A stretch of 64,000 bases of DNA from positions 496,001 to 560,000 of the forward strand of contig CP145418.1 of NCBI GenBank assembly GCA_036867785.1. Reading direction: 5' to 3'. The position numbers were made by a program, and so were the translations under genes. Shown here in pieces: positions 1 to 64,000 of this stretch (its first letter is position 1; each line of letters starts with the position of its first letter). The DNA is from Plasmodiophora brassicae. Its lineage: Eukaryota. Under the pieces are notes generated by a model, which saw nothing but the letters and a program-made list of their open reading frames with translations, was not told where the DNA came from and ran no database searches.

Positions 1-267
1 ACGATGCCTAACAAACGTAAACGTAGAAACAAGGGCCTCATGAGTCGGCGATGATGGTGGACGACGACTCCGATCCTGGTTTCCGATATGCAATGCAAGA
101 GAGCTTGAGAATGCGGTAGGACGGATTCAGTAAATCTTCCGATGACGACACACATCGGGTTTCTGTCCTACTCACACGTCAACCAGCCAGTTGACTCACG
201 GGGGCAGGTCAATCAATCTTTCCTAGTTCTTGTTGACGGGCACTCATTCTGCCGGTGTCTCTTTACA

Positions 268-1678
268 ATGGCTCTCGGTTTCAACCCGCACGAACTAACT
301 GACATGATCAAGAACATGGCCTTACCTGCCGCCAAGGCGCAGGCGGCGAACCAGACTCGACAAGCCCAGGAAGAGAAACGGGCTAAGAAGCTCGCCAAAG
401 AGCAGGAGAAGATCAAGTCGAGTCGAGGCGGAGACGTTCGCCCGTCAAACGGCCTCTCATCGAGCGACCTGCCCCCGGCACCACCCGAGTTTCTGCCAAC
501 CAGCAACGGGACCGTCGAACCCGGTTACAGGCTGATCTGGGAGGACCAGTTCAACGGCGACACGTTGGACAGCACGAAATGGCAGATCGAATCCGACTGC
601 AGGCGCCAGGAGTTGCAATGCTACACAGCCAAGCCATGGAACGTCTACGTCGACAAAGGCCGGTTGTTTCTGCACGCCAAAGCTCATCCGGATGGGTTCC
701 GCCCCGACCCTACCGACCCGTGCACGCGATCGGAAGACTGTCTGGCCATTGTTCTCCTCGCAGACCATGCAAGATGCTGACAATGGGTCCTTTTCAGGCA
801 TTGCCAAGAAGCAGTACACGTCGGGGCGTATTAGGACAAAGGGGCGGGCGTCGTGGAGATACGGACGGATTGAGATTCGTGCACGAATGCCGAAGGGCGA
901 GTACCTGTGGCCGACGTTGTGGATGCTGCCCGCCCAGGACGTGCATGGCGACTGGGCAGCGAGCGGTGAGATTGACCTCATCGAGACGACGGGTAACGAT
1001 CCGACCGCGTTCTCGTCGACGATCCACTATGGCGGGGTCCCACCTGACAACAAGTTCGAGAGTTCGGGCGTCCAGTCGCTCGTTAACGACGACAACGAAC
1101 CGGTGGACCTGTCGGCCAAGTTCCATTTGTACCGGTTGGACTGGACGCCGAACCGACTGCAAACGTTCTTTGATGGGCACAAGGTCCTGGATATCGACCT
1201 TGACAGGCGGTTCGGGGACATCTACAAGAAGAACGGGGCGCCGTTCGACGAGGAATTCTACCTGATCATGAACCTGGCGGTCGGTGGCGAGTTCTTCGGG
1301 CCCGACGCAGACAAACTGACGACGAAGACGGCCCTCGCCTGGCAGCGCCCGTTCCTCGAAGTCGATTACGGTATGACTGTGGACCCGTAACGGAACGATT
1401 TCTGCTGATCCCCATACATGCCAACAGTGAGAGTGTTCGAGAAGCTGGCGAACGCGACGTCAATTGCGGACGAATCCGTACAATCATCGGGGTCGAAGAC
1501 ATCAACGCCGTCATCAGTATCGGGGGGATCCAACACGTCGTCAGCAGGGTCCAGGACGTCATCGTCATCAGGGTCTAAAACATCAAGGTCGGGATCGAGA
1601 TCAGGGTCATCATCGGGTTCGTCTCCGAAGCGGTCCTCGAGCATCCAGATGCCTACCGGGAGCAGCGCATCGTCCTGA
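268..1678 (+). CDS. Glycoside hydrolase family 16 beta-1,3-glucanase-like protein with Ser-rich tail
   Basis: Motifs LIWEDQFNGDTLDSTKW, YTSGRIRTK, GEYLWPTLWMLP, catalytic GEIDLIE and FYLIMNLAVGG. Introns 740-797 and 1371-1427 (GT-AG, ctgac/ctgat branch) join three ORF-track frames. The 5' end is uncertain and an upstream exon is possible. Confidence 0.9.
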
Positions 1679-1759
1679 GACCAACACGAGGCTTCTATGA
1701 GAGAAACGAACATCCTAAACAACGTAGATTGTGTATCATGCGCAGTGCAAGTCGCGCGT

Positions 1760-3069
1760 TTAGCTCATCGACACATTCGATTGTTCGGACGTCGGCGCAT
1801 CGTAGCGGACTGGTGCAACTGGCTCCAATCGCGTTGGATCAATGATGTCGTCTCGACTCTCGATGAGAAGAATCTCCTTACGCCCGGCTGCGCGAGTCCT
1901 TTCCAGGACCTGCCGAACCGTTGCCAACCTGTGCATATCAGATATTCAATCGTCGGTCAGCAGTAAACAACCAAAGTGCCAAATACGAACGTCAGTGATA
2001 TTGCATCCGGTGCAGGATGCGTTCGCAGGTGTGCTAGGCACAATGCGGAGAACAGGTCACCCGTGCCTGAATACGTTTGCGGTATTCGGGCCACTGAGTA
2101 TTTCCACTGTCCAACATTGACGACAGACAGAAATCTGACGCAAACATGTCAACCACGACGCCACTCTCCAGACAAGCGAGTATCGCAGACACTTCGATCG
2201 TCCCGGGCGCACTGGCCAGTTCAATGCTCGTGATGACGACGACCTTCGGGCCCAAATCATGCAGGGCCTGACAGGCCCGGGCGGCATCCCCCAAGGTCCT
2301 TATCTTCACGCCCGTCAGGAACTCGGCTTCAGTCTGATTGGGCAGTAACACGTCTGCATGCGGGATTATCTAACGAATACATTGGCTGGTGTCGAATACC
2401 AATTCGTCAAACACCAGAAAACCTTATCTCTGTAGACGGCAACGTATCCTTCAGCGACATCTAGAGAGCTTAGGCCCAGATCTCCGACTCAAAGCACATC
2501 CCGCTTACATAGTTTCCCCTGGTCGCCCAGAACCGGGTCGCACACGAATTGCAGAGCCGGGTTTGTGGCCTTCAGGTTCCGCATCAGGGATAGTACCGAC
2601 TGCAGGAACGATTCGGTGCCAATGTACCCTGCCAGAGTCCGCCAGTCAATCGAATCGCATACAGTGCAGTGCCAGGACCGATAGCTGTACCAGTCATCAG
2701 GTAGTCGTAGGCGAGCAGCTGATTGGATTCCAGGCCGCGCACGAGCTCGTCCAGATGCTCGCCTTGGAGGCGCTGCCCCGTCCACTTGGCGTATCCAGTA
2801 TGGTTCGATAACTGCACCGAGTTGATCGGGTCGACATCTAGACAACACGCGATCAGACGCCTGGCTGGCCGGGTCCGCCCTGCTGTGACCACTACCGAAC
2901 CCCAGCACCTGCAGCGGGAACATCGCTGCCTGGCAGGGGCCCCCCCACAGCAACAACGTCACACAACTGCGGGCACCCCGATACCCTCCAGGCCGACACC
3001 GACCTTATTGCCGACGTACCCATGGACAACCGATGACTGAATACTGAGGATACGCGCCGTCCCCCTCAT
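1760..3069 (-). CDS. pdxK: Pyridoxal kinase (PdxK/PdxY, ribokinase family), multi-exon
   Basis: ILSIQSSVVHGYVGNK, AMFPLQVLG, INSVQLSNHTGY, FVCDPVLGD, LPNQTEAEFLTG and the GTGDLF anion-hole motif are spread over exons. Confidence 0.92.
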
Positions 3070-3346
3070 GTGTGGCCCGCGTCCCCGCGAAACACCGCCA
3101 CGCCGGGCCTTGGTCTCCGACGACGAACGCAGCCGGCAACAGGTGGTTTTGCCGCTGCGGTGCAGTTCGGGGCAGTGGCGCCCACCGCCGCCTGCTCGGC
3201 ATCCCCGACTGACTGCAACGGGCTGCATGGAGCGCCGGACGACTACCTACACTCGTGCCCTACATAGGCAGGGCAGCCATTGCGCGCGCCCTTCGGTCTG
3301 TCCAGGCAGGGGGCCAGTTGCAGCACACGCGTAACGGATGCGCGCC

Positions 3347-6143
3347 CTATGGGTTGAGCAGCGCCCGCGTTTCCTGTTTGATGTGCCGGTGCATCTCGAT
3401 CCGCAGGTCCTCGACGATGACGGAGCAGAGCACGTCGCGGAAGAAGGCGTTGGCGCGCGCCAGGACCTCGCCGAGGCCGTCGACCAGCTCGTCCGGGGAC
3501 GCTTGCGCGCCGCGGTTGTTCAACGCGATCGCCATCGATACAATCTCCCGTACCATCTGGTTGTAGTCGGTTGGATCCGACCTGAATTCGTAGTCAATCC
3601 CTAGCCGACGTTCTTGTTCCCGGGCATACGATTACACTTTCTGGCTGGCCGACGTCGCCCTGGTGGCCTTCTTCACCACGGAGTGACCTGGCTGGGGGAT
3701 CAGAACGAGCACAAGGGCCATGAGGGGATCGTTCACACCGTATTTCTTGATCTTGGCTCCCAGCTTCTCCATGTTCGTCCTGGTCAGTTTGATCGGCTTC
3801 TTCACAGCATGAATATCTGCACATATGTGCGTTTCACTTTCGGGACAGGCGATGCCAGAGCGGTCGGACGCCTTACACGGGATGTGCTGCGACATTGTCG
3901 TCTGAATCTGGTCTAGGGCCACGACGAGGACCTCCAGTGCCTGAACAAGGTTCGCGTCAGAAACCTGTCTACAGTGGGCTCTTTCACCTTGTTCGACCTT
4001 GGCTTCTGCCAGGGCCGGGTCGTCGTCGGCCTCCAGGAGTTCCAGTTTTTCTCTGAGAATAGCGAAGTTCTCCTTCTTGACGCCGTACGCCAGCAGCTTG
4101 GCCCCTGCGTTCTGCGACCACAGCGACGACGGTATCTGGCAGCACGGTTGTCAGCATCGCCGTTCCGTCATTGTGGACGACGCGTACAAAGAGTTCACCC
4201 GTGAACGACGCACCGTGCTCCATGGATTCAGCCAGCAGCAGTAACAGGGGCAGAACGTCGTTCCCATTGTTCCTCATCGACAACCCGTCGCCCATCGATG
4301 GAAGTGCCGCGTTGGCTGCGACCAGGCAATCGGCAAGATCCGCCTTGACGCCATCCTGATTCACAGGCGGATGCCGTTGCCCAGCGGCGGAACTGAATCC
4401 TGTTGCACAGCAGTGTCAGGAGCGCCGTTGTGGGGTCACTACCACGACACGTACCTAGTCGAATCTTTTGCAATTCGTCCTCGAGCTGGATGGCCTGGGC
4501 TTCCCTGGGAAGGCACTCAGTCGGCGACCTGGCGAACAGGTTCGTCGCTGTCTGCGAAGTCGTCCTGCGAAACCGTGGCGCATGCGGGGACGGCGACACG
4601 GACGATCGTGCCGTCGACAGGCGTACGTTGGCGGTCGGCATCCTGGTCCGGCAACGTCAAACAGGAGCAATAGCTGGCAGGGTGTCGGTCTTTGCCTACC
4701 TCGCGTTATCCGATGCGGGCATGGCAGTCACTTTGTTGACAAGGTTGTGGGTGGTATCCGCGTTCTGTAACGGGGACTGTTAACCATGGTCAGACATGGC
4801 AACGGGCGTGCTGACCTCAATGATGCCGTGGCAGTGCTGAAGGACGGCGTTGAGGATATCGGTTTGCATCTTGGACTTTAGCCGAAACACGAACTGACGA
4901 TCAGTCGTCCCGATCGACAACTGTTTCGAGGACGTCTTGAAGGCCGGGCTGCCAAGTAGGTCGATGGAGTTTAACGGCATGTCGGCGGTCACGTCGCGGT
5001 ACACATAAAGGAAATGGCCGCTGACAATCAGATGCCTGGCGGGGTCGCATTGTCAAATGACACGTGTCATGCTACTGAGCAGCTCCACGACATGCCTTAA
5101 CGACCAGGTGACCTTGCCCTTCTTGTGCGCGAATCCTTTGAACGTGACGATGTTGTCGCCCAGCGAGTCGATCGGTTTGATGTTGAACGCGCATTGCTTC
5201 TTGCGGATCTGGTTGACGAGCTGGACGACCTGCCTGCCTTCTGCCTCCCGAATCATCATGACGTCGGCCTGCATACTAAACGACTTGAACTGGATCGATA
5301 TGCAACTGATCATCGTTCGTCAGTATCGCAGGGCAACCAGCCGCGTTAAGATGTACCTCGGGTGGTCGGCATTCACGCTAGCATTTAGTAGATCGTCGAA
5401 GGGTCGCGAGAACTCATACGTTTGGCTTTCGTCGCCTTTGCAGTATAGTCGCAGAGTTTGCGATTCACAGTTGATCGCCAGGAAATGGCTCAGTGGTTTC
5501 TCCATGATATGCTCCAAACGCTCTACCGTTACTGCAATGCCGAACGCGCCGATCTGAAGAGTCATCGTCAGCACATGTTTCGGCGTACTTGCACGCCGGG
5601 AACCTTCAGGGTGATGACATCCGTTGGCTGAAGAGCCGTATCGATCAACGCGGACGAATCGCCGTTGAATTTGCCTGGGTCGGCAACGTTCACCTTGTCG
5701 CTGTAGGACGCCACATGGGCCACCAGAGAGCCTTCACACTAATCATAAACATGACGCCATGGCATAACTTCTTCATCGTCGTGAAACCTATCGAGTGAAA
5801 CGACGTTGCGCAGGCGCCACAGAATATCAGGCTGCAAGTTGGGCAGAAGAGGACGGACGGCCTGCCTCGGTTCAGCCCTAGACATCCCATTCGGTCGCTG
5901 TAGTCTGTACCTGTTATCGCAGTAGGAACAGGGGGCACCGACGCGCATAAGGAGCGGGCTGCTGGCAGCATCGGCATCGCTTGGCACGAGCTTGAACGTG
6001 TGCACGGCCAGCGTCCCTCGTCGATGCCGATCCTGTGCACACTGCAGGCAGAGGGACGCCTCGCACTGGGCGCACTCGACCACGGCGCCCGGATGACGAC
6101 AGGACGCACAGTCCAAGGCCCTTTGGGTCGACGACGACAGCAT
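3347..6143 (-). CDS. B-box zinc finger(s) + PH-like domain protein, multi-exon; may be two genes
   Basis: CASC..CAQCEASLCLQCAQDRH..H and CSYC..FCPTCSLIFCGACATSFH are B-box patterns. KGFAHKKGKVTWSLRH..FLYVYRD..PLNSIDL is PH-like. The 3' helical exons are unassigned. Confidence 0.6.
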
Positions 6144-6348
6144 TCGTACCCCCACGGGGGACCAGGGCAGCGCTGTGTGACGGCCTCGGATTCCTCCAGC
6201 CACCCGCCCTGTCCCAGCGCAGATTGCTCACTTGGCCATCACTGCGACATGGACCAGGCGAACGGTTGACGAGGTGGTCGTGTTCCTGTCCCCCCCGCCA
6301 GGTAGCAGCTGCCCACTGGGAATATTTTGTCCGTGGTGGTGGGTGCCG

Positions 6349-7257
6349 ATGGCACCGATGGGCGACAAGGACGTGCAGGCGGCGTCGGCGGCGGCGGCGT
6401 CATGGCTCGAGGCACGGGCTGATGACGCCCGGCCGAAGCGCAGCGCGACATCGGTCGTGAACCGGGTCAACCAGGTCGATGCCGTCGAGCTGGACGCCGA
6501 ACTCGATCGGTATATCCACGGGCAGCTGACGACGACCCTGTCGCCGATTGCCCCGTCGGTCGTCCAGCGGTTCACGCCCGAGATCGATGCGATCGTTCGC
6601 GGGATTGTGTTCGCGTTCACGATCGGCGCGGGTGTCCCGTCGCCTGGGAACCAACTGCAGAACCTGGAATACGCGCCCATGTCGCGAACCGCCCGGGTCT
6701 GTCACGGCCTGCTGACGGTCATCTTCCCCTGGGTCTTCGCCAGAGCGCAGCATCATGCACCGGCACGCATCGCCGACCGCGTCCACATTCTCCTGCGGGT
6801 CGCCATCATCGTCAACCGCATCGCGTTCCTGTACGGAAGCGTCTACCGGTCGGTGACGGATCGGATCGTCGGCGCCCAGTTGCGGTACCGACGGCCACGC
6901 GTCCAGCGCCAGCTGACGTTCGACTTCATGAACCAGGAACTGGTCTGGACAGGCGCCAGCGAGTTCCTCCTGTTCATCGTCCCGCTGCTCAACACCAGCG
7001 CGCTGCGCTCGCTGATGCGGAAGGCGTTCGGCAAGAGCACGACGGTGAAGTCCGGCGACGACGGCTCCTGTGGCGTGTGCGGCGCGCATCCGATCACCGT
7101 CCCCGTCATGTCGTCGTGCAACCACCTGTTCTGCTATTACTGCCTGCGCGCGTCCCGTATGGCGCCCGACTTCAAGTGCCCCGTCTGCGACAGCGAAATC
7201 ACGTCGCAGTCCATGGTGACCGATCGCAACCGAACGGTCCTTGGCGTAGCAGGATAA
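6349..7257 (+). CDS. PEX2: Peroxin-2 (Pex2/Pex12 domain + C-terminal RING)
   Basis: RVNQVDAVELDAEL, SPGNQLQNLEY, FDFMNQELVWTG, and RING CGVC..CNHLFCYYC..CPVC. Intronless. Confidence 0.9.
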   Translation: MAPMGDKDVQAASAAAASWLEARADDARPKRSATSVVNRVNQVDAVELDAELDRYIHGQLTTTLSPIAPSVVQRFTPEIDAIVRGIVFAFTIGAGVPSPGNQLQNLEYAPMSRTARVCHGLLTVIFPWVFARAQHHAPARIADRVHILLRVAIIVNRIAFLYGSVYRSVTDRIVGAQLRYRRPRVQRQLTFDFMNQELVWTGASEFLLFIVPLLNTSALRSLMRKAFGKSTTVKSGDDGSCGVCGAHPITVPVMSSCNHLFCYYCLRASRMAPDFKCPVCDSEITSQSMVTDRNRTVLGVAG

Positions 7258-8326
7258 ACACGTTCACGTCGTAATAGCGTAATTGAAATCAGAAGCGTCG
7301 TTGCGGCCGGCGTGACAACAGGCCTGTACTTGTAGCTAAAGTTCAGAGTCGTTCGTCCGCGACTTCCGTCTCGATCTCTTCCAGACAACCGGGGGACGTC
7401 TACACCGACTTCGTCGGCAAATCATCCGGCTTCACGTCCAGAAGAAGTTCGGTCGCCGCCGCGTCGCCTGTTGATAGAGGACGCTTCGTGGCAATTCTGC
7501 ACTTAGTGCAGAATTGTGCTCTCTAGCAACGGCCCAGACTCATCGATACCAGGACGAGTTCCTAGTCCGAGAGCCTTGAACAATACCACATGCAGAAACG
7601 ACTGGAAAACATACCGTATCAGTGGCGTGCCACAACGGTTTGTCGGATATGAAGGCAAGGCCTGACGCAAGAGATGTGACTGTCCGCGCCATAGGCAGGA
7701 AGCAGAAATTCTTGACGACAGGCCAGGTTGGCTCGCAGAGATCAGATGCATCAAGGCGTCTCAGACGTTATGTGTCGTCGCCGCACAATGTACCGCATCA
7801 AGTTCTGACCCTGACAGGAAACGCGGAAGCAACCGAGCAATGCTAACAGCAATCATGCACAAAGTAGACCACTGTGCGCACGGTCTAGCCATGGTTGATC
7901 ATCAGGGCGCAGGTCTGCTGGAGAACGAGTCGGCGGTATTTACCATCCATGAATGATCCACCGGCAGTGCCAAACGAGCCTGCCAGGCGTTCTGCGCACT
8001 CCCACCAACTTTCAGTTTGACTTAGCGAAATCAGCCAATCTGGCCAAGCTGCGCTACGCTCTTCGCGATACGAGAGGAGCGGTGGCACGTGTGCCAGCGC
8101 AGACAGCCTAGCTGCCTCTCAATTTATCACTGCCCTTTCCAGCGGTACGCCTGTTTCCAGCTGACGGTGGCCGATCTCTCAATGAACATCCTCTAATCGG
8201 CACTCATGTCCGCGTCTCCTAAGAGCATATCCACCCGTTGAATTCGTTTCCCACCCGTTGTACCTAAACCTAACCGTTTAGGTAAAGTCATTAAACTGGA
8301 CCACGCGGTACCCGACGCAGTCGAAA

Positions 8327-9125
8327 TGAGCGGGACCCCGTCGGAGGCGACAACCCTTGTCGTCGAGGCAAGCAGACAGGGGCCAAGAACTTCACGACCG
8401 CTGAAGACGTTCTAATCGCCAGGGCCTACCGGACGACTACGACGGATGCCTCTGGTGGGGCGGACCAGGACGGCGACACGTTTTATCGTCGTGTTGCCGA
8501 GCATTTCCACGAACTGATTAAGGACACTTTAGGACTTTGTGCAGATACGATCCTGGGAGAGCATTCGTTCCCGATGGTTGAATGCCATTCACGTCAGGCG
8601 TGACTGGTTCACCGCGAACTTCGGGAGACTGCGAACCTCCGCCCACGCAAGGTCGAACATGAATCGCTTCTTGCCGCTGCCCACGTAGTAGCAATTCTTG
8701 GCAAGATCCGTGTAGTTCTCCAACTTCCACAAGGAGTGTTCCTCGTTCAGGGCTTTCTCCATGCACTCGACGAACTTGTTAATGCTCTTCCGCCTAAACA
8801 CTGGCATTTTAGCATATGGGACTAGTCGTTCGGGGCTCGCTGCGCTTCGCCCGCTCCCTCCTAGGTGCAACCTCCTCCACCAACCCCGTTGAGCGCAACC
8901 CCTTGCAGGTTACGTGCCCGATCACGCCACTCGGTTTAGTGGTGTGGATTAAAACGGTAACGAAAGTTGAGGCCACGGCTTGATCAACGAGTTCGTCGGG
9001 TGCATGGAGAAAGCCCTGAACGAGGAACACTCCGGGTGGAAGATGGAGAACTACGCGGATCTTGCCAAGAATTACTACTATGTGGGCAAGCGGCAAGAAG
9101 CGATTCATGTTCGACCTTGCATCTC
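8327..9125. mobile_element. Rearranged remnants of a PIF/Harbinger-type Myb/SANT-like (NAM-associated) ORF
   Basis: Plus strand 8380-8590 reads NFTTAEDVLIARAY..TDASGGADQDGDTFYRRVAEHF..RSWESIRSRWLNAI (frameshifted). The expected continuation INKFVECMEKALNEEHS..DLAKNCY..KKRFMFDLAWAEVRSLPKF lies on the minus strand at 8790-8590. A second, diverged copy of that segment is on the plus strand at 8982-9125. Confidence 0.7.
8821..8852 (-). mobile_element. Helitron-like 3' terminus (GC hairpin + CTAG|T)
   Basis: The minus strand reads GGGCGAAGCGCAGCGAGCCC (imperfect hairpin), then CGAACGA, CTAG, T. This is the canonical Helitron 3'-end layout. Confidence 0.45.
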
Positions 9126-10191
9126 GGGCGACGACGCGCATACGGTGGCATCCTGGATCACGAATCACATCCCGTGCACGAACGCCCAATGCATTGGGTC
9201 CAGCGACCGCAACCTCTCGGCCAGGCACGGTACGGTGCAATATATTGCTCAGGCCCATCATCGACTGGCGCATTCGGGCGCTGCATTCAGCAGAGCCGAC
9301 ACTGGGGTCGGTATCGATTGCGTGGTATTCGAGCTGAACGACTATGCTCAGCTGACGGCGCCACACGCCCGTGAAGAGGATCGTCTCGACGGATGCCGGA
9401 CCCGCAATCGACCCGACGTTCTGACTGACCGAGCGCCAGGTACGCTGGATGGACGCCCTCGACACAAGGATGAGGAAAACTACCACGCTCGAGCCGCGGT
9501 GGAAGCAGTTGAACGTGTAATTAATGATCCCGCACCGGCCGAGTTCCTGGGCGTCGTGTCCGGAAGAACGCTGTGATTGCCGGTCCGGTGGATGGAGTCT
9601 CGAACCCGGTCGAGAGAAGCGCCGAGAGCGGCAACGACGAAGACGCTGCAAAGACCAGGGACGCCGCCATCAGTAACGTCGACGGAGGATGCAGCCGCAT
9701 GCCCAAGCCGACCCAGCCAACCGTGGCCGTCGCCGCCGGCAAGCTCAACGGCAGACGTCGATGACAATGATGCCGGGCAACGTCCTGCTGGTGCATTGCC
9801 AACCCCGGCAACGTGTCGATCGAGGCGGATTCCGCCACAGAGCGGGGAGCACCTCTGCTGCCCTGCGACGACATGCCGATGTGTGCAGCGTCGCCCGGCC
9901 ATGACCAGTAGCCGATGGAATGCGCACAGCGGCGCCGCCTCAGAGCGCCGCGCGCGGTCATGGCGCTGTCCCTGTCATTCTCTTGTTTCGCCTGGTCTGC
10001 CCAACACCCTGCCCGTAAGTATCGCCGAGGTTTCTATGACGCGTAAGCCACGTATTCATATGAATACATCTCCAGAAGGTCCGTCCTGAGCCCCTAGGCG
10101 ATAAGAACAGGGCAGGGCAGAACAGGCGAGGCAGGAGAGTGGCGGCGAATACATTCCCGGTGGGGCGCCAAGACAGCGCCGCCACCCTCCG

Positions 10192-11085
10192 ATGCGGCTA
10201 TTTGTAGAAATCGGTCGGCCCACCCGGCGGCCGATGATGATGATGGCGACGGGTGTCGACCGCGCCTTGACATCGACGCTGTACCGGCTCGACTGGGTCT
10301 GGCTGACACGAATCTGGTTCCCCATGTCGTACGTCTTCGGGTGCCCGCTGTTCCTGCCATTGATCCCGATCATTGGCGTTGCTCTGACACAGCCCGTCCC
10401 GCCTGCGTTCCCGTGGGTAGGCGTAGCCCCGGTGCTCATCGCCTGGATCGGCGTATCGTATTGCCTGTACCGCGAATGGATCCCTGGCACGGTCCCGTAC
10501 GATGTGTCGTGGGCGCTGATCGCGCTGGCGTACACGGGCACGTGCTCCGTCGCGATGCTGACGTCGGACGCGTTGCATGCCCAGGTCGGGTACATGCTGG
10601 CCTGGCTGCTGACATCGGCTCTGGCCGTGTTCCCGTTGAAGCAGATCGTCAGGCGCGGGCGCCCGTTCTCCACCATGCATCACGGGTTCCCTGTGGCATC
10701 GAAGCGTCGTCATGTGTTCGCTCTGCACGCTGTCGACGACACGCACTCGTCGTTTCCATCGGGTGACGCCGCCGGGGCCGCTGTCGCTGTCATGTGGTTC
10801 CATTCCTACTGGCCTGTCTACGACTGGCGAGTCGCCGCCCTCCTGGCGCTCGTGCTCGGCCTGGCCCGAGTGTGGTTCGGCGTGCATTACTGCTCCGACG
10901 TCGTGGCGGGGTGCACGATTGGCACGACGTTCGCGACCTGCCTGCACTCCATTTGGGCCAACGTTCCCAGGCATCACGCGCCCGCGATCATGTGCGGGTT
11001 GGCGATAGCGGCGTTCCCCATCAATTACGTTCGCCTGCGGATCAAGCAGTCGACGTCCGAATCTCTCAAGGCGCGATCGTTGTAA
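10192..11085 (+). CDS. PAP2/haloperoxidase-family membrane phosphatase (variant C2 motif)
   Basis: C1 KQIVRRGRP, C2 SFPSGD (normally PSGH), C3 ARVWFGVHYCSDVVAG, plus multiple hydrophobic helices. Intronless; the start could be 10234. Confidence 0.82.
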   Translation: MRLFVEIGRPTRRPMMMMATGVDRALTSTLYRLDWVWLTRIWFPMSYVFGCPLFLPLIPIIGVALTQPVPPAFPWVGVAPVLIAWIGVSYCLYREWIPGTVPYDVSWALIALAYTGTCSVAMLTSDALHAQVGYMLAWLLTSALAVFPLKQIVRRGRPFSTMHHGFPVASKRRHVFALHAVDDTHSSFPSGDAAGAAVAVMWFHSYWPVYDWRVAALLALVLGLARVWFGVHYCSDVVAGCTIGTTFATCLHSIWANVPRHHAPAIMCGLAIAAFPINYVRLRIKQSTSESLKARSL

Positions 11086-11185
11086 AGCCCAGTCTGCACG
11101 CGATGGACATTGTGAGCGGAAGGCTGTTGATGGACTTTATCATAGAAAGTGTGCTCGCGTCATGTCACGATGTTTGGTTTGTCGC

Positions 11186-12319
11186 CTACCAGTCCCACTC
11201 ATGGTCGAAGTGCCCATCGTGCCCGTCGTGGCCAAAGTGCCCGTCGTGTCCGTCGTGGTCAAAGTGCCCGTCGTGGCCATCGTGCCCAAAGTGGCCCTCG
11301 TGCCCGTCGTGCCCGAAGTGGCCATCGTGCCCAAAGTGGCCATCGTCGTGACCAAAGTGACCATCATGATCACCAAAGTGTCCATCGTGGCCAAAGTGGT
11401 CGTCGTGGCCGTGGTGCCCATCATGGTGCTCGTGCTCGTGCTCGTGACCGTGCATGAGCATCGGGTCGAACTCGTGCTCGTGGTCGTCGTGGCCGCGCAT
11501 GTGGTCGTGGTCGTGCACATAGACGGGCTCGTGGACGTGCTCGTCGTGGTGGTCGTGGTGCCCGTGCACGTCACCCAGGAACTCGTCGTGGTCGTGCTCC
11601 TCGAAGAACGTCGGGTGGTCCTGCTGTCGCATGCCGAAGTCGGCGTTCTCGTGCCCGTTGTGGGCGACCGGGTCCGCGTGGTGCTCCTCGCCCTCGTGCG
11701 GGTGCAGGTGCTGCCAGTCGTGCGGATGGACGCCCTCGCCGAACTCGAAGTTGTTGAGCTCGCCGCCGTTCGCGTGGCCCAGGTTGGCGTGCGTCGAGAT
11801 CGGGTTGTGGTCGTTGACGTGGTCGGAATCGTGGTGGTCGTGGTGGCCGTGGTGGCCGTGGTGATGGTCATCGTGCCCGTGCCCGTGGTCATGCTCGTCG
11901 TGCGCCACGCCGTCCAGGGCCTCGTGGTCGTGGTCGTGGTCGTGCTCGTGGTGCGCATCGTCGAGGTCGTGCTCCATGTTCTGGTGGGCGCCCTCGCGTT
12001 CGACCAGACGCAGATGCTCGTTGTCGTGGGCCAGCTCGTGCGAGTTGTCCATGTGCTTCGAGTACAGGTCCGAGTGGTCGTCAGTGGCCGTCACCGTCGC
12101 CGTCAGCGTCGCCGTCGTCTGCACGTTCGACTTGTCGTTGCCCTTGTGCTGCAGGATGTTCTCGCCCTTGTTCCTGTCGTTGGCGTTGACGTGGTTGTCG
12201 TTGTGGACGGCGCTGATGGCCCGGGCGCCGTGGGCCTGATCCCACCGGTCGTGTCGCTGGGCGGCGGCCATCGCCATGGCCAGCATCGAGACGAGCAGCA
12301 GACTCCGCATTGTTGTCAT
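11186..12319 (-). CDS. Secreted histidine/aspartate-rich protein (large family, copy A) with GHDGHF repeats
   Basis: Signal peptide MTTMRSLLLVSMLAMAMAAA, very His/Asp/Gly-rich body, C-terminal (GHDGHF)n repeats and strong C/G-ending codon bias. It shares the TATxTATxTATD..REGAH block with 22989-23819. Confidence 0.85.
   Translation of the reverse strand: MTTMRSLLLVSMLAMAMAAAQRHDRWDQAHGARAISAVHNDNHVNANDRNKGENILQHKGNDKSNVQTTATLTATVTATDDHSDLYSKHMDNSHELAHDNEHLRLVEREGAHQNMEHDLDDAHHEHDHDHDHEALDGVAHDEHDHGHGHDDHHHGHHGHHDHHDSDHVNDHNPISTHANLGHANGGELNNFEFGEGVHPHDWQHLHPHEGEEHHADPVAHNGHENADFGMRQQDHPTFFEEHDHDEFLGDVHGHHDHHDEHVHEPVYVHDHDHMRGHDDHEHEFDPMLMHGHEHEHEHHDGHHGHDDHFGHDGHFGDHDGHFGHDDGHFGHDGHFGHDGHEGHFGHDGHDGHFDHDGHDGHFGHDGHDGHFDHEWDW
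11200..11420 (-). repeat. Coding tandem repeat encoding GHDGHF/GHDGHD units
   Basis: Recurrent 9- and 18-nt units such as gtgcccgtc, gtggccatc and gtgcccaaa on the plus strand. Confidence 0.85.
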
Positions 12320-12673
12320 CGTGATCGTGGTGCTCTGATCCCTCCCTGCAGATAGGCGCACAGGGACGAGTGTTGCTGTTGCTGGGGGGCGAATAGATGC
12401 GGGTGGCCGCAAACGCTGCGCTTCGTTCGCTGGTGACGAAATATAAGAATGAAGGCTAAGCGGACATGAATCAGACTGGAGATGGCGAACGTTGCACTGG
12501 ACGTCATCTTGCCCAGTGTGACGTCACCGTCGCCGTCCCGGTCGTGAGTCACGCGCACCGACCCGGATCGAATCTTCGCCTCGTGACGCAACTGGGCCAT
12601 CGACAGGTGCATTGTCGCGGAGGCGTGCCCCAGTGCTCTGAAACACACTTAACTTATCGCAGAACGAAGTACC
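12320..12673. promoter_or_regulatory. Putative bidirectional promoter of two His-rich genes with bZIP-type motifs
   Basis: About 350 bp between divergent ATGs. Contains TGAATCA (12467), TGACGTCA (12519), TGAGTCA (12545) and TGACGCAA (12584). Confidence 0.5.
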
Positions 12674-12979
12674 ATGCGCCCGGGTGCCCTCTTTATCGGC
12701 ATTATCGTCGTGCTTGTCGCCACGACCGCGTTCGCCGGCGAGACGTCGATCACTGTGGAGCACGGCGACGGTCACGTCGACAACACGAACGAGAGCGGCG
12801 TCCATCACATTTTCGGCGACGCGGATCACAGGCAGGACGTTCGGCACCACGGCGCCGGGCATTCGGCGATCGACCACGATGGGGAATTCGGGCAGGAGCA
12901 CCGCGACGACGTTGCTGACGGGGACCATCACTGGCTGCACGTCGCCGACGACCTGCCGCCACATGTGGGGCATCACTAA
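12674..12979 (+). CDS. Small secreted His/Asp-rich protein (small family, copy A)
   Basis: Signal peptide MRPGALFIGIIVVLVATTAFA. The mature part VEHGDGHVDNTN..HHGAGHS..EFGQEHRDDVADGDH is paralogous to 25570-25887. Confidence 0.85.
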   Translation: MRPGALFIGIIVVLVATTAFAGETSITVEHGDGHVDNTNESGVHHIFGDADHRQDVRHHGAGHSAIDHDGEFGQEHRDDVADGDHHWLHVADDLPPHVGHH

Positions 12980-13979
12980 AATGAGTCTGACTGTTGGAAC
13001 CACGATTGGCTGGGTACAAGGTTCCCCTTGTCGTCAACTAGGTACGTGCGCAGACCTGGTAGACGCCCGTGTTCCGCACCGCCAGCAACGCCGCCTCACT
13101 GATCGGCAATCGCATCGTCCCGACCGGGTGTGCCTGTGGTACCCACCGCGATCTGAATGCGCCGCCCAGGTCGCCGACCGCGGGGCAATGCCCGGCATCC
13201 AAGAGTGTCCCGCATGGCGACGATGACGTTGCTATGCTCGCCTGCCATAGGGCTTTTGCTCTTTCGTTGATCGTTCATCGTCGGTGACGTAGGTGCGGGC
13301 GCGTCCTTGTTGTTTCCACGTGGGTGCTTGTGTGTGGTGTGCGCGATGCGCGTGCCCGTCCCTGGTGGCCAGGCCTTGCATCGGGGCGACAACGCGGATG
13401 GTTGTGGGCTCGCGAAACACCACCCGTCGTCATCACCCGACGGTACACCTCGGCGGTCTCACACGCAACGACAGCAGCAGCGGTCTAAACGCAAGGCGGT
13501 GGGTCCCAGGCCGGCGAGGATTCCCGTACTGGCTCGGCCCGTTTCGGTGGCATCCCAAGTTGGACAGAATGCCTGGGCCCCAACTACAGCGTTCACGGGG
13601 GGTCCAGCCAACCTTGACGTTTACTGCTTGGACGCCCTGTACCCCCATGCTCAGCAGCACATTGCGGTTTATCCCGGTGCGGTATTGTATAGTCGTTATC
13701 GTTCACCGTCAGACCCCGGCCTGCACAAACCCGGCTTGTACCGCACCCAGGCCTAAACGTCAAGTTCGTCGCAACAGGTAGGTGCACCAAATTCGGTTGC
13801 TGATGACCCTGCGACGCGACAATCTGCACTTTACGGTGTACGACTCATCGCAACTCATCGGCCCAGACGTGAACAGCGATGAAGATGACAATCATAAATC
13901 GCTTCGCCGTGGACCTGATCATTCCCAGCTAGCGTCGACTTCACGTGAGGCCGGATTCCGCCCCAACCCGCGCTTGATG

Positions 13980-14100
13980 TGCTCCTGCTATTGGCTGGCA
14001 AACAAGGCATGGGTTGGGGTTGACATCAACGATCGGCTTCATCGTGTGAAGGTAGAAGTCGTAAATAGAGCCGGTAATCTACAACTCTTTGCGTAATAAC
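13980..14100 (+). mobile_element. Degenerate piggyBac-like transposase fragment
   Basis: aacaaggcatgggttggggttgacatcaacgatcgg resembles the YNxxMGGVDxxD motif with small indels, followed by VVN.A.VIYN. It lies in a gene-poor region. Confidence 0.35.
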
Positions 14101-14660
14101 AATCTCGAATCCGTCTGCTGTTAACGGTCACAAGGAGTCCATTCTGTATGTGGGTCGCTCTCCTCGAGCGATTCTGGAACAGGGCGGCTACTGGCAATGA
14201 GGCTAACCATTGGTCGGATCACTCTATAGTTAGTTACGCTAGACGACCGTGTTCTGCGTAGAGCTTATGCAGGATATGGATGCCCTTGTATGCACGGCAA
14301 CGATGCATAACATCGTGGTGTTTTACAGAAAGAGCGAGCGAGCGAGAGAGAGCGACGCAGTATCGCCTTTCGTCGCCATACCTATTCAGCGCCAGTAGGA
14401 AACAACGCCATCGACGTATGACTGCGGAATGTCAAAGTCGCCGCTCACACTTCTTACACGAAACATCGCCATCCCGAGCATGCATCGTGGGCAGACTTTG
14501 TGCAGCGATATCCAGGGATCGACACATTGACGGTGGAAACGGTGACCACAGCAACGCATTGTTCGATATTCTGTATCACCAGGGTAAATGACGGGGCACC
14601 CGTTGGGACATCTGAAGGTGATTGAGATGGCGCGAATATGACGAACCGATGATTATTCCG

Positions 14661-15230
14661 TTACGGGTTGTCTTTTTCGCTCGGGAAGACTTCCAGATAT
14701 GTCATGGCATCCAGGATATCGATAGCAATGGCGGACCGAAGGGAATCGAGCGGTATATTCTTCAGCACTGCATCGGCAGCGAGCAGGAACTGGTGCATCT
14801 CGAGCGTGCAAGCTGCTGAAAGAAGCAATCTGAAGTTTACAGGCCGTCCGGCGTCAGCCTGGAGCTTATTGTGGATCCATGCGAGGGCATTTTCGATGGA
14901 CTATACATGACGGGTGTGCACGACGTTAGTTCATCTATTTGAGAAGAAGCGTCCACAGAGGATGCTTACCTGGTCGGTATTGTGCATAAAGTCAACGACG
15001 AGCAGCACCTGCCGCATGCCGATTGTGTCCATGGCTGCGTGATCCAGGCCGTTGCTGATTTCGCGTCGAATATAAGCGGAGTGGATGGCGGCCTGCGCGC
15101 TCTCCACACGATACCAAACATTTACATTGTTAGGTCGAAGCAGGAACGCGTCGCCAAGTACAATGAGACAAGCAATGAAGACTGCAACGTTGCGTAGTGG
15201 CGCGGGATCAACGTGCCGGTACGGCGACAT
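14661..15230 (-). CDS. Putative secreted SKP1/BTB-like protein
   Basis: A hydrophobic N-terminus (VAVFIACLIVLGDA) and intron 14901-14969 give a protein of about 166 aa. LRPNN..YRVESAQAAIHSAYIRREI, RQVLLVVDFM and LLSAACTLEMHQFLLA echo SKP1/BTB motifs. Confidence 0.6.
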
Positions 15231-15804
15231 TCTGGAACAGAACCTGACGTCGGGGCACAATAACGACAAACGGTTCGTACTTGGTCTGTCCTGCAAATTC
15301 GAAACTGGTCCGCAGCCTTCACGCAGCACGCGAAGTCAGGAGAGCAGGCCGGACTCCGCGCGCCCGCGGCCTGGCCGCAGCCCGCGAATCCCGGCCGGTG
15401 CTGCTTGGCCTTCTGCCCTCAGGCTAGTCTGACCACCACGGCACTGAATACCCTGCAAGGCGCGGTGCTGGCGCGTTTGGAGTGGTTCTGCAACACCTAT
15501 CCATTGCTGTCTCAATGTTTGGTATTGCATTCATAAACTAATGCTGAATATGTACCTAGGCGCCGGGGACTATAATTCGCGCCGGGCGGCATTCAAGGAT
15601 TACCTGGGGATGTCGTAGTGTTGAGTCGCCTGACAGGCACGCGTTCATACCCCCTAATAGGTAACGCCTCGGGGGCGGCGGTCAGGAACATTCCGTGTGG
15701 TGTGTCTATCTCGGGCCGTCCTCCGACCGACTGTCGCCCCTGCCCAGAAATAGGCACCGAACCGAGTGAAAGGGTGCGCCCAGTTCACTGAAGTCGGGGG
15801 GACG

Positions 15805-16750
15805 ATGCCTGTGACCCGTCTGGCATCAAGGTCCGGCCCTGCAACGACGTCGCCAAGGCCTGTCACGAGGTCAACAAGTCGGTCTGCTCGGTCGGCAAGC
15901 CCCGCCGCGAGGCTGGCAAGCCCTGTTACGAGGTCAAGACGCGAGCGGGCGCCGCGCGTCGCGTCGGAGGATGCGACGCCGCCTCGTCAGCGCGTGCGTG
16001 CCTCGGTCGATCCGGCACGTCTGCACAGGGCGCTCAGCGAGCGCTTATACCTGATCGGCCGCCGGGACTCGCCAGATGACCTCGCTGAAACGGATACCCT
16101 TGTGGGTGCCTCGCAACCTGCATCCTGTCACGTTGGGATCGCCGCTCATGGACGACGGTTCTCTGCAGGTGTACATCGTCCTCGGCACGACCGGCAATGT
16201 TTACTATCCCACGTTCTCCAGGGCGAAAGCGCCGACGTGCACGTGCCGCGACAATCGTGTGAGGAGAGTCCCATGCAAGCACATCCTGTTCGTCCTGCAT
16301 CGCGTCTTGAAATTGCCACGATCGGCCGACCACCGTGACATCGACGGCATGCTGGCCCAACGTAACCGGGACGATATCAAGAAGGTCCTGGCACCCGATG
16401 CGGTCCGAGAGGGGTACCTGGAACAGACCGGGTTCTCGCTCGACGACGAACCGTCGCTGGGACCCCAACGCCAACGCGTTGCCGAGGGGGGCCCGCGCCC
16501 CCTCGACAGAGGCGAGGATTGCCCGATCTGCTACGAGGACATGTCGAGCGACCCGCCCGGCCAGCTCGTCTGGTGCACCGCCTGCCGACGCAGCATGCAC
16601 GTGGACTGTTTCGGCAAATGGCGAGACGTCAAACTCAAAGGCCACGAGCCCGTCACCTGCGTCTACTGCCGGCAGCCCTGGCACGCCAGCATCGGTTCCG
16701 CCCCGTTCAAGCGCAAGCCCATGAACCTGGAAGAGTACCTTCGCGAATGA
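15805..16750 (+). CDS. SWIM zinc finger + RING protein (ZSWIM2/MEKK1 N-terminus-like)
   Basis: RALSERLYLI, VLGTTGNVY, SWIM CTCRD..PCKHILFVL and RING CPICYE..CTAC..HVDC..CVYCRQPW. Intron 16102-16168. Confidence 0.88.
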
Positions 16751-16875
16751 CCAGGAGCCCTGCCGTGGAACGCAACGGGCAGCACATGCTGAACGTGGCG
16801 TTCCAGCCAACGAGCCAGGCGGCGCGGCATCGGTGTGCCAGACGTACTCGTCGGCACGAAGAGGGCGCGCGATTG

Positions 16876-18171
16876 CTATGGCACGTCTAGGTCATATATG
16901 TCATTGTCGTCGCGCCTGGATCCCGCCATTGCGGACGTCGTCTGCCCTCTGCGTGTCCAGGCGCTCTTGACGCGTCGGCTGGGTGCAACCGTGGCCCCTG
17001 CCACCGCTTCCCTGGTGACGCACGGGTCCAGATCGGACGACCGCCTTGGGCCACCACCAACGCCTCCAGCGACCCTGAATGGTTCTCTATTGGCGGTGCC
17101 CAGCGTTCGGCCGCTGCCCTTGCGTAGGGTGCCCGAGTTGTCGACGCGTTGGTTGCCCTTGTCGGCACTGACGGTTGCGACCCGTTGCCCGGCTGTGACG
17201 CCAACCGCGTCCAGCGCGTTGGACGCCTTTGTGATCCGAACCGGTGGTGGTCGACCGCTGCCGGCCTTCGGGAGCTTCGTCGCGTCGCGATGGCGGCGGA
17301 TGCGTACCCAGACGGTCCCAGCGAGGCCGATCGCCACGGTCTTCGTCGCCAGTTGCAGGATCAGCGTCAGGACGTGGCTGACGCGCAGGGCAGCAAACAC
17401 GATGATGGCGATCCCGGTCAGAGCGGTCATGGCGAACGACATCAGCATGAGCGTCAGCACGGCCAGGTTGCGGGTCGCCTGCGCGTTCGTGTCCCTGGCG
17501 AACCTGCGCACCGTGTAGACGCCGATGACGAACATGCCGGCAAAGTTCACGAACACGGGGACGCCGATCGCGAGAGAGTATCCACTACGTTTGCGTCGTC
17601 CATCAGGTGCGACCGGCCACGGTCGTTGCTCACAGGCAGCCCTGACCTGGACCCTGAAATGCACGAGAACCCGAATCGTTTCGGTGTGTCGCCCGACACG
17701 AGGTTGATGATGGAGAGGGTCTGCAGGCAGAGAGCGTCAGGTCGTGTTCCAGCGTCCGCATCAGCCGGGCGTACGACGAAGAGGACGTTCTGGGCGTACA
17801 GGGCCGCCTTGAGCCATCTGGAGGCGCGCGCGCTGCTTTGATAGAAGATGGCCATCCGCGCGTGGTACAGGTTATAGTCGCTGAGCTGGCGGGCCCCAGT
17901 CATCAGCAACGTACGGCTGGCCAGCTGTGGCGAACGCGTCGCGACCCACAGCGAACAGCGCTTCGTGCATGAAGAAGGCGCACACGGTCGGTTCGACGGC
18001 CTCGGCGACGGTCAGCAGCAGGGTGGCCACCGCCGTCGCCAGGTTGACGCCGGACAGCACCACCGGGAACGCCGACCGGGGCGCGTGCGTGTACCGCATC
18101 GTCGTGAACGCCGCCAGCGCCGCCAGCAGGACGGCGACCTGCAGGTTGGCCCAGGTCGTCAGCCATGACAT
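16876..18171 (-). CDS. Multi-pass membrane protein, possibly GPCR-like
   Basis: Several hydrophobic helices across exons (LQVAVLLAALAAF, GVNLATAVATLLL, LAIGVPVFVNFAGMFVIGVY, LAVLTLMLMSFAMTALTGIAII) and a hydrophilic C-terminal tail. Confidence 0.55.
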
Positions 18172-18296
18172 CGATGGATTCGACCATCGGGTACGCTCGT
18201 ACCCGGGGCTCGCCTGCCCGCCTGCCCAGATCAAATCGTCCACGCGCGCGACGTACGTCGGTTACGGGATTGCATTGTCGGCGGCGCGCAACGCCC

Positions 18297-19700
18297 ATGA
18301 GGCGGTCGTTGGTGCGTCGCGTGGCAGCGGCCGCACCGGCCGCGTGGTACCTGTTGCGGCCGCGGCCGGCGCGATGCGATGACGAAGGGGCGGCGCCCGG
18401 GCCCGACTACATGACGCGGGCGTACGAGATCGCGTCGCCCGCCGTCGTCAACATCCAGTGCGAGTGTCGGCGCTTCCTGCGCGAGTACGTACCTACGTCG
18501 CTGGGTCGGTACCCGTCGTCGCGTGCGCCTGACGACCGGCCTCGTCCGAACAGGGTCGCCGTTGGCAGCGGCGTGATTGTGGGCGAGTCGGGGCGGGTGG
18601 TGACCAATGCGCACGTCGTGGCGAACTGTTCGACGCCGCCGGTGATCACGGCCGAGGACGGCCGGCAGTTCACAGGGCGCCTGGTGGGGTTCGACCAGAT
18701 GACCGATCTGGCGCTGTTGCAGATCGTCAACGAGACCGAGGGGCAGGTAACCGCACGCGCGTCACGCTCGGATCGCACATGACGGGTGGGCCCCTGGACT
18801 GACCGTCCCTGTGGAAAGACGTTCCCGGCTGTGCAATTTGCCAATTCGGATGCGGTTCGCCCTGGTCAGATCGTGCTGACCATCGTATGATCCTGCCCGT
18901 GTCGATATGTCCTGCCATACAGGTAGCCTGTTGACACGTTCCCACAGGGGTCGCCATTGCTGCTGCACACAACGGTGACGCATGGGATCATCAGTGCTGT
19001 CCAGCGCCAGAGCGCAGAACTGGGCCTGTCCAAGAGCCACCGGACCGACTACATACAAACGGGTTGGTTCGCTGGCCGCAGACGCATGTCGTTCTGTCTG
19101 AGCGTCGCGCTAGACGCTCCCATCAACTCGGGAAATTCGGGCGGCGCGTTAGTCGACCTCAACGGGCGCTTGGTTGGCATTACGACGATGAAGGCGCCGT
19201 TCGCTGCTGGCATCGGGTTTGCAATCCCGACCAATACCGGTGACAGGCGCTGCATATACCCGAGATGATTGCATTCTCACGCGTGCTCCAGTGCGGGCGA
19301 TTATTGATCAGCTGGAGAAGAACGGGCGCGTCCTTCGTCCATACCTTGGATTCGCAATGGTGACGTTGACGCCGGCGATCATTGCCAGGGAGCGCTCCAT
19401 CGGCGATTTCCCCGATGTCAAGGCGGGCGTTCTCGTGACAAATGTCGCGCCGTATTCGCCCGCCGATCGTAGGGAACGCTCGTCCGGCCCCAGATGTGCA
19501 CACCATCTCACATTGGTGCAGGTGCAGGGTTGCTCGCTGGCGATGTAATTGTTGCCGTTGATGGCGACCCCAGCATCAACAGTGTGAGGCTGCTCCTGCA
19601 ACATCTTGGGTTCGAGTCCCAGCGCGCGGTCACGTTCGATGTGCTGCGAAATCGAGGCCAACGGCTACGATTGTCCGTCACGCCTGTACCTCGGGAATGA
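18297..19700 (+). CDS. HtrA/DegP-type serine protease with PDZ domain (mitochondrial HTRA2-like), multi-exon
   Basis: [39 protein letters not shown] and PDZ ([17 protein letters not shown]). Arg-rich, transit-peptide-like N-terminus. Confidence 0.92.
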
Positions 19701-19742
19701 TGCTGTGTCCAATGAACCAGAACGAACCGCGCGTGAAAGTAT

Positions 19743-20327
19743 TTAGAAATCTAGGTCCACATCCGCTAGGTCCAGATTATCAATCCACGACAGCAGCGCC
19801 CTGCCTTCGTTGTCGTCCTGCGCGGCGTCTCTGTACGTTGACCGACTACAACTGTCCCGGGCACTATTTCGACTCGAGCGATCGCTGGCACGCCCAGAAC
19901 GTGCACTGGATCGTCCCGATGGTCGACACTCCTCCATTCGGACTGATGGCCGTCGCTGGTCGCGACGAATGTCTTTCCGACGTTTCGGTCGGACAGGAGG
20001 GTCGCCGCCTTCGGGCACGGTCACCTGTTCAGTAACGACGACATCGTCATGTGTCTGAAGGGCGTTGAGCACGTTTGCCCTAGCGAGGTCACGCTGCTTC
20101 TTGAGTAGCTCCTGAACATTCGAACGTCAGGGTGATGGATTCGCGCCGCGCGTTGGGACATGGGGCAACCAGTTGTTCGTGTTCGACCTGTTGCAGCATG
20201 CTGGCTAGACGGTACTCTCTCCATGGGCCGATGTGCATGCCTGGCAGTCAGCGCCAGCGGCTGCGATGGGTTCCGCCACGCCTCCGAATACGGGTTGACG
20301 TATACCTAGAGTACCTACGATCCGCAT
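19743..20327 (-). CDS. Hypothetical protein, spliced
   Basis: Open exons with GT-AG introns (HIGPWREYRLASML; C-terminal LLSWIDNLDLADVDLDF). No family recognised. Confidence 0.4.
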
Positions 20328-20418
20328 TGCTAAAGAATATCGTTCCAGGTCTACCGCGACGAACGAGACCTGAGAAACGGCGTTGACGTTATTAGGACTA
20401 AGAAATCTCTCCAACCGC

Positions 20419-22746
20419 TTACGACACGACGGCTGCTTGACGATAGGGGTTGAAGCGCGCGTTGACCATGTTGACGATGGCGGGATCGGGGTCGTCGGAG
20501 CGGTTAACATACAACGCCCATGCACTCATCATCTTGATCTCCGACTGCTGATCCTCAACGCTGTGCATACCTGGGCGACAATGAGAGATACTCCCCAGAG
20601 AGTAAGTAATCTGCTGAACTGACCAAAGATGACGCCGGCGTTTCGGTATACTTCCGGCTGGATATGACGTTTGGAGTACGGGGCATCGACAAAGACGGCT
20701 TCAGCAAGGGACGCAGCCAGGGCGACCACCTTCTTCGATCCTGGAGGAGGCCCTGAAGCAAGCACTTTGGAAGAACGTGAGTCGACCAGGGTGCCTGCGA
20801 CAAGATGCAAATACAACACCGGCAGCGTCGTTGAATAACGCTAGTTTGCGACTCCAGATGTCGCTGTACACAATGTACTCCCACAGGTCAGGCGTCAGCT
20901 GACCGCTTCCAATCTCTGGCAGATCCGGCAAGCTGCGTATAGCCCTCCTAATAAGCTTCAGCCTCTGCGACTTTGACAGCGGTTGACGTCGCGAGGAGAC
21001 GTAATTGCAGATGCCACTTGGAACCACCTAAAGTGGGAAGTATTATAACCTGGACACTAACCCAGGCAAGGTGGCCTCACCTCGTAGGAATCGAGTTGCG
21101 ATGTGTCGCCTTCTTTCCAATCGCCGCAGAGATAAATGGGAGCACGGCCCCAGTTCGCATCGAGGAAATCCTTCATGGAGAAACCGCCGGGTACGAACGG
21201 GTGATAGATAAGCCCAGGGAACGCCACATCGGGATAATGATAGCCCTGCCTTGGGATGAACCAGGGCCACGACATCAACTGAATGCTGACCAGGGACAAG
21301 TCATGCCGTCGTCCCTCGCACCCATAGAGATACTTGACGGCATTGTTGTTCAAATCACCATTGAGGAGTACAGTTGCATTGGCGGGCATGGAATTCAGAA
21401 TGGATTCCCCATACGCAGAGATGGCACTGAACCTGCTGAAGTCGCGGTTCTGCATTCCCATGCCGACGTGTACTGCGAGAGCGCCGATACAGATCGCATC
21501 AATCAGCTTTCCGACAGTATGTCGAGCCCAATGCCAGCCGTAGCCGGCCAGAAGAAACACGATCATGTTCGGTTGCATCCAGAAGCGCATCTGGACCCCC
21601 AGCATGAAATGCGTCAAGTCGAGGTTCGCCAAAGAATGGAACACAACGACATAGACAGCATATGCGAAGAGGAAGGCTGTTGCAGAGCTAACCCGGCGCC
21701 TGCTATCGCGAGCGAAGATGGCGAACGCACCAGCAGCAGCCAGGATGGAGAAGACGTACACGGATTCTTTCAAAAGGTACTGTAGATAGACAGCAAGCCG
21801 GCGTAGCAGCGGATGCTTCGAAGCGATTTCGTCTCCACCGAGCTGAAGCGTTCCGTACTGCGAGTTCATGGTTCAGACATCCGCACGCAGCGTACTACGA
21901 AACGCGGCTGACCTCTTGGCGAAGGACGTGCTTAACGAACCCTTGAAGGGTTGTTAAATCTCCCCACGAGTCGACAGGGCTCGTTGACGAAGAAATATAC
22001 AGCAGGCCGTAGGGCGTCAGACCCGCAAGGAAGCTAGCAGTCATGGCCGCCAGAGCCGACGGTTTCACGAGCATCTTCCATTCGGCCGCGATCAACGTCG
22101 TTGCAATCGGGGCGACGAACAGCGCAGTCGTATGCTGATTGGTCAGCGCCAACCCAGACATGAAGGCGCAGACGGATGCGCGCCATATCGATGGCGCGTC
22201 GAACACCCAGATCGTGAGGCGCAGTAGAACGGAGACGAATGCCAAGTGCAGCGCAAATACTTCAGCCTGGCCAGAGTACAACCATACAGTTGGGGAGAAC
22301 GCGAACGTCAGCGAGGTGACATAGGCGACGAATGCGGATCGCGTCATGGCGAATATGGAGCTGAACAGAACAGTCGCACTGATCGACGACAGCACGACAG
22401 ACAGAAGGTTGAACACCAATGCGGGCGTCACCGACTCTGCATGGGGCAAATGTGCCGCTAATCGCCACGCGCCGTGGTACATCCAGGTGAACGTCGGGTA
22501 ACCGGGCGGGTGGGCGACGCCCAACTGGCACGCCGACACGGCCAGCTCGCCGGCGTCGCCGCCCGATATCCCCCTCGACATCGTCGAGACGTACACAGCA
22601 AAGCAGGTGGCAAACACCGCCCCTCCCGATACGTACGCTGCGGATACATAGCGCCCAGGGCGTTTCACACCAGCAGTCGGCAGTCCCTCCAACCGGACGA
22701 CACCCTGTCCCCGGTCGGCTCCCGCGAGTCTCTTCGCGACCGCCAT
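20419..22746 (-). CDS. TMEM260: TMEM260/DUF2723 protein O-mannosyltransferase-like membrane protein, multi-exon
   Basis: ISGGDAGEL, LGVAHPPGYP, QAEVFALH, LTNQHT, SWGDLTTLQGFVKHVLRQEYGTLQL, RFWMQPN and NGDLNNNAVKY. Confidence 0.9.
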
Positions 22747-22988
22747 CGGCCTCCCAACGGGCCACACGAATCGCAAATGGCGGGTCACAAAAACGCGTCC
22801 TCCCACGATACAACCAGCTGGGTGGGTAACAGGCTCGCGAGAGTTCGGCTAGATAACGGTTGGAATTGAGCAGGAGGACATACTTCGTGTGACGTTAAAA
22901 TGTACAGGAGACGTTGTATTTGGATGCCATGATGGTGACGGGGGCGGGATCGACAATATAAGATCGCGACCGTCATGCTGCCCAGCGG

Positions 22989-23819
22989 TCATTGTGCTGC
23001 AGGTGGTGCAGGGCCGTCCAGTGCCGGTTTGGCGTCGGACTGGGCGGCGCCACCATTCTTCTTGTCGATGAACGGGAACAGCACCTTGAGAACCTCGACG
23101 TCCTGGAGGAAGCTGAGGTCCGGTGGCGGCGTTGTGGGTGCGACACCATCAGGACCGACAGCAACGTCGCCGTCGAGATGGGCGTGACCTTGATCATGGT
23201 GGGCACCTTCGCGCGCATCTTCGGTTATCGCATCATGGCCTCGTTCTAGAGATGCCTCGTGAGCGTCCCGGTGCACCTTAATATACGAATCCTCCTTCTC
23301 GTCGGTTGCTGTTATGGTTGCCGTTATGGTCGCGACAGTTTCGGTTTTCACCTTGTTCTTGCCGACGTGAACCTCCAGGTCGTCACCGCCTTCGCGAGCA
23401 TTGCCCAGGATGTTGGCTGCCTCAGCAACTCTAGCGTGGTCCACTTCGTGCGTTGAACCTTCGTTAGCCTGATGCACTTCAGCAGTGGGAGGCGCGTGTT
23501 GTTCGCCACGGTGCACAGGACGAGGATCCTCGTGTGGAGGAAGAACCTCCCGGCCGTATTCGTCGACGGCAATAGGGACAAGGATATGTGGCCTAGGCGG
23601 CACGTCCGCCGCTGGCCTGAACTCATCGGGGCGTTGTTGCTGCCTGTCTACTGGGGGCACGATTGGCCTGCCGAACTCGTCGACTCGTGTTGCGCCCAGG
23701 TGCTCCGGGGCAGGGGGATGGAAACTGGGAGGTTCTCGCCTCGGTAGGGCGTTGTCGAACCCATGACAGATGGCCGCGATCCCCACCGAAACAATGAGGA
23801 TGGCGAGGCGCGACGCCAT
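22989..23819 (-). CDS. Secreted Pro/His/acidic protein (large family, copy B)
   Basis: Signal peptide MASRLAILIVSVGIAAICHG, repeated VDE[FY]GR motifs, and the block KVKTETVATITATITATDEKEDSYIK..REGAHHDQGH shared with 11186-12319. Confidence 0.8.
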   Translation of the reverse strand: MASRLAILIVSVGIAAICHGFDNALPRREPPSFHPPAPEHLGATRVDEFGRPIVPPVDRQQQRPDEFRPAADVPPRPHILVPIAVDEYGREVLPPHEDPRPVHRGEQHAPPTAEVHQANEGSTHEVDHARVAEAANILGNAREGGDDLEVHVGKNKVKTETVATITATITATDEKEDSYIKVHRDAHEASLERGHDAITEDAREGAHHDQGHAHLDGDVAVGPDGVAPTTPPPDLSFLQDVEVLKVLFPFIDKKNGGAAQSDAKPALDGPAPPAAQ

Positions 23820-24009
23820 CGTGCCAATAGACGACCTTCTCTGTAGACTTATACCAATATGCCCGAATGAGACGTGACGGACTGGTGACAGATACTGGGA
23901 GCGATGACTCAACGGTGGGCTCTGCGTTGACGTCACCCGATTCGGTCGGTGACGGTGCACCCACCCCTGAGAAGTTCCTGACAGCAGCGTGACCGGAAGC
24001 TCAGCGAAT

Positions 24010-25423
24010 CTATTGAGTTGACCATTGGATAGATGGTAACGATGGAAGACGGGAGTCGGCTTGGGAAGCGAGTTCTAATCGCTCTCGAACAGCCCCTCCT
24101 GTTCGTGTCGAAATCAAAGAGCGTGCCGTCGAAATCCGTCCAGCACGAATCGCGGCGTGAATTGTAATGAGGGAGAAAACCTGTCGCTGTGCATTGCTGC
24201 CGCCCACCGACTTCAGCTCATGCCGGACTCGGAAGAGCGCCTCTAACGCCGCCTCGTCAAGGTTCAAATAATATGACATAATGCCGACGAGGCAGTCCCT
24301 GACGATCTGGCAAGAGCCACCAGAGCCATCCGCAACGATAGACACGATATCTTCCAGCTGGTCGACAGGGTCGACATGACAGCGGTGAATCAGGTAATGC
24401 GATGCAGTGAACGGGTATGAAAAGGAGGACTGGGTCGTGGCAACGAACTTATCAACGACACGCCAGCGAGTTCCGACATCGTGCCCAAGTATTTCTAGCC
24501 GCACCAGCAAGCTGACCGCATCGCTGACGTCCATGGCGTATCCGGCAGAACGGTGAAGTTCGGCAACGATCTTTCCGTCAAAGATATCGAGAGCCTCGCC
24601 CACACGGCCCAGGTGGATCAAGAATATCGCCCAGTGCCAGTAAATGTGACAAGCGAGATCAGCGTGCCGACTCCATGACGAATCATTTCCCGACAGTAAT
24701 TCAACGCCCTCTGAGCCGCACTTCACCATCAGAGCCCTGGCCCGCCAACATAGGTCCCTGGTGGACTGACGACGTACCGGCGTATCGTTCTTGTTCGAGA
24801 CGAACGTGGGCCAGAGCGTGAACCGCCCATGGATCCTCGTACCTTTGGAGAAGCGCTCGAACGGCATAACGTTCAGCCTCCTCGATGCGTCCGTTCTCAA
24901 CACATGCGAACGAGAGCATCGCATACACGTGATGCCGCGCATCGTGATTCACGGCAGGGACCGCGATTCGGCACGCCTCTTCCATGACGTGACTATTCCC
25001 AGCAAAGAAACACGCTGTCGTGAGGAACTTCAGGGCCAGCAGGTCTGTCGGGTTCGCCACGACGATTGCGAACCAGGACTCAATCGCGTCCGATCGTCGC
25101 GCCTGACTCCACAGATCAACTGCGCGGGCGTGATTCTTCACGACCGTCGTTTCGCAGGCGTCGGCAGTCTCCAGCATGGCAGTGATGACTGGATCTACAG
25201 GCGCATGTATGAAAGAACGCTGGAAACGGAGCAGCGCCACCATACAAACCAACCGTTGCGCCGCCGGCCAGACAGGGCAGCGACCCCGGCGACGAGTAAC
25301 GCCAGCATCGGGCAGTCCCCTGAGGCCGCACGCGCCAGTTCCACGCCGACGCCAACGTCGAACAGCATCAGGTGACGCGTGCATTCGTCGAGCCGCGACG
25401 CGTCGTGCGACGCCGACCCGCAT
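24010..25423 (-). CDS. TTC38: Tetratricopeptide repeat protein 38-like, multi-exon
   Basis: PTDLLALKF, DPWAVHALAHV, HIYWHWAIF, DAVSLLVRLEILG and VGGSNAQRQVF. Confidence 0.88.
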
Positions 25424-25569
25424 CGGCACGATGATGCCATCACCGAAGGGCGCACCAGAAAAAGCTGACGGCCGAACGCTCTACCGGCCTTGTTGTTGTC
25501 GCATGCGTTCTGTGAACGGTCTGAGACGAACGTGATACACTTTTATCGGCTATTCGGGGCGCTGGGCCA

Positions 25570-25887
25570 TCACAGGTGGTCGCCGTGGCCGCCGAAGACG
25601 TTGTGGGGCAGGTCGGCGGCGTTGTCCTCGTGCAGGTGCGTTTCGTGGTCACCGTTGCCGATGTCGTCGCGGTGCTTCACGCCGAAGTCGTCCTCGAGGT
25701 CCTCCCGCGAGTGCCCGAGGCCGTGGTGGACCTTGGTGTGCTCGAGGTCGTTGCCACCTAGGAAATGCCCGCGCGAGTTCGTGTTGTCGACGTGGCCGTC
25801 ACCGTGCTCGACGTTGACAAGAGTGTCGCCGGCGAGGGCACCAGCAACGAACAGGACGGCAAGGGAAGACGCCAAGAAGCTCTTCAT
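25570..25887 (-). CDS. Small secreted His/Asp-rich protein (small family, copy B)
   Basis: Signal peptide MKSFLASSLAVLFVAGALA. VEHGDGHVDNTN is identical to the 12674 protein. A TATA-like TATAAT lies about 50 bp upstream. Confidence 0.85.
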   Translation of the reverse strand: MKSFLASSLAVLFVAGALAGDTLVNVEHGDGHVDNTNSRGHFLGGNDLEHTKVHHGLGHSREDLEDDFGVKHRDDIGNGDHETHLHEDNAADLPHNVFGGHGDHL

Positions 25888-26166
25888 TGTCGGTAAGTAG
25901 TTCGAGGGGACGAGAACGAAAATTCAGAGACGTTCGATTATAGGATCACTTTGAATAGTGTCGACCAGGCGTCGATCGCGTGGAGGATATTGTCGAATCC
26001 ACCGATGTGTCATCACACCCCATCAGTCGGTGGTCTTGCACGCGTTGACTCATCGTCGTGATTCACGACCACGTGGTCACCAGTGGCCACCTGCACACCG
26101 ACGAGAAGAGCAGAACCACCAAGACGCGAGAGAATACATCGGAATTGGTTGTCGCGATCGGGCGCT

Positions 26167-27611
26167 CTATTTATTCGTGCCAGGTATCCCGAAACGTTTC
26201 GGGTTGACGGCGTCGTCCAGATCCGCAGTGCAGGCCTGGAGCGATCGGAGCCGCTTCTCGAGGGCGCACAACGCCGTCAGCGCAGCATCCAGCCCGGGCG
26301 AGCTGATGAACCGGTTGCTTGGACGAAGTGAATTGCAGTTGGAGCATTGCGATGCGGCCCTGCACGCCGACAAACACTTCCGGCACTGGACGTGAAGGCA
26401 ACCCAGTGTCATCACCGGGTCGACCATTCGCTGACGGCACGAGCGGCACTGGAGCTGTCGCTCAAGCCCTTGGCAAAGGGTCAAGCCAGTGTGCAGGAAG
26501 TTCTGGCAGAATGTACGCACGAGGTCGACGTTCTCGTTCCGGGTGAATTCACGTAAGGCTGACGCCGCTTGCCCGATACGCCTTGCGGTCAGCGCTTGTC
26601 TCTCTTGGTCAGCCGCGTGCATGTCGCTTCTGACCGCCTCGATGCGTTCGCTAAGGTGCCTCGTATTCGATCGGGCGGCTTCAAAAGCGTCTCTGGCAGC
26701 GTCGAATTTAACAGACGGTACTCTTTCGTCCTTCGGCGATTTGGGTTTAGCGGTAGGCTTCGGCACCTTCTTCTGGACGGGCGATCCCACTTTCGACAAC
26801 CTGTTGGCGATGTCGTGCGTCCGTTTTCTGATAAGCACCCAAACAGGTCAGAATATGGCTTACCGCGATGGTCAAACGGAACCCACTTGAGTGCTGTGTG
26901 CTGCTTCTTCAGCTGGTGCGCCCTGACAGACAGCTGCCGCTCGTTCGCTAGCTGTTCAAAGTACAGGTCGGCCAGTCTCTGCAGTCGACACTGCTCTTCG
27001 TCGTTGTTCTCCTGAACTCGTCGACCGTGCATTGCCCGGCGAAGCCGCTGCTTCTTGACGTCAACGTTCGACATCTGGGCATGCATGGGACTAAGCCACA
27101 GTAAGGAATCGACCGATTGACCTACTTGCCTGCAATTTCTTGATGAGATCGTCACGATCCGACGTGACGTTCGCTTTCTGACGTTCAAGCTCTTCGGCTG
27201 TTTTCCGCTGCTGGATGGCCTGTTCCCGAATGCGGTCGAACAAGATTTCGTTGTTTCGATAGAAGTGAACAATGGACTCCATTTTGACCTTGTGCTCCTA
27301 AGTCGTGGCGTCAAGGTGAGGAACCACCATGAGTTGTTGGCACATACCTCAGTTGATCGTGTTCTTGCTGAAACGCACTGGCGCGCGAATTCCTTTTGGA
27401 ACCGCATCGTCGCGAGGTGGGTCTGACGTCCAATCGTAGCTTGGAGATGCTGCTGATGGGTTTCCTGGTCGATTCTAGTGTTATCATCGTCATCGTCGTA
27501 TGCGAGGTCTCTGTCTAGGTAGAGGCTGGTCTTTGGCCGAAGCTTCGCTGACGGCCGGTCGCGGCCGAGTCCTGTAGCTGGACGGGGAAGTCCAGGCGGA
27601 CGTCCGCCCAT
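26167..27611 (-). CDS. Coiled-coil protein with C-terminal RING finger, multi-exon
   Basis: RING LQCRSC..GCLHVQCRKC..CSNC, with upstream coiled-coil exons separated by short introns. Confidence 0.6.
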
Positions 27612-27757
27612 CTTCGATCGCAAAGGCGTACTAGAAGGTAAGAGCGCGGTCCAAGGGCATCGCTCTGGGACCAACGCTATACGTCTGGGAACAACTGAAC
27701 CTGTCCCATTGCAGGCGGCCAATACTGCGTCTGCCAGCAGTGTGCCAGACATTGGAG

Positions 27758-28232
27758 TTAAGAGTGTGCACGGCGCGTTGCTATATTCGATATAGCAGAG
27801 GCAGACCAGGATCTCGATATCGGTGCACCGGCAGTCCTGAGTCGCTTGTTGTCGTGGGACACACTCGTTGACTGGGGACCTCGGAAACTATACAACGACG
27901 ATTGTCGTTGCTGCTTCAAATCATCAGCGTTCGTGATGGCATTCAGACGGTAGCCGAGAACACTCTCCAGCAGCGTGTAATCTGGGTCCTCTCCAACAGC
28001 TAGACCGAAGTTGTCGTCAGCGGAATCGTCTATCTGAAACACGACGCACGGGCAACCTGGTGCCGTTGCATCATCAGTCCGAATGCCCGCCTGCACGCCT
28101 CGGCTTCCACAACAGTCCGACAAGACAACTGAAGAAGCCACGACCTCCGTCAGAGTGTCGCTCGAGAACGACGGCCACATTTCGGAAACGTTGCGGACAC
28201 ACTTCGTGCGGTCTTCCTCCGGTTTTGGCCAT
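27758..28232 (-). CDS. Hypothetical protein
   Basis: 140-codon ORF plus a probable short first exon (MAKTGGRPHE, then a GT..ctgac..AG intron). No family recognised. Confidence 0.4.
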
Positions 28233-28508
28233 TGGGGATTGGTAGCCCCAACGCGATAACCTACCTGTTCACATAACGTATTACGAGAATCCAGAAACGC
28301 CCTGTAATATACTAACTCGACTCATATTCGGTGACGGCCTGGCACCAAGCCTCACAACTTGGAAGACCGTCTACAACAGGCAGGTTCCAATTCGGCGGCA
28401 GAGAAGATGTCGCTACAACCGTCGTAGGGCTCCCACAGAATAATTATAGAGGGTTCGACAGATGCAGTTTATGGTGTGGCGTCTTGGGAAACGTCCGGCA
28501 ATACCTAG

Positions 28509-30032
28509 TCATATTCCATCCTCTTTGACAGGGCGCTTGTCTCGAGGCGCCGTGACATTCAGGGCCTTTCGGCATGCATCCATTATGAAGAAGGATCCGA
28601 ATGCAACGATCAAGTCATCCGCTTCTGAAACGTCAAGAACATGCTCCAACGTCTTTTCAACGTTGCCGTCGCATGTAACTGCTGGCTGTGGTCCGGACAC
28701 ATCAAGTTCTACGAAACCGGGCATCAGTTGCTTTCTCACGCATGCCTCCACTGCGTCTGACCTGAACAACGACCTTGGTACAGTTCCACGACCGACATAG
28801 CCGGCATTGCGCGTTTGCAATCACTGGCCTCAACAATATATAGCGAGTGTGCCATGGACCTGGCAGTACGAACCGCGTGCACTACGTCTTTGTCTTTGGA
28901 CATGCCCATAATGACATGCAAGGCCCCATACTGCAGCTTCGCTAGGCGTTCGAACAATCGCGATATGCCATCCGGATTATGGGCTACATCTATCGGTAGG
29001 GCGAGTCAGACGTCTCCATGGCAAACAACGCATCACACACAGACCTAGGATGACGGTAAACGGCTTCCCGTTTCGCATACCAGTTATCTTTTCAAACCGG
29101 CATGGAGGCACGGCAGCCAGACCTTCAGCAAAAGTCTGTATCGAAGGAAACCGCTGCTGTAATTGCTCAATGGCACATGAAGCAACCATTTGGTTTTCCA
29201 TGTCCGTATCATCCGATCGATCGCACGCACCGACACGGATCAGAGGCGAGTTCAAGGAGCGAGCAACCTCGTAGGTAACGTCGTACGGGACCTGTACAGC
29301 TCCACACGTTATCAAACGCAACAAAGGCGATGCCGGAACCAAATCAAACCTTTGGCCCGATTACGACAGGGACTTTGGGTTTAATGATGCCAGCCTTTTC
29401 ACGTGTGATTTCCCCTATTGTGCTCCCGAGAATTCGGCTGTGATCAAGCGATATTGACGTGATGACGCAAAGCTCCGGCTCGATAATATTGGTCGCATCA
29501 AGCCGCCCTCCGAGTCCAACTTCGACGACCGCGAAATCGACCTGCGCTGGAAAATCAGAACACCGACCATGGAAGGTCGAGAAGGGCTACCTTCTCGTGC
29601 TTAAAGTGCTTGAAGGCCAACATTGTGGTCGCCTCGAAGAATGTGGGTAGAATACGATTCGCATCGCAGACGGCAAACACATCCCCAAGTCCCGCTGCGA
29701 CTTGATCCTCACTGATTAGGACGCCATCGACAGATATCCGTTCCCGGAAACATGAAATATGTGGCGATGTGTACAGCCCGACTCTGAACCCACTCATTCG
29801 TATGCAAGCCGCAATCTTCGTTGCAACGCTGCCTGTATTGTCGAATTGTCAACGGAAGGTAACTGCGACGACTGCAGTAGAAACCACCTTTGCCATTGGT
29901 GCCGGCGACGTGGACAGTCTTGTACGCCTTGTCAGGGCACCCGAGGAGGGATCGTAGCGCGCGCACGTTGTCGAGCGATAGCTTGACGGGTTTCGACGCC
30001 AGCAGTCGAGCCAACACGGCCTCGAACGACAT
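28509..30032 (-). CDS. folC: Folylpolyglutamate synthase / dihydrofolate synthase, multi-exon
   Basis: [57 protein letters not shown] and FGSFFI. Confidence 0.92.
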
Positions 30033-30145
30033 GCGCGCCGACGTGCGCACTCGAGATCCGGTGTCGTCGCAGCACCGCTGCGGCGGTTTTCATTTGGGGG
30101 ATCGACTACGTGCATGCGTTCTGCAATAATATTATGTACTAGCTC

Positions 30146-30502
30146 TCATACGTCTTTCTGCCTCATGGATTCGCGCAGGGCGTGCCAGTTCATGTCGAAT
30201 TCTCGGGCTTCCCGCCGGTTCCTTTCGCGCCTCTCCTTTTTCTGCCACAGCAATCAGTCGAAGATGCCCGACACATGCCGGTCATACGAATGCCGACTTC
30301 GCTTCGCATGCACTGGTCCAGGGCTGCTTTGAAGTCGTTACACGCCCCGAAGAACTTCGCGATGCTGCGCTCCTTATGACAGGTCGCCAGGGCCACGATC
30401 GCGTCGGCGCTGCCTGCTCCGTCAGCACGGCTCCATCCGTCAACGGCGCCTCGCCTACCATGCCGGATGCGACCTGGGGTCGCTGGCCGACACTGGATGC
30501 AT
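30146..30502 (-). CDS. CMC2: Twin CX9C cytochrome c oxidase assembly factor CMC2
   Basis: Spliced protein MHP..HPACADAIVALATCHKERSIAKFFGACNDFKAALDQCMRSEKKERRERNR; two short introns. Confidence 0.85.
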
Positions 30503-30673
30503 CGCAGCCGCACCGCCGATCAACAAACAGGAGACGACGCCCAAAAATGAATGTCCATTGCGGTTCCGCCCAGCCGGCAACGTTGTCGGCAGTTGCCTGA
30601 GGGCTGAGGCAGTCAGTGCAGCTCCAGTCGGTGGCGCGGGAAGGCATTTTGGAATGTGCGGTATTCGTCGACG

Positions 30674-31384
30674 ATGCCGTCGAGCGAGTCGGGCGACGAC
30701 GGCGACGACGATGTTGCGGTGTGCCCGATATGCCTGGGCGAGATCGTCCATCCGACCGTGGCGAACCTGACCTGCCTGCATCAGTTCTGCCGGGACTGCA
30801 TCGTCAGATGGGTGGCCGTCCGCCCGGTCTGTCCTGTGTGTCGGACGGGGTCGCCGGCCGCTCTCGTTGGCGTCGTCCTGACGCAACAGGTGCTTGTCCG
30901 TTGGCGCCAGCTCATCTACGAGCGTGGCCTTAGAGCCATTCCAACTACTAGTCAAACACGGGCGCTAACCCCCGAACAGATCAGATCACCAGAGCTACGG
31001 AAATGGGTATTTCTTCATGTCCTTATCAAGTCAAATCGATGTGACGTTGTCCTCCAGCTGTTTCGTGAACTCATCGCTGTCTGTGGGTTTAAAGACGATC
31101 CGAAGAATTCCGCTTTGGACTATGCTGTCAACGCTGTCCTGGCCGTTCTCCTTGACCTGCGGACGATCGGTGAATCAAAAGCTGTTGATATTCTTTCGAT
31201 ATTCATGTCGGCGTGCAGTCGACCTCGACTTGAGGCGTTCTTGCACGAATTGCAGTGCAGAGCCTATAGTGCGTTAGATAATCTCAACTACGACAGGTAC
31301 GACGCAAGTCACATTGGAAACCCGCTGACTGATTCGTTCCTGCCAGCTATGTTCGTTATAGGGAAGGATTGTCGGGACCTATAG
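30674..31384 (+). CDS. C3HC4 RING E3 ligase, Topors/Psh1-like
   Basis: CPICL..CLHQFCRDCIVRW..CPVCR, then WRQLIYERGL, LFREL and FLHEL..AYS..YD. Internal introns are likely and the 3' end is approximate. Confidence 0.75.
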   Translation: MPSSESGDDGDDDVAVCPICLGEIVHPTVANLTCLHQFCRDCIVRWVAVRPVCPVCRTGSPAALVGVVLTQQVLVRWRQLIYERGLRAIPTTSQTRALTPEQIRSPELRKWVFLHVLIKSNRCDVVLQLFRELIAVCGFKDDPKNSALDYAVNAVLAVLLDLRTIGESKAVDILSIFMSACSRPRLEAFLHELQCRAYSALDNLNYDRYDASHIGNPLTDSFLPAMFVIGKDCRDL

Positions 31385-31556
31385 CCGATAGTCAATATCC
31401 TGGAATTCGTAGGCGTTTGGACACCCGTCGGCGGAAGCGACTTCGAAGATAAAGTCCATTGTTTCCTACGAGCTCACGTTTCCATCGTATCCAGCACAAC
31501 CGCGCTTCCCTAAAACTGGACGCATCAACGAACTGCCGCGAAGTCGGCGATGGGCA

Positions 31557-34500
31557 ATGGTTGCCGGCATGCGTCGCATGATGTGCGTTTCAAGCGGCGG
31601 GCATGCTTCGTGTCAAGCTGTCCGGGGATGTTGCCACTATCCAAGTGGGCTGCGGTACAACGTGCGCCCGTTGTCGTCTGCCGACGTGCAACCCGTCCAT
31701 TGCATTGCAAGGCGAATCTCGCGACCATCCGATGAATTTATCGCCTTCATGGGACGCCCGTCGATTCCATTTGGTATCCGAGCGTTGAGGCAGGAAACCG
31801 ATCCCAGTCGCGCCTGGTCCATATTCGATCGTGTTCTCTCGTTGAGCATCTGGGCGGACACCCCGTTCTACACGTCCATGATGTCATTCTGCAAACGCCA
31901 TCTGCCTTCCAAAGCGCCCGAAGTGCTCAGCGCCGCTGTATCTCGGGGCGTTCGCATCACCGAATCATTGTTCTGCACCTTTCTTGGGGCGTGTCAGAAC
32001 GCTACCCCAGCCATGGTGTCCGAGGCCCTCGAGTGGTATTCGAAACCATCAACCCCACGTTCACATAATGTCATCTTTGGTGTCGCCAACCTGTGCCGAG
32101 TATCCAAGCACCCGGGTCTAGCCCTGTTCCTTGTCAAGGACATCGTCGACCACAATGTGCCCTTCACTGACCAGTTGGTATCCATCCTAGCGGCGTGCTG
32201 TTCTGAATCCAAGGGGCCCATCGCTGCGTGCACTGCACAGCAACTGCTCGACCGCATGCAATCCGGACAGATATCACGACACTCGCTGATGCCAACGTAT
32301 GCCAACCTGCTGACGACGCTGCTCGCCGAGGACTTGCTGAAGTCCGCGCTGGCAGTGTTCCCATTGATGAAATTGAACGGCGTCCTGCCCTCGGAATCGA
32401 TGTGTGCCAATACGATCATTGCCCTCTTGAAGAAGGGTCGCACTCACGATGCGTTGAATGTGTTCCAAACGATGGTGGACCAGAGTCTGAGAGTCAACGC
32501 TCGCGTCTTCGTTACGCTCGTTGCTGCTTGCGGCCGATCGGGCAAAGATTCTGCTGTCCAAACCTTGTACACGTACGCGACTTCTAAAAACCTTATAGCC
32601 GACGATTTCGTTGCTTCTGCTTTCATCTCGGCCTACGACCATTGCGGAAAACTCGACTTGGCGGAAGAGGTGTTTCGGTCTCGAGGCGTTCCCGATTTGA
32701 TCACGTCCAGTGCCATGATCGCTGCATACTACCACCATGTCAGGCTGCCTAATGCCATCGGCGTTTTCGAACGTGTGAAGGCCAACGGTTTGCAGATATC
32801 CCTGGAGGTTTACACGAATGCGCTGTCTGTGTTTATCAAGGCCGACCGGGTGGCCGATGCAATGAACTTGTTCAACGAGATGACCAGCAAGAACGTCCGG
32901 GTGGGCATTCCAGCGCTCGCTAGTCTCATCGCCGCCTGTGGACGATCGTCGAACCTGGACTCGGTCCAATCCCTCTACCGGCATGCAGAGAACAGGGCGC
33001 TGGTTCTCGATGATGTCATCGCCAGTGCGTTCATCTTCGCGTTTGACCACTGCAGTGATGTCGCATGCGCCGAAAGAGTGTTTCAAGTGCGACAGCAGGT
33101 TTCGACTCCCCACGTGGTCACCTTCAGTTCAATGATTGCCGCGTACAATCACCACAACATGCACGCTAAGGCCCTCGAGACGTTCGATAACCTTGAGGTA
33201 GCTGGCTTATCGACATCGGTCCCCGTTTTCTGTAGTATCGCCGCTGTCTTTGTCAAAGTCGGACGTGTGCTGGACGCGTTGCGCTTGTACGAGCGCGTGC
33301 AAGGCGACATGTCCCGTTCTCGTGCGGTGATGTTCGCCAGTCTTGTCGGTGCTTGTGGACGATACGCTGATCTGCCGGCCGTGCAAACCGTTCACCAATT
33401 CGCCGAGCAGGATTCGGGATTGCTGTTGAAGGACGACGCAGTCGTCGGTGCATTCGTCTTGGCCTACGGGTCCTGGGGCGACCTCGATACTGCTATGCGC
33501 CTGTTCAACGGCCTCGATGTAGGCCAGTATCCATTGACCAAGAACGCCATGGTGACCTCCTACGCCCGACACGGCATGTTGCCCAATGCGATCGCCGTAT
33601 TCGAGGGCATGCTGTCGTCGTCGGTCCCAATCTCCGGCGGCACGTACGGCACCATGCTATCCGTCTACGGTCGGTCGGATCGCGTTCTCGAAGCGCTCGG
33701 CTTGTTTCGCGCCGTCGTCTCCAGGAGCCTCGTCGTGGACGCCGGTGACATCGCAAGTCTTATTGCCTCCTGCGGCCGTGCGTTTGACGTCCAGGCCATG
33801 GTCCAATTGCATGGCTTCGCGCGGGAACGCAACATGCTGCAGGACCGTCGTGTAATCAGCTCGTTGGTCACTGCCTACTCTGACTGTGGGTGTCTCCCTT
33901 CTGCCGAGGACGTGTTCCGGACGACGGAAGCGCCGTCCACCACCGTCATCAACTCGATGATCGCTGCGTATGCCCAGCACGGCATGCTGCAGCAGGCAAC
34001 GGCCGCGTTCGACACGATGCGGGCGATAAAACGTCGACCGAACGACGAGACGCTACTGGCACTGCTAACGGCCTGCGCTCACGTTGGCGACCTTCCCGCT
34101 GCGAATGCGTTTGTTGCCGAATTCACCCTCCGCTGGCGTGTCGCCATGACCTCGTTGCACGCGAACTGTTTTATCGACCTGTATGGGCGCCTGGGCGACC
34201 TGGACGCCGCTGAACGGCTCGCGTCGTCGCTGTTGATCCCCAGTGCCGCGTCGTGGGCGGCGCTTCTGAATGCATGTCGACGGCATGGCGACCTTGAACG
34301 TGCCGAGCGCGTCGTTGCCCGGATCCAGGCGTTTCCCGACGCCGGCTCCCATCTGGTCTCTGCGTATACGCTCATGGCGGATCTGTACATGAGCGTCGGG
34401 CGGGTCGACGATCACCGTCGAATGCGCGAGGAGATGGGCACCCAGGCGCTAACGCAGGCGCCTGGCCGGGCCACGCTTGCGCTGCCTGATCGGCCCGTCA

Positions 34501-34865
34501 GGCACTTCGCCTCGAATGATCCGATGCGCCTGCCCGATGCTGCGCTGCGAGGCGCGCATGCGCGACTGATCGACACGGCTACTGATGGAGGATACCTCCC
34601 CGATCTGTCTTCCTCCCCGCCGGACGACGATAACGCCCGGCAGTCGGTCCATGGTCATTGCACGAAGGTTGCAGTCGCGTATGCGCTTATGAAGGTGCCG
34701 CCTGGCGAGCCGCTACGGCTGTCCACGACCCGACGCATCTGCCCTGACTGCCACGACTTCCTCCAGCGGATCTCTGCCGTCATGCAGTGCCACGTTTCAG
34801 TTCGCGATCCCGCCCGCCATCATCACTTCCAGGAAGGGCCATGCTCATGCTGCGGCTACTGGTAA
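31557..34865 (+). CDS. Pentatricopeptide repeat protein with E- and DYW-like domain (organelle-targeted)
   Basis: 1102-codon intronless ORF with many PPR-like repeats (e.g. VVTFSSMIAAY, TVINSMIAAYAQHG), SWAALLNACRRHG, PG box APGRAT, HCTKVA..RICPDCH and terminal HHFQEGPCSCCGYW. Confidence 0.93.
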   Translation: MVAGMRRMMCVSSGGHASCQAVRGCCHYPSGLRYNVRPLSSADVQPVHCIARRISRPSDEFIAFMGRPSIPFGIRALRQETDPSRAWSIFDRVLSLSIWADTPFYTSMMSFCKRHLPSKAPEVLSAAVSRGVRITESLFCTFLGACQNATPAMVSEALEWYSKPSTPRSHNVIFGVANLCRVSKHPGLALFLVKDIVDHNVPFTDQLVSILAACCSESKGPIAACTAQQLLDRMQSGQISRHSLMPTYANLLTTLLAEDLLKSALAVFPLMKLNGVLPSESMCANTIIALLKKGRTHDALNVFQTMVDQSLRVNARVFVTLVAACGRSGKDSAVQTLYTYATSKNLIADDFVASAFISAYDHCGKLDLAEEVFRSRGVPDLITSSAMIAAYYHHVRLPNAIGVFERVKANGLQISLEVYTNALSVFIKADRVADAMNLFNEMTSKNVRVGIPALASLIAACGRSSNLDSVQSLYRHAENRALVLDDVIASAFIFAFDHCSDVACAERVFQVRQQVSTPHVVTFSSMIAAYNHHNMHAKALETFDNLEVAGLSTSVPVFCSIAAVFVKVGRVLDALRLYERVQGDMSRSRAVMFASLVGACGRYADLPAVQTVHQFAEQDSGLLLKDDAVVGAFVLAYGSWGDLDTAMRLFNGLDVGQYPLTKNAMVTSYARHGMLPNAIAVFEGMLSSSVPISGGTYGTMLSVYGRSDRVLEALGLFRAVVSRSLVVDAGDIASLIASCGRAFDVQAMVQLHGFARERNMLQDRRVISSLVTAYSDCGCLPSAEDVFRTTEAPSTTVINSMIAAYAQHGMLQQATAAFDTMRAIKRRPNDETLLALLTACAHVGDLPAANAFVAEFTLRWRVAMTSLHANCFIDLYGRLGDLDAAERLASSLLIPSAASWAALLNACRRHGDLERAERVVARIQAFPDAGSHLVSAYTLMADLYMSVGRVDDHRRMREEMGTQALTQAPGRATLALPDRPVRHFASNDPMRLPDAALRGAHARLIDTATDGGYLPDLSSSPPDDDNARQSVHGHCTKVAVAYALMKVPPGEPLRLSTTRRICPDCHDFLQRISAVMQCHVSVRDPARHHHFQEGPCSCCGYW

Positions 34866-35016
34866 CCGCGACCGCGGACGTGTTCGTCGCGAGGCACGCA
34901 CTGCTGCGACCATTATGGGTGAATCACGTCTGCCGGTGACGTTACCGTCGGTGTGAACAGAGCGGGTTGCTCCTCTCCCTGACTGTTGCTGGGTCAGACT
35001 CCCGCGTAGCGAGTGT

Positions 35017-36820
35017 CATGGGCGTAGATGCGGCATACGATGGCACCGGCAAGGCGGCGAGCAGGCCACTCGGGTCCATGGCCATCGGCCTGGCCGTCGC
35101 TGCCTCGATCGGCCTGTTCGGGATGGCGGCCACGATACGCGCCCGGCTGTCGATTGCCGACCTCGTGCCGGTGTGGACGCTACAGGCCACCGCACCTTGG
35201 GTGCTCGCGTTCGTGATCGCCAGCGTGCTGCTGGCTGTCACCTTCCAGCAACGACGCTTCCGGCTGCCCAAGGTATTCGGCGGGGGCGGCGACGACGACG
35301 ACGGCCCACAGCGGTGGCTGACGCGGACGCTGTTTCGAGTGGATGGCAGCGCGCCGGAACACACCCTATCGGCAACGGCTCGCGAGCTGGTATCGGTGGT
35401 GGCTCCTGTCGGGACCCGCTGGGTGTTCGGCAAGGCGTGCCGATCCGGGGCCACTGGGTGGATCCCTCAGTCGGCGCTGGAAAGCGTCGACAACGACAAG
35501 GCGCCTGACATCGAACGCGAACGCCTGCGTGTGCAATTTCGGGACGATCATTTCCCCGATTCGTCCACGCCGGCGCCGTTGCCGCTGGCAACCGGCATCA
35601 TCTGGTGCGTCATCGTCATCAACCCCGACCGGCGGATCGCGTCGGGCGTGTCGTTGGGCGCGTCCAGCGGCCACGTGGCCATCGTGGAGATGAGCCCCGG
35701 GCGGCGATCCGTTCGTGTCGGCGGCCCCGCCCCGGTCGACATTGATGAGCCCAGCAGCGGCACCGTCGACGGCGACACGATTGCGAACCTGTTCGCGTGG
35801 GTGCACACCCGCCTGGAACCGCTGCGCTCCGTCGTGATCATCGAAGGGACTCCCAGCCCCTGCCCCGCCATTTCAGGTACCGTTTATGCGAATCGACAGA
35901 CAGGCAACGGAACCGGTGGCTCACAGCGACAGGTAGGCGAGTGGAACGGCGAGGCGTCGCCGGCGTGGGTGTCGCTGGATATCCTATCGGCGCACCTGCA
36001 GCGCGTTCATCTGCGTTGCGAGATTGCGCTGCTGGTCGTGCATCAGACCACACGTGCAACGCTGCAGACGCTGCACGCGTTGTACAACTGTTGCAGGGTG
36101 CTGGTGGCGCCACAGACCTGCCAGGCTGCATTATCGTCGCCGTCGACGCCACTCGATCTGATTCACACGTTGAGCACGCGACCAGAGGCGGATGCGGAAG
36201 ACTTGGCGGCGACGGTCAGTCGAGGGTCGTCTATGACTGAAATGTACACGCGAGCGTATCCCGAGGTGGCCGTTGCTCTGAAGACGTTCCTGACCGTGAC
36301 GTCATCGGTGCTCAGCCTGGCCGATGACGGCGAGAGGACGGCGCTTCGGGAACACGTGTCACCATGGATCCACGATTCGGATGCCAGCGGCGCGATGATC
36401 GATCGATATGTCGATGTCGTCGGGTTCTGCAGCGCGGTCGTGCGGGTGTTTCCCGAGGTGTCAGAGCTGGGCAGGTTGTTGGACGACCTTGTGACGGCGA
36501 TGGCTGACATGGTGGTCCTCCGGGACCGTACGCAGACGTTCTGCGGCCTGTCGATGTTTATGCCGGTCTGGGCGTCGCCCGTCGATCACGCCCGAATGAG
36601 GATCATGTCCCAGTGGAACACGTACGTCGACGAGATGAAACTGTTCTACGCGTTCTACGACGTTACGCCAAGGCTGCACGCGCGTCTCGACACACCTGGA
36701 AAGAGCATCCAGGGATCAGATGGCAAGCAGCACCGCGCTCGCGATTCGAAAACGGAAGTCGATCCCGCTGAGAAACGATTCCTGCGGCGGAAGAACGGCA
36801 ATCGTGGCATGACTCGATGA
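35017..36820 (+). CDS. Two-TM + SH3 + degenerate clostripain (peptidase C11)-like protein
   Basis: Two hydrophobic helices, SH3-like LSATARELVSV..WVFGK..GWIPQSAL, and a C-terminal region following the clostripain motif order without the catalytic His/Cys. Confidence 0.6.
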
Positions 36821-36858
36821 AACTCTGGTCGTCCGTACAAATGCATAGCGATAAGTAT

Positions 36859-38500
36859 CTATTGTTTCAGAAGAAAATGGAAAACAACGGCTAGGTCGAG
36901 ACACTTTGCCAGTAAGGCCTCGATCACAGATGAAGGCGCGCCGACGTCTGGGGACATCGACAACGATATCGACCCACCCAGGCCGACTGAAACGCTCAGT
37001 GTCGGGTTCTGAGACGACTTGTTTGATGTCGCGCGGGCCTTGACGAAGAAGGATTCCGCGGAGCACTCGAGGACTTCCAGACACACCGATGGCGCACGAT
37101 GACGAGAGCCGCCCGATCGGCAGCACGAACGGAAGAGCGAATTGAAAACCACCTGGCGCTGAAGAGCCGGTACGACAAGTGCGTCAAGGGAGCCCAGATC
37201 AGTTAGCGTTAGCCGTGTCGCGATGATGCCGCGATCAAGAAGGGCGTTGCCATCGATGGCCGAGCTGACACTCACGCCATCCATCACAGCGAACGCATAC
37301 GTTAGCGCATCTCCAGCAAGCAGGAACTTCAATGAACACCTGTCGACGTCGGCACTGTCAACGTGACGATGACCAGCGATAAGCGATGCTGTAGCCCATG
37401 ACATTGGAACTGGAGGCCTCAACTCGAAATGGAAAGAGAGGGCGCTTGGGTCCCGTTCATCGACGATCTCCGACGCAGAGACAAAGGTTAAGGAATGAGG
37501 TGCGGGTGCCCGGTCAGGAGCATGCGAGCACAAGTCAACCGGCAACTCAGCGTACTGGCAAGAAGGGCCCTCCAGAACTTCGTGCGTCGTGGACGAAGGT
37601 ACGCGCTGGAATTTCTCGCGAATCTGCTCGCGAACTGTATGCGGGTTTGCGGCAGGATTCTTGGCCGACAGCGCTTCCATCTGGATAACGTTTTTCAACT
37701 TGTGACAAAAGTCGTCGACCGACCCATTCTCAAGGCAGTCGGATACGTCACGATCGACCTCATCGTTACTCCATTCGATATCGCCGAACTGGAACGTAAC
37801 AGAGACGGAATCGATCGTGACGTTCGACGCATACGGCACCATGGACGCGTTAACCTCTGCCACCAAACGACGTCAGATATGCGATACCACATGTGTACAC
37901 AGGCTTACCGATGGCGAAACAGGCAAGCTCCCCCTCGGACCCGATGATAATCGTGAGCGATCGCGTCTGATCCCCCGAACCAGTGGGAGTAGAAGCTGGA
38001 AAGCTGGGCTTCTTGACAGGTGGCGCCATCTCAATATCGCAGGACAATCCGCCGCATCGCCCGCATGCCGCCTCCGCCTTTCGTGCAAGCTCGGCAAGCG
38101 GCTCGCACCCTTCTCGACGAGCCTGATCCCGGTCCCGACGCTCACTGATCGACGCCAGGGAGCCATCAATTTCGGAAGTCAGGATATGCAGCTGTCTCCT
38201 CAGCTTGAGAAACCATCGCCAGTCAGCACCCCACACATCAGCTCATTGCCAGCGCCATACCCTGGCGCGCTCCGTCTGCAGACGGCCAGCTCGATCGGCA
38301 GCCGTCCCACGTGGCCCCGTCAAGCACGCTTTCAGCGCGTCCAGCTCGGCGCGCGCCGCCCGCCACGTCTCGTGCAGGCGCGACCCGGGCAGCGTCATCG
38401 GATGGAACGCCGCCGCGCCATCGTCGTCGACGCCTGCGAACGCGTCGCCGACCAGCGCCCGCAACCGGCCCACGCAGTCGCCCGCCGTCCTCGACGCCAT
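36859..38500 (-). CDS. MED1: Mediator subunit 1-like protein, multi-exon
   Basis: DVSDCLENGSVDDFCHKLKNVIQMEALS and LQRQVVFNSLFRSC resemble Med1 domain blocks. Recognised by eye only. Confidence 0.55.
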
Positions 38501-38691
38501 CCCCAGTGCAGTCCTCCCACTCGAGCCTCGGCATTTTGACCCGTGCGACACGCCGACCGCTAAAATGTGTGCGACTCGCGACTGAGAGAACTGCATTCCG
38601 TTCCACGGCGGGGCCTGGGTGGCACCAGGTGGAGCTGCCGCTGGGGCCGCCGCCCCGCCACAATTTTTCGTCGAAGGGTCCGCCCTCGGAG

Positions 38692-39751
38692 ATGGCCGAC
38701 GCAGGCAGTCGCCGATTGGCCATGAGGCGGCGCGTGCAGGCGGCCCTGCTAACGGCGTCGTCGTCTGTCGTGGTGGGTGATCCGACGACCATCCTGCCGC
38801 CCTGGCTGTATCTGGGAGGTGCCCGCCAAGCGCTCGACCTAGAACGCCTGCGGAAGCTCGGGATCACTCATGTGCTGAACGTCGCCGGGGAAGTCGCGTG
38901 CTTTCATGCAGATGCCGGCATTGTGTATGAGGATCTGGGCAAGGCCGTCCGTGATGTGCCGACGTATCCTATATGCCAGCACTTTGGCAAAGCCATCGCA
39001 TTCATCGAGGACGCGAGGTCCTGTGGTGGGCGAGTTCTTGTGCACTGTGCCGCAGGTCCGTTGCAAGCTGGATTTGAACCACCATGGCTGAACCGGTGTC
39101 TATACAGGAGTCAGCCGATCGCCCACGATGGTCATTGCATACCTGATAGAGACATTAGGGTGGTCGTTGTCGTCGTCGTACATCCATTGCAAATCGTTGC
39201 GTCGTGCGGTCGCACCTAATCTTGGGTTCATCCAACAGTTAGTGCGATTTTCGCAAAGCCGTTCTGTACCGAGGCCATGTTGTGCTTCTGCACGGGTTGA
39301 CCTGGGCTCACTACTTGCACTCGTTGAATTTGTTATGCGCGAGAACCGTGTGTCACTGGATTCCATACTCGATCTGAGAGAAGCGTTTCTGAATATTCCT
39401 TCTGAACGTCGTGGGCGATCGCAGCTAACTGATGTTGTCCTGCGCGCCGCCTCTGAGAGGAACATTCAGTTCCGTATCGCGCTTGGTGAGGTTCTACTGG
39501 ACCTGAACCTTCAATCCGTTCTCGAGGACGATGACGTCCTTGAAGTATTTATCAGCGCTTTGAAAGCCATCGAACTAGTACCAGAATCGAAACGTACCAA
39601 CATGTACGACATTTGCAATGTCATCGCTGGTGTCGACCGGGTTGTTCCCCATAGGCGAGGAAGACCGTCTGCCTTCCTTCTTGAGAGCTTGCAAAGAGAA
39701 CTTCAGTGTACATTTTATACCTCATCCAGTCCAACTGATGGGTCAGTTTGA
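38692..39751 (+). CDS. Dual-specificity protein phosphatase
   Basis: ILPPWLYLGG, LGITHVLNVA, VLVHCAAG|VSRSPTMVIAYL (intron about 39056-39107) and APNLGFIQQL. Confidence 0.92.
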
Positions 39752-39915
39752 GAACCACAAGGCTGTGAAGGGTGATTTGAGGAATGTAAAGAGATAGCTA
39801 TCATCGCCAGTGTCCTAATAGAGTCCCAGTGTTTGAACGATCTTCTCTAGGCTGTATTAAATGGGAAGCCTAAACACTTCGGGTCTGGGGGCACTGTAAT
39901 TGGCGCATTGCCCCG

Positions 39916-40300
39916 ATGGTAACGGGAAAGAAGATCCTGGCCAATGAGCAGCGCCTTGGCGTACTGCAGAGGCCGCTGGAGCGCTCAGTTCGGAAGGAAC
40001 TTCCGAAGGTCTGCCTCAGCGACGTCGCGCAGGAGTCCCGCGTCAGCCCAGTAACCGTTGCATGTATCTGGAAGCGTGCGAAGCTGTGCTGGGATCAAGG
40101 TCGCGTTGCCGCGGATGTGCCACTCAGGCAGGGAGAAAGGCGTGATCGAGAAAACGCTGTGTGCAAAGGCCATGGACGTCCCTCTGCAGCATCGAGCGAG
40201 CCTGAAATCGTTGCCAGTCGCTACCGAGATCCCGGCGACCACTCTGCACACACAACGGGAAACACACGCGCCGGCAAGCGGCAGGGCGTCTTCCGCAGTG
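39916..40300 (+). mobile_element. Mariner-type (plant/oomycete DD39D-like) transposase N-terminal remnant
   Basis: KILANEQRLGVLQRPLERS..DVAQESRVSPVTVACIWKRAK..G..ADV, then a frameshifted VPLQHRASLKSLPVATEIPATTLH (double HTH). No catalytic domain follows. Confidence 0.7.
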
Positions 40301-41017
40301 GGTCACGCGGAGACCAACCCATAAGCCGGACGAGGGCTTACCTTGCTGCTTGTGATCATTGTGCCACGTAAGGGGTGTTGCCAGACGAATGATGTATTCC
40401 CAGACAACTTTATGCATTCCTTTAGCAGACTCTCATGATAAAGCCAGCAATATCCTTGCGTTTCTCAAACTGAACCATCGTTTTGGATTGGAGGAAGTAC
40501 CAGACACCCCTGATCTTTGCACGCCCTTTGCATTCGCTGTTCACAGTTGTGACTTACAGCTCTGGCACGTGCTGGAGAACCGACTGAACGGGTCCGGTAA
40601 CATTCTTAACGTAAACAGTGTGTGTAATGAAACGGGCCCGTCCCACTTGTCGGTTATTCGTTACGGCGATACAGGGCAGCGGCGAACTTCCCGGACGCAG
40701 ACCAGTTGTCGGAATGCATCCTTGGGGCGTACGCGCGCACGGAGGAGTCTTCAATACCGCTGGCCTCCCACATCGTGATCGAAAAGAGCGCGGCGGCGGG
40801 CGGGACGGATGACGATGACGAGTCGCGGCCTCCGCCCCCGCCAGATAGTGTATTTTAAGAACATTTGTTGCGACTTGTCTTATGTAACAGGCCTGACGGT
40901 GGAGGGCCGGTCGAAAGATATGTGACGGCGGGACGTCAGAGCGAATTCGATACGCGTGTTGTATCGTCATTCGTCGGGCGGGTCGGTGCGCGGCGCAGGG
41001 CCTGCACAGCCGGGCAC

Positions 41018-41929
41018 ATGGAGGAGCAGTTCTCTGCGATGCTGGGCGCCTACGACGAGAGCAGATGCATGGGCCCGGTCCCGGCGTCGATCACCGGGTG
41101 CCGCCCGACCCTCCACGAGATCGACATGCCCGACTTCCACGGTATCGAAGCTGGAGTTATCGTTACCGATCGCAAGGTCACCAGAAAGGACACGATGAAG
41201 GTGTACATGCGAGAATATCGGCGCCGTCAAAAATCCGTCCTCGACAATCTTCCCGACAGCCAGAAAGAGATCCTTCTCGAGCAGCAACGGACCCGAGTTC
41301 GCGAACGCGTTCGTCGTCATCGCCAACGCAAGAAGCTCCGTGCGGAAGGCCTGTCTGAAGATGAAGTGGATCGACGTCTGCGTGAAACCGTTCCGACTGT
41401 GCAACAACGCCGAATCAAGCAACCTTCGCTATCGAACTGCCACTCCAATATCCCTTCTCTACAGCAGCACATGGGCAGCATGGATGGGCTTATCGGTGTT
41501 TCCAACTTCAACATTGCTCCCGGACAAGACCCGATGTCGTTCCTGCAGTTGCAACAGAACCTACCTGTGAACAACATCGATTTCGCCATGGGCATGGGCA
41601 TGGCGCCACTATCGCAGCAGGAGACTGACCCCCAAGAGACAGTCGCGCAGCAGCTCAAGAAATCGCATCCTGCGCCAGAATCGCAATACCTTCAGCGGCC
41701 ACCGGGCTCCAATGTCGAAGGCGTCGCGCCACAGTTCTGGAACGCTGCCCAGGTGTCTGTCTTCTTAGAGAATCTCAACGTGGAGAACATCTTTAAGAAC
41801 AACATCGATGGGAGGACATTGCTCGGTCTAACGGCTGAATCGCTGAAGGGTGTTCCTGATCACATCCAGGTCCCCCTCCTCTCCGCTATCGATCAGCTGA
41901 AGAAGTACACGGTCGGCTGGAGCGAATAG
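41018..41929 (+). CDS. Basic-region (bZIP-like) + C-terminal SAM domain protein, copy A
   Basis: MKVYMREYRRRQK and RTRVRERVRRHRQRKKLRAEGLSEDEV; SAM-like WNAAQVSVFLENL..NIDGRTLLGLTAESLK..LLSAIDQLK. Confidence 0.75.
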   Translation: MEEQFSAMLGAYDESRCMGPVPASITGCRPTLHEIDMPDFHGIEAGVIVTDRKVTRKDTMKVYMREYRRRQKSVLDNLPDSQKEILLEQQRTRVRERVRRHRQRKKLRAEGLSEDEVDRRLRETVPTVQQRRIKQPSLSNCHSNIPSLQQHMGSMDGLIGVSNFNIAPGQDPMSFLQLQQNLPVNNIDFAMGMGMAPLSQQETDPQETVAQQLKKSHPAPESQYLQRPPGSNVEGVAPQFWNAAQVSVFLENLNVENIFKNNIDGRTLLGLTAESLKGVPDHIQVPLLSAIDQLKKYTVGWSE

Positions 41930-42101
41930 CGGCATACATTCTTGGCCTGTCGGGTTCATTGTACCATATACCTGAGATCCTAGACCATTGTTGCTACTCA
42001 TATCTAACTATTGAATAAACATGCGTCTTGTTGATCGTTTACCGGCCGGGTTTGATGGTCTGGACTGACGAGCGGACAGGAAGGGAGATTGTGCGCCCGC
42101 A

Positions 42102-42777
42102 ATGGAGACGGCGAGTGGTGCCGTGTCGCACCCGAGACCTGCTCTGGCTATCGAGCCTGTGCCTACGGCAAAGGGCGAAGTTGCAGGATTCGTTCTCTGG
42201 ATTGCATCGTACGTTTCATTCGGTATGGTACCATCGCTGGGCGTCGGCGGCGGGCACTGACGTGCCACATCAGTGCTGTTCTTGCTATGGGCATTCATTC
42301 CTGAGAGAATCCTGCATCGAGCAGGAGTGTACTACTATCCATCGAAGTATGCAGAAAGCATCTACTGCCGCGACGACTTTGTGACTCACCTCTGCTCGCA
42401 GATACTGGGCGTTATCAGTGCCTGCATACCTTTGCTCGACATTCGTTTTCATTATTCTATTCTATATAGCCGTGAACTTCTGCATGACAAATCCGCTTCA
42501 GTCCCGGTTTACATACACTGGTGTGGTATCTTCTTTGATGGGCTGTCTCTACGTATTTAATTTGACTGTGAACTGGTGTAGATAAGTTCTCCGTTTTGAT
42601 GACCAAGAAGCCGCGCTGCAGCAACATGGTAGATTTCGAAGAAATTCGGGTAATAATACCTATAGCAATATGTGATCTTCTCATGTTGATATGAGCAACC
42701 AGGACATTCCGCTTCCCGTCATTAACAAGATTCTGTATCAAACCAAAAGTGGCACAGCAAGTCCAAAGAAGAATTGA
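42102..42777 (+). CDS. PIGP: GPI-GlcNAc transferase subunit PIG-P, multi-exon
   Basis: EVAGFVLWIAS, FLLWAFIPERILHRAGVYYYPSK|YWALSVPAY and DIPLPVINKILY. Confidence 0.9.
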
Positions 42778-43138
42778 ATCCCCCGACGAGTCCCGATAAA
42801 CTTGGATTTTTATCCACGACGACCTTGCCACGGTTTCATGGGGTGTAGAAAGCCGCTGCCAAAGTTGGTGTAGGAACAACATGCGGTACCTACCATTGGC
42901 CGGTCTTGGGAGTGCGTTTTATCCCTTTTGCCGCGTTGCGGGCGTGCGACCTGATGATGGCTGCGCGCGTCTGTTGGCATTGCGCAGAAATTGTCGTTTC
43001 TCCGGCACGGTAGGGGCGATCATCCGGATCAGGCGGAGCGAGCGACTTAAGATTTTGTTCACTTTGCATCCCCTGTCGCGAGTCGTCGTGTCGCCCGGCG
43101 GGGACGTGGAAGCACGTGGCGTACTGGATTGTTCTGCG

Positions 43139-43738
43139 ATGTCGCTGGACGCGACCGTGCTGGAAGAGAGGCGCCGCCGGGTCCGGGATCGAGTTCGTCG
43201 GCACCGGCAGCGGAAGAAGCTTCGCGAGGAGGGCCTCCCAGAGGACGAGATCGCAAGACAGCTGACTGCGATGGAATCGTTCAGACCACCTACGAACACC
43301 GTGCGGCGAAGAAGGCAGCCACGACCTGCAACTGATCACACGTTGGTTGCGGACGGCGACCTGGGCATGTCGCAGTACCTGGTTCCAGCGTTCCTGAGTC
43401 CTGCACAGAACATGCCGATTCCCGGGTGCGAATCCATGGGCTACGAGATGGCGTTCAACACGTTCGCGAACGAGATGGCAGCCGATGGTCTGATTGCAGG
43501 CGGATGCGTTGACTTCGAGTACATCGATTCGCTGGCATGGGACCCCTCCCAGTTCGGTGCAATCCTGCGTAACCTGAGACTAGGCGACATATCGGGCAAC
43601 TTTAGGAAACACAGTGCTGATGGGCAACAACTGATGGCGCTGCCGTCTGACATCATGGGCGAGATTGTTCCTGACGCTGGCCGCCAGACATTTCTCTCCG
43701 CGGTCGACTCACTCAAGTGCATCTCTGAAGGTCGCTGA
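43139..43738 (+). CDS. Basic-region + degenerate SAM protein, copy B
   Basis: RRRVRDRVRRHRQRKKLREEGLPEDEI and WDPSQFGAILRNLRL..ADGQQLMALP..FLSAVDSLK. Paralog of 41018-41929. Confidence 0.75.
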   Translation: MSLDATVLEERRRRVRDRVRRHRQRKKLREEGLPEDEIARQLTAMESFRPPTNTVRRRRQPRPATDHTLVADGDLGMSQYLVPAFLSPAQNMPIPGCESMGYEMAFNTFANEMAADGLIAGGCVDFEYIDSLAWDPSQFGAILRNLRLGDISGNFRKHSADGQQLMALPSDIMGEIVPDAGRQTFLSAVDSLKCISEGR

Positions 43739-43938
43739 GCAGGCTGATGGTCGAGTCCGCTCATAGTGTACTGTACATAATCATTGTCCAAGCGTTCTGC
43801 GAAGGTTTGGACGTCATCCTAGCAAGTCCAACTTCGTACAATTAAACGCCACACGATTCATTGTATATGCCTCGGATCATGTCTATACGCAGCCTGAAAT
43901 ATTCTTAAGGCCTGATCGTATTATCAGGTTGACGTGTA

Positions 43939-45225
43939 CTAGTATTTGAACTCTGCCAGCTGACCGTACTTTCGGAAGTACTGACCAGGGATGTCAATAT
44001 GCCGGTCGGCACAGACGGAAACGAAACTTTCGGATACGGGAGCATGAATCGCGAAGTGGCCCAGCTTCGGATCAGGGTGCTTGAACGTCATGGAGAACGA
44101 ATGCAGCATCAGCCTTGCACAGCTTGCCCCGTCGTACTTGTTGTCGCCCACAATGGGGGATCCGATGTCAAAGGCGCACATAGAACGAAGCTGATGCTTA
44201 CGTCCCGTACGAGGGAACAGCTCCAGCAAGAAACTGGTGCCCTCCCGCGACACGTAACGCCAGCGAGTCTCGCACATGCGAGGGGATTCACCGTCAAGAG
44301 CAACGTGCTTTGTGCTGTAAACAGAACGGTCAGATGGTTTTCATCACAAATATATGGGGCATCGTACCCTTCAAGACGGGAAACCGGAACCATACGTTCG
44401 AAGCCTTCCCGCGACTTCGCCTTTACGACTGTGGACACCGTAGAAATCCATGTCTTGGAAGCATGACGATGAGGTTGGCCTTCAACGACGGCCAGATATG
44501 ACTTCTTGACTTCTCGATTCTTAAATTGAGCTGACAGGTGCGATGCAGCATCGAGCGTCTTGGCAAGGACAATTAATCCGCTGCAATCCTGATCAAGCCG
44601 ATGCACTAATCGAGGAGTTTCAACGCAATCCAGTTGCCGAACAAGTTTGTCTATGCTTATGTCGATGCCGTCTCCTCCTATGCACGGTCAGATATAGTTT
44701 CGTTGATTCAGACATAAAGATAACCTTGGACAGCGATATCGGGTGGTTTGTTGAACGCCATAATGTGATCGTCATCATAGAGCATCCAGCTCGAAATGAC
44801 GTTCTCAGATTTCGGGCTATATAGCATATACATTAGTAGAGAGCAGACGTTAGCATTCCCTCAATGTACCCTTGTGGCCTGGGCGGGCGCACATAGACAG
44901 CTGTCGCCCGCGGGATTGTAATCTCATAGTCCTGGTGTGTCAACCGATAATTCGGCTGCATTATCCCTACTCCATCTACTTTAATCCGCCGTTCCCGAAG
45001 CCACTTGAAGATGAGGTTTCTCGACAGATTCACGAAGTGATCCTGCAGGAACCTACATGCCGACTGAGACGCAGTGGATGCCCACCCCATTGGGCAACGT
45101 ACTTGTCCAGTCGTCTGCCAACACCCGACGACGGTACCGATATTCTTCGCCAGTTGGCGCCAATCGTAGGCGTCGACGCCATGCTTGGCTTGCAATGTCG
45201 CAGGGAACTCCGTCGCAGCTCGCAT
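43939..45225 (-). CDS. RluA/RluC-family RNA pseudouridine synthase with S4-like domain, multi-exon
   Basis: LSRNLIFKWLRERRIKVDG, FNKPP, VHRLDQDCSGL, TGRKHQLR, IVGDNKY and LMLHS. Start uncertain. Confidence 0.9.
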
Positions 45226-45240
45226 CGGGGGCCACTGCCA

Positions 45241-45296
<56 letters not shown>
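45241..45296 (+). repeat. Poly-G homopolymer (56 nt)
   Basis: Uninterrupted G run between the divergent pseudouridine synthase and MSH5 genes. Confidence 0.95.
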
Positions 45297-45297
<1 letters not shown>

Positions 45298-45412
45298 AGC
45301 TGCAGTGCGTTGCGAGTTGCGACGTCGTTGCCAGTGGGGCTGATTTGCAGTAAAATATCGTCAATGTTTTCATGACCTGGACGGCATATTCGATTAGCTG
45401 CACATTGTGGCG

Positions 45413-48400
45413 ATGTCGGACGATGGTACGACGGTCGTCAAGCAGCAAGAGCAGCGCTTTCACGGGGCGTTCACGACGATATCGTCGATGGGCACCCGGC
45501 GCATGCAGGCGCCGCTGTCATCGCTGATGTCGTCTGCGGGCGCTGACAGCAGCAGTGTTTCGCCTGTTGAGGAGCCCGAACGGGGTGATGATGGACCTGA
45601 TGCGTCAAATGACAGCTCGATATACCTTGCTGTTTCGATGAAAGGGAACCCCGCCAATGGGTATGCGTGCCATGTTCGCTTGATGAAGGCCTTCAATACT
45701 GATCATCGTTACAGAAAACCAATTGGGGTGGCGTATTTTGACGCAGACACTGACATTCTTCACGCGGGCCAATTCACCGACGTTGAGCGTTGCCTCCTAC
45801 AGTCAGGTTTGCGAATGTTTTTCGTCTTGCTGGTACGTATACTTGCAGCTTCATCTAACATAGTCTCTCAGTTAAAACCAGCTTATCTCCTCGAGCCATA
45901 CTCACGTCCACGCGCTCTGGAGATGACAACTTCGAATTATTGAAAATGGGACCAATAGGTCGGCAATCACCTTTGTCATCATTGGTGCCTTGCGGTAACT
46001 CATGATCGATTAACAATCAAGATGCTTCCGATGACTCTGCAGGATATAATGTCGTCACGGTCAAGAGGTCCGAATTCAATTTCGATGCTGCAGTGCATGT
46101 ATGGCAGCGATGGTTCGCGTAGCGTGAACTGACGCCCCTTTCCACTTTACAGCGTCTGAAGCTAACGCACATCGCCGAGTTCCAAAGCGAGGCTGTCGAA
46201 TCCGACGAGGTCGACGAATTCTCCCAGCAACTGAAACTCATGAGTGTCCTCAATTTCGACAAGCGCGAAATGGTTGCTTGCCCGTGTTCGACTTTCTGCA
46301 AAGGCTGACGTGCCAACTAGATTTGCGCTATCGGGGGTCTTCTCAGCTATTTGCACAGGAACCGAATCAACCATCAGCTTGACGACCAGCTCACGGTTTC
46401 CGCTATCCGAAGTCTTGATCTTAGCGACATTATGATTGTTGAAAGTAGTGCAATGCGCTCCTTGTGTATATTTCAGGTTAAAAGTTGTGGCATCATCGAG
46501 CTGGTGACTAACTTTGAATAATGGCCTGCAGAGGGAATCGCATCCTGTAGGATCCAGCACTCGTAAGGAAGGCCTCAGCATTTTTGGTCTACTGGATGAA
46601 ACGAAGACAGCTCAAGGCAGGCGACTGCTAAAGTTGTGATGCAATGCTGTGAAAAGACTTCTGTCGTTCTCATATCGTTGCAGGTCTTGGCTTATGAACC
46701 CTACCTTGAACATCGACACCATCATTCAGAGGCATGAAGCTGTCGAGCAGCTGCTTCATCCAAACAATGAGCACTGGCTCGCGGAAGTGGCTCTTATTCT
46801 GAGGAGCGTCAAAGACATTAACCGACTCATCAGCAAGATTCAGAATGTTCGTGCTACCTATTCAGACTGGGCGTTGATCAGTGAGGTAAAACGTCGTTGT
46901 AATGTTCTCATGGTAGCACTGAGGCGCTCTTCAGACACTCCAACAGTTTATTGCGCTACACGAGCTGGCGAAGCGCGAGAACCTGGAGTTTGAACATCTG
47001 CGCAAGGTTGTGTCGCTTTAATGTCTGCCTAGAGTATAGGAAGCTTAGGAAATGGTCACCAGATTGCCTCTGAATCCGAAGACGAATTGCTCGAGTATGG
47101 AATCAATGTAATTCGCTAAACCCTGCTGAATCTTCCACCAGGCTGAATAACCTCATCACTTCTGTCATTGATTTCGCCCAAAGCCGGGTTACTCAGAAAC
47201 TCGAAATCAGGGCTGGCATCAGTCCACAGGTGAATGGCAATGTCACTTTCCCTTTTGCAGCTGCTGATGCTCGAACGATCGGACAGCTTGATAGCCTAAA
47301 GCACGACTATGAACGTCTCGGAGATTTTCTGACAACAGTCGCTGAGGAATTGTTCCAGTCGTCGCCTGCAACATTTTCTGGTGTCGAAGTACTGCACCTG
47401 CCGCAACTGTCTGTCCGCTGTGCCTACCCGAAGTTTTGCCTAACATGTCTAATTAGTGGTCATTTAATCGCATTGCCTGTCGATGCCAATCGCGACATCC
47501 AAACGCACAAGCACATCGATCAGTTGGAATTCCAGTTCATTGCAGAGGACAAGCTGTTTTACAAAAATGAGAGAACCAGGCAGCTCGACAACGAGATTGG
47601 TGATATCCGAGGCTAGTACTGTATTCAGGTTCAGAAGTTGCTATTTTGACGTCGTTGACTCAGGCGTAATATGTGACATTCAGTCTAGTTTCATCCGGGA
47701 GCTAGCAGAATACGTTATTCGTTGCCGCTCTCGTCTCACAGCCTTATCTGCAATCGTTGCAGAAATCGACTCGTCAGGCTTACCGTCATGCTTTCCAATG
47801 TTCTCTGTTGAATTTGCCTCTCCAGACTTGTATCCCTTGCTCAAGCTGCCGCTTCGTATGGTTTAACAAGGCCGGCTATGGTGTCAGAAAACTGCCTGCG
47901 AATCCAGAATGGTTTTCACCTTCTCCAGGATCAAACCGTCGACCAGTTCATTCCGAATGACACTACGCTTGGCGATTGTGACGATGGTAAGTGCGCTTGG
48001 GACGTCGGCGAAATGAGTTTGTTGACTTCGAATCCAGGTAAACCAGTTATTGTACTGACAGGCCCAAACAGCAGGTAGGCTCACTCAACGCGTCATGTCT
48101 GGCCTCGCTAACGACCTCTTAGCGGCAAGAGCGTTCTTCTGAAACAAGTTGGCATAATTGCATGTAAGTCAGCTGGAACACCTCCTCAATGCCGTGTGGC
48201 GAATCTCATTTTACCAATTGATGGTAGACCTTGCACAGTGTGGTTCTGTGAGTCGGATAATTGATTTCCCAGCGAAATCAGTTGTCCCAATTTGCATTTA
48301 GTTCGTTCCCGCCCAGAAGGCAGTACTCGGTTTGACAGACCGGATCTTCTGTCATATGGATATCGCGTCAAATTTGTCAACTTTTGCTGCCGATTGCAAT

Positions 48401-49202
48401 CAGATTAGCTGTATGGTTGGCCTAATTCTAGGTTCTTTGGTGTGTATGTATAACTGCTTGGTCAGACATGCTCAAACATGCAACTTCGTCTAGCTTGTGT
48501 GACACGGATCCTGTATGCTTCGTTATGTTTCATTGAACCGTTTTCCAAAGGTTGCTTTTGGATGAATTTGGAAAAGGAACCAGTAAGGAAGATGGGCTCG
48601 CTCTGTTGGCAACAACTTTGCGCTATATTAGCAACCGTCCGGGTCAAGAGTGCCCTCGTGCTATCGGTAAAGCCCACTCCCATATGTCAACCGTTTCTAA
48701 CGGCCGGTTCAGTGACAACTCACTTCCATGAGCTCTTCAGCTTCGGGTTGCTGTCACAGGACGATGCGACGAATATCGCATGCTTCAAAATGGATATCGT
48801 AACAAAGCCATTGACGATGACTGCACCTATTCCCAATTCGGTACTGCACTCCTGCGCATTCCTCTCGTATGTTGCTGACTGTCTACAGGTCGCCTTTTTG
48901 TACAAGATGGTTCCAGGTATATCTATGCATAGTTACGGCGTGGAATGTGCATCTCAAGCAGGTCTTCCCGAGCACGTCATTAACAGGGCTCGCTCTGTGT
49001 CGGAGTCCTACATGAATTTCAAGGTCAATAGTTCAGCGATTCACCTCGCACTGATGGCGTCTTATGACCTGGCCTGTAGCCTGTGTACCGCATTTACGAA
49101 GAGCCGGAATCATTCATCAAGCTGTACAACTCGTTTCTGGGCCTTGATGTCGAAGACGACCAGCAAGTGTCTGCATTCGTTTCCACGTTAGGTAGCTTAT
49201 GA
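45413..49202 (+). CDS. MSH5: Meiotic MutS homolog MSH5, many introns
   Basis: KEGLSIFGLLDETKTAQGRRLL, LDNEIGDI, LTGPNS|SGKSVLLKQVG, LLDEFGKGT..DGLAL, TTHFHEL and FLYKMVPG..SYGVECASQAG. No mismatch-binding domain I is seen. Confidence 0.88.
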
Positions 49203-49419
49203 ACGACACGTGGAAATTCAACATGATTTCCAGTGCCACCGTCTTCGTTTGACCAGAGCGATTAGCCCAGTACTGTCACGTTCCAGCGCTGATGTCAAAG
49301 ACGTAGTTGGCTGCTGCACTCCTGTTTATAGTACGTAGCACACAGACACTCTGGAAGGTCAGATGTCGTGCCAGCAGCCGTGGTTGTGTAACCAGCCTTG
49401 GCGGCGTGTCGTTCAGTGG

Positions 49420-50500
49420 TCACTCGCCTGGCGAATTGTTTCATGTTCTGCGGAGGAAGTCAACTGCCGTGCCAGGGCGTGAGGCGTCCAACTGCTTGTT
49501 TCTCGCTGAAGCCCATTCAATATTCGTCACGCCAACAGCCCGACGACGGGCATCGACAGCATCGACCCGGTTGCGGTATCGAGAATACTCTGGTCGTTCG
49601 CCCTCGTCGACCGGCCGTCGTTAGGCGGTCAGATTCCTTCCCCGCCTCGCCAATGTCACATTCGACCGACTATCTCCGCACATGGCCGCGAACCTGAACA
49701 GCAGACGCACGTCGATGCCTGATCAGGAGCAATGCCCCGCCATAGTTGAACGGTGCCCTGGCAGGCTGTCTGAGCTGTTCGACCGGGGCTTTCAATGGGT
49801 CCGCGAGCAACCTCCAGCGACGGCCGCGGGCGGGACACGACGCTGTCAGCGAACTGGATATACCGTCGATGGCTCCTTTGACGACGAAAGGCCGGTCGCC
49901 AGAGTCGCATATAGGTACGAGAACGACCCAGTCGGCCGCCTTTCGTGATCGTCCACTTGCTCGCCACGGCTGGGTGGTAAACGCTGCCATCTCGCCCGGT
50001 TCCGGGATCCGCCTTCCGTCCCCCGATTGGGACGCTCTGCACCATGCTGTTCAGCGCGGCGACGTCCACCTGGTCGGCGCATTGCTTCGCGGAACGAGCA
50101 TGGCTGGCCCGCTCTCCATTTGACGCCGCTGCACACGTTAGCCCGCTCAGGGCGGGGCGACGTCGCCGTCAAGGCTGCTCTACCTATGTACGTCGTTGTG
50201 CGGCGCGGCGCGGACGTGTCGGCGAGCGGCCACCAGGAGCTCCAACCCATGGACGTCGCCGGGTCCCACACCGTTCGCAAATTGTTATCAGATGCCATCC
50301 GTGGTGAACGTGCGTCCCGGACACGTTCTGCCGAGGGTGCCCAGGCCTTCGCGCGGCGAGACGAGGGCCTGAGGTGTCAAAACCTGCTATGAATCATCGG
50401 GGCAGGAACGCTCAGTGGTCGACGTGAGCCCAATACGCGAACATTGGCGGATCGCTTGTCGGTGCTCATGTATGGACGCGCCGTTGCCCAGTCAGGACAC
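49420..50500 (+). pseudogene. Frameshifted pseudogene of the RAP-like/ankyrin/TM family (paralog of about 53380-55120)
   Basis: DNA-level matches include atcgacccggttgcggtatcg, cctgaacagc..gtcgatgcctga, cttgctcgccacggctgg and cccaatacg..attggcgg. Homologous peptides hop between frames and contain stops. Confidence 0.8.
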
Positions 50501-51083
50501 CGGCGACAGCGACAGCCGCGCATGACATGGTCAAGGACGGCGTACCAGTAGTAACGCCTGCGGTCGTCGGGATTGCTTCCAGGCGCACCCCCCACCGTCA
50601 CCTATCGTTTACCGGCCGGTCACGATCAACGTCATCGCGTGCCGGCGCCGCAACCCCAGAACCGTCCCCGTCACATCATGAGGCATCATTGCTGTCGGGT
50701 CCGTTGCGCTCGTCGTCATCCGCATCTGCGTACTTCTCGGTTCCACTCCCACTTCATCCAGTACGTATGATGCCGTCAAGCACATGACCGTCCATTGGCA
50801 ATCGACGAAAAGTACTGGTCGGCGTGCGGGTCAGGGTCATGCGATCGGCCTCCTTGCGGTCTTCTCGGGGATTGTCCCCCCAGATATTGTGCCCGAGGTA
50901 GCATTTCCAATACCCCATTTGGACACCTGTTATGGTCACTGGGTTGTCATTTTCGGAAGATGCTACGGTCGCGGTGCTGAAGCTTGTGAGGTGCGCGCGC
51001 GGCCGCGCGCGGCCGAATATAGCCAGTGCGCAAATTTCGGGCCCACTGCAGTTGACTCCCCCGGTGTTCAGATCGCTTCCGTC

Positions 51084-54000
51084 ATGCGTTTCCGATGGAT
51101 TTGGCGCTGGTGCCTCGTTGCCGTCGTCGTCGTCACCGTCGAATCATTTGCTGACGATGGCGCTGTCGAACGCGACCGAAGCAGGCTGGACCAACTGACG
51201 ATCGATGAACTGGTCGACCTGTTGGACAATGCCACTCGTTCAGAGCCCTTGATGCCTGCTTGGGAGTGGCCGGAGATGGCTGCCTTGCAGAGGAAGATGG
51301 CGAATCTGCCAGCAACAGAGGCGGTCGACAGCCTGGTCTACCTTTATTCCCGGGTCCGACATGGGATCGAGGATATCGTCCGCCAGACCGCTGTGGCAGT
51401 CCTCGATCAGTCTCCCACGGTAGATACGAATAGGCTCTTAAGCCTGGCAACCATCGTGTGGGATAGGTTGGGTCGTGATCATCAGACATGGCCGCTTGTC
51501 CAGCATGTTGCTTCTACAATGATTCCTGTCGTTGCGACACTGAACGTGGCCCAGATCAACCAGCTCCTGTCTCTGATCGCCGGAGGAGGCCCTATGTTAT
51601 CCCAGCAGCTCATGGAGGTCATGCTGTCGGACTTGTCATCGTTCACGAATAAGACCAGCTGCCTGATCGACATCCTTTCCCATCTGTTCTACAGCGTCGA
51701 TATTGGTGATACATACCCACTGCTCGACGTGGCCGCCCCGATTCTGTCGGCGAGTGTATCATCGCTCACCGCGAAAGACGTGGTAAGGACGGCGAATCTC
51801 TACGCCGAGGCAACCGCAAGGGGTCCTGCCCCGTCCAGCTTTTCCGGCGCTTATATTGGTGCCTGGGCATTCATCACGACGATCTTTCCCGACGCCGCAC
51901 GACAGGTCGTTGCCCCCCAGCCAATTTCAGGCAACCTTTCCAACCTGTTTGACGCCATCTTACGACGAGCGCTGTCGACCCGCAACGTATTTTCTGTCGA
52001 CGATATTGCCACGCTGTCGAAGTGGTTCCGGCGGGCCGGCCTGGAGTCTGCCGCGGCATTGCTTCGCGACCGGGTTGCACCCTGCAATCATGCCACAATC
52101 GACGAGCTGGTTGACATGCTGCTCAGCGAATCTGCATTGGACTCCGTCTTGCCTGCTCGTGAACGGCCGGAAATGATTGCCTTGCAGAGGAGGATGGCGA
52201 ACCTATCAACAACTGAGGCGATTGACCATCTGGTCTGGATAACTAAGTCCCTGGTCTCCGGAGGGACCGAAGACATCGTCCGCCAGACCGCTGTGGCCGC
52301 CCTCCATCCGTCTGCCAACGTTGATGCAGATAGGCTTATAAAACTGGCGACCGTCATCGCGGAGAATCCTGGGAGCGACATCTACACAATCATGTCCCTT
52401 TGGCAGTCGCTTGTTGCCTCTACCCTCATTCCTGCCGTTCCGATGCTGACCGAGCTCCAACTGCAGCGCCTGTATCGACTGATCCAGCGTGTATCACCTT
52501 CACTGTCCCACCAGATTATGGAGGTCGTCCTGAGCGACATGTCGCCCTTCGCAAACAAGACCAACTGCCTGATCGACACCCTGGCCCTTGTTGTCGAGAA
52601 CGTTGACCCTGCCGCCGTGTACCCATTGTTCGACGCGGCGGCTCCGATTCTGACCCGGGATTCGGAGTCACTCACCGCGCAACAGGTGGCCCAGACGGCG
52701 TACCTGTACGCCAGGGCAGGCGTAGGCCCGTCCGTCCCGCCAGGCACCCCTGCCACCACTGACGAATACTGGGCCGACCTGTCCGCGATATTCCCCAACC
52801 TGCCACGACAGATCGCGTCCGGCCGTCAGCAAATGACGAATAACACTGCTGGCCTGTTCGACGCCATCTTGCATCGGGCGCTGTCCGCCTCCTTCGGCTT
52901 CCGTATCGTCGATATCGCCCGACTGCTGATATCGTTCCGGCGTGCCCGTCTGGATTCCGCCTCGGCATTGCTCCGGGATCGGTTCGCTCCGACCGTACGT
53001 TCATCTCTGCCTTCGGACGTCACGACGCTCTGTATGCTCATCATATCGTTTCGCGACGAACCGGACACGCTCGACGTCGAGCGTGACTGCCATAACGACA
53101 TCAGAAGGGTCGCGTTCCAGAGGCTGGTGATGTCCCATACTCTGCCCTCCATAGCGGAGCATCCCCTGATCTTGTCGGCGGTCGAGTTCGCGTTCTCTCC
53201 CCGCCTGCCCACCATTGTTCCCGAAGTTACAGGCTTTAGGTCATCGGATATCGAATATCGTTCCTGTCAAGGCACGGCGAGGGTAATAGCCTTATTCGTC
53301 AGGCATCGTCATGCTGCGCCTTTCGATTTCGTTCAGGACGTGGTCATCAGGATGCTCACATCGTCGTTATGGAGTGACGTGCATCTGTTCGAACTGGTCG
53401 ACGCCCTCGTGATCCTCGCCGAATCTGGGGCTGACTCTACGATGCTGTACGATGCATTTACTGTTGTCCTGTTCCGCCATATCGACGACATCGACCCGGT
53501 ATCCACGTCTCGGGTGCTGTGGGCATTCGCTCTCGCCGACCTGCCCCGGTACGCGATCGGGTTCCTGCCTCGCCTCACCAATGTCACGTTGGACGCTCTC
53601 TCCCCGCACATGATGACCGGCCTGAACAGCTGGCGAATGTCGATGCCTGACGATGAGTACGCCGGCATCATCAAGGGCTGCCCTGATGCAGTCGCCGACC
53701 TGTTCGACCGATGTCTTGATTGGGTGCGTGATCAGCCCCTTGAGAACGATCTGGGGCGCCGCTGCCCGCGTACCGGGCACGTGATCGACTCGGTCGGTGA
53801 CGACGGTGCGACCGCCATCGTCATCTACAAGAGCCGGCCCATCGACATTGTCGCGCGCCTTCGGCATCGGTCTCTTGCCCGGCACGGCTGGACTGTCAAG
53901 GGTTTCGTAGGCTCTCAGGCCTCGAAATGCCTAGCGATCACCGACAATATGGATGCTCTTCAGATCGCCACTCGACGTGGCGATGTCGCGCAGGTCACCA

Positions 54001-55529
54001 GCCTGCTCAGACGACGTCCGTCGATCGTCTCATACGAGAAGCCCAGGTGGACCCCAATGCATACGCTCGCCCAGTCGGGTCGCGGAGACATCACGTCTCT
54101 GATTGATGCGCTGAGTTCCTATTTCCGGCTGTGTGCTGGCACTCTGGATGGCCAGACGCCGTTCGACGTCGCCCAGGTCAGCAACAATGAGCACGTGACG
54201 CAGGCTCTGGGCCACAAGCGTGCCAGTTGCCGCGGGCGGGCACCCAGGTTTCACGTGCGCCCTGACGTCCAACCATTTACTGGCATCCCGGTGCTGTCCC
54301 TGTACACGGGTGGTTCCAGTTCGGAGGAGCCGCTCATCGTCTTCGCCAGGAGCAATGCCCCCGTGACGTCCAGGATGGAATCCGTGCTTCACGTTGTCGT
54401 ACGGTATGAGGCCGACCTGGGCACGATCGGCGGGACCGTCGATCAGTTGGTGGCCGATGGCGTTTCTGTCACCCTGCACGACGCCGACGGACGCACGGTA
54501 TTGCATGAGGTCGCACGTCGAGGGTACTCTGACGACCTTGTCGAATTGCTCCTGGGCCACGGCGCCGCCATCAACGCTGAGGACTATCAGGGGCAGACGC
54601 CGTTGCACCTGGCCGCTGATAACGGGCGAGCCGAGATCGTCCGCTGTCTACTCGACCAAGGAGCCGATATCGACGCCGCCGATCGCCAGGGTCGTACCGC
54701 TCTGCACCTGGCGGCCGAGAGTGGTCGCAACGAGGCCATTGACGTCCTGATTCGGCGCGGCGCCAACGACACTGCTGTCGACAGTCGAGGGCGCCGACCA
54801 ATCGATGTTGCCTTGGATCCGGACACTCGTGCAACGCTGTCGAATGCAATCCGCGATCGTCGTTCGCTTCCACGTCGAGTCGATGACGTCGCTGTCACTC
54901 CTGATGATGAGGAGGCCCGTAGCCAGCAGCGTGATGATGATCCCTCGCCTCCATTGCCTTCGATCGTTGATACCGGGCGCCCCCCTGAACCGGTACAGTC
55001 CGCTGACACGGGGGCACTATTTGCATCGGCCAACGCGACCGACGCCAAGCTCAGTAGGATTGTCCAGTGGTCGAACTGGGCCCAATACGTCGCCATTGGC
55101 GGGTCGTTACGCGTACTCGCCGCCAGCGCGAAGGCTCGATATCGTCCATCGCGGCCAACATCGTCAACGCCACGCCGGCAAGACGCTGTCCTGACCAGCG
55201 CGTCGCTGGTTGCAGGATTGGCCGTTGGAGTCGCTGCCAGTCGAATCCGTCTGCACCTGCTCTCAAGCACCGGTCCCGGCCTAGCCCAACAGCACTCTCC
55301 CGACCAGCGGCCCAGAACGACCCCAGTTCCATGGGGTGCTATCGTCGTCGGAACCGTTGTCCTCCTCATCATTTGCATATTCATCTACCGCTTGCAGGCC
55401 GATGACATCACTTGTCCTGACATGTGCTGCCTGGGGCAGATCTGCATTGCCTGGTATCGGTTCCGCGTAATGATCGGGCGTCCTCCAAGGTCCCGAGCTT
55501 GTCGGACCCTGCCGAACGCCCAACAGTAA
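51084..55529 (+). CDS. Large signal-peptide protein: duplicated helical region, RAP-like segment, ankyrin repeats, C-terminal TM helices
   Basis: Signal peptide MRFRWIWRWCLVAVVVVTVESFA, an internal duplication of about 300 aa, RLRHRSLARHGWTV, ankyrin repeats (GQTPLHLAADNG, GRTALHLAAESG) and TM WGAIVVGTVVLLIICIFIY. Intronless. Confidence 0.88.
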   Translation: MRFRWIWRWCLVAVVVVTVESFADDGAVERDRSRLDQLTIDELVDLLDNATRSEPLMPAWEWPEMAALQRKMANLPATEAVDSLVYLYSRVRHGIEDIVRQTAVAVLDQSPTVDTNRLLSLATIVWDRLGRDHQTWPLVQHVASTMIPVVATLNVAQINQLLSLIAGGGPMLSQQLMEVMLSDLSSFTNKTSCLIDILSHLFYSVDIGDTYPLLDVAAPILSASVSSLTAKDVVRTANLYAEATARGPAPSSFSGAYIGAWAFITTIFPDAARQVVAPQPISGNLSNLFDAILRRALSTRNVFSVDDIATLSKWFRRAGLESAAALLRDRVAPCNHATIDELVDMLLSESALDSVLPARERPEMIALQRRMANLSTTEAIDHLVWITKSLVSGGTEDIVRQTAVAALHPSANVDADRLIKLATVIAENPGSDIYTIMSLWQSLVASTLIPAVPMLTELQLQRLYRLIQRVSPSLSHQIMEVVLSDMSPFANKTNCLIDTLALVVENVDPAAVYPLFDAAAPILTRDSESLTAQQVAQTAYLYARAGVGPSVPPGTPATTDEYWADLSAIFPNLPRQIASGRQQMTNNTAGLFDAILHRALSASFGFRIVDIARLLISFRRARLDSASALLRDRFAPTVRSSLPSDVTTLCMLIISFRDEPDTLDVERDCHNDIRRVAFQRLVMSHTLPSIAEHPLILSAVEFAFSPRLPTIVPEVTGFRSSDIEYRSCQGTARVIALFVRHRHAAPFDFVQDVVIRMLTSSLWSDVHLFELVDALVILAESGADSTMLYDAFTVVLFRHIDDIDPVSTSRVLWAFALADLPRYAIGFLPRLTNVTLDALSPHMMTGLNSWRMSMPDDEYAGIIKGCPDAVADLFDRCLDWVRDQPLENDLGRRCPRTGHVIDSVGDDGATAIVIYKSRPIDIVARLRHRSLARHGWTVKGFVGSQASKCLAITDNMDALQIATRRGDVAQVTSLLRRRPSIVSYEKPRWTPMHTLAQSGRGDITSLIDALSSYFRLCAGTLDGQTPFDVAQVSNNEHVTQALGHKRASCRGRAPRFHVRPDVQPFTGIPVLSLYTGGSSSEEPLIVFARSNAPVTSRMESVLHVVVRYEADLGTIGGTVDQLVADGVSVTLHDADGRTVLHEVARRGYSDDLVELLLGHGAAINAEDYQGQTPLHLAADNGRAEIVRCLLDQGADIDAADRQGRTALHLAAESGRNEAIDVLIRRGANDTAVDSRGRRPIDVALDPDTRATLSNAIRDRRSLPRRVDDVAVTPDDEEARSQQRDDDPSPPLPSIVDTGRPPEPVQSADTGALFASANATDAKLSRIVQWSNWAQYVAIGGSLRVLAASAKARYRPSRPTSSTPRRQDAVLTSASLVAGLAVGVAASRIRLHLLSSTGPGLAQQHSPDQRPRTTPVPWGAIVVGTVVLLIICIFIYRLQADDITCPDMCCLGQICIAWYRFRVMIGRPPRSRACRTLPNAQQ
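51198..52991 (+). repeat. Intragenic tandem duplication (about 0.9 kb x2)
   Basis: TIDELVD[LM]L..PEM.ALQR[KR]MANL..EDIVRQTAVA..NKT[SN]CLID..LFDAIL..LLRDR.AP occurs at 51198-52083 and again at 52095-52991. Confidence 0.9.
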
Positions 55530-56145
55530 ACTGTTATTATACGCCAGCTCTGTGGTGGTCACCAGCCGTGCTGGGGAAGTGGCGAGACCGGACCATTTGA
55601 CAACCGACAAACGGGACGCCCACCTGCTGAACACTGCCGCTCGATCGGGGTCCTTGTCGCCTGCCCGGGAATGGATGGAGAAGGTGTGCCGCGGGATGGA
55701 CGCGATATCGCCAGGCAACAGTGACATTCGTCGTCGGATCCGTCACCTCCATGGTCATCTGTGTCTTCAGGCGCCGAATCGTATACAGTGACTGCGTGTG
55801 CGTTGGCATATGCTGCTTCCTGGAAACAGGTCGGCTTCGCCTGGCGCCGGTTCCGGGTTGCCATCGGGCGCCCTCCAAAGTCTCGTGCCCGTCGATACCG
55901 CTCCCAAATCCTACCATAGTCAGCCTGAACCTGCCACATGAAGCTGAAGTTCCCGAAACAGTCCAGGCTGTTGCCCAGGTGGTGGAGGTGCAGTGGTGAT
56001 GATCGATCTATCAGGGTCGTTGAGAGAAGGGTCGTTGGGCGGGGAGACGCCGAAAATAGGTCTGCTGTCTGCGAGCGACCGGTCCAGTCAGTGCGTTCAT
56101 GCCCAATCGACCAAGGTCCTCCATTGTTGCAGGATCCCTGCCATC

Positions 56146-57666
56146 ATGCATTCCTGCTGGAGCTGGCCCTTCAGCATCGTCGTCATCGTCGCCGCCGCCG
56201 CCGCCGCCGCTGGTGTACTGGCATCCGATGATAGCGCGCGCGACGACACGATCGACTTGGACCTGCGCCGCGGGACACGTCGCCAATTGGTCGACGATTG
56301 GAGTCCCGTGTCCCATCGGCATGAGATTTGCGTCCAGAAATCTCCTCCCTTGGTGCTTTCCGTCCTGCTGTCGAAGCTGTCCAACGTGTCAGCAACGGAG
56401 GCGGATGGCTGTCACGTGCTGTGCACCCTGACCCTGAAGGGATACGGGCGCGCGCCGACCATCAAACTGAAGCTCGTGATCCGCGCAAGCGGCCCCATGG
56501 ACGCCCAGGTCAAGATACGCCGCCACATATTTGGGCTGACGTTCCGCCCTGGCACCGGGATGCTCAGCCAGGCGGGCAGCTGGGCAGTGGCATCCAGCAT
56601 AGAGTCCCTGATTCGCTTCGTCGCGCGCCGTGAACGCAATATGACGAACGCCCGCAGAGTACGGCTGGTCGGCAAGGGCTTCCCCGGTCGCGCTCGTGAT
56701 GTTGATCGGCGTACAGCAGCGCTGCCCGAAGTCGCACGTCGTGGGTTTTCTGGGGACGACCGCGGCGCCGCTGTTCATGCCCATGACTATCAGGGTCGGA
56801 CGCCCCTGCATCTGGCCGCCGATAACGGGCGAACACAGGTCGTTAAGCGCCTCCTCGCCCCAGGTGCAGAGAACAATGCCGTCGACAGACAGGCTCGTAC
56901 CGCTCGGCAACTGCCTGCCGAAAGCGGCCGCTACGACGTCGTTGACGTCCTGAATCAACACGGTGCTGCTGTCGACCATCGGCGATGCCGACCCCGCGCC
57001 AATGTTACGTTGGGTGAGACCGATTGTCCCCCGCGATGCAACGACACCCGACAACGTCAACGCCGTCTGCCTACTGCCGTTTCGGATGCCCCTGGGCGTG
57101 TACCTGAACGTGACTCACAGACATTCCGGGACCCTGACGCGTCGAACGGTCCAGAATCGTCCGCCTCGGACGAAGGGTACCCCGGCAATCGTCCTGATGA
57201 CATGGGATCCAAGGTGACCAAATGGCCGAGCTGGGCAACCATCTTGGTATCGTCAACCGTTCTCGCGGATCATGCATGGGCGCGGTACTGGCCATCGCCG
57301 CCCGTAACAGGACCGGCAATGCGGCGGGACCATGGCGCGCTCGTGACCGGGGCGTCCTTGGTAGCAGGTGCCGCTGTCGGTATCATTGCCAGGCGCGTCC
57401 ATCGCCGCCTAACGTCACCTGCCCGACAGCACCGTCCCCACCATCAGCAGCGCAGGACCATGGCCATGCCCGTCCCATGGGGCGCTATCGCGGTCGGACT
57501 CATTGCCCTGGCCGCCATCTGTATCCTGATCTACCGGTTCCGGCCCGATGACCGGGCCTGCTTCGGTTTGTGTATCCGCCTGAGGCACATCGGCATCGCC
57601 TGGTACCGGTTCCGGGTGATGATCGGGCGCCCGCCACGGTCGCGTGCCTGTCGGTTCCGCTCCTAG
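56146..57666 (+). CDS. Internally deleted paralog of the 51084 gene (signal peptide, residual ankyrin, TM tail)
   Basis: Signal-like MHSCWSWPFSIVVIVAAAAAAAG, DYQGRTPLHLAADNGR, and the identical tail IAWYRFRVMIGRPPRSRACR. It may be decaying. Confidence 0.7.
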   Translation: MHSCWSWPFSIVVIVAAAAAAAGVLASDDSARDDTIDLDLRRGTRRQLVDDWSPVSHRHEICVQKSPPLVLSVLLSKLSNVSATEADGCHVLCTLTLKGYGRAPTIKLKLVIRASGPMDAQVKIRRHIFGLTFRPGTGMLSQAGSWAVASSIESLIRFVARRERNMTNARRVRLVGKGFPGRARDVDRRTAALPEVARRGFSGDDRGAAVHAHDYQGRTPLHLAADNGRTQVVKRLLAPGAENNAVDRQARTARQLPAESGRYDVVDVLNQHGAAVDHRRCRPRANVTLGETDCPPRCNDTRQRQRRLPTAVSDAPGRVPERDSQTFRDPDASNGPESSASDEGYPGNRPDDMGSKVTKWPSWATILVSSTVLADHAWARYWPSPPVTGPAMRRDHGALVTGASLVAGAAVGIIARRVHRRLTSPARQHRPHHQQRRTMAMPVPWGAIAVGLIALAAICILIYRFRPDDRACFGLCIRLRHIGIAWYRFRVMIGRPPRSRACRFRS

Positions 57667-57978
57667 AATACCCATCATCATCGTCAAGGCGGTCCGGTCG
57701 GCTGATAAACGTAATGAAACCGGTTCGAACCGGATGGTGACGGGTAGCGACAGCAGGCCAGGGTCCGTTCCGGTGCGTTCCTGATTGGGGGTTTCTGTAT
57801 GGGGATGGTGCTGTCGGTCCCAGGAGGCGACGTGCAGCGACGTCTGGGCGCCCGACTGCACATCACAGGGATCCCACACTGCAGTCGTCATCGTCAACAG
57901 TCGTTCGTCGACCCCACGACATCGGCGACGGCGCCTCGTCCGACGCGGCATCCCTGCAGCAGATCCACGCGCCCGACG

Positions 57979-59654
57979 ATGGACCAGTACGGCGAGCAAG
58001 CGGCGCCCTACTTCACCTTGCCCGACATGCCGGCCATGTCGCAGTTCTCAGGCGAACACCACCCGACGCCGACGACCACTACGCCGTCGTACATGATGCC
58101 ACAGCTGATGGCGTCGTCGCAGGTGGCCGAGTCCTCCTGGGAGGAGTCGTTCATGGTTGAGTCGACGACGACGCTCCCGGCGGCGGCAACTTCCCCACGG
58201 CGACCCACTCTCCTCCAACTCGGCGTCTCCTACCCCAGGTCGACGCCGCTCGCCGACCTCGACGCATCGCTCTCCATTGTCGAACAGCCTCCGTCGTTCC
58301 CGCCTCAGTTCGGTGGTGGCCTCGGCCGCGCCTTCCCGCTGGTACCACTCCGTCTCGTAACCAACAGTCCATCACCCATTGCTGACGACGGTATCGTCAC
58401 AGTCAATGGGAACGTCGCCGCTCGACTACGGTCGCCCTGGATCGGACAGCCAGACGGTCCTGATCAAGCAGCACGAGATGGCGTTCCGGTCGAATCAGGA
58501 CGACGCCGGCTTCGGGTACGACGCCATCCTCAAGAAGCACATGTCATCGACGACGACGATGATGGGGAAGCGTCGCCTTGCCGGTGGCAAACCGCGCCCG
58601 CCTTCGTCGTCGTACGTCTTCTACATGAACGAGTGCCGCGCCAGAATGCTACGAACCCGACCCGATCTGGCGTTCGCCGACATCGCACGTATCATCGGCA
58701 ACGACTGGCAGAAGTTGTCGAACGACGACAGGCAGAAGGTATCCGGCAGATCATGCCCCGCAGGGCCCTGTGCCGTCGTCTGACAGCGCCTGTGGAAAAA
58801 GTACAACGATATGGCCGCTGAGGACAAGGTTCGGTACCAGCGAGAGACCGAAGGGTACCTGTCGGAGAACATGGGCCAGCAGCAGCAGCAGCAGCTGGCC
58901 GTTAAGCGCAGAAAGCGGGACCCGAACGCTCCGAAACACCCCATCTCAGCGTACCTGTTCTTCGTCGCCGAGAGCCGGGCTAAGCTCTGCAAAGACAACC
59001 CGGTGAGGAAGATGGCGCTAGCGAAGTCGCCGACCACTGACGGGACACATGCAGGCGATGGGATTCGGGGAGATGGCAAAGTACATTGGGAACAAGTGGA
59101 AGGAGATGGACGCGTCGGAGCGTGCCCGCTACGAGGAGATGAGCGAACGCGACAAGATGCGATACGAACGTGACCTGCGGTCGTACACCAAGTCGGATGA
59201 CGAGGATGCATCAGTGAACGCCAGCAACGTCCGCGTACAGCCTCAATCCGAGAACGGGAAACGGTTCGTCATCGCGACCGCTCGCCATTTCCGATCGTGT
59301 TCGACGTTGACGCATGGTGGTCACAGGAGGAAGCGAGCGGCGAATGCTCCAAAGCACCCGGTTTCGGCGTACCTGTTCTTTGTCGCAGAACAACGCAGGG
59401 CGCTGAGTACAGCAACTCCTGGTACGCTTGTGTAGAAGTGCACACGGCAGGTAGGCCTGACAGCATCTGGTTCAGGGAAATCGTTCAAGGAGCTGGCGAC
59501 TGAAATCGGCATGCGCTGGAAGAACTTGACCAAGACCGAGAGGGAACCGTACCTCAAGTGTGCACTCCTGGACAAAGAGCGATACGAACGGGAGAAGGAG
59601 GAGGTGGCGGCGGCCGCGGCCGCTGAAAAGGCGCTGTCCAGCTCAAAGCACTGA
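57979..59654 (+). CDS. HMG-box protein with three HMG boxes, multi-exon
   Basis: KPRPPSSSYVFYMNE..IGNDWQKL, DPNAPKHPISAYLFFV..IGNKWKEM and NAPKHPVSAYLFFV..IGMRWKNL. Confidence 0.92.
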
Positions 59655-59845
59655 CGATGGCATTATGCATCGACGAAAATACCATATCTTCACAACCAAT
59701 GTACTTGACGGTTATTCTACCCAGCTCGTGGACCGATTACGATTAAAAGTAGAAGTATCAATTGTTTCCTAAACGAAACGCCATCTGGGTTCGATGTACC
59801 GTAAAGTAACTCTGATGAAGTTTCATTTGGGGGCGGCGACGAGCG

Positions 59846-60538
59846 CTACTGGCTAATATCTGCAGTAGCTACTGAGTCAGGTCTTTCGGGCTCACAGTTT
59901 ACTTGTTGATGATCGGCTTTGCCTTCGTCACTGGAACCGCAGCTCTCTGCAGTACGAAGGGCCGTCAGCGCAGCATGGAGCTCATCCTTGATTTGTTGGA
60001 GGCGCTCCACCGACGTCGTATCCTCCTGGCCTCACCACGTCAGATGCATCCAATGTAAGAGGAGGCACAAACACACCTCTTGAAGTCTGGGTTGAAGGTT
60101 CCGAGCTACGTTCTCTACAATTGAAATGCGATGCTTCAGGACCGCGTTTTCCTTGTGTGTCATCTGGCACTGGCTCTGGAGACGGTCGTATCGCCTGCGC
60201 CTCATTGAGTACGTACTCAACGGGGCTCGGAAGCGCGTGCACAAGCAGACGTACCTGGCCCAGTTGCCGTTTTCAAGTTGCAGGCGCTGCTCGAGCTCCG
60301 TGAGAGATCGGCGTACCGGAACGACGCTAGCGCTCCCACCTGACAGCAGGACACGGCCGCTTGGCTGATGTTATTTCTCGCCGAAAGACAACGTACGAGC
60401 GGGCTGGACGACGGACGATGCGCGCCGGTTCTCTTTCCCTCGGCGTGGCGCCCGAACTGGTCCGACCTTGCCCTGGCCGCCCGCCACGTTCGTCTGGACG
60501 GGTCGCAACGCAGCGCGGACGAACGTCTCGCCTGACAT
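59846..60538 (-). CDS. Coiled-coil protein with N-terminal D-box and KEN box (geminin-like?)
   Basis: MSGETFVRAALRPVQTN (RxxLxxxxxN), GKEN, and spliced coiled coil NWARRYDRLQSQCQMTHKENAVLKHRISIVE. Confidence 0.55.
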
Positions 60539-60720
60539 CCTCCTGCCCCCACACACCCACTTGACGAATGACGACTTCTTGAGCGGACGCGACACCCCGC
60601 ACCAGTGAGAGCTGCACACTGGTGTAACGCGTATCACACTGCCGCGGACGGACACGTACAGCGCTCGTGCCCGTTTCGCTACAGGTGGTGGCCGAGTCCA
60701 GCGTGTATTTACGATGGCGA

Positions 60721-63073
60721 TTATTCGCGACGTCGCTTCTGCCGTTCACGTCGGGCGCGTTCGTCATCGTCGCTATCAGCACTGTCCGGCGACGGCGAGC
60801 GGGCGCGATGACGACGAGGCGGTGATGGGCTGCGTTCAGCCGAGCGCCGGCGATGTCGATCTGGAGCCGGCGATGGCGAGCGATGTCGTCGACGCGAGTC
60901 CTGCTGAACGGGTGAGCGGGAGCGCCGATGCCGAGCAGGAGATCTGCTGTCGAGACGGCGGCTGCGAACCGGAGAGTAACTGGGCGATCTAGAGCGGTGA
61001 CGACGACGTGGAGGAGTCGAACGTTTCCGTGCAGGGGACCTACTGTCGTGGCGGCGACGAGCAGGAGAGTGATCAGGTGTCCTGGATCGTTGACGACGAT
61101 GTGGAGATGGACTGGAATGCCGACGACGAGGGGGAGCCAATTCAGTAGCAGGCGGTCCCGGCGCATGAGCGGGGCGTGGCGGCGAACGCGATCGCTCACG
61201 AGCTTCGCTAAATCCGACGCGACCAGAATGTACCTTGGAATACCCATCGGACGGGCCGCTCCCACCAGACGCTTGCATGAACCCTTGCGACCCGATATGA
61301 GCAAGAGGCTTGCCACGTTTGGCATCGGTCAGGAACTTGTCCATGCCGAAGGGATCCTGTTCGGGTGCAGCTGTCGCCTGCGGCTGCACGATCCTGTCAT
61401 CGGCAACAGCCCCGTCCAGCAACGTGTCCATGGGTCCAGATTCAAACTGAACAGGTTTTGATCGTCCGCTTGCGCGCATTTCAACCGTCGTCTCAGCACC
61501 TCGGAACCCACGATCCGGTTGGAACTTGCCACTGGACGCAGCGGCAGCATCAAGCATAGCCTGCACGTTGGTTTCTTCATCGATGGACGCCGACGGCCGA
61601 TAAACGTGACTTGCGACATTGCCGCGGAACAGGTCCTTGTCGTAAGCGTTGTACGAGTCTTCAGCTCCGAAGCCAGACGACATGCCCTGACTCTGGTTGA
61701 ACAGCCTCTGATCGAACAGAGCGTCGCCGCCACCACCGCCAGCTCGCTTGCCAAGCGCGATCTGCTCAGAAACGTCACGGTTGGCATCGCGCTCCATCTT
61801 GGATTGCCTTGCGTTCTTGCCCATATGCGACATACGGAGGTCGCGTTGCAATTCGCGCCTGCGCTCATGGCGGATCTCCTCTCGCTCTTCAAGTGCCTCG
61901 ACCTCAGCTTCTTCAGCAACGTTCGCATCGTCATATGATTCAGCCAACGTGTGTCGCAGTGCCCCATCGATTCCGCCACGCTGCTCACGAGCTTCCGCAG
62001 CCAGTTCCCGAAGCTGCTGTTCTTTCATCTCACGCTTCTTCATCTCAATCCGACTCTGCATGTCCTGGCGTGCAGCGAGTTCAGAGCGAGCATTACGCTC
62101 AGCCAGGTAGAGGGTCTCCGAGAACGCGGCGAAGTTGTCATTGATCTGAACTTCCTGCAACCCGCGCCCGTCCGCTGCCAACCGTTTGTCAGCGGCGATC
62201 GTGTACCCCTTGGTATTCTTCCAGTTCGATACGCAAGGTGGAATACGCCACATGCGCTGATCCTCCACCGTGACCTTCCGCTGCGGAGAATGCATGATGG
62301 GGACCGGAGGCGACGGGGGCGCAGCTGGTGCCTTCATATGCTTGAACTTGGCCGGTTCAATAGGATCAACCGGCAATTCCTGCATGCGAATGATGCGCGT
62401 CTCTCCGTCTTTCGCGCCAGTGTATCTGACGTAGGTTGGCCCGTTGCCCACAGCTTTCTCCACCTGTCAACGCATCAGTGTACCTGAACGTGGCAGCGCT
62501 CCCTTCGTTTCCTACCGGGCCAGAGCGCGGCTGGGCCGCTGAAATCCGTGTCTCAATAAGCTTCTCGAGTGCTTGGCGTGTTTTATCCTGCACGCCAACC
62601 TGTCAGAAGCCGGTCAACTCCAGATACATCCACCCATTGCATACCGTAACGGCTTGTTCTGTTTCTGCATCAGGCCGGGCCAATTCCTCAGCAGACGGAT
62701 CTTTCGGCCTCAGATCGTCCAAGCTCTTCTGAACGAGCTGATCTTTACGAATGCGTTGGGTAACGACACCCGTGTAGTCCACATCTCCATCGGCACTGAC
62801 AGATATCGTTGCCAGTGCCGTCGACATGCCCGAATTGTCACGCCTCCCCATGCCTAGCGGGAACTGGAGGCGGTGGATCTCCGGGAACGCTCCTCCATCG
62901 TCGAAGTCGGCATCCGTACGAGGGATGTAACCGGCCCGGTTGCCGTATGGAGGGATTGCCTTCTTCCCTGCTACCTGAAGTGAACGAACAGAACCACCAG
63001 GTGCTCCCGCTGATTTCTGGTCCGGCGGCGCCAGCCGGTTCTTCGGTGCTGGAAGAAGATCAGCCAACGACAT
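60721..63073 (-). CDS. SNW1: SNW/SKIP (Prp45) splicing factor with RS-rich tail
   Basis: DFDDGGAFPEIH, DPIEPAKFKH, SPPVPIMHSP, WRIPPCVSNWKNTKGYTI, RDVSEQIALG and FDQRLFNQ. Confidence 0.96.
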
Positions 63074-63255
63074 TACTCCAATGAGCAATGACGACCGCTC
63101 TCGAAAAGTCCGCGGCGACGTGCAGCGCGCGCGCCGCCAGTAGCTGGCCGCTTGCCATCCATTACGAGTCGGCTATTGTTCATTACTAGTTACTACTCTT
63201 CAACAAAAACATATCCTGGCAAACTGGTTGTACAATAAGAATGTGTCACTACCGG

Positions 63256-64000
<745 letters not shown>

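Follow-up and report, generated by a model that had tools for sequence, protein, structure and literature searches.

Two plasmodiophorid families of putatively secreted proteins include histidine- and aspartate-rich candidate metal chelators

Capture of zinc from the host is attributed to the fungal zincophore Pra1/Aspf2, a secreted protein with a histidine-rich region; Pra1 is folded in part, and its domain has a Pfam entry. HRPII of Plasmodium falciparum is built of Ala/His repeats, while the squid-beak HBPs and the Nereis jaw protein Nvjp-1 are His/Gly-rich structural proteins with tandem Gly-His-aromatic units. Zn-dependent binding is mentioned for HRPII in the available portion of a study of the DELD family of Serendipita (Piriformospora) indica, which comprises secreted, His-rich, Cys-free proteins of 101-135 aa that are lineage-restricted and induced in plant roots (PMC3192844). 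The His-rich Dld1 is entered under metal ion homeostasis in a table of a review, as far as its accessible text goes (PMC9610748).

Here we describe four genes of Plasmodiophora brassicae, two encoding large and two encoding small proteins, within positions 11186..25887 of a 64,000-nt stretch of DNA (GCA_036867785.1 CP145418.1:496001-560000, hereafter the window). The two small proteins fit the DELD family in size, in their signal-like N-terminus and in the lack of Cys. However, the RSIDELD C-terminal motif given for that family in the accessible text of PMC3192844 is absent from all four translations, the composition is His/Asp/Gly instead of regular His/Ala, the models are low-confidence coil whereas two-helix bundles are predicted for DELD, and no sequence relation was found between these proteins of a rhizarian and those of a fungus. 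HRPII, which an intracellular parasite releases in abundance, is His-rich too, but is without the conserved head or core found in the two families. The logic proposed for Pra1/Aspf2, metal scavenging inside the host, is the same, although Pfam matched nothing above cut-off here. Finally, the tail of one large protein has tandem Gly-His-aromatic units like those of the HBPs and Nvjp-1, but the proteins described here are strongly acidic (Asp 15-16%, pI 5.1-5.5) and without Tyr (0-1%) and Cys, expression of their relatives is high when roots are infected, and homology was not found. An exhaustive small-family search (nine true members and one spurious match) contained no relatives of the HRPII, HBP or Nvjp-1 type.

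Gene arrangement, transcription and upstream elements

All four ORFs proposed in a first-pass annotation of the window are present exactly where it placed them (Table 1), and the arrangement it described was recovered: the start codons of pair A (large A and small A) are divergent and 354 bp apart, and the genes of pair B lie on one strand with another gene (24010-25423) between them. The name TTC38 given to this intervening gene was not confirmed because its only match, to TPR, was below threshold (E 0.0014). In both pairs the large gene lies less than 1.8 kb from the small gene. No further copies of either family were found in the window by tblastn (next best E 0.4), and no partner transporter gene adjoining the four genes was seen there. 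A protein identical to small A is present in public collections.

Table 1 Features of the P. brassicae locus, in window coordinates.
Feature	Position	Strand	Basis or remark
Large A gene (P0001, 377 aa)	11186..12319	-	ORF and translation; signal-like N-terminus, conserved core with the Thr ladder, then an extended His/Asp/Gly tail
Degenerate tandem DNA repeats, periods 18, 27 and 45, coding for the GHDGHF-type large A tail	11208..11420	-	Tandem Repeats Finder
Large A core block (TLTATVTATD region), common to large B	11984..12208	-	P0002 against the window in tblastn, E 0.007; hhalign, E 3.3e-8
Divergent intergenic region, large A/small A	12320..12673	.	354 bp, from ORF coordinates
Composite element: TGACGTCA, 18 nt, TGAGTCA	12519..12551	+	Upstream of small A, ending 123 nt short of its start codon
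Small A gene (P0003, 101 aa)	12674..12979	+	ORF and translation
Large B gene (P0002, 276 aa)	22989..23819	-	ORF and translation; signal-like N-terminus, Pro-rich part, Thr-ladder core, hydrophobic C-terminal motif
Large B core block (TATITATITATD region)	23199..23429	-	tblastn
Composite element: TGACGTCA, 16 nt, TGAGTCA	23905..23935	-	Upstream of large B, ending 86 nt short of its start codon
Small B gene (P0004, 105 aa)	25570..25887	-	ORF and translation
Looser likeness: ACGT-core palindrome GACCACGTGGTC (26067-26078), 14 nt, then TGAGTCA (26046-26052)	26046..26078	-	159 nt upstream of the small B start codon

Transcripts of all four genes are present in P. brassicae, with RNA contigs covering each of them in 4/4 runs from four studies; contig depth is read here as presence of transcript, and not for ranking or co-expression. 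None of the runs is on record as RNA; that they represent it is read from their contigs, in which GT..AG joints of 51-72 nt are present over neighbouring genes, while positions 13435-13941 lack coverage in all four. Contigs over large A are collinear and gapless over 10900-12603 and end at 12603-12606 (4/4 runs), and those over large B are collinear and gapless from about 22900 to 24710 in three runs and to 24466 in run X16. The description of the genes as intronless therefore holds for large A and large B; for the small genes the rows listed give bin coverage, in bin 12421-12927 for small A and bins 25096-26100 for small B (4/4 runs each).

Upstream of these genes, the composite pattern TGACGTCA-N16-18-TGAGTCA was observed. 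It was found post hoc, its two matches in 64 kb are both upstream of these genes, and none of 100 shuffles had any. The site preceding small B resembles the composite element and does not match the pattern. Across the three upstream regions, two 7-mers were shared against 0.78 expected, which is not significant alone, and neither half of the element is enriched by itself in the window (TGAGTCA, 8 found and 9.1 expected; TGACGTCA, 4 found and 1.9 expected); it is the composite alone that stands out. A promoter and terminator scan of the pair A intergenic region with bacterial models, applied here to a eukaryote, returned nothing.

Two families and their distribution

The small copies are paralogues, as proposed, with 45/97 identical residues (46%, E 2e-21). 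Of 1.84 billion representatives compared exhaustively with a small-family profile, ten matched, nine of them true members and one a spurious repeat protein; a word-indexed search with small B had returned only small B itself among seven candidates, so that the members came from the exhaustive search. They include A0A0H5QQ93 of Spongospora subterranea and the product of a third P. brassicae gene, located on another contig. The layout consists of a signal-like segment followed by a head of about 80 residues, in which VEHGDGHVDNT is almost invariant and further His, Asp and Gly residues are conserved. In P0010, P0011, P0012, P0014 and the L001 ORF this head is fused to a long His/Asp/Gly tail like that of large A; the L001 ORF and large A have 12 DGH units each. 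The His content is 16-22% in all nine members, and none of the six inner branches in a tree of the nine heads was supported. A metagenome scan yielded at least one related locus among the 591 pattern matches listed, on a 1596-nt contig that carries no large-family gene.

Pairwise, large A and large B share 29/77 residues (E 0.027). When the profiles of the two, each built with its own outside relatives, were compared (hhalign), a probability of 95% and E 3.3e-8 over 51 columns were obtained, so that the conserved block reported for the large copies is real. This core, about 50 residues long and built around a Thr-x-Thr ladder, is the defining trait of the family, and its TATITATITATD region is nearly invariant across three B-type sequences. 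Large B additionally has two VDE[FY]GR motifs in its Pro-rich part, and its hydrophobic C-terminal motif is conserved. Word-indexed searches for large-family relatives identified P0005 and P0006 (S. subterranea) for large B and P0015 for large A. P0015 is 60% identical to large A over large A residues 1-135 and P0006 is 41% identical to large B, while the identity between large A and large B (38%) is confined to the core. Since each copy has a closer outside relative than the other copy, the split between them is old, and the early date suggested for the duplication was thereby borne out for the large copies. The small and large families show no relation to each other (hhalign probability 1.4%).

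No named domain had been recognized in these proteins, and database searches agree. Pfam matched none of the nine small-family members and one of five large-family members, below cut-off, and no chitin-binding domain was found. Collagen (PF01391) was rejected for large A, at 24.4 bits against a cut-off of 27.2 and with a Gly spacing that varies along the tail (GHDGHF) instead of recurring at every third residue. Sequence-profile searches of the PDB gave no match at E up to 1 for the small family and only unrelated chains for the large family (best E 0.12 and 0.55). In the ESM Atlas, the best matches of large B (at most 0.84, to a 'hypothetical protein' cluster and to disordered matrix proteins) were below the 0.9 lead level, and P0012 had no usable match. 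Lengths of 101, 105 or 276 aa do not occur among the 32 SSPbP effector candidates that PMC7317818 lists in its Table 1, in the part of that paper available, and the sole 377-aa row is the methyltransferase PbBSMT. A published description of either family was not found in the literature, including the accessible text of PMC7317818, PMC4471660, PMC4815078 and a TurboID preprint; the two families are previously undescribed and unnamed.

In S. subterranea, relatives of the small family and of large B were found, and the species probably has a relative of large A too. Five further relatives are environmental sequences. Judged from the sequences retrieved, both families are so far confined to plasmodiophorids and a handful of environmental sequences.

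Composition, secretion and predicted fold

The mature proteins differ in composition. Large A has 26% His and 16% Asp, small A 20% and 16%, and small B 16% and 15%, and no other ORF of the window is as rich in His as these three. Large B, with 7% His, 9% Asp and 12% Pro, is Pro-rich and does not belong with the 'four His/Asp-rich proteins' of the first-pass annotation, a description that applies to the other three. All four mature proteins lack Cys and have a pI of 5.1-5.5. A His-rich composition is also compatible with pH buffering, coacervation, structural cross-linking and the binding of host proteins.

All 11 family members tested have a single N-terminal hydrophobic segment (Kyte-Doolittle 12-residue mean of at least 2.0) and no later membrane-like segment, and small residues are conserved before the mature start. 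These N-terminal segments fit a signal peptide, and the proteins are predicted to be secreted on the strength of the hydrophobicity and the conserved small residues. AlphaFold models had a mean pLDDT of 50.1 for the small and 52.8 for the large family, with 34-41 in the conserved large core. Proteins of both families are probably disordered according to these models; low pLDDT is itself not proof of disorder, because the alignments were shallow (nine and five sequences).

Possible roles and their bearing on plasmodiophorid biology

We propose, at a probability of about 0.45, that these are secreted, Cys-free, acidic and probably disordered proteins, and that the three His/Asp-rich ones chelate metals outside the parasite cell. 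For three of the four genes, metal binding is a reasonable reading of the composition. Large A, small A and small B would bind divalent transition metals, for example Zn, Ni, Cu or Fe, as multivalent extracellular chelators, and since the ligands are imidazoles, binding would weaken below about pH 6 and could thus be switched by pH. The conserved head would offer a defined site or a surface for docking and capacity would depend on the variable tail, with metal capture or buffering at the host-parasite interface as the role, as reported for the unrelated His-rich Dld1. Large B would probably have an accessory or a different role.

Expression in the host bears on this and on the alternatives. 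The abundance figures come from Spongospora in infected roots, while the P. brassicae data establish transcript presence. In infected potato roots, the Spongospora small orthologue has a base mean of 35,439, the highest of the 57 rows sampled; the next base means among these rows are 7,610 and 2,528, and that of the large B orthologue is 3,008 (Table S3, PMC8471823). Such in-planta expression would also suit host-directed disordered effectors, whose heads and cores would serve as short linear motifs for contact with host proteins, with His and Asp secondary and serving, for instance, solubility, pH sensing or lipid binding. The short, extremely conserved blocks within variable, low-confidence chains and the conserved motifs of large B, which is not His-rich, point the same way; however, the His/Asp content is conserved across all nine small-family members, which argues that the composition itself has been selected, and we consider this alternative unlikely. 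The high expression of the Spongospora orthologues in infected roots runs against spore-wall or penetration-apparatus blocks, metal cross-linked or condensed by pH, with large and small proteins as two components. For such material, the tandem Gly/His/aromatic units in large A resemble His-rich structural proteins, molecules with a pI of 5.1-5.5 would tend to associate with one another in a mildly acidic setting, and the Thr ladder of the large family could form a beta strand. Against it also stand the scarcity of Tyr, the absence of Cys and the lack of a chitin-binding domain, together with the Spongospora orthologue accessions, which occur neither in the sporosori proteome supplement (weak evidence, since few Lys or Arg make tryptic detection poor) nor in the four files of the spore-germination transcriptome supplements, which may use other identifiers. 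This structural role, suggested in the first-pass annotation, thus found no support and appears improbable. Histidine biosynthesis is reportedly absent from plasmodiophorids, according to the available part of PMC4471660, and a secreted protein with 26% His would therefore be costly and might point to storage, with a His-auxotrophic parasite banking host histidine or nitrogen, or buffering protons, in abundant secreted or stored proteins. The very abundant Spongospora small transcript agrees with a store, but storage would require neither a signal peptide nor head motifs so strongly conserved, and the sporosori supplement gives no sign, again weakly, of accumulation in spores; we hold this explanation to be very improbable.

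Whether the chelators would act as one system with the large family is a separate matter. That the two families are functionally unlinked, their closeness reflecting local duplication within a cluster of secreted-protein genes, is a serious possibility, somewhat short of even odds. The families have no sequence relation, the third small-family gene lies on another contig and an unrelated gene interrupts pair B. The two Spongospora orthologues changed expression in the same direction, which is weak evidence for pairing because 19/57 sampled transcripts did likewise (PMC8471823). On the other side, the 64 kb contain only two copies of the composite element, one between the genes of pair A and one upstream of large B, both large genes are close neighbours of a small gene, and both families are present in P. 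brassicae and S. subterranea. At long odds, the genes could form a single conserved, co-regulated plasmodiophorid system, in which a bZIP-type factor would activate both kinds of gene jointly through TGACGTCA/TGAGTCA, the disordered His/Asp tails would withdraw zinc, copper or iron from the cytoplasm of the host, and the Thr-ladder core of the large proteins would receive the invariant heads, giving a metal-loaded coat at the interface. If true, such a coat would represent a novel type of matrix for harvesting metals, made by a eukaryotic parasite that lives inside cells and is unable to make histidine.

The function of these proteins is worth knowing, as a 26%-His protein would be secreted at high cost by a histidine auxotroph. 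In infected roots, one of the family members ranks with the most abundant transcripts of Spongospora (57 rows sampled, PMC8471823). Both families are common to Plasmodiophora and Spongospora, unlike most predicted secreted proteins, which are reportedly not shared by the two (PMC4471660, accessible text). If the His/Asp-rich proteins bind metals, metal capture would be a conserved need of these unculturable crop parasites, and two easily produced proteins would be at hand for its biochemical study.

Four genes in two paralogous families

Four intronless open reading frames, encoding secreted His/Asp-rich proteins of two unnamed families arranged as large and small pairs, had been proposed in the first-pass annotation, and all four, with their translations, were found exactly at the coordinates claimed (see table). 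The observation was confirmed with two corrections: large B is not His-rich, and the label TTC38 for the gene inside pair B is unconfirmed. Paralogy was borne out for both families. Small A and small B share 46% identity across 97 residues (pairwise E 2e-21), while the pairwise comparison of large A with large B yielded a single common block (29/77 identical, E 0.027). When each large protein was first aligned with its own outside relatives, the two profiles matched with a probability of 95% (E 3.3e-8, 51 columns), which establishes large A and large B as true paralogues. Profile comparison gave no relation between the small and the large family (probability 1.4%), and tblastn with all four proteins identified no extra copies of either family in the window (next best E 0.4).

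Features of the two gene pairs and their surroundings (composition refers to the mature protein)
Feature	Position	Strand	Description	Composition
Large A	11186-12319	(-)	377 aa	His 26%, Asp 16%, Gly 12%
Composite element, pair A	12519-12551		Divergent intergenic region; ends 123 nt before small A start codon	
Small A	12674-12979	(+)	101 aa	His 20%, Asp 16%
TMEM260-like protein O-mannosyltransferase gene	21057-22746	(-)	Pfam E 1.6e-21	
Large B	22989-23819	(-)	276 aa	His 7%, Asp 9%, Pro 12%
Composite element, large B	23905-23935		Large B orientation; ends 86 nt before large B start codon	
Small B	25570-25887	(-)	105 aa	His 16%, Asp 15%

Relatives and novelty

Searched exhaustively with the small-family profile, 1.84 billion representatives yielded 10 matches at E ≤0.001, which on sequence inspection comprised nine true members and one unrelated repeat protein. 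The members are small A, small B, a third P. brassicae protein on another contig (P0012), a protein of Spongospora subterranea (P0007), P0011, three JGI/IMG proteins and one Logan protein; since the UniParc number of P0011 falls within the range of Spongospora entries, we infer a Spongospora origin for it. At least one further member was found in a metagenome scan, on the 1596-nt contig L001. The family alignment has 12 invariant columns, with further His, Asp and Gly positions conserved. In several relatives (P0010, P0011, P0012, P0014 and the L001 open reading frame) the conserved head of about 80 residues is followed by a long His/Asp/Gly tail, and small A and small B are thus short versions of a head-plus-tail architecture, without the tail. 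Large A also bears a tail of this type and carries 12 DGH units, as many as the L001 open reading frame. On L001, positions 2-571 hold the 3' part of an actin gene, and the small-family frame with its very long DGH-rich tail follows 65 nt further on (636-1511); either the genome is very compact or the assembly is chimeric.

Relatives of the large proteins were obtained from word-indexed searches. Large B is 44% identical to P0005 and 41% identical to P0006 of S. subterranea, whereas large A had a single match, P0015, which is 60% identical across residues 1-135 and whose UniParc number also lies in the Spongospora range. Both large copies in the window resemble an outside sequence more closely than they resemble each other, and the A/B split is therefore older than that divergence. 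Across large B, P0005 and P0006 the core, a Thr-ladder block of about 50 residues, is nearly invariant; these proteins also share a hydrophobic C-terminal motif and a VDE[FY]GR-x-x-x-PP motif, present in two copies in large B. The nearest named relatives of the window families are those of S. subterranea. The residues REGAH behind the core occur in both P. brassicae large paralogues (around 11984-12050 and 23199-23260) and are absent from P0005 and P0006, a distribution possibly due to gene conversion between the paralogues or to chance.

None of the 14 members of both families scored above threshold in Pfam; the one match, of the Gly-rich large A tail to Collagen, fell below the cut-off. PDB sequence profiles gave no meaningful match for either family, and the ESM Atlas gave none at ≥0.9. 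From the family alignments, AlphaFold produced models with a mean pLDDT of 50.1 (small) and 52.8 (large); these were confident in the signal helix only and scored 34-41 in the conserved large core. Given the shallow alignments, this is suggestive of disorder in both families but no proof of it. The claim of two unnamed families stands, with no description found in the literature: as far as literature, Pfam and PDB searches reach, these sequence families are undescribed; secreted His-rich proteins as such are already known from host-associated microbes.

Transcription and a candidate regulatory element

Four runs, one from each of four studies, provided contigs for window positions 10900-26100; these are blind to strand, level and stage. 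In all four runs, neighbouring genes show 51-72-nt joints bounded by GT..AG or CT..AC (15 among the joints listed), and 13435-13941 is left uncovered, which identifies the runs as RNA. A gapless piece including large A (10900-12603 or 10900-12606) was observed in every run. Large B is likewise spanned by a gapless piece, starting between 22744 and 22905 and ending at 24710 in three runs and at 24466 in run X16; both large genes are thus transcribed and unspliced. Depth in the bins holding the two small genes, again in 4/4 runs, shows that these are transcribed as well. An absence of transcripts, which would have spoken against the earlier proposal, was not observed, as RNA contigs cover all four genes; its claim of intronless genes is upheld by unspliced RNA for large A and large B, the small genes being represented by bin depth. 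According to the P. brassicae genome report (PMC4471660), genes have four introns on average, so that four intronless neighbours are somewhat unusual. They contrast with the genes at 17584-21913, among them the TMEM260-like gene and one for a trypsin-like peptidase (from 18165), which have many very short introns and account for the 15 listed joints.

Loose contig ends of 255 letters were also seen exactly inside the head motifs, at 12759 in small A (runs X4, X16) and at 25812 in small B (runs X4, X12, X16). Neither position has a splice-acceptor dinucleotide, and in-frame translation of the loose stretch at 25812 resembles the end of another signal peptide; these ends hint at more transcribed paralogues elsewhere in the genome with 31-mers in common.

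Upstream of the genes, the pattern TGACGTCA + 16-18 nt + TGAGTCA, found post hoc, has exactly two matches in 64 kb, and 0/100 shuffles contained one. Its half-sites we take to be classic bZIP-type sites. At small B, TGAGTCA lies 159 nt upstream of the start codon, with an ACGT-core palindrome, GACCACGTGGTC, standing 14 nt before it. Neither TGAGTCA alone nor TGACGTCA alone is enriched in the window, and 7-mers common to the upstream regions were not significant by themselves. The composite element is a lead toward possible co-regulation of large and small genes, short of proof.

Protein features and proposed function

In all 11 family members tested, a single hydrophobic segment lies at the N-terminus and nothing membrane-like follows it, and in the small family a conserved small-residue position directly precedes the mature start. 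The four mature proteins contain no Cys and have a pI of 5.1-5.5. Degenerate tandem repeats (periods 18, 27 and 45 nt) code for the tail of large A, and RNA contigs break within them (loose ends at 11315, 11395 and 11838). The exact large A protein is absent from a 15-billion-protein collection in which the other three are present, each on 6 contigs, which suggests that the public gene model differs or that the His-rich tail varies in repeat length. If the signal peptide is removed after the Ala run, large A (mature start at 12250-12262) and its orthologue P0015 would both have a Gln-Arg-His start; an X-X-His N-terminus is an ATCUN copper/nickel type motif. Downstream of large B, the TMEM260-like gene starts 243 bp after the stop codon; the large B core, a Thr ladder, might be O-glycosylated.

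Expression of Spongospora orthologues was taken from in planta RNA-seq of S. subterranea (Table S3, cultivars Gladiator vs Iwa; PMC8471823). The small-family orthologue A0A0H5QQ93 had a base mean of 35,439 (log2 fold change 1.58, adjusted P 0.030), the highest among 57 rows sampled from a sheet sorted by accession (next 7,610 and 2,528), and the large B orthologue A0A0H5RE08 one of 3,008 (log2 fold change 1.84, adjusted P 0.0069). Against a rival account in which large and small families have no functional link, this common direction of change is weak coupling evidence, because 20 of the 57 sampled rows were significant and 19 of these were up. The proteins might instead be structural material, as the first-pass annotation partly held; the accessions of both orthologues are absent from the supplements of the sporosori proteome and of the germination transcriptome. 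Further rivals are motif-based host-targeting effectors and storage of histidine by a His-auxotrophic parasite. Large A, small A and small B are the three most His-rich ORFs in the window, and the description 'His/Asp-rich' fits these three and not large B. VEHGDGHVDNT or a near variant lies right behind the signal peptide in all small-family members.

The earlier interpretation is supported in part, and its metal-binding component is the best-supported reading, at a probability slightly under one half (about 0.45). The nearest described analogue, DELD/Dld1 of the root endophyte Serendipita indica, is unrelated in sequence to the window families. The findings point to abundant, flexible and acidic extracellular proteins with an imidazole or carboxylate at every third to sixth residue. 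These would bind divalent transition metals multivalently and release them upon mild acidification, and may thereby capture or buffer metals at the contact between parasite and host.

Follow-up and report, generated by a model that had tools for sequence, protein, structure and literature searches.

A Plasmodiophora brassicae PPR-E1-E2-DYW protein with threonine at the catalytic glutamate position, and the paralog family to which it belongs

What might a PPR-DYW protein do once its catalytic glutamate has been replaced? The question is raised by P0001, a 1102-aa PPR-E1-E2-DYW protein encoded by a single open frame within the Plasmodiophora brassicae window analysed here (the whole stretch of 64,000 nucleotides; contig CP145418.1, positions 496,001 to 560,000).

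Gene, domain order and catalytic site

P0001 is a genuine, expressed gene. RNA contigs from four of four runs (four studies) span its entire ORF with no other letters and no gaps, ruling out a hidden intron or frameshift. None of the listed runs carrying the sequence is recorded as RNA, and the RNA nature of these contigs was judged from the spliced introns of the adjoining genes: splice joints lie at 31005–31057, 31293–31344 and 35874–35935 and none falls within the ORF, in agreement with the initial annotation, which had described a 3.3 kb intronless ORF beside intron-bearing neighbours. In a second allele, P0002, 12 of 1038 residues are different but the threonine is unchanged; none of the 12 differences lies within the last 311 aa, a pattern from one allele pair that may reflect a haplotype block. 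The features, with their basis in brackets, are as follows.

31557–34865, + strand: P0001, intronless PPR-E1-E2-DYW gene, 1102 aa (ORF, Pfam, RNA contigs)
31557–31748, + strand: leader, aa 1–64, putative mitochondrial presequence (composition)
31749–32393, + strand: family-specific N-terminal region, aa 65–279 (found at 71 genome loci)
32394–33938, + strand: PPR array, aa 280–794, P-L-S followed by three P-P-L-S units (repeat analysis)
33939–34244, + strand: P2-L2-S2 triplet, aa 795–896 (alignment to 9kfx)
34245–34460, + strand: E1-E2 motifs, aa 897–968 (Pfam, 9kfx alignment, model)
34461–34865, + strand: DYW deaminase-fold domain, aa 969–1102, from the PG box to the terminal G-Y-W and stop (Pfam, alignment, model)
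34662–34664, + strand: codon ACG for Thr1036, in place of the catalytic Glu of H-x-E (codon, structure-sequence alignment, RNA contigs)
34740–34850, + strand: C1062-x-x-C1065 (catalytic zinc, with H1034) and H1066/H1089/C1096/C1098 (structural zinc), all kept

The first 40 aa contain five Arg/Lys and no Asp/Glu. Across the family, Arg-rich, acid-poor N-termini occur in 24 of 40 members compared with 3 % of internal control windows, GC-rich DNA by itself raising the likelihood of such leaders. Judged by this composition, the N-terminus appears to be of the mitochondrial-presequence type, consistent with the mitochondrial role first proposed. The region that follows (aa 65–279) probably consists of divergent PPR-like repeats. 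Export of P0001 to host plant organelles, where it would bind or compete for host editing sites, is very improbable: P. brassicae is an intracellular plant parasite and the domain order is plant-like, but the leader is basic and by eye has no evident hydrophobic signal stretch, the old family lies outside host-lineage sequences, and the parasite's own mtDNA offers ample substrates.

Besides the N-terminal region, P0001 has an array of 18 PPR motifs, with strong matches to Pfam PPR families. Containing P, L and S motifs and ending in P2-L2-S2, this array is a PLS-class variant whose unit is P-P-L-S (35, 35, 35–37 and 31–34 aa; period 136–139 aa). The quadruplet is common across the Plasmodiophora family, whereas plants use PLS triplets, and of 103 long proteins from outside Plasmodiophora, 79 have a best repeat period of 101–102. 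Most position-5/last pairs depart from the canonical ones: of the 14 P- and S-type motifs, only those with S-D, N-S, N-N and N-S fit the code, so that no RNA target is predictable for P0001. The P-P-L-S unit would also offer a natural test of the generality of the PPR recognition code. The E1-E2 motifs match Pfam E_motif weakly (17.6 bits, below the 27.3 cut-off), align to 9kfx and are helical in the predicted model.

The C-terminal domain is recognized by Pfam DYW_deaminase (aa 1013–1102, 81.3 bits, cut-off 24), P0001 aligns to the synthetic PPR-DYW protein 9kfx (E 1.4e-82), and the AlphaFold model of the C-terminal 329 aa (mean pLDDT 88.6) finds its best structural match in the same protein (TM 0.77), bearing out the earlier description of a PPR-E-DYW protein in a non-plant genome. 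The DYW layout is likewise as described, with the PG box (P969-G970), C-x-x-C, H, C-S-C and Y-W all present; the second zinc site reads H1066-x22-H1089-x6-C1096-S-C1098 and the C-terminal residues are G-Y-W. CAT-TGC-ACG (34656–34664) encodes H1034-C1035-T1036. The HCTK tetrad pairs, with no local gap, with HSEK or HSER of the alignment references (9kfx, DYW1 7w86 and OTP86 7o4e), and Thr1036 therefore occupies the Glu column. The contigs of all four runs have ACG at this codon, not GAG; together with the P0002 allele, these contigs exclude a sequencing error, and the replacement of the catalytic Glu that had been noted at 34662–34664 holds.

Of the H-x-E-x25-C-x-x-C signature, P0001 retains the His and both Cys but lacks the Glu, and seven of seven zinc ligands are kept despite this loss. 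DYW:KP U-to-C editors keep the Glu in an H-A-E-type motif and have an altered C-terminus; with its H-C-T-K motif and canonical-like C-terminus, P0001 was rejected as an editor of that kind. In moss PPR65, editing was lost when any residue of the signature was changed to Ala (PMC6397227), a precedent that concerns Ala and not Thr substitutions. On this comparison the deaminase of P0001 is very probably inactive, as the initial annotation had supposed.

Paralog family and outside relatives

DYW-PPR proteins outside land plants had been described as sporadic; P0001 is no isolated oddity but one of 43 DYW paralogs in the P. brassicae genome. Scored for H-x-E status, 22 are intact, 13 lack the Glu and 8 lack a catalytic-zinc ligand, leaving 21 without a catalytic residue, compared with 4 of 90 non-Plasmodiophora DYW matches (Fisher p 4e-9). 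A further 29 family loci have no DYW domain, and broken loci also occur. Structural zinc ligands are intact in 42 of the 43. The Glu to Thr change alone is ordinary within this genome, and the family is the main point. PMC13386178 counts 31 rhizarian DYW domains, which may be these proteins.

Across the Glu-less paralogs, six different residues replace the Glu, and the Glu-loss label is scattered on a quick tree (11 changes over 12 rows, against a mean of 10.6 after shuffling), both of which fit repeated independent loss of catalysis; as the tree is mostly star-like (3 of 43 inner branches starred), independence is not proven. Thirteen allele pairs, few in number and closely similar, gave no clear contrast in constraint between dead and intact members. 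In 40 of 43 paralogs a single open frame runs from the N-terminal region to the DYW domain; the lack of introns is hence characteristic of the family and does not point to a transfer of P0001 itself, contrary to the suggestion of retroposition or horizontal acquisition.

Among the best 150 matches from 1.84 billion representatives, no non-Plasmodiophora protein with the family's N-terminal region was found, and none from Spongospora or Polymyxa. Since this search orders matches by their score over the whole protein and only 21 of those returned are from Plasmodiophora, its failure to find other phytomyxid relatives counts for little. A search of 1447 candidates with the N-terminal region found two proteins, both from P. 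brassicae, and none of 180 metagenome pattern matches was confirmed as a relative. The best-scoring outside matches include Balamuthia and Willaertia proteins. On a quick DYW tree the Plasmodiophora family forms one long branch, outside every sampled plant group and outside the 15 named land-plant rows, although the tree gives it no firm placement; recent acquisition from the Brassica host is unsupported.

One reading of this family is that P0001 is a decaying editor, whose target C became T in the mtDNA or which became a redundant duplicate, the Glu having drifted away and truncation being next. In line with decay, family members range by degrees from intact to Glu-less, to lacking a zinc ligand, to DYW-less, with broken loci besides, and PMC6424221 describes the disappearance of an editing factor whose site had changed from C to T. 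Nonetheless, P0001, which is old judging from its identity of at most 49 % to every other paralog (C-terminal 322 columns), keeps its 3.3-kb frame, seven zinc ligands and terminal Y-W, Pfam scores place its DYW domain 16th among the 43, and it is transcribed. We consider decay rather unlikely.

The retention of catalytic-zinc ligands in P0001 and 12 other Glu-less paralogs would also suit a DYW domain with other zinc-dependent chemistry, for example site-specific RNA cleavage as ascribed to CRR2/OTP85, and DYW endonuclease activity in vitro needed C-x-x-C-H (PMC9459714 and PMC10318007). These ligands are, however, lost in 8 paralogs, and PMC10318007 describes DYW nuclease activity as mostly in vitro and suppressed by partner proteins; such chemistry strikes us as improbable.

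Mitochondrial substrates and the proposed role

The P. brassicae mtDNA contains 54 introns (5 in Spongospora), 45 of them called group II by MFannot, and no more than three maturase-like ORFs and one LtrA-like ORF (PMC6823432). A search of the P. brassicae genome assembly for cox1 or a group II intron gave no match, and metagenome contigs, from which P. brassicae records were possibly excluded, gave none to a mitochondrial motif.

Five of eleven parts of the published mtDNA, read by eye as DNA alone, yielded five candidate C-to-U codons in ten genes inspected whole or in part. The best is an Arg codon in cob (CGG, two codons ahead of W-G-G-F-S-V-D in exon 3): the 118 alphaproteobacterial homologs carry Trp (71), Leu (36) or Phe (11) there and never Arg. 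At a cob Ser (TCT, following Y-P-Y in exon 4), 99 such homologs include Tyr (88) and Phe (7) and no Ser. Two Ala codons in atp1 correspond to Val in 20/20 and 19/20 bacterial homologs and one in rpl14 to Val in 26/27. A nad9 Arg codon was dropped, Arg being present in 2 of 25 bacterial homologs, and a nad9 Ser codon was left out, its edited product likewise being unseen in homologs. No strong site was found in rpl16, nad1, nad4L, cox2, cox3 or the inspected cox1 exons (by eye, on general conservation only).

These candidates in cob, atp1 and rpl14 bear on the possibility that P0001 is an editing specificity factor, its array marking the cytidine and an intact paralog supplying the deaminase in trans, like the E+ proteins of flowering plants. 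H-x-E and C-x-x-C are kept in 22 of 43 paralogs, P2-L2-S2-E1-E2 of P0001 is intact, and trans recruitment of DYW donors is known in plants (bioRxiv 10.64898/2026.09.04.749523). Against this, the candidate sites are sparse, so that intact paralogs alone would suffice for editing; a full-length dead DYW domain would presumably block the donor domain's place; many mtDNA deviations lie beyond C-to-U repair (~27/31 in cob and 5/7 in atp1, by eye); and all three Ala candidates have G immediately 5′ of the C, a context abolishing PPR65 editing. We therefore think a specificity role doubtful.

Our preferred reading, to which we give about an even chance, is that P0001 acts in mitochondria, without catalysis, as a sequence-specific factor for RNA maturation, probably that of one of the ~54 mostly group II introns. 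A nucleus-encoded descendant of a PLS-DYW C-to-U editor, it would have lost deamination and be imported into mitochondria, where the 18-motif array and the N-terminal region would bind one transcript and the DYW domain would stay as a folded, zinc-bound cap. Its job would be non-editing RNA maturation, most likely the folding or splicing of one mtDNA group II intron. The model is the DYW-type PpPPR_43, which has a distinct DYW domain and is required for group II splicing of cox1 intron 3 (PMC9459714). At the family level, the ~22 intact paralogs may serve the sparse editing sites and the ~50 non-catalytic members (21 dead DYW and 29 DYW-less) introns and RNA ends, the match of ~50 members to ~54 introns being an agreement in number only.

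More tentatively, a single PLS-DYW ancestor may have given rise independently in P. brassicae to a plant-like organellar PPR system of ~72 genes that uses a P-P-L-S unit of its own. In this view ~22 members would edit mitochondrial mRNAs C-to-U, an activity so far unreported (first candidate cob Arg to Trp), and ~50 would repeatedly have lost catalysis and become dedicated to splicing the ~50 group II introns of a recent invasion. If true, this would add mitochondrial editing to Phytomyxea and provide a direct, large-scale case of editors becoming splicing factors outside plants; should the intact members be editors and the disabled ones splicing factors, RNA editors would have been recycled as the mitochondrial genome filled with introns. 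New here are the P-P-L-S unit, an N-terminal region with no outside relative among the best 150 matches and the candidate mtDNA C-to-U sites.

Comparison with known systems

Lineage-specifically expanded DYW-PPR proteins occur in other protists and beyond (Naegleria, Acrasis, Willaertia, Balamuthia, malawimonads, the diplonemid PPRD1, ascetosporean paradinids and bdelloid rotifers). In paradinids and diplonemids the catalytic residues are reported to be kept and editing is demonstrated, whereas half of the P. brassicae proteins are non-catalytic and editing is a candidate only; diplonemid PPRD1 has P-type repeats only.

The land-plant PLS-class editors (PPR65/PPR56, OTP86 7o4e/7o4f, DYW1 7w86 and the synthetic 9kfx) share with P0001 the P2-L2-S2-E1-E2-DYW order, the PG box, both zinc sites, the fold and an intronless gene. 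Unlike them, P0001 has Thr for Glu, a P-P-L-S period of 136–139 aa, the family N-terminal region and mostly non-canonical code residues.

Physcomitrium PpPPR_43 resembles P0001 in its long PLS array, E1-E2, deviant DYW domain and a mitochondrion with many group II introns, and the same moss has the PLS-only PpPPR_9 and PpPPR_31 as comparison proteins (PMC9459714). The splicing role is demonstrated for PpPPR_43 and proposed for P0001, and where the moss has one protein of this type among 10 DYW proteins, P. brassicae has 21 of 43.

Sequence, transcription and fold of the window gene

ORF 31557–34865 (+) of the window is one open frame encoding 1102 aa, in which Pfam detects many PPR repeats and a DYW domain (81.3 bits, cut-off 24), in agreement with the DYW assignment of the initial annotation; the E motif scores under threshold. 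Thr1036 (ACG, 34662–34664) aligns with the Glu of H-x-E in the synthetic PPR-DYW structure 9kfx, DYW1 and OTP86. By the DYW motif definitions of PMC10318007, zinc ligands are kept at H1034, C1062 and C1065 and at a second site (H1066/H1089/C1096/C1098). RNA contigs from four of four runs, taken from four studies, cross the ORF with 0 other letters and 0 gaps, and the same contigs omit the GT-AG introns of the adjoining genes. The Thr codon is therefore real, transcribed and unedited and the gene intronless, so that the replaced catalytic Glu and the intron-free ORF among intron-bearing neighbours, both proposed initially, stand. P0002, a database protein labelled Plasmodiophora brassicae whose UniRef name includes DYW, is another allele, with 100 % identity across the C-terminal 323 aa and 12 differences, all within aa 73–791.

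Domain layout of the window protein
Basic leader, 64 aa: N-terminal start
Family-wide N-terminal region, about 215 aa: after the leader
15 PPR motifs, P-L-S then three P-P-L-S units: after the N-terminal region
P2-L2-S2, E1-E2 and DYW: C-terminal to the 15 motifs

For the last 329 aa, the AlphaFold model (mean pLDDT 88.6) has 9kfx as its best structural match (TM 0.77); the OTP86 and DYW1 domains also match. In E. coli, Ala at any signature residue of moss PPR65, including the Glu, abolishes editing (PMC6397227); the residue here is Thr, and the deaminase of the window protein is very probably inactive. Residual nuclease activity would be a further explanation for this protein, and an improbable one.

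The gene directly upstream (30674–31556) is of RING-finger type and has two introns, and the downstream gene (35018–36820), with a 60-nt in-frame intron, begins 153 bases past the window gene; RNA contigs span all three, which does not demonstrate a single transcript. Elsewhere in the window, 11186–12319 (−) and 22989–23819 (−) encode related proteins with signal-peptide-like starts and a common T-A-T-x-T-A-T-x-T-A-T-D motif, the former possibly a secreted metal-binding protein with a long tail rich in His/Asp/Gly. By eye, two long ORFs, 50784–55529 and 55999–57666 (+), contain ankyrin-like repeats; their C-terminal tails are nearly identical.

A paralogous family with a distinct repeat unit

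The 25.3-Mb genome (20 contigs) returned 43 DYW matches over the cut-off, all of which were extracted, and the scoring of H-x-E across these paralogs suggested by the initial annotation was carried out. H-x-E and C-x-x-C are retained in 22, 13 lack only the Glu (Ala 3, Val 3, Pro 2, Asp 2, Thr 2, Cys 1) and 8 lack a catalytic-zinc ligand; the structural zinc ligands are kept in 42 of the 43. A quick tree built from 41 paralogs (two short ones left out) and five plant proteins, with 26/43 inner branches open, shows the Glu-less members at scattered positions: their 12 rows need 11 changes, against a shuffled mean of 10.6. That the window gene is a decaying editor is unlikely in our judgement.

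The family N-terminal region matches 71 loci and lies in the same frame in 40/43 DYW paralogs; 29 of the 71 loci lack a DYW hit, and not one of these 29 sequences extends into the DYW core. Of the 40 leaders, 24 have a net charge of at least +3 and at most one acidic residue, versus 3 % of internal windows. For the window protein, a host-directed function would be a very improbable reading; mitochondrial entry would be part of the role that we favour.

The self-similarity period of the window protein is 136–139 aa. Best lags in the 16 family members with 850 aa or more are 136–147 (nine), 102–104 (three), 127 (one) and 170–175 (three), and 79/103 long non-Plasmodiophora proteins have a best lag of 101–102. 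The two P motifs of P-P-L-S give separable profiles, these being seeded from the window protein itself.

Several loci deserve separate mention. L049 (G000:C15:488863–493298) holds tandem family genes, one with Pro for Glu and one with an intact DYW; over the C-terminal region the latter is, at 49 %, the paralog closest to the window gene. PPR and DYW occupy separate open frames in L047 (G000:C4:1602269–1606059; DYW part intact) and L070 (G000:C8:145308–148449), through a frameshift, an intron or a split gene. L040 (G000:C7:245663–245884) is a DYW-like segment that has lost two zinc ligands, in a short frame of 172 aa within which the family N-terminal region is absent. L065 (G000:C18:557008–560421) has P-P-L-L-S quintuplets, another repeat unit, and L061 (G000:C12:109616–113125) and L068 have arrays rich in L/S motifs.

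Relatives and origin

A profile from 20 of the 43 paralogs was searched against 1.84 billion representatives and the best 150 proteins were taken. Of these, 21 share at least 97 % identity with paralogs of this genome; identity is at most about 30 % for the remaining 129, all of which lack the family N-terminal region. The DYW domain is present in 90 of the 129 and intact in 86 (four not), versus 22 intact and 21 not in the family (Fisher p 4e-9). Organisms were assigned to 18 of 29 outside matches looked up, namely Balamuthia and Willaertia and the plants Ginkgo, Cryptomeria, Amborella, Nymphaea, Aristolochia, Pistacia, Selaginella, Diphasiastrum and Sphagnum. No phytomyxid is among these 18. 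Because long proteins are at an advantage in the ranking, the evidence for absence elsewhere is weak. On a second quick tree (10 paralogs, 31 outside hits), the family forms one starred branch inside no plant group, its placement lacking resolution; it may go back to an ancient transfer or to ancient inheritance.

DYW-PPRs also occur beyond plants, where they have often expanded (bioRxiv 10.64898/2026.09.04.749523; PMC11946409; PMC13386178), with 31 DYW domains counted in Rhizaria by PMC13386178. We found no description of the P. brassicae family in a literature search that covered few subscription papers; the main bodies of two P. brassicae genome papers, searched by term, contain no PPR or editing text, and passages of PMC8298192 and PMC13746701 hold nothing on it. 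Three P. brassicae genes carry a DYW label in a published supplement. The present analysis adds the P-P-L-S unit, a tally of the members without DYW and candidate editing codons that can be checked.

Mitochondrial transcripts and proposed role

The genome assembly gave no match to cox1 or group II introns. P. brassicae mtDNA has 54 introns, 45 of them group II by MFannot, and that of Spongospora five (PMC6823432); that study mapped transcripts, and its main text, searched by term, mentions neither editing nor PPR proteins. Five of the 11 parts of the mtDNA sequence in its Table S6 were read by eye, covering cob, nad1, nad4L, cox2, nad9, cox3, rpl14, rpl16 and, partly, cox1 and atp1. Five codons fall at columns where bacterial homologs, picked by a conserved motif, never have the encoded residue but have the C-to-U product. 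Two are in cob exons 3 and 4, each one C-to-U away: Arg CGG to Trp (Trp 71, Leu 36, Phe 11, Arg 0 in 118 homologs parsed from 120 loci) and Ser TCT to Phe (Tyr 88, Phe 7, Ser 0 in 99). The others are two atp1 Ala codons (Val 20/20; Val 19 and Ile 1 of 20; 20/26 loci parsed) and one in rpl14 (Val 26, Ile 1 of 27). At the cob Arg, editing would repair what is the one charged residue of an otherwise wholly hydrophobic column. The cob sites have U upstream and the Ala sites G, a base that abolished PPR65 editing. By eye, a bacterial profile of 73 sequences lacks about 31 of the cob residues, only about four of them C-to-U fixable, and 5/7 atp1 deviations at near-invariant columns are beyond such repair. 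The few fixable codons, the bacterial controls and the upstream G count against editing. On this manual reading, C-to-U editing of these transcripts is plausible, and would be sparse. That the window protein guides editing by recruiting an intact paralog is unlikely.

Several positions in cob, cox1, cox2 and nad9 that are Pro in homologs have Ser or Phe codons, which C-to-U cannot fix; lineage divergence or U-to-C change are alternatives. Several cob, cox1 and nad1 introns start with GTGTG or a GTGCG-like sequence and finish in AT or AC. Group II introns have such ends. The 'new splicing pattern' of PMC6823432 may represent degenerate group II boundaries.

The role that we favour, at about an even chance, is that the window protein would enter mitochondria, bind one RNA through its PPR array and aid maturation without chemistry, probably in the splicing of a group II intron. 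Splicing precedents exist in moss (PMC9459714): PpPPR_43 is DYW-type, and PpPPR_9 and PpPPR_31 are PLS-only.
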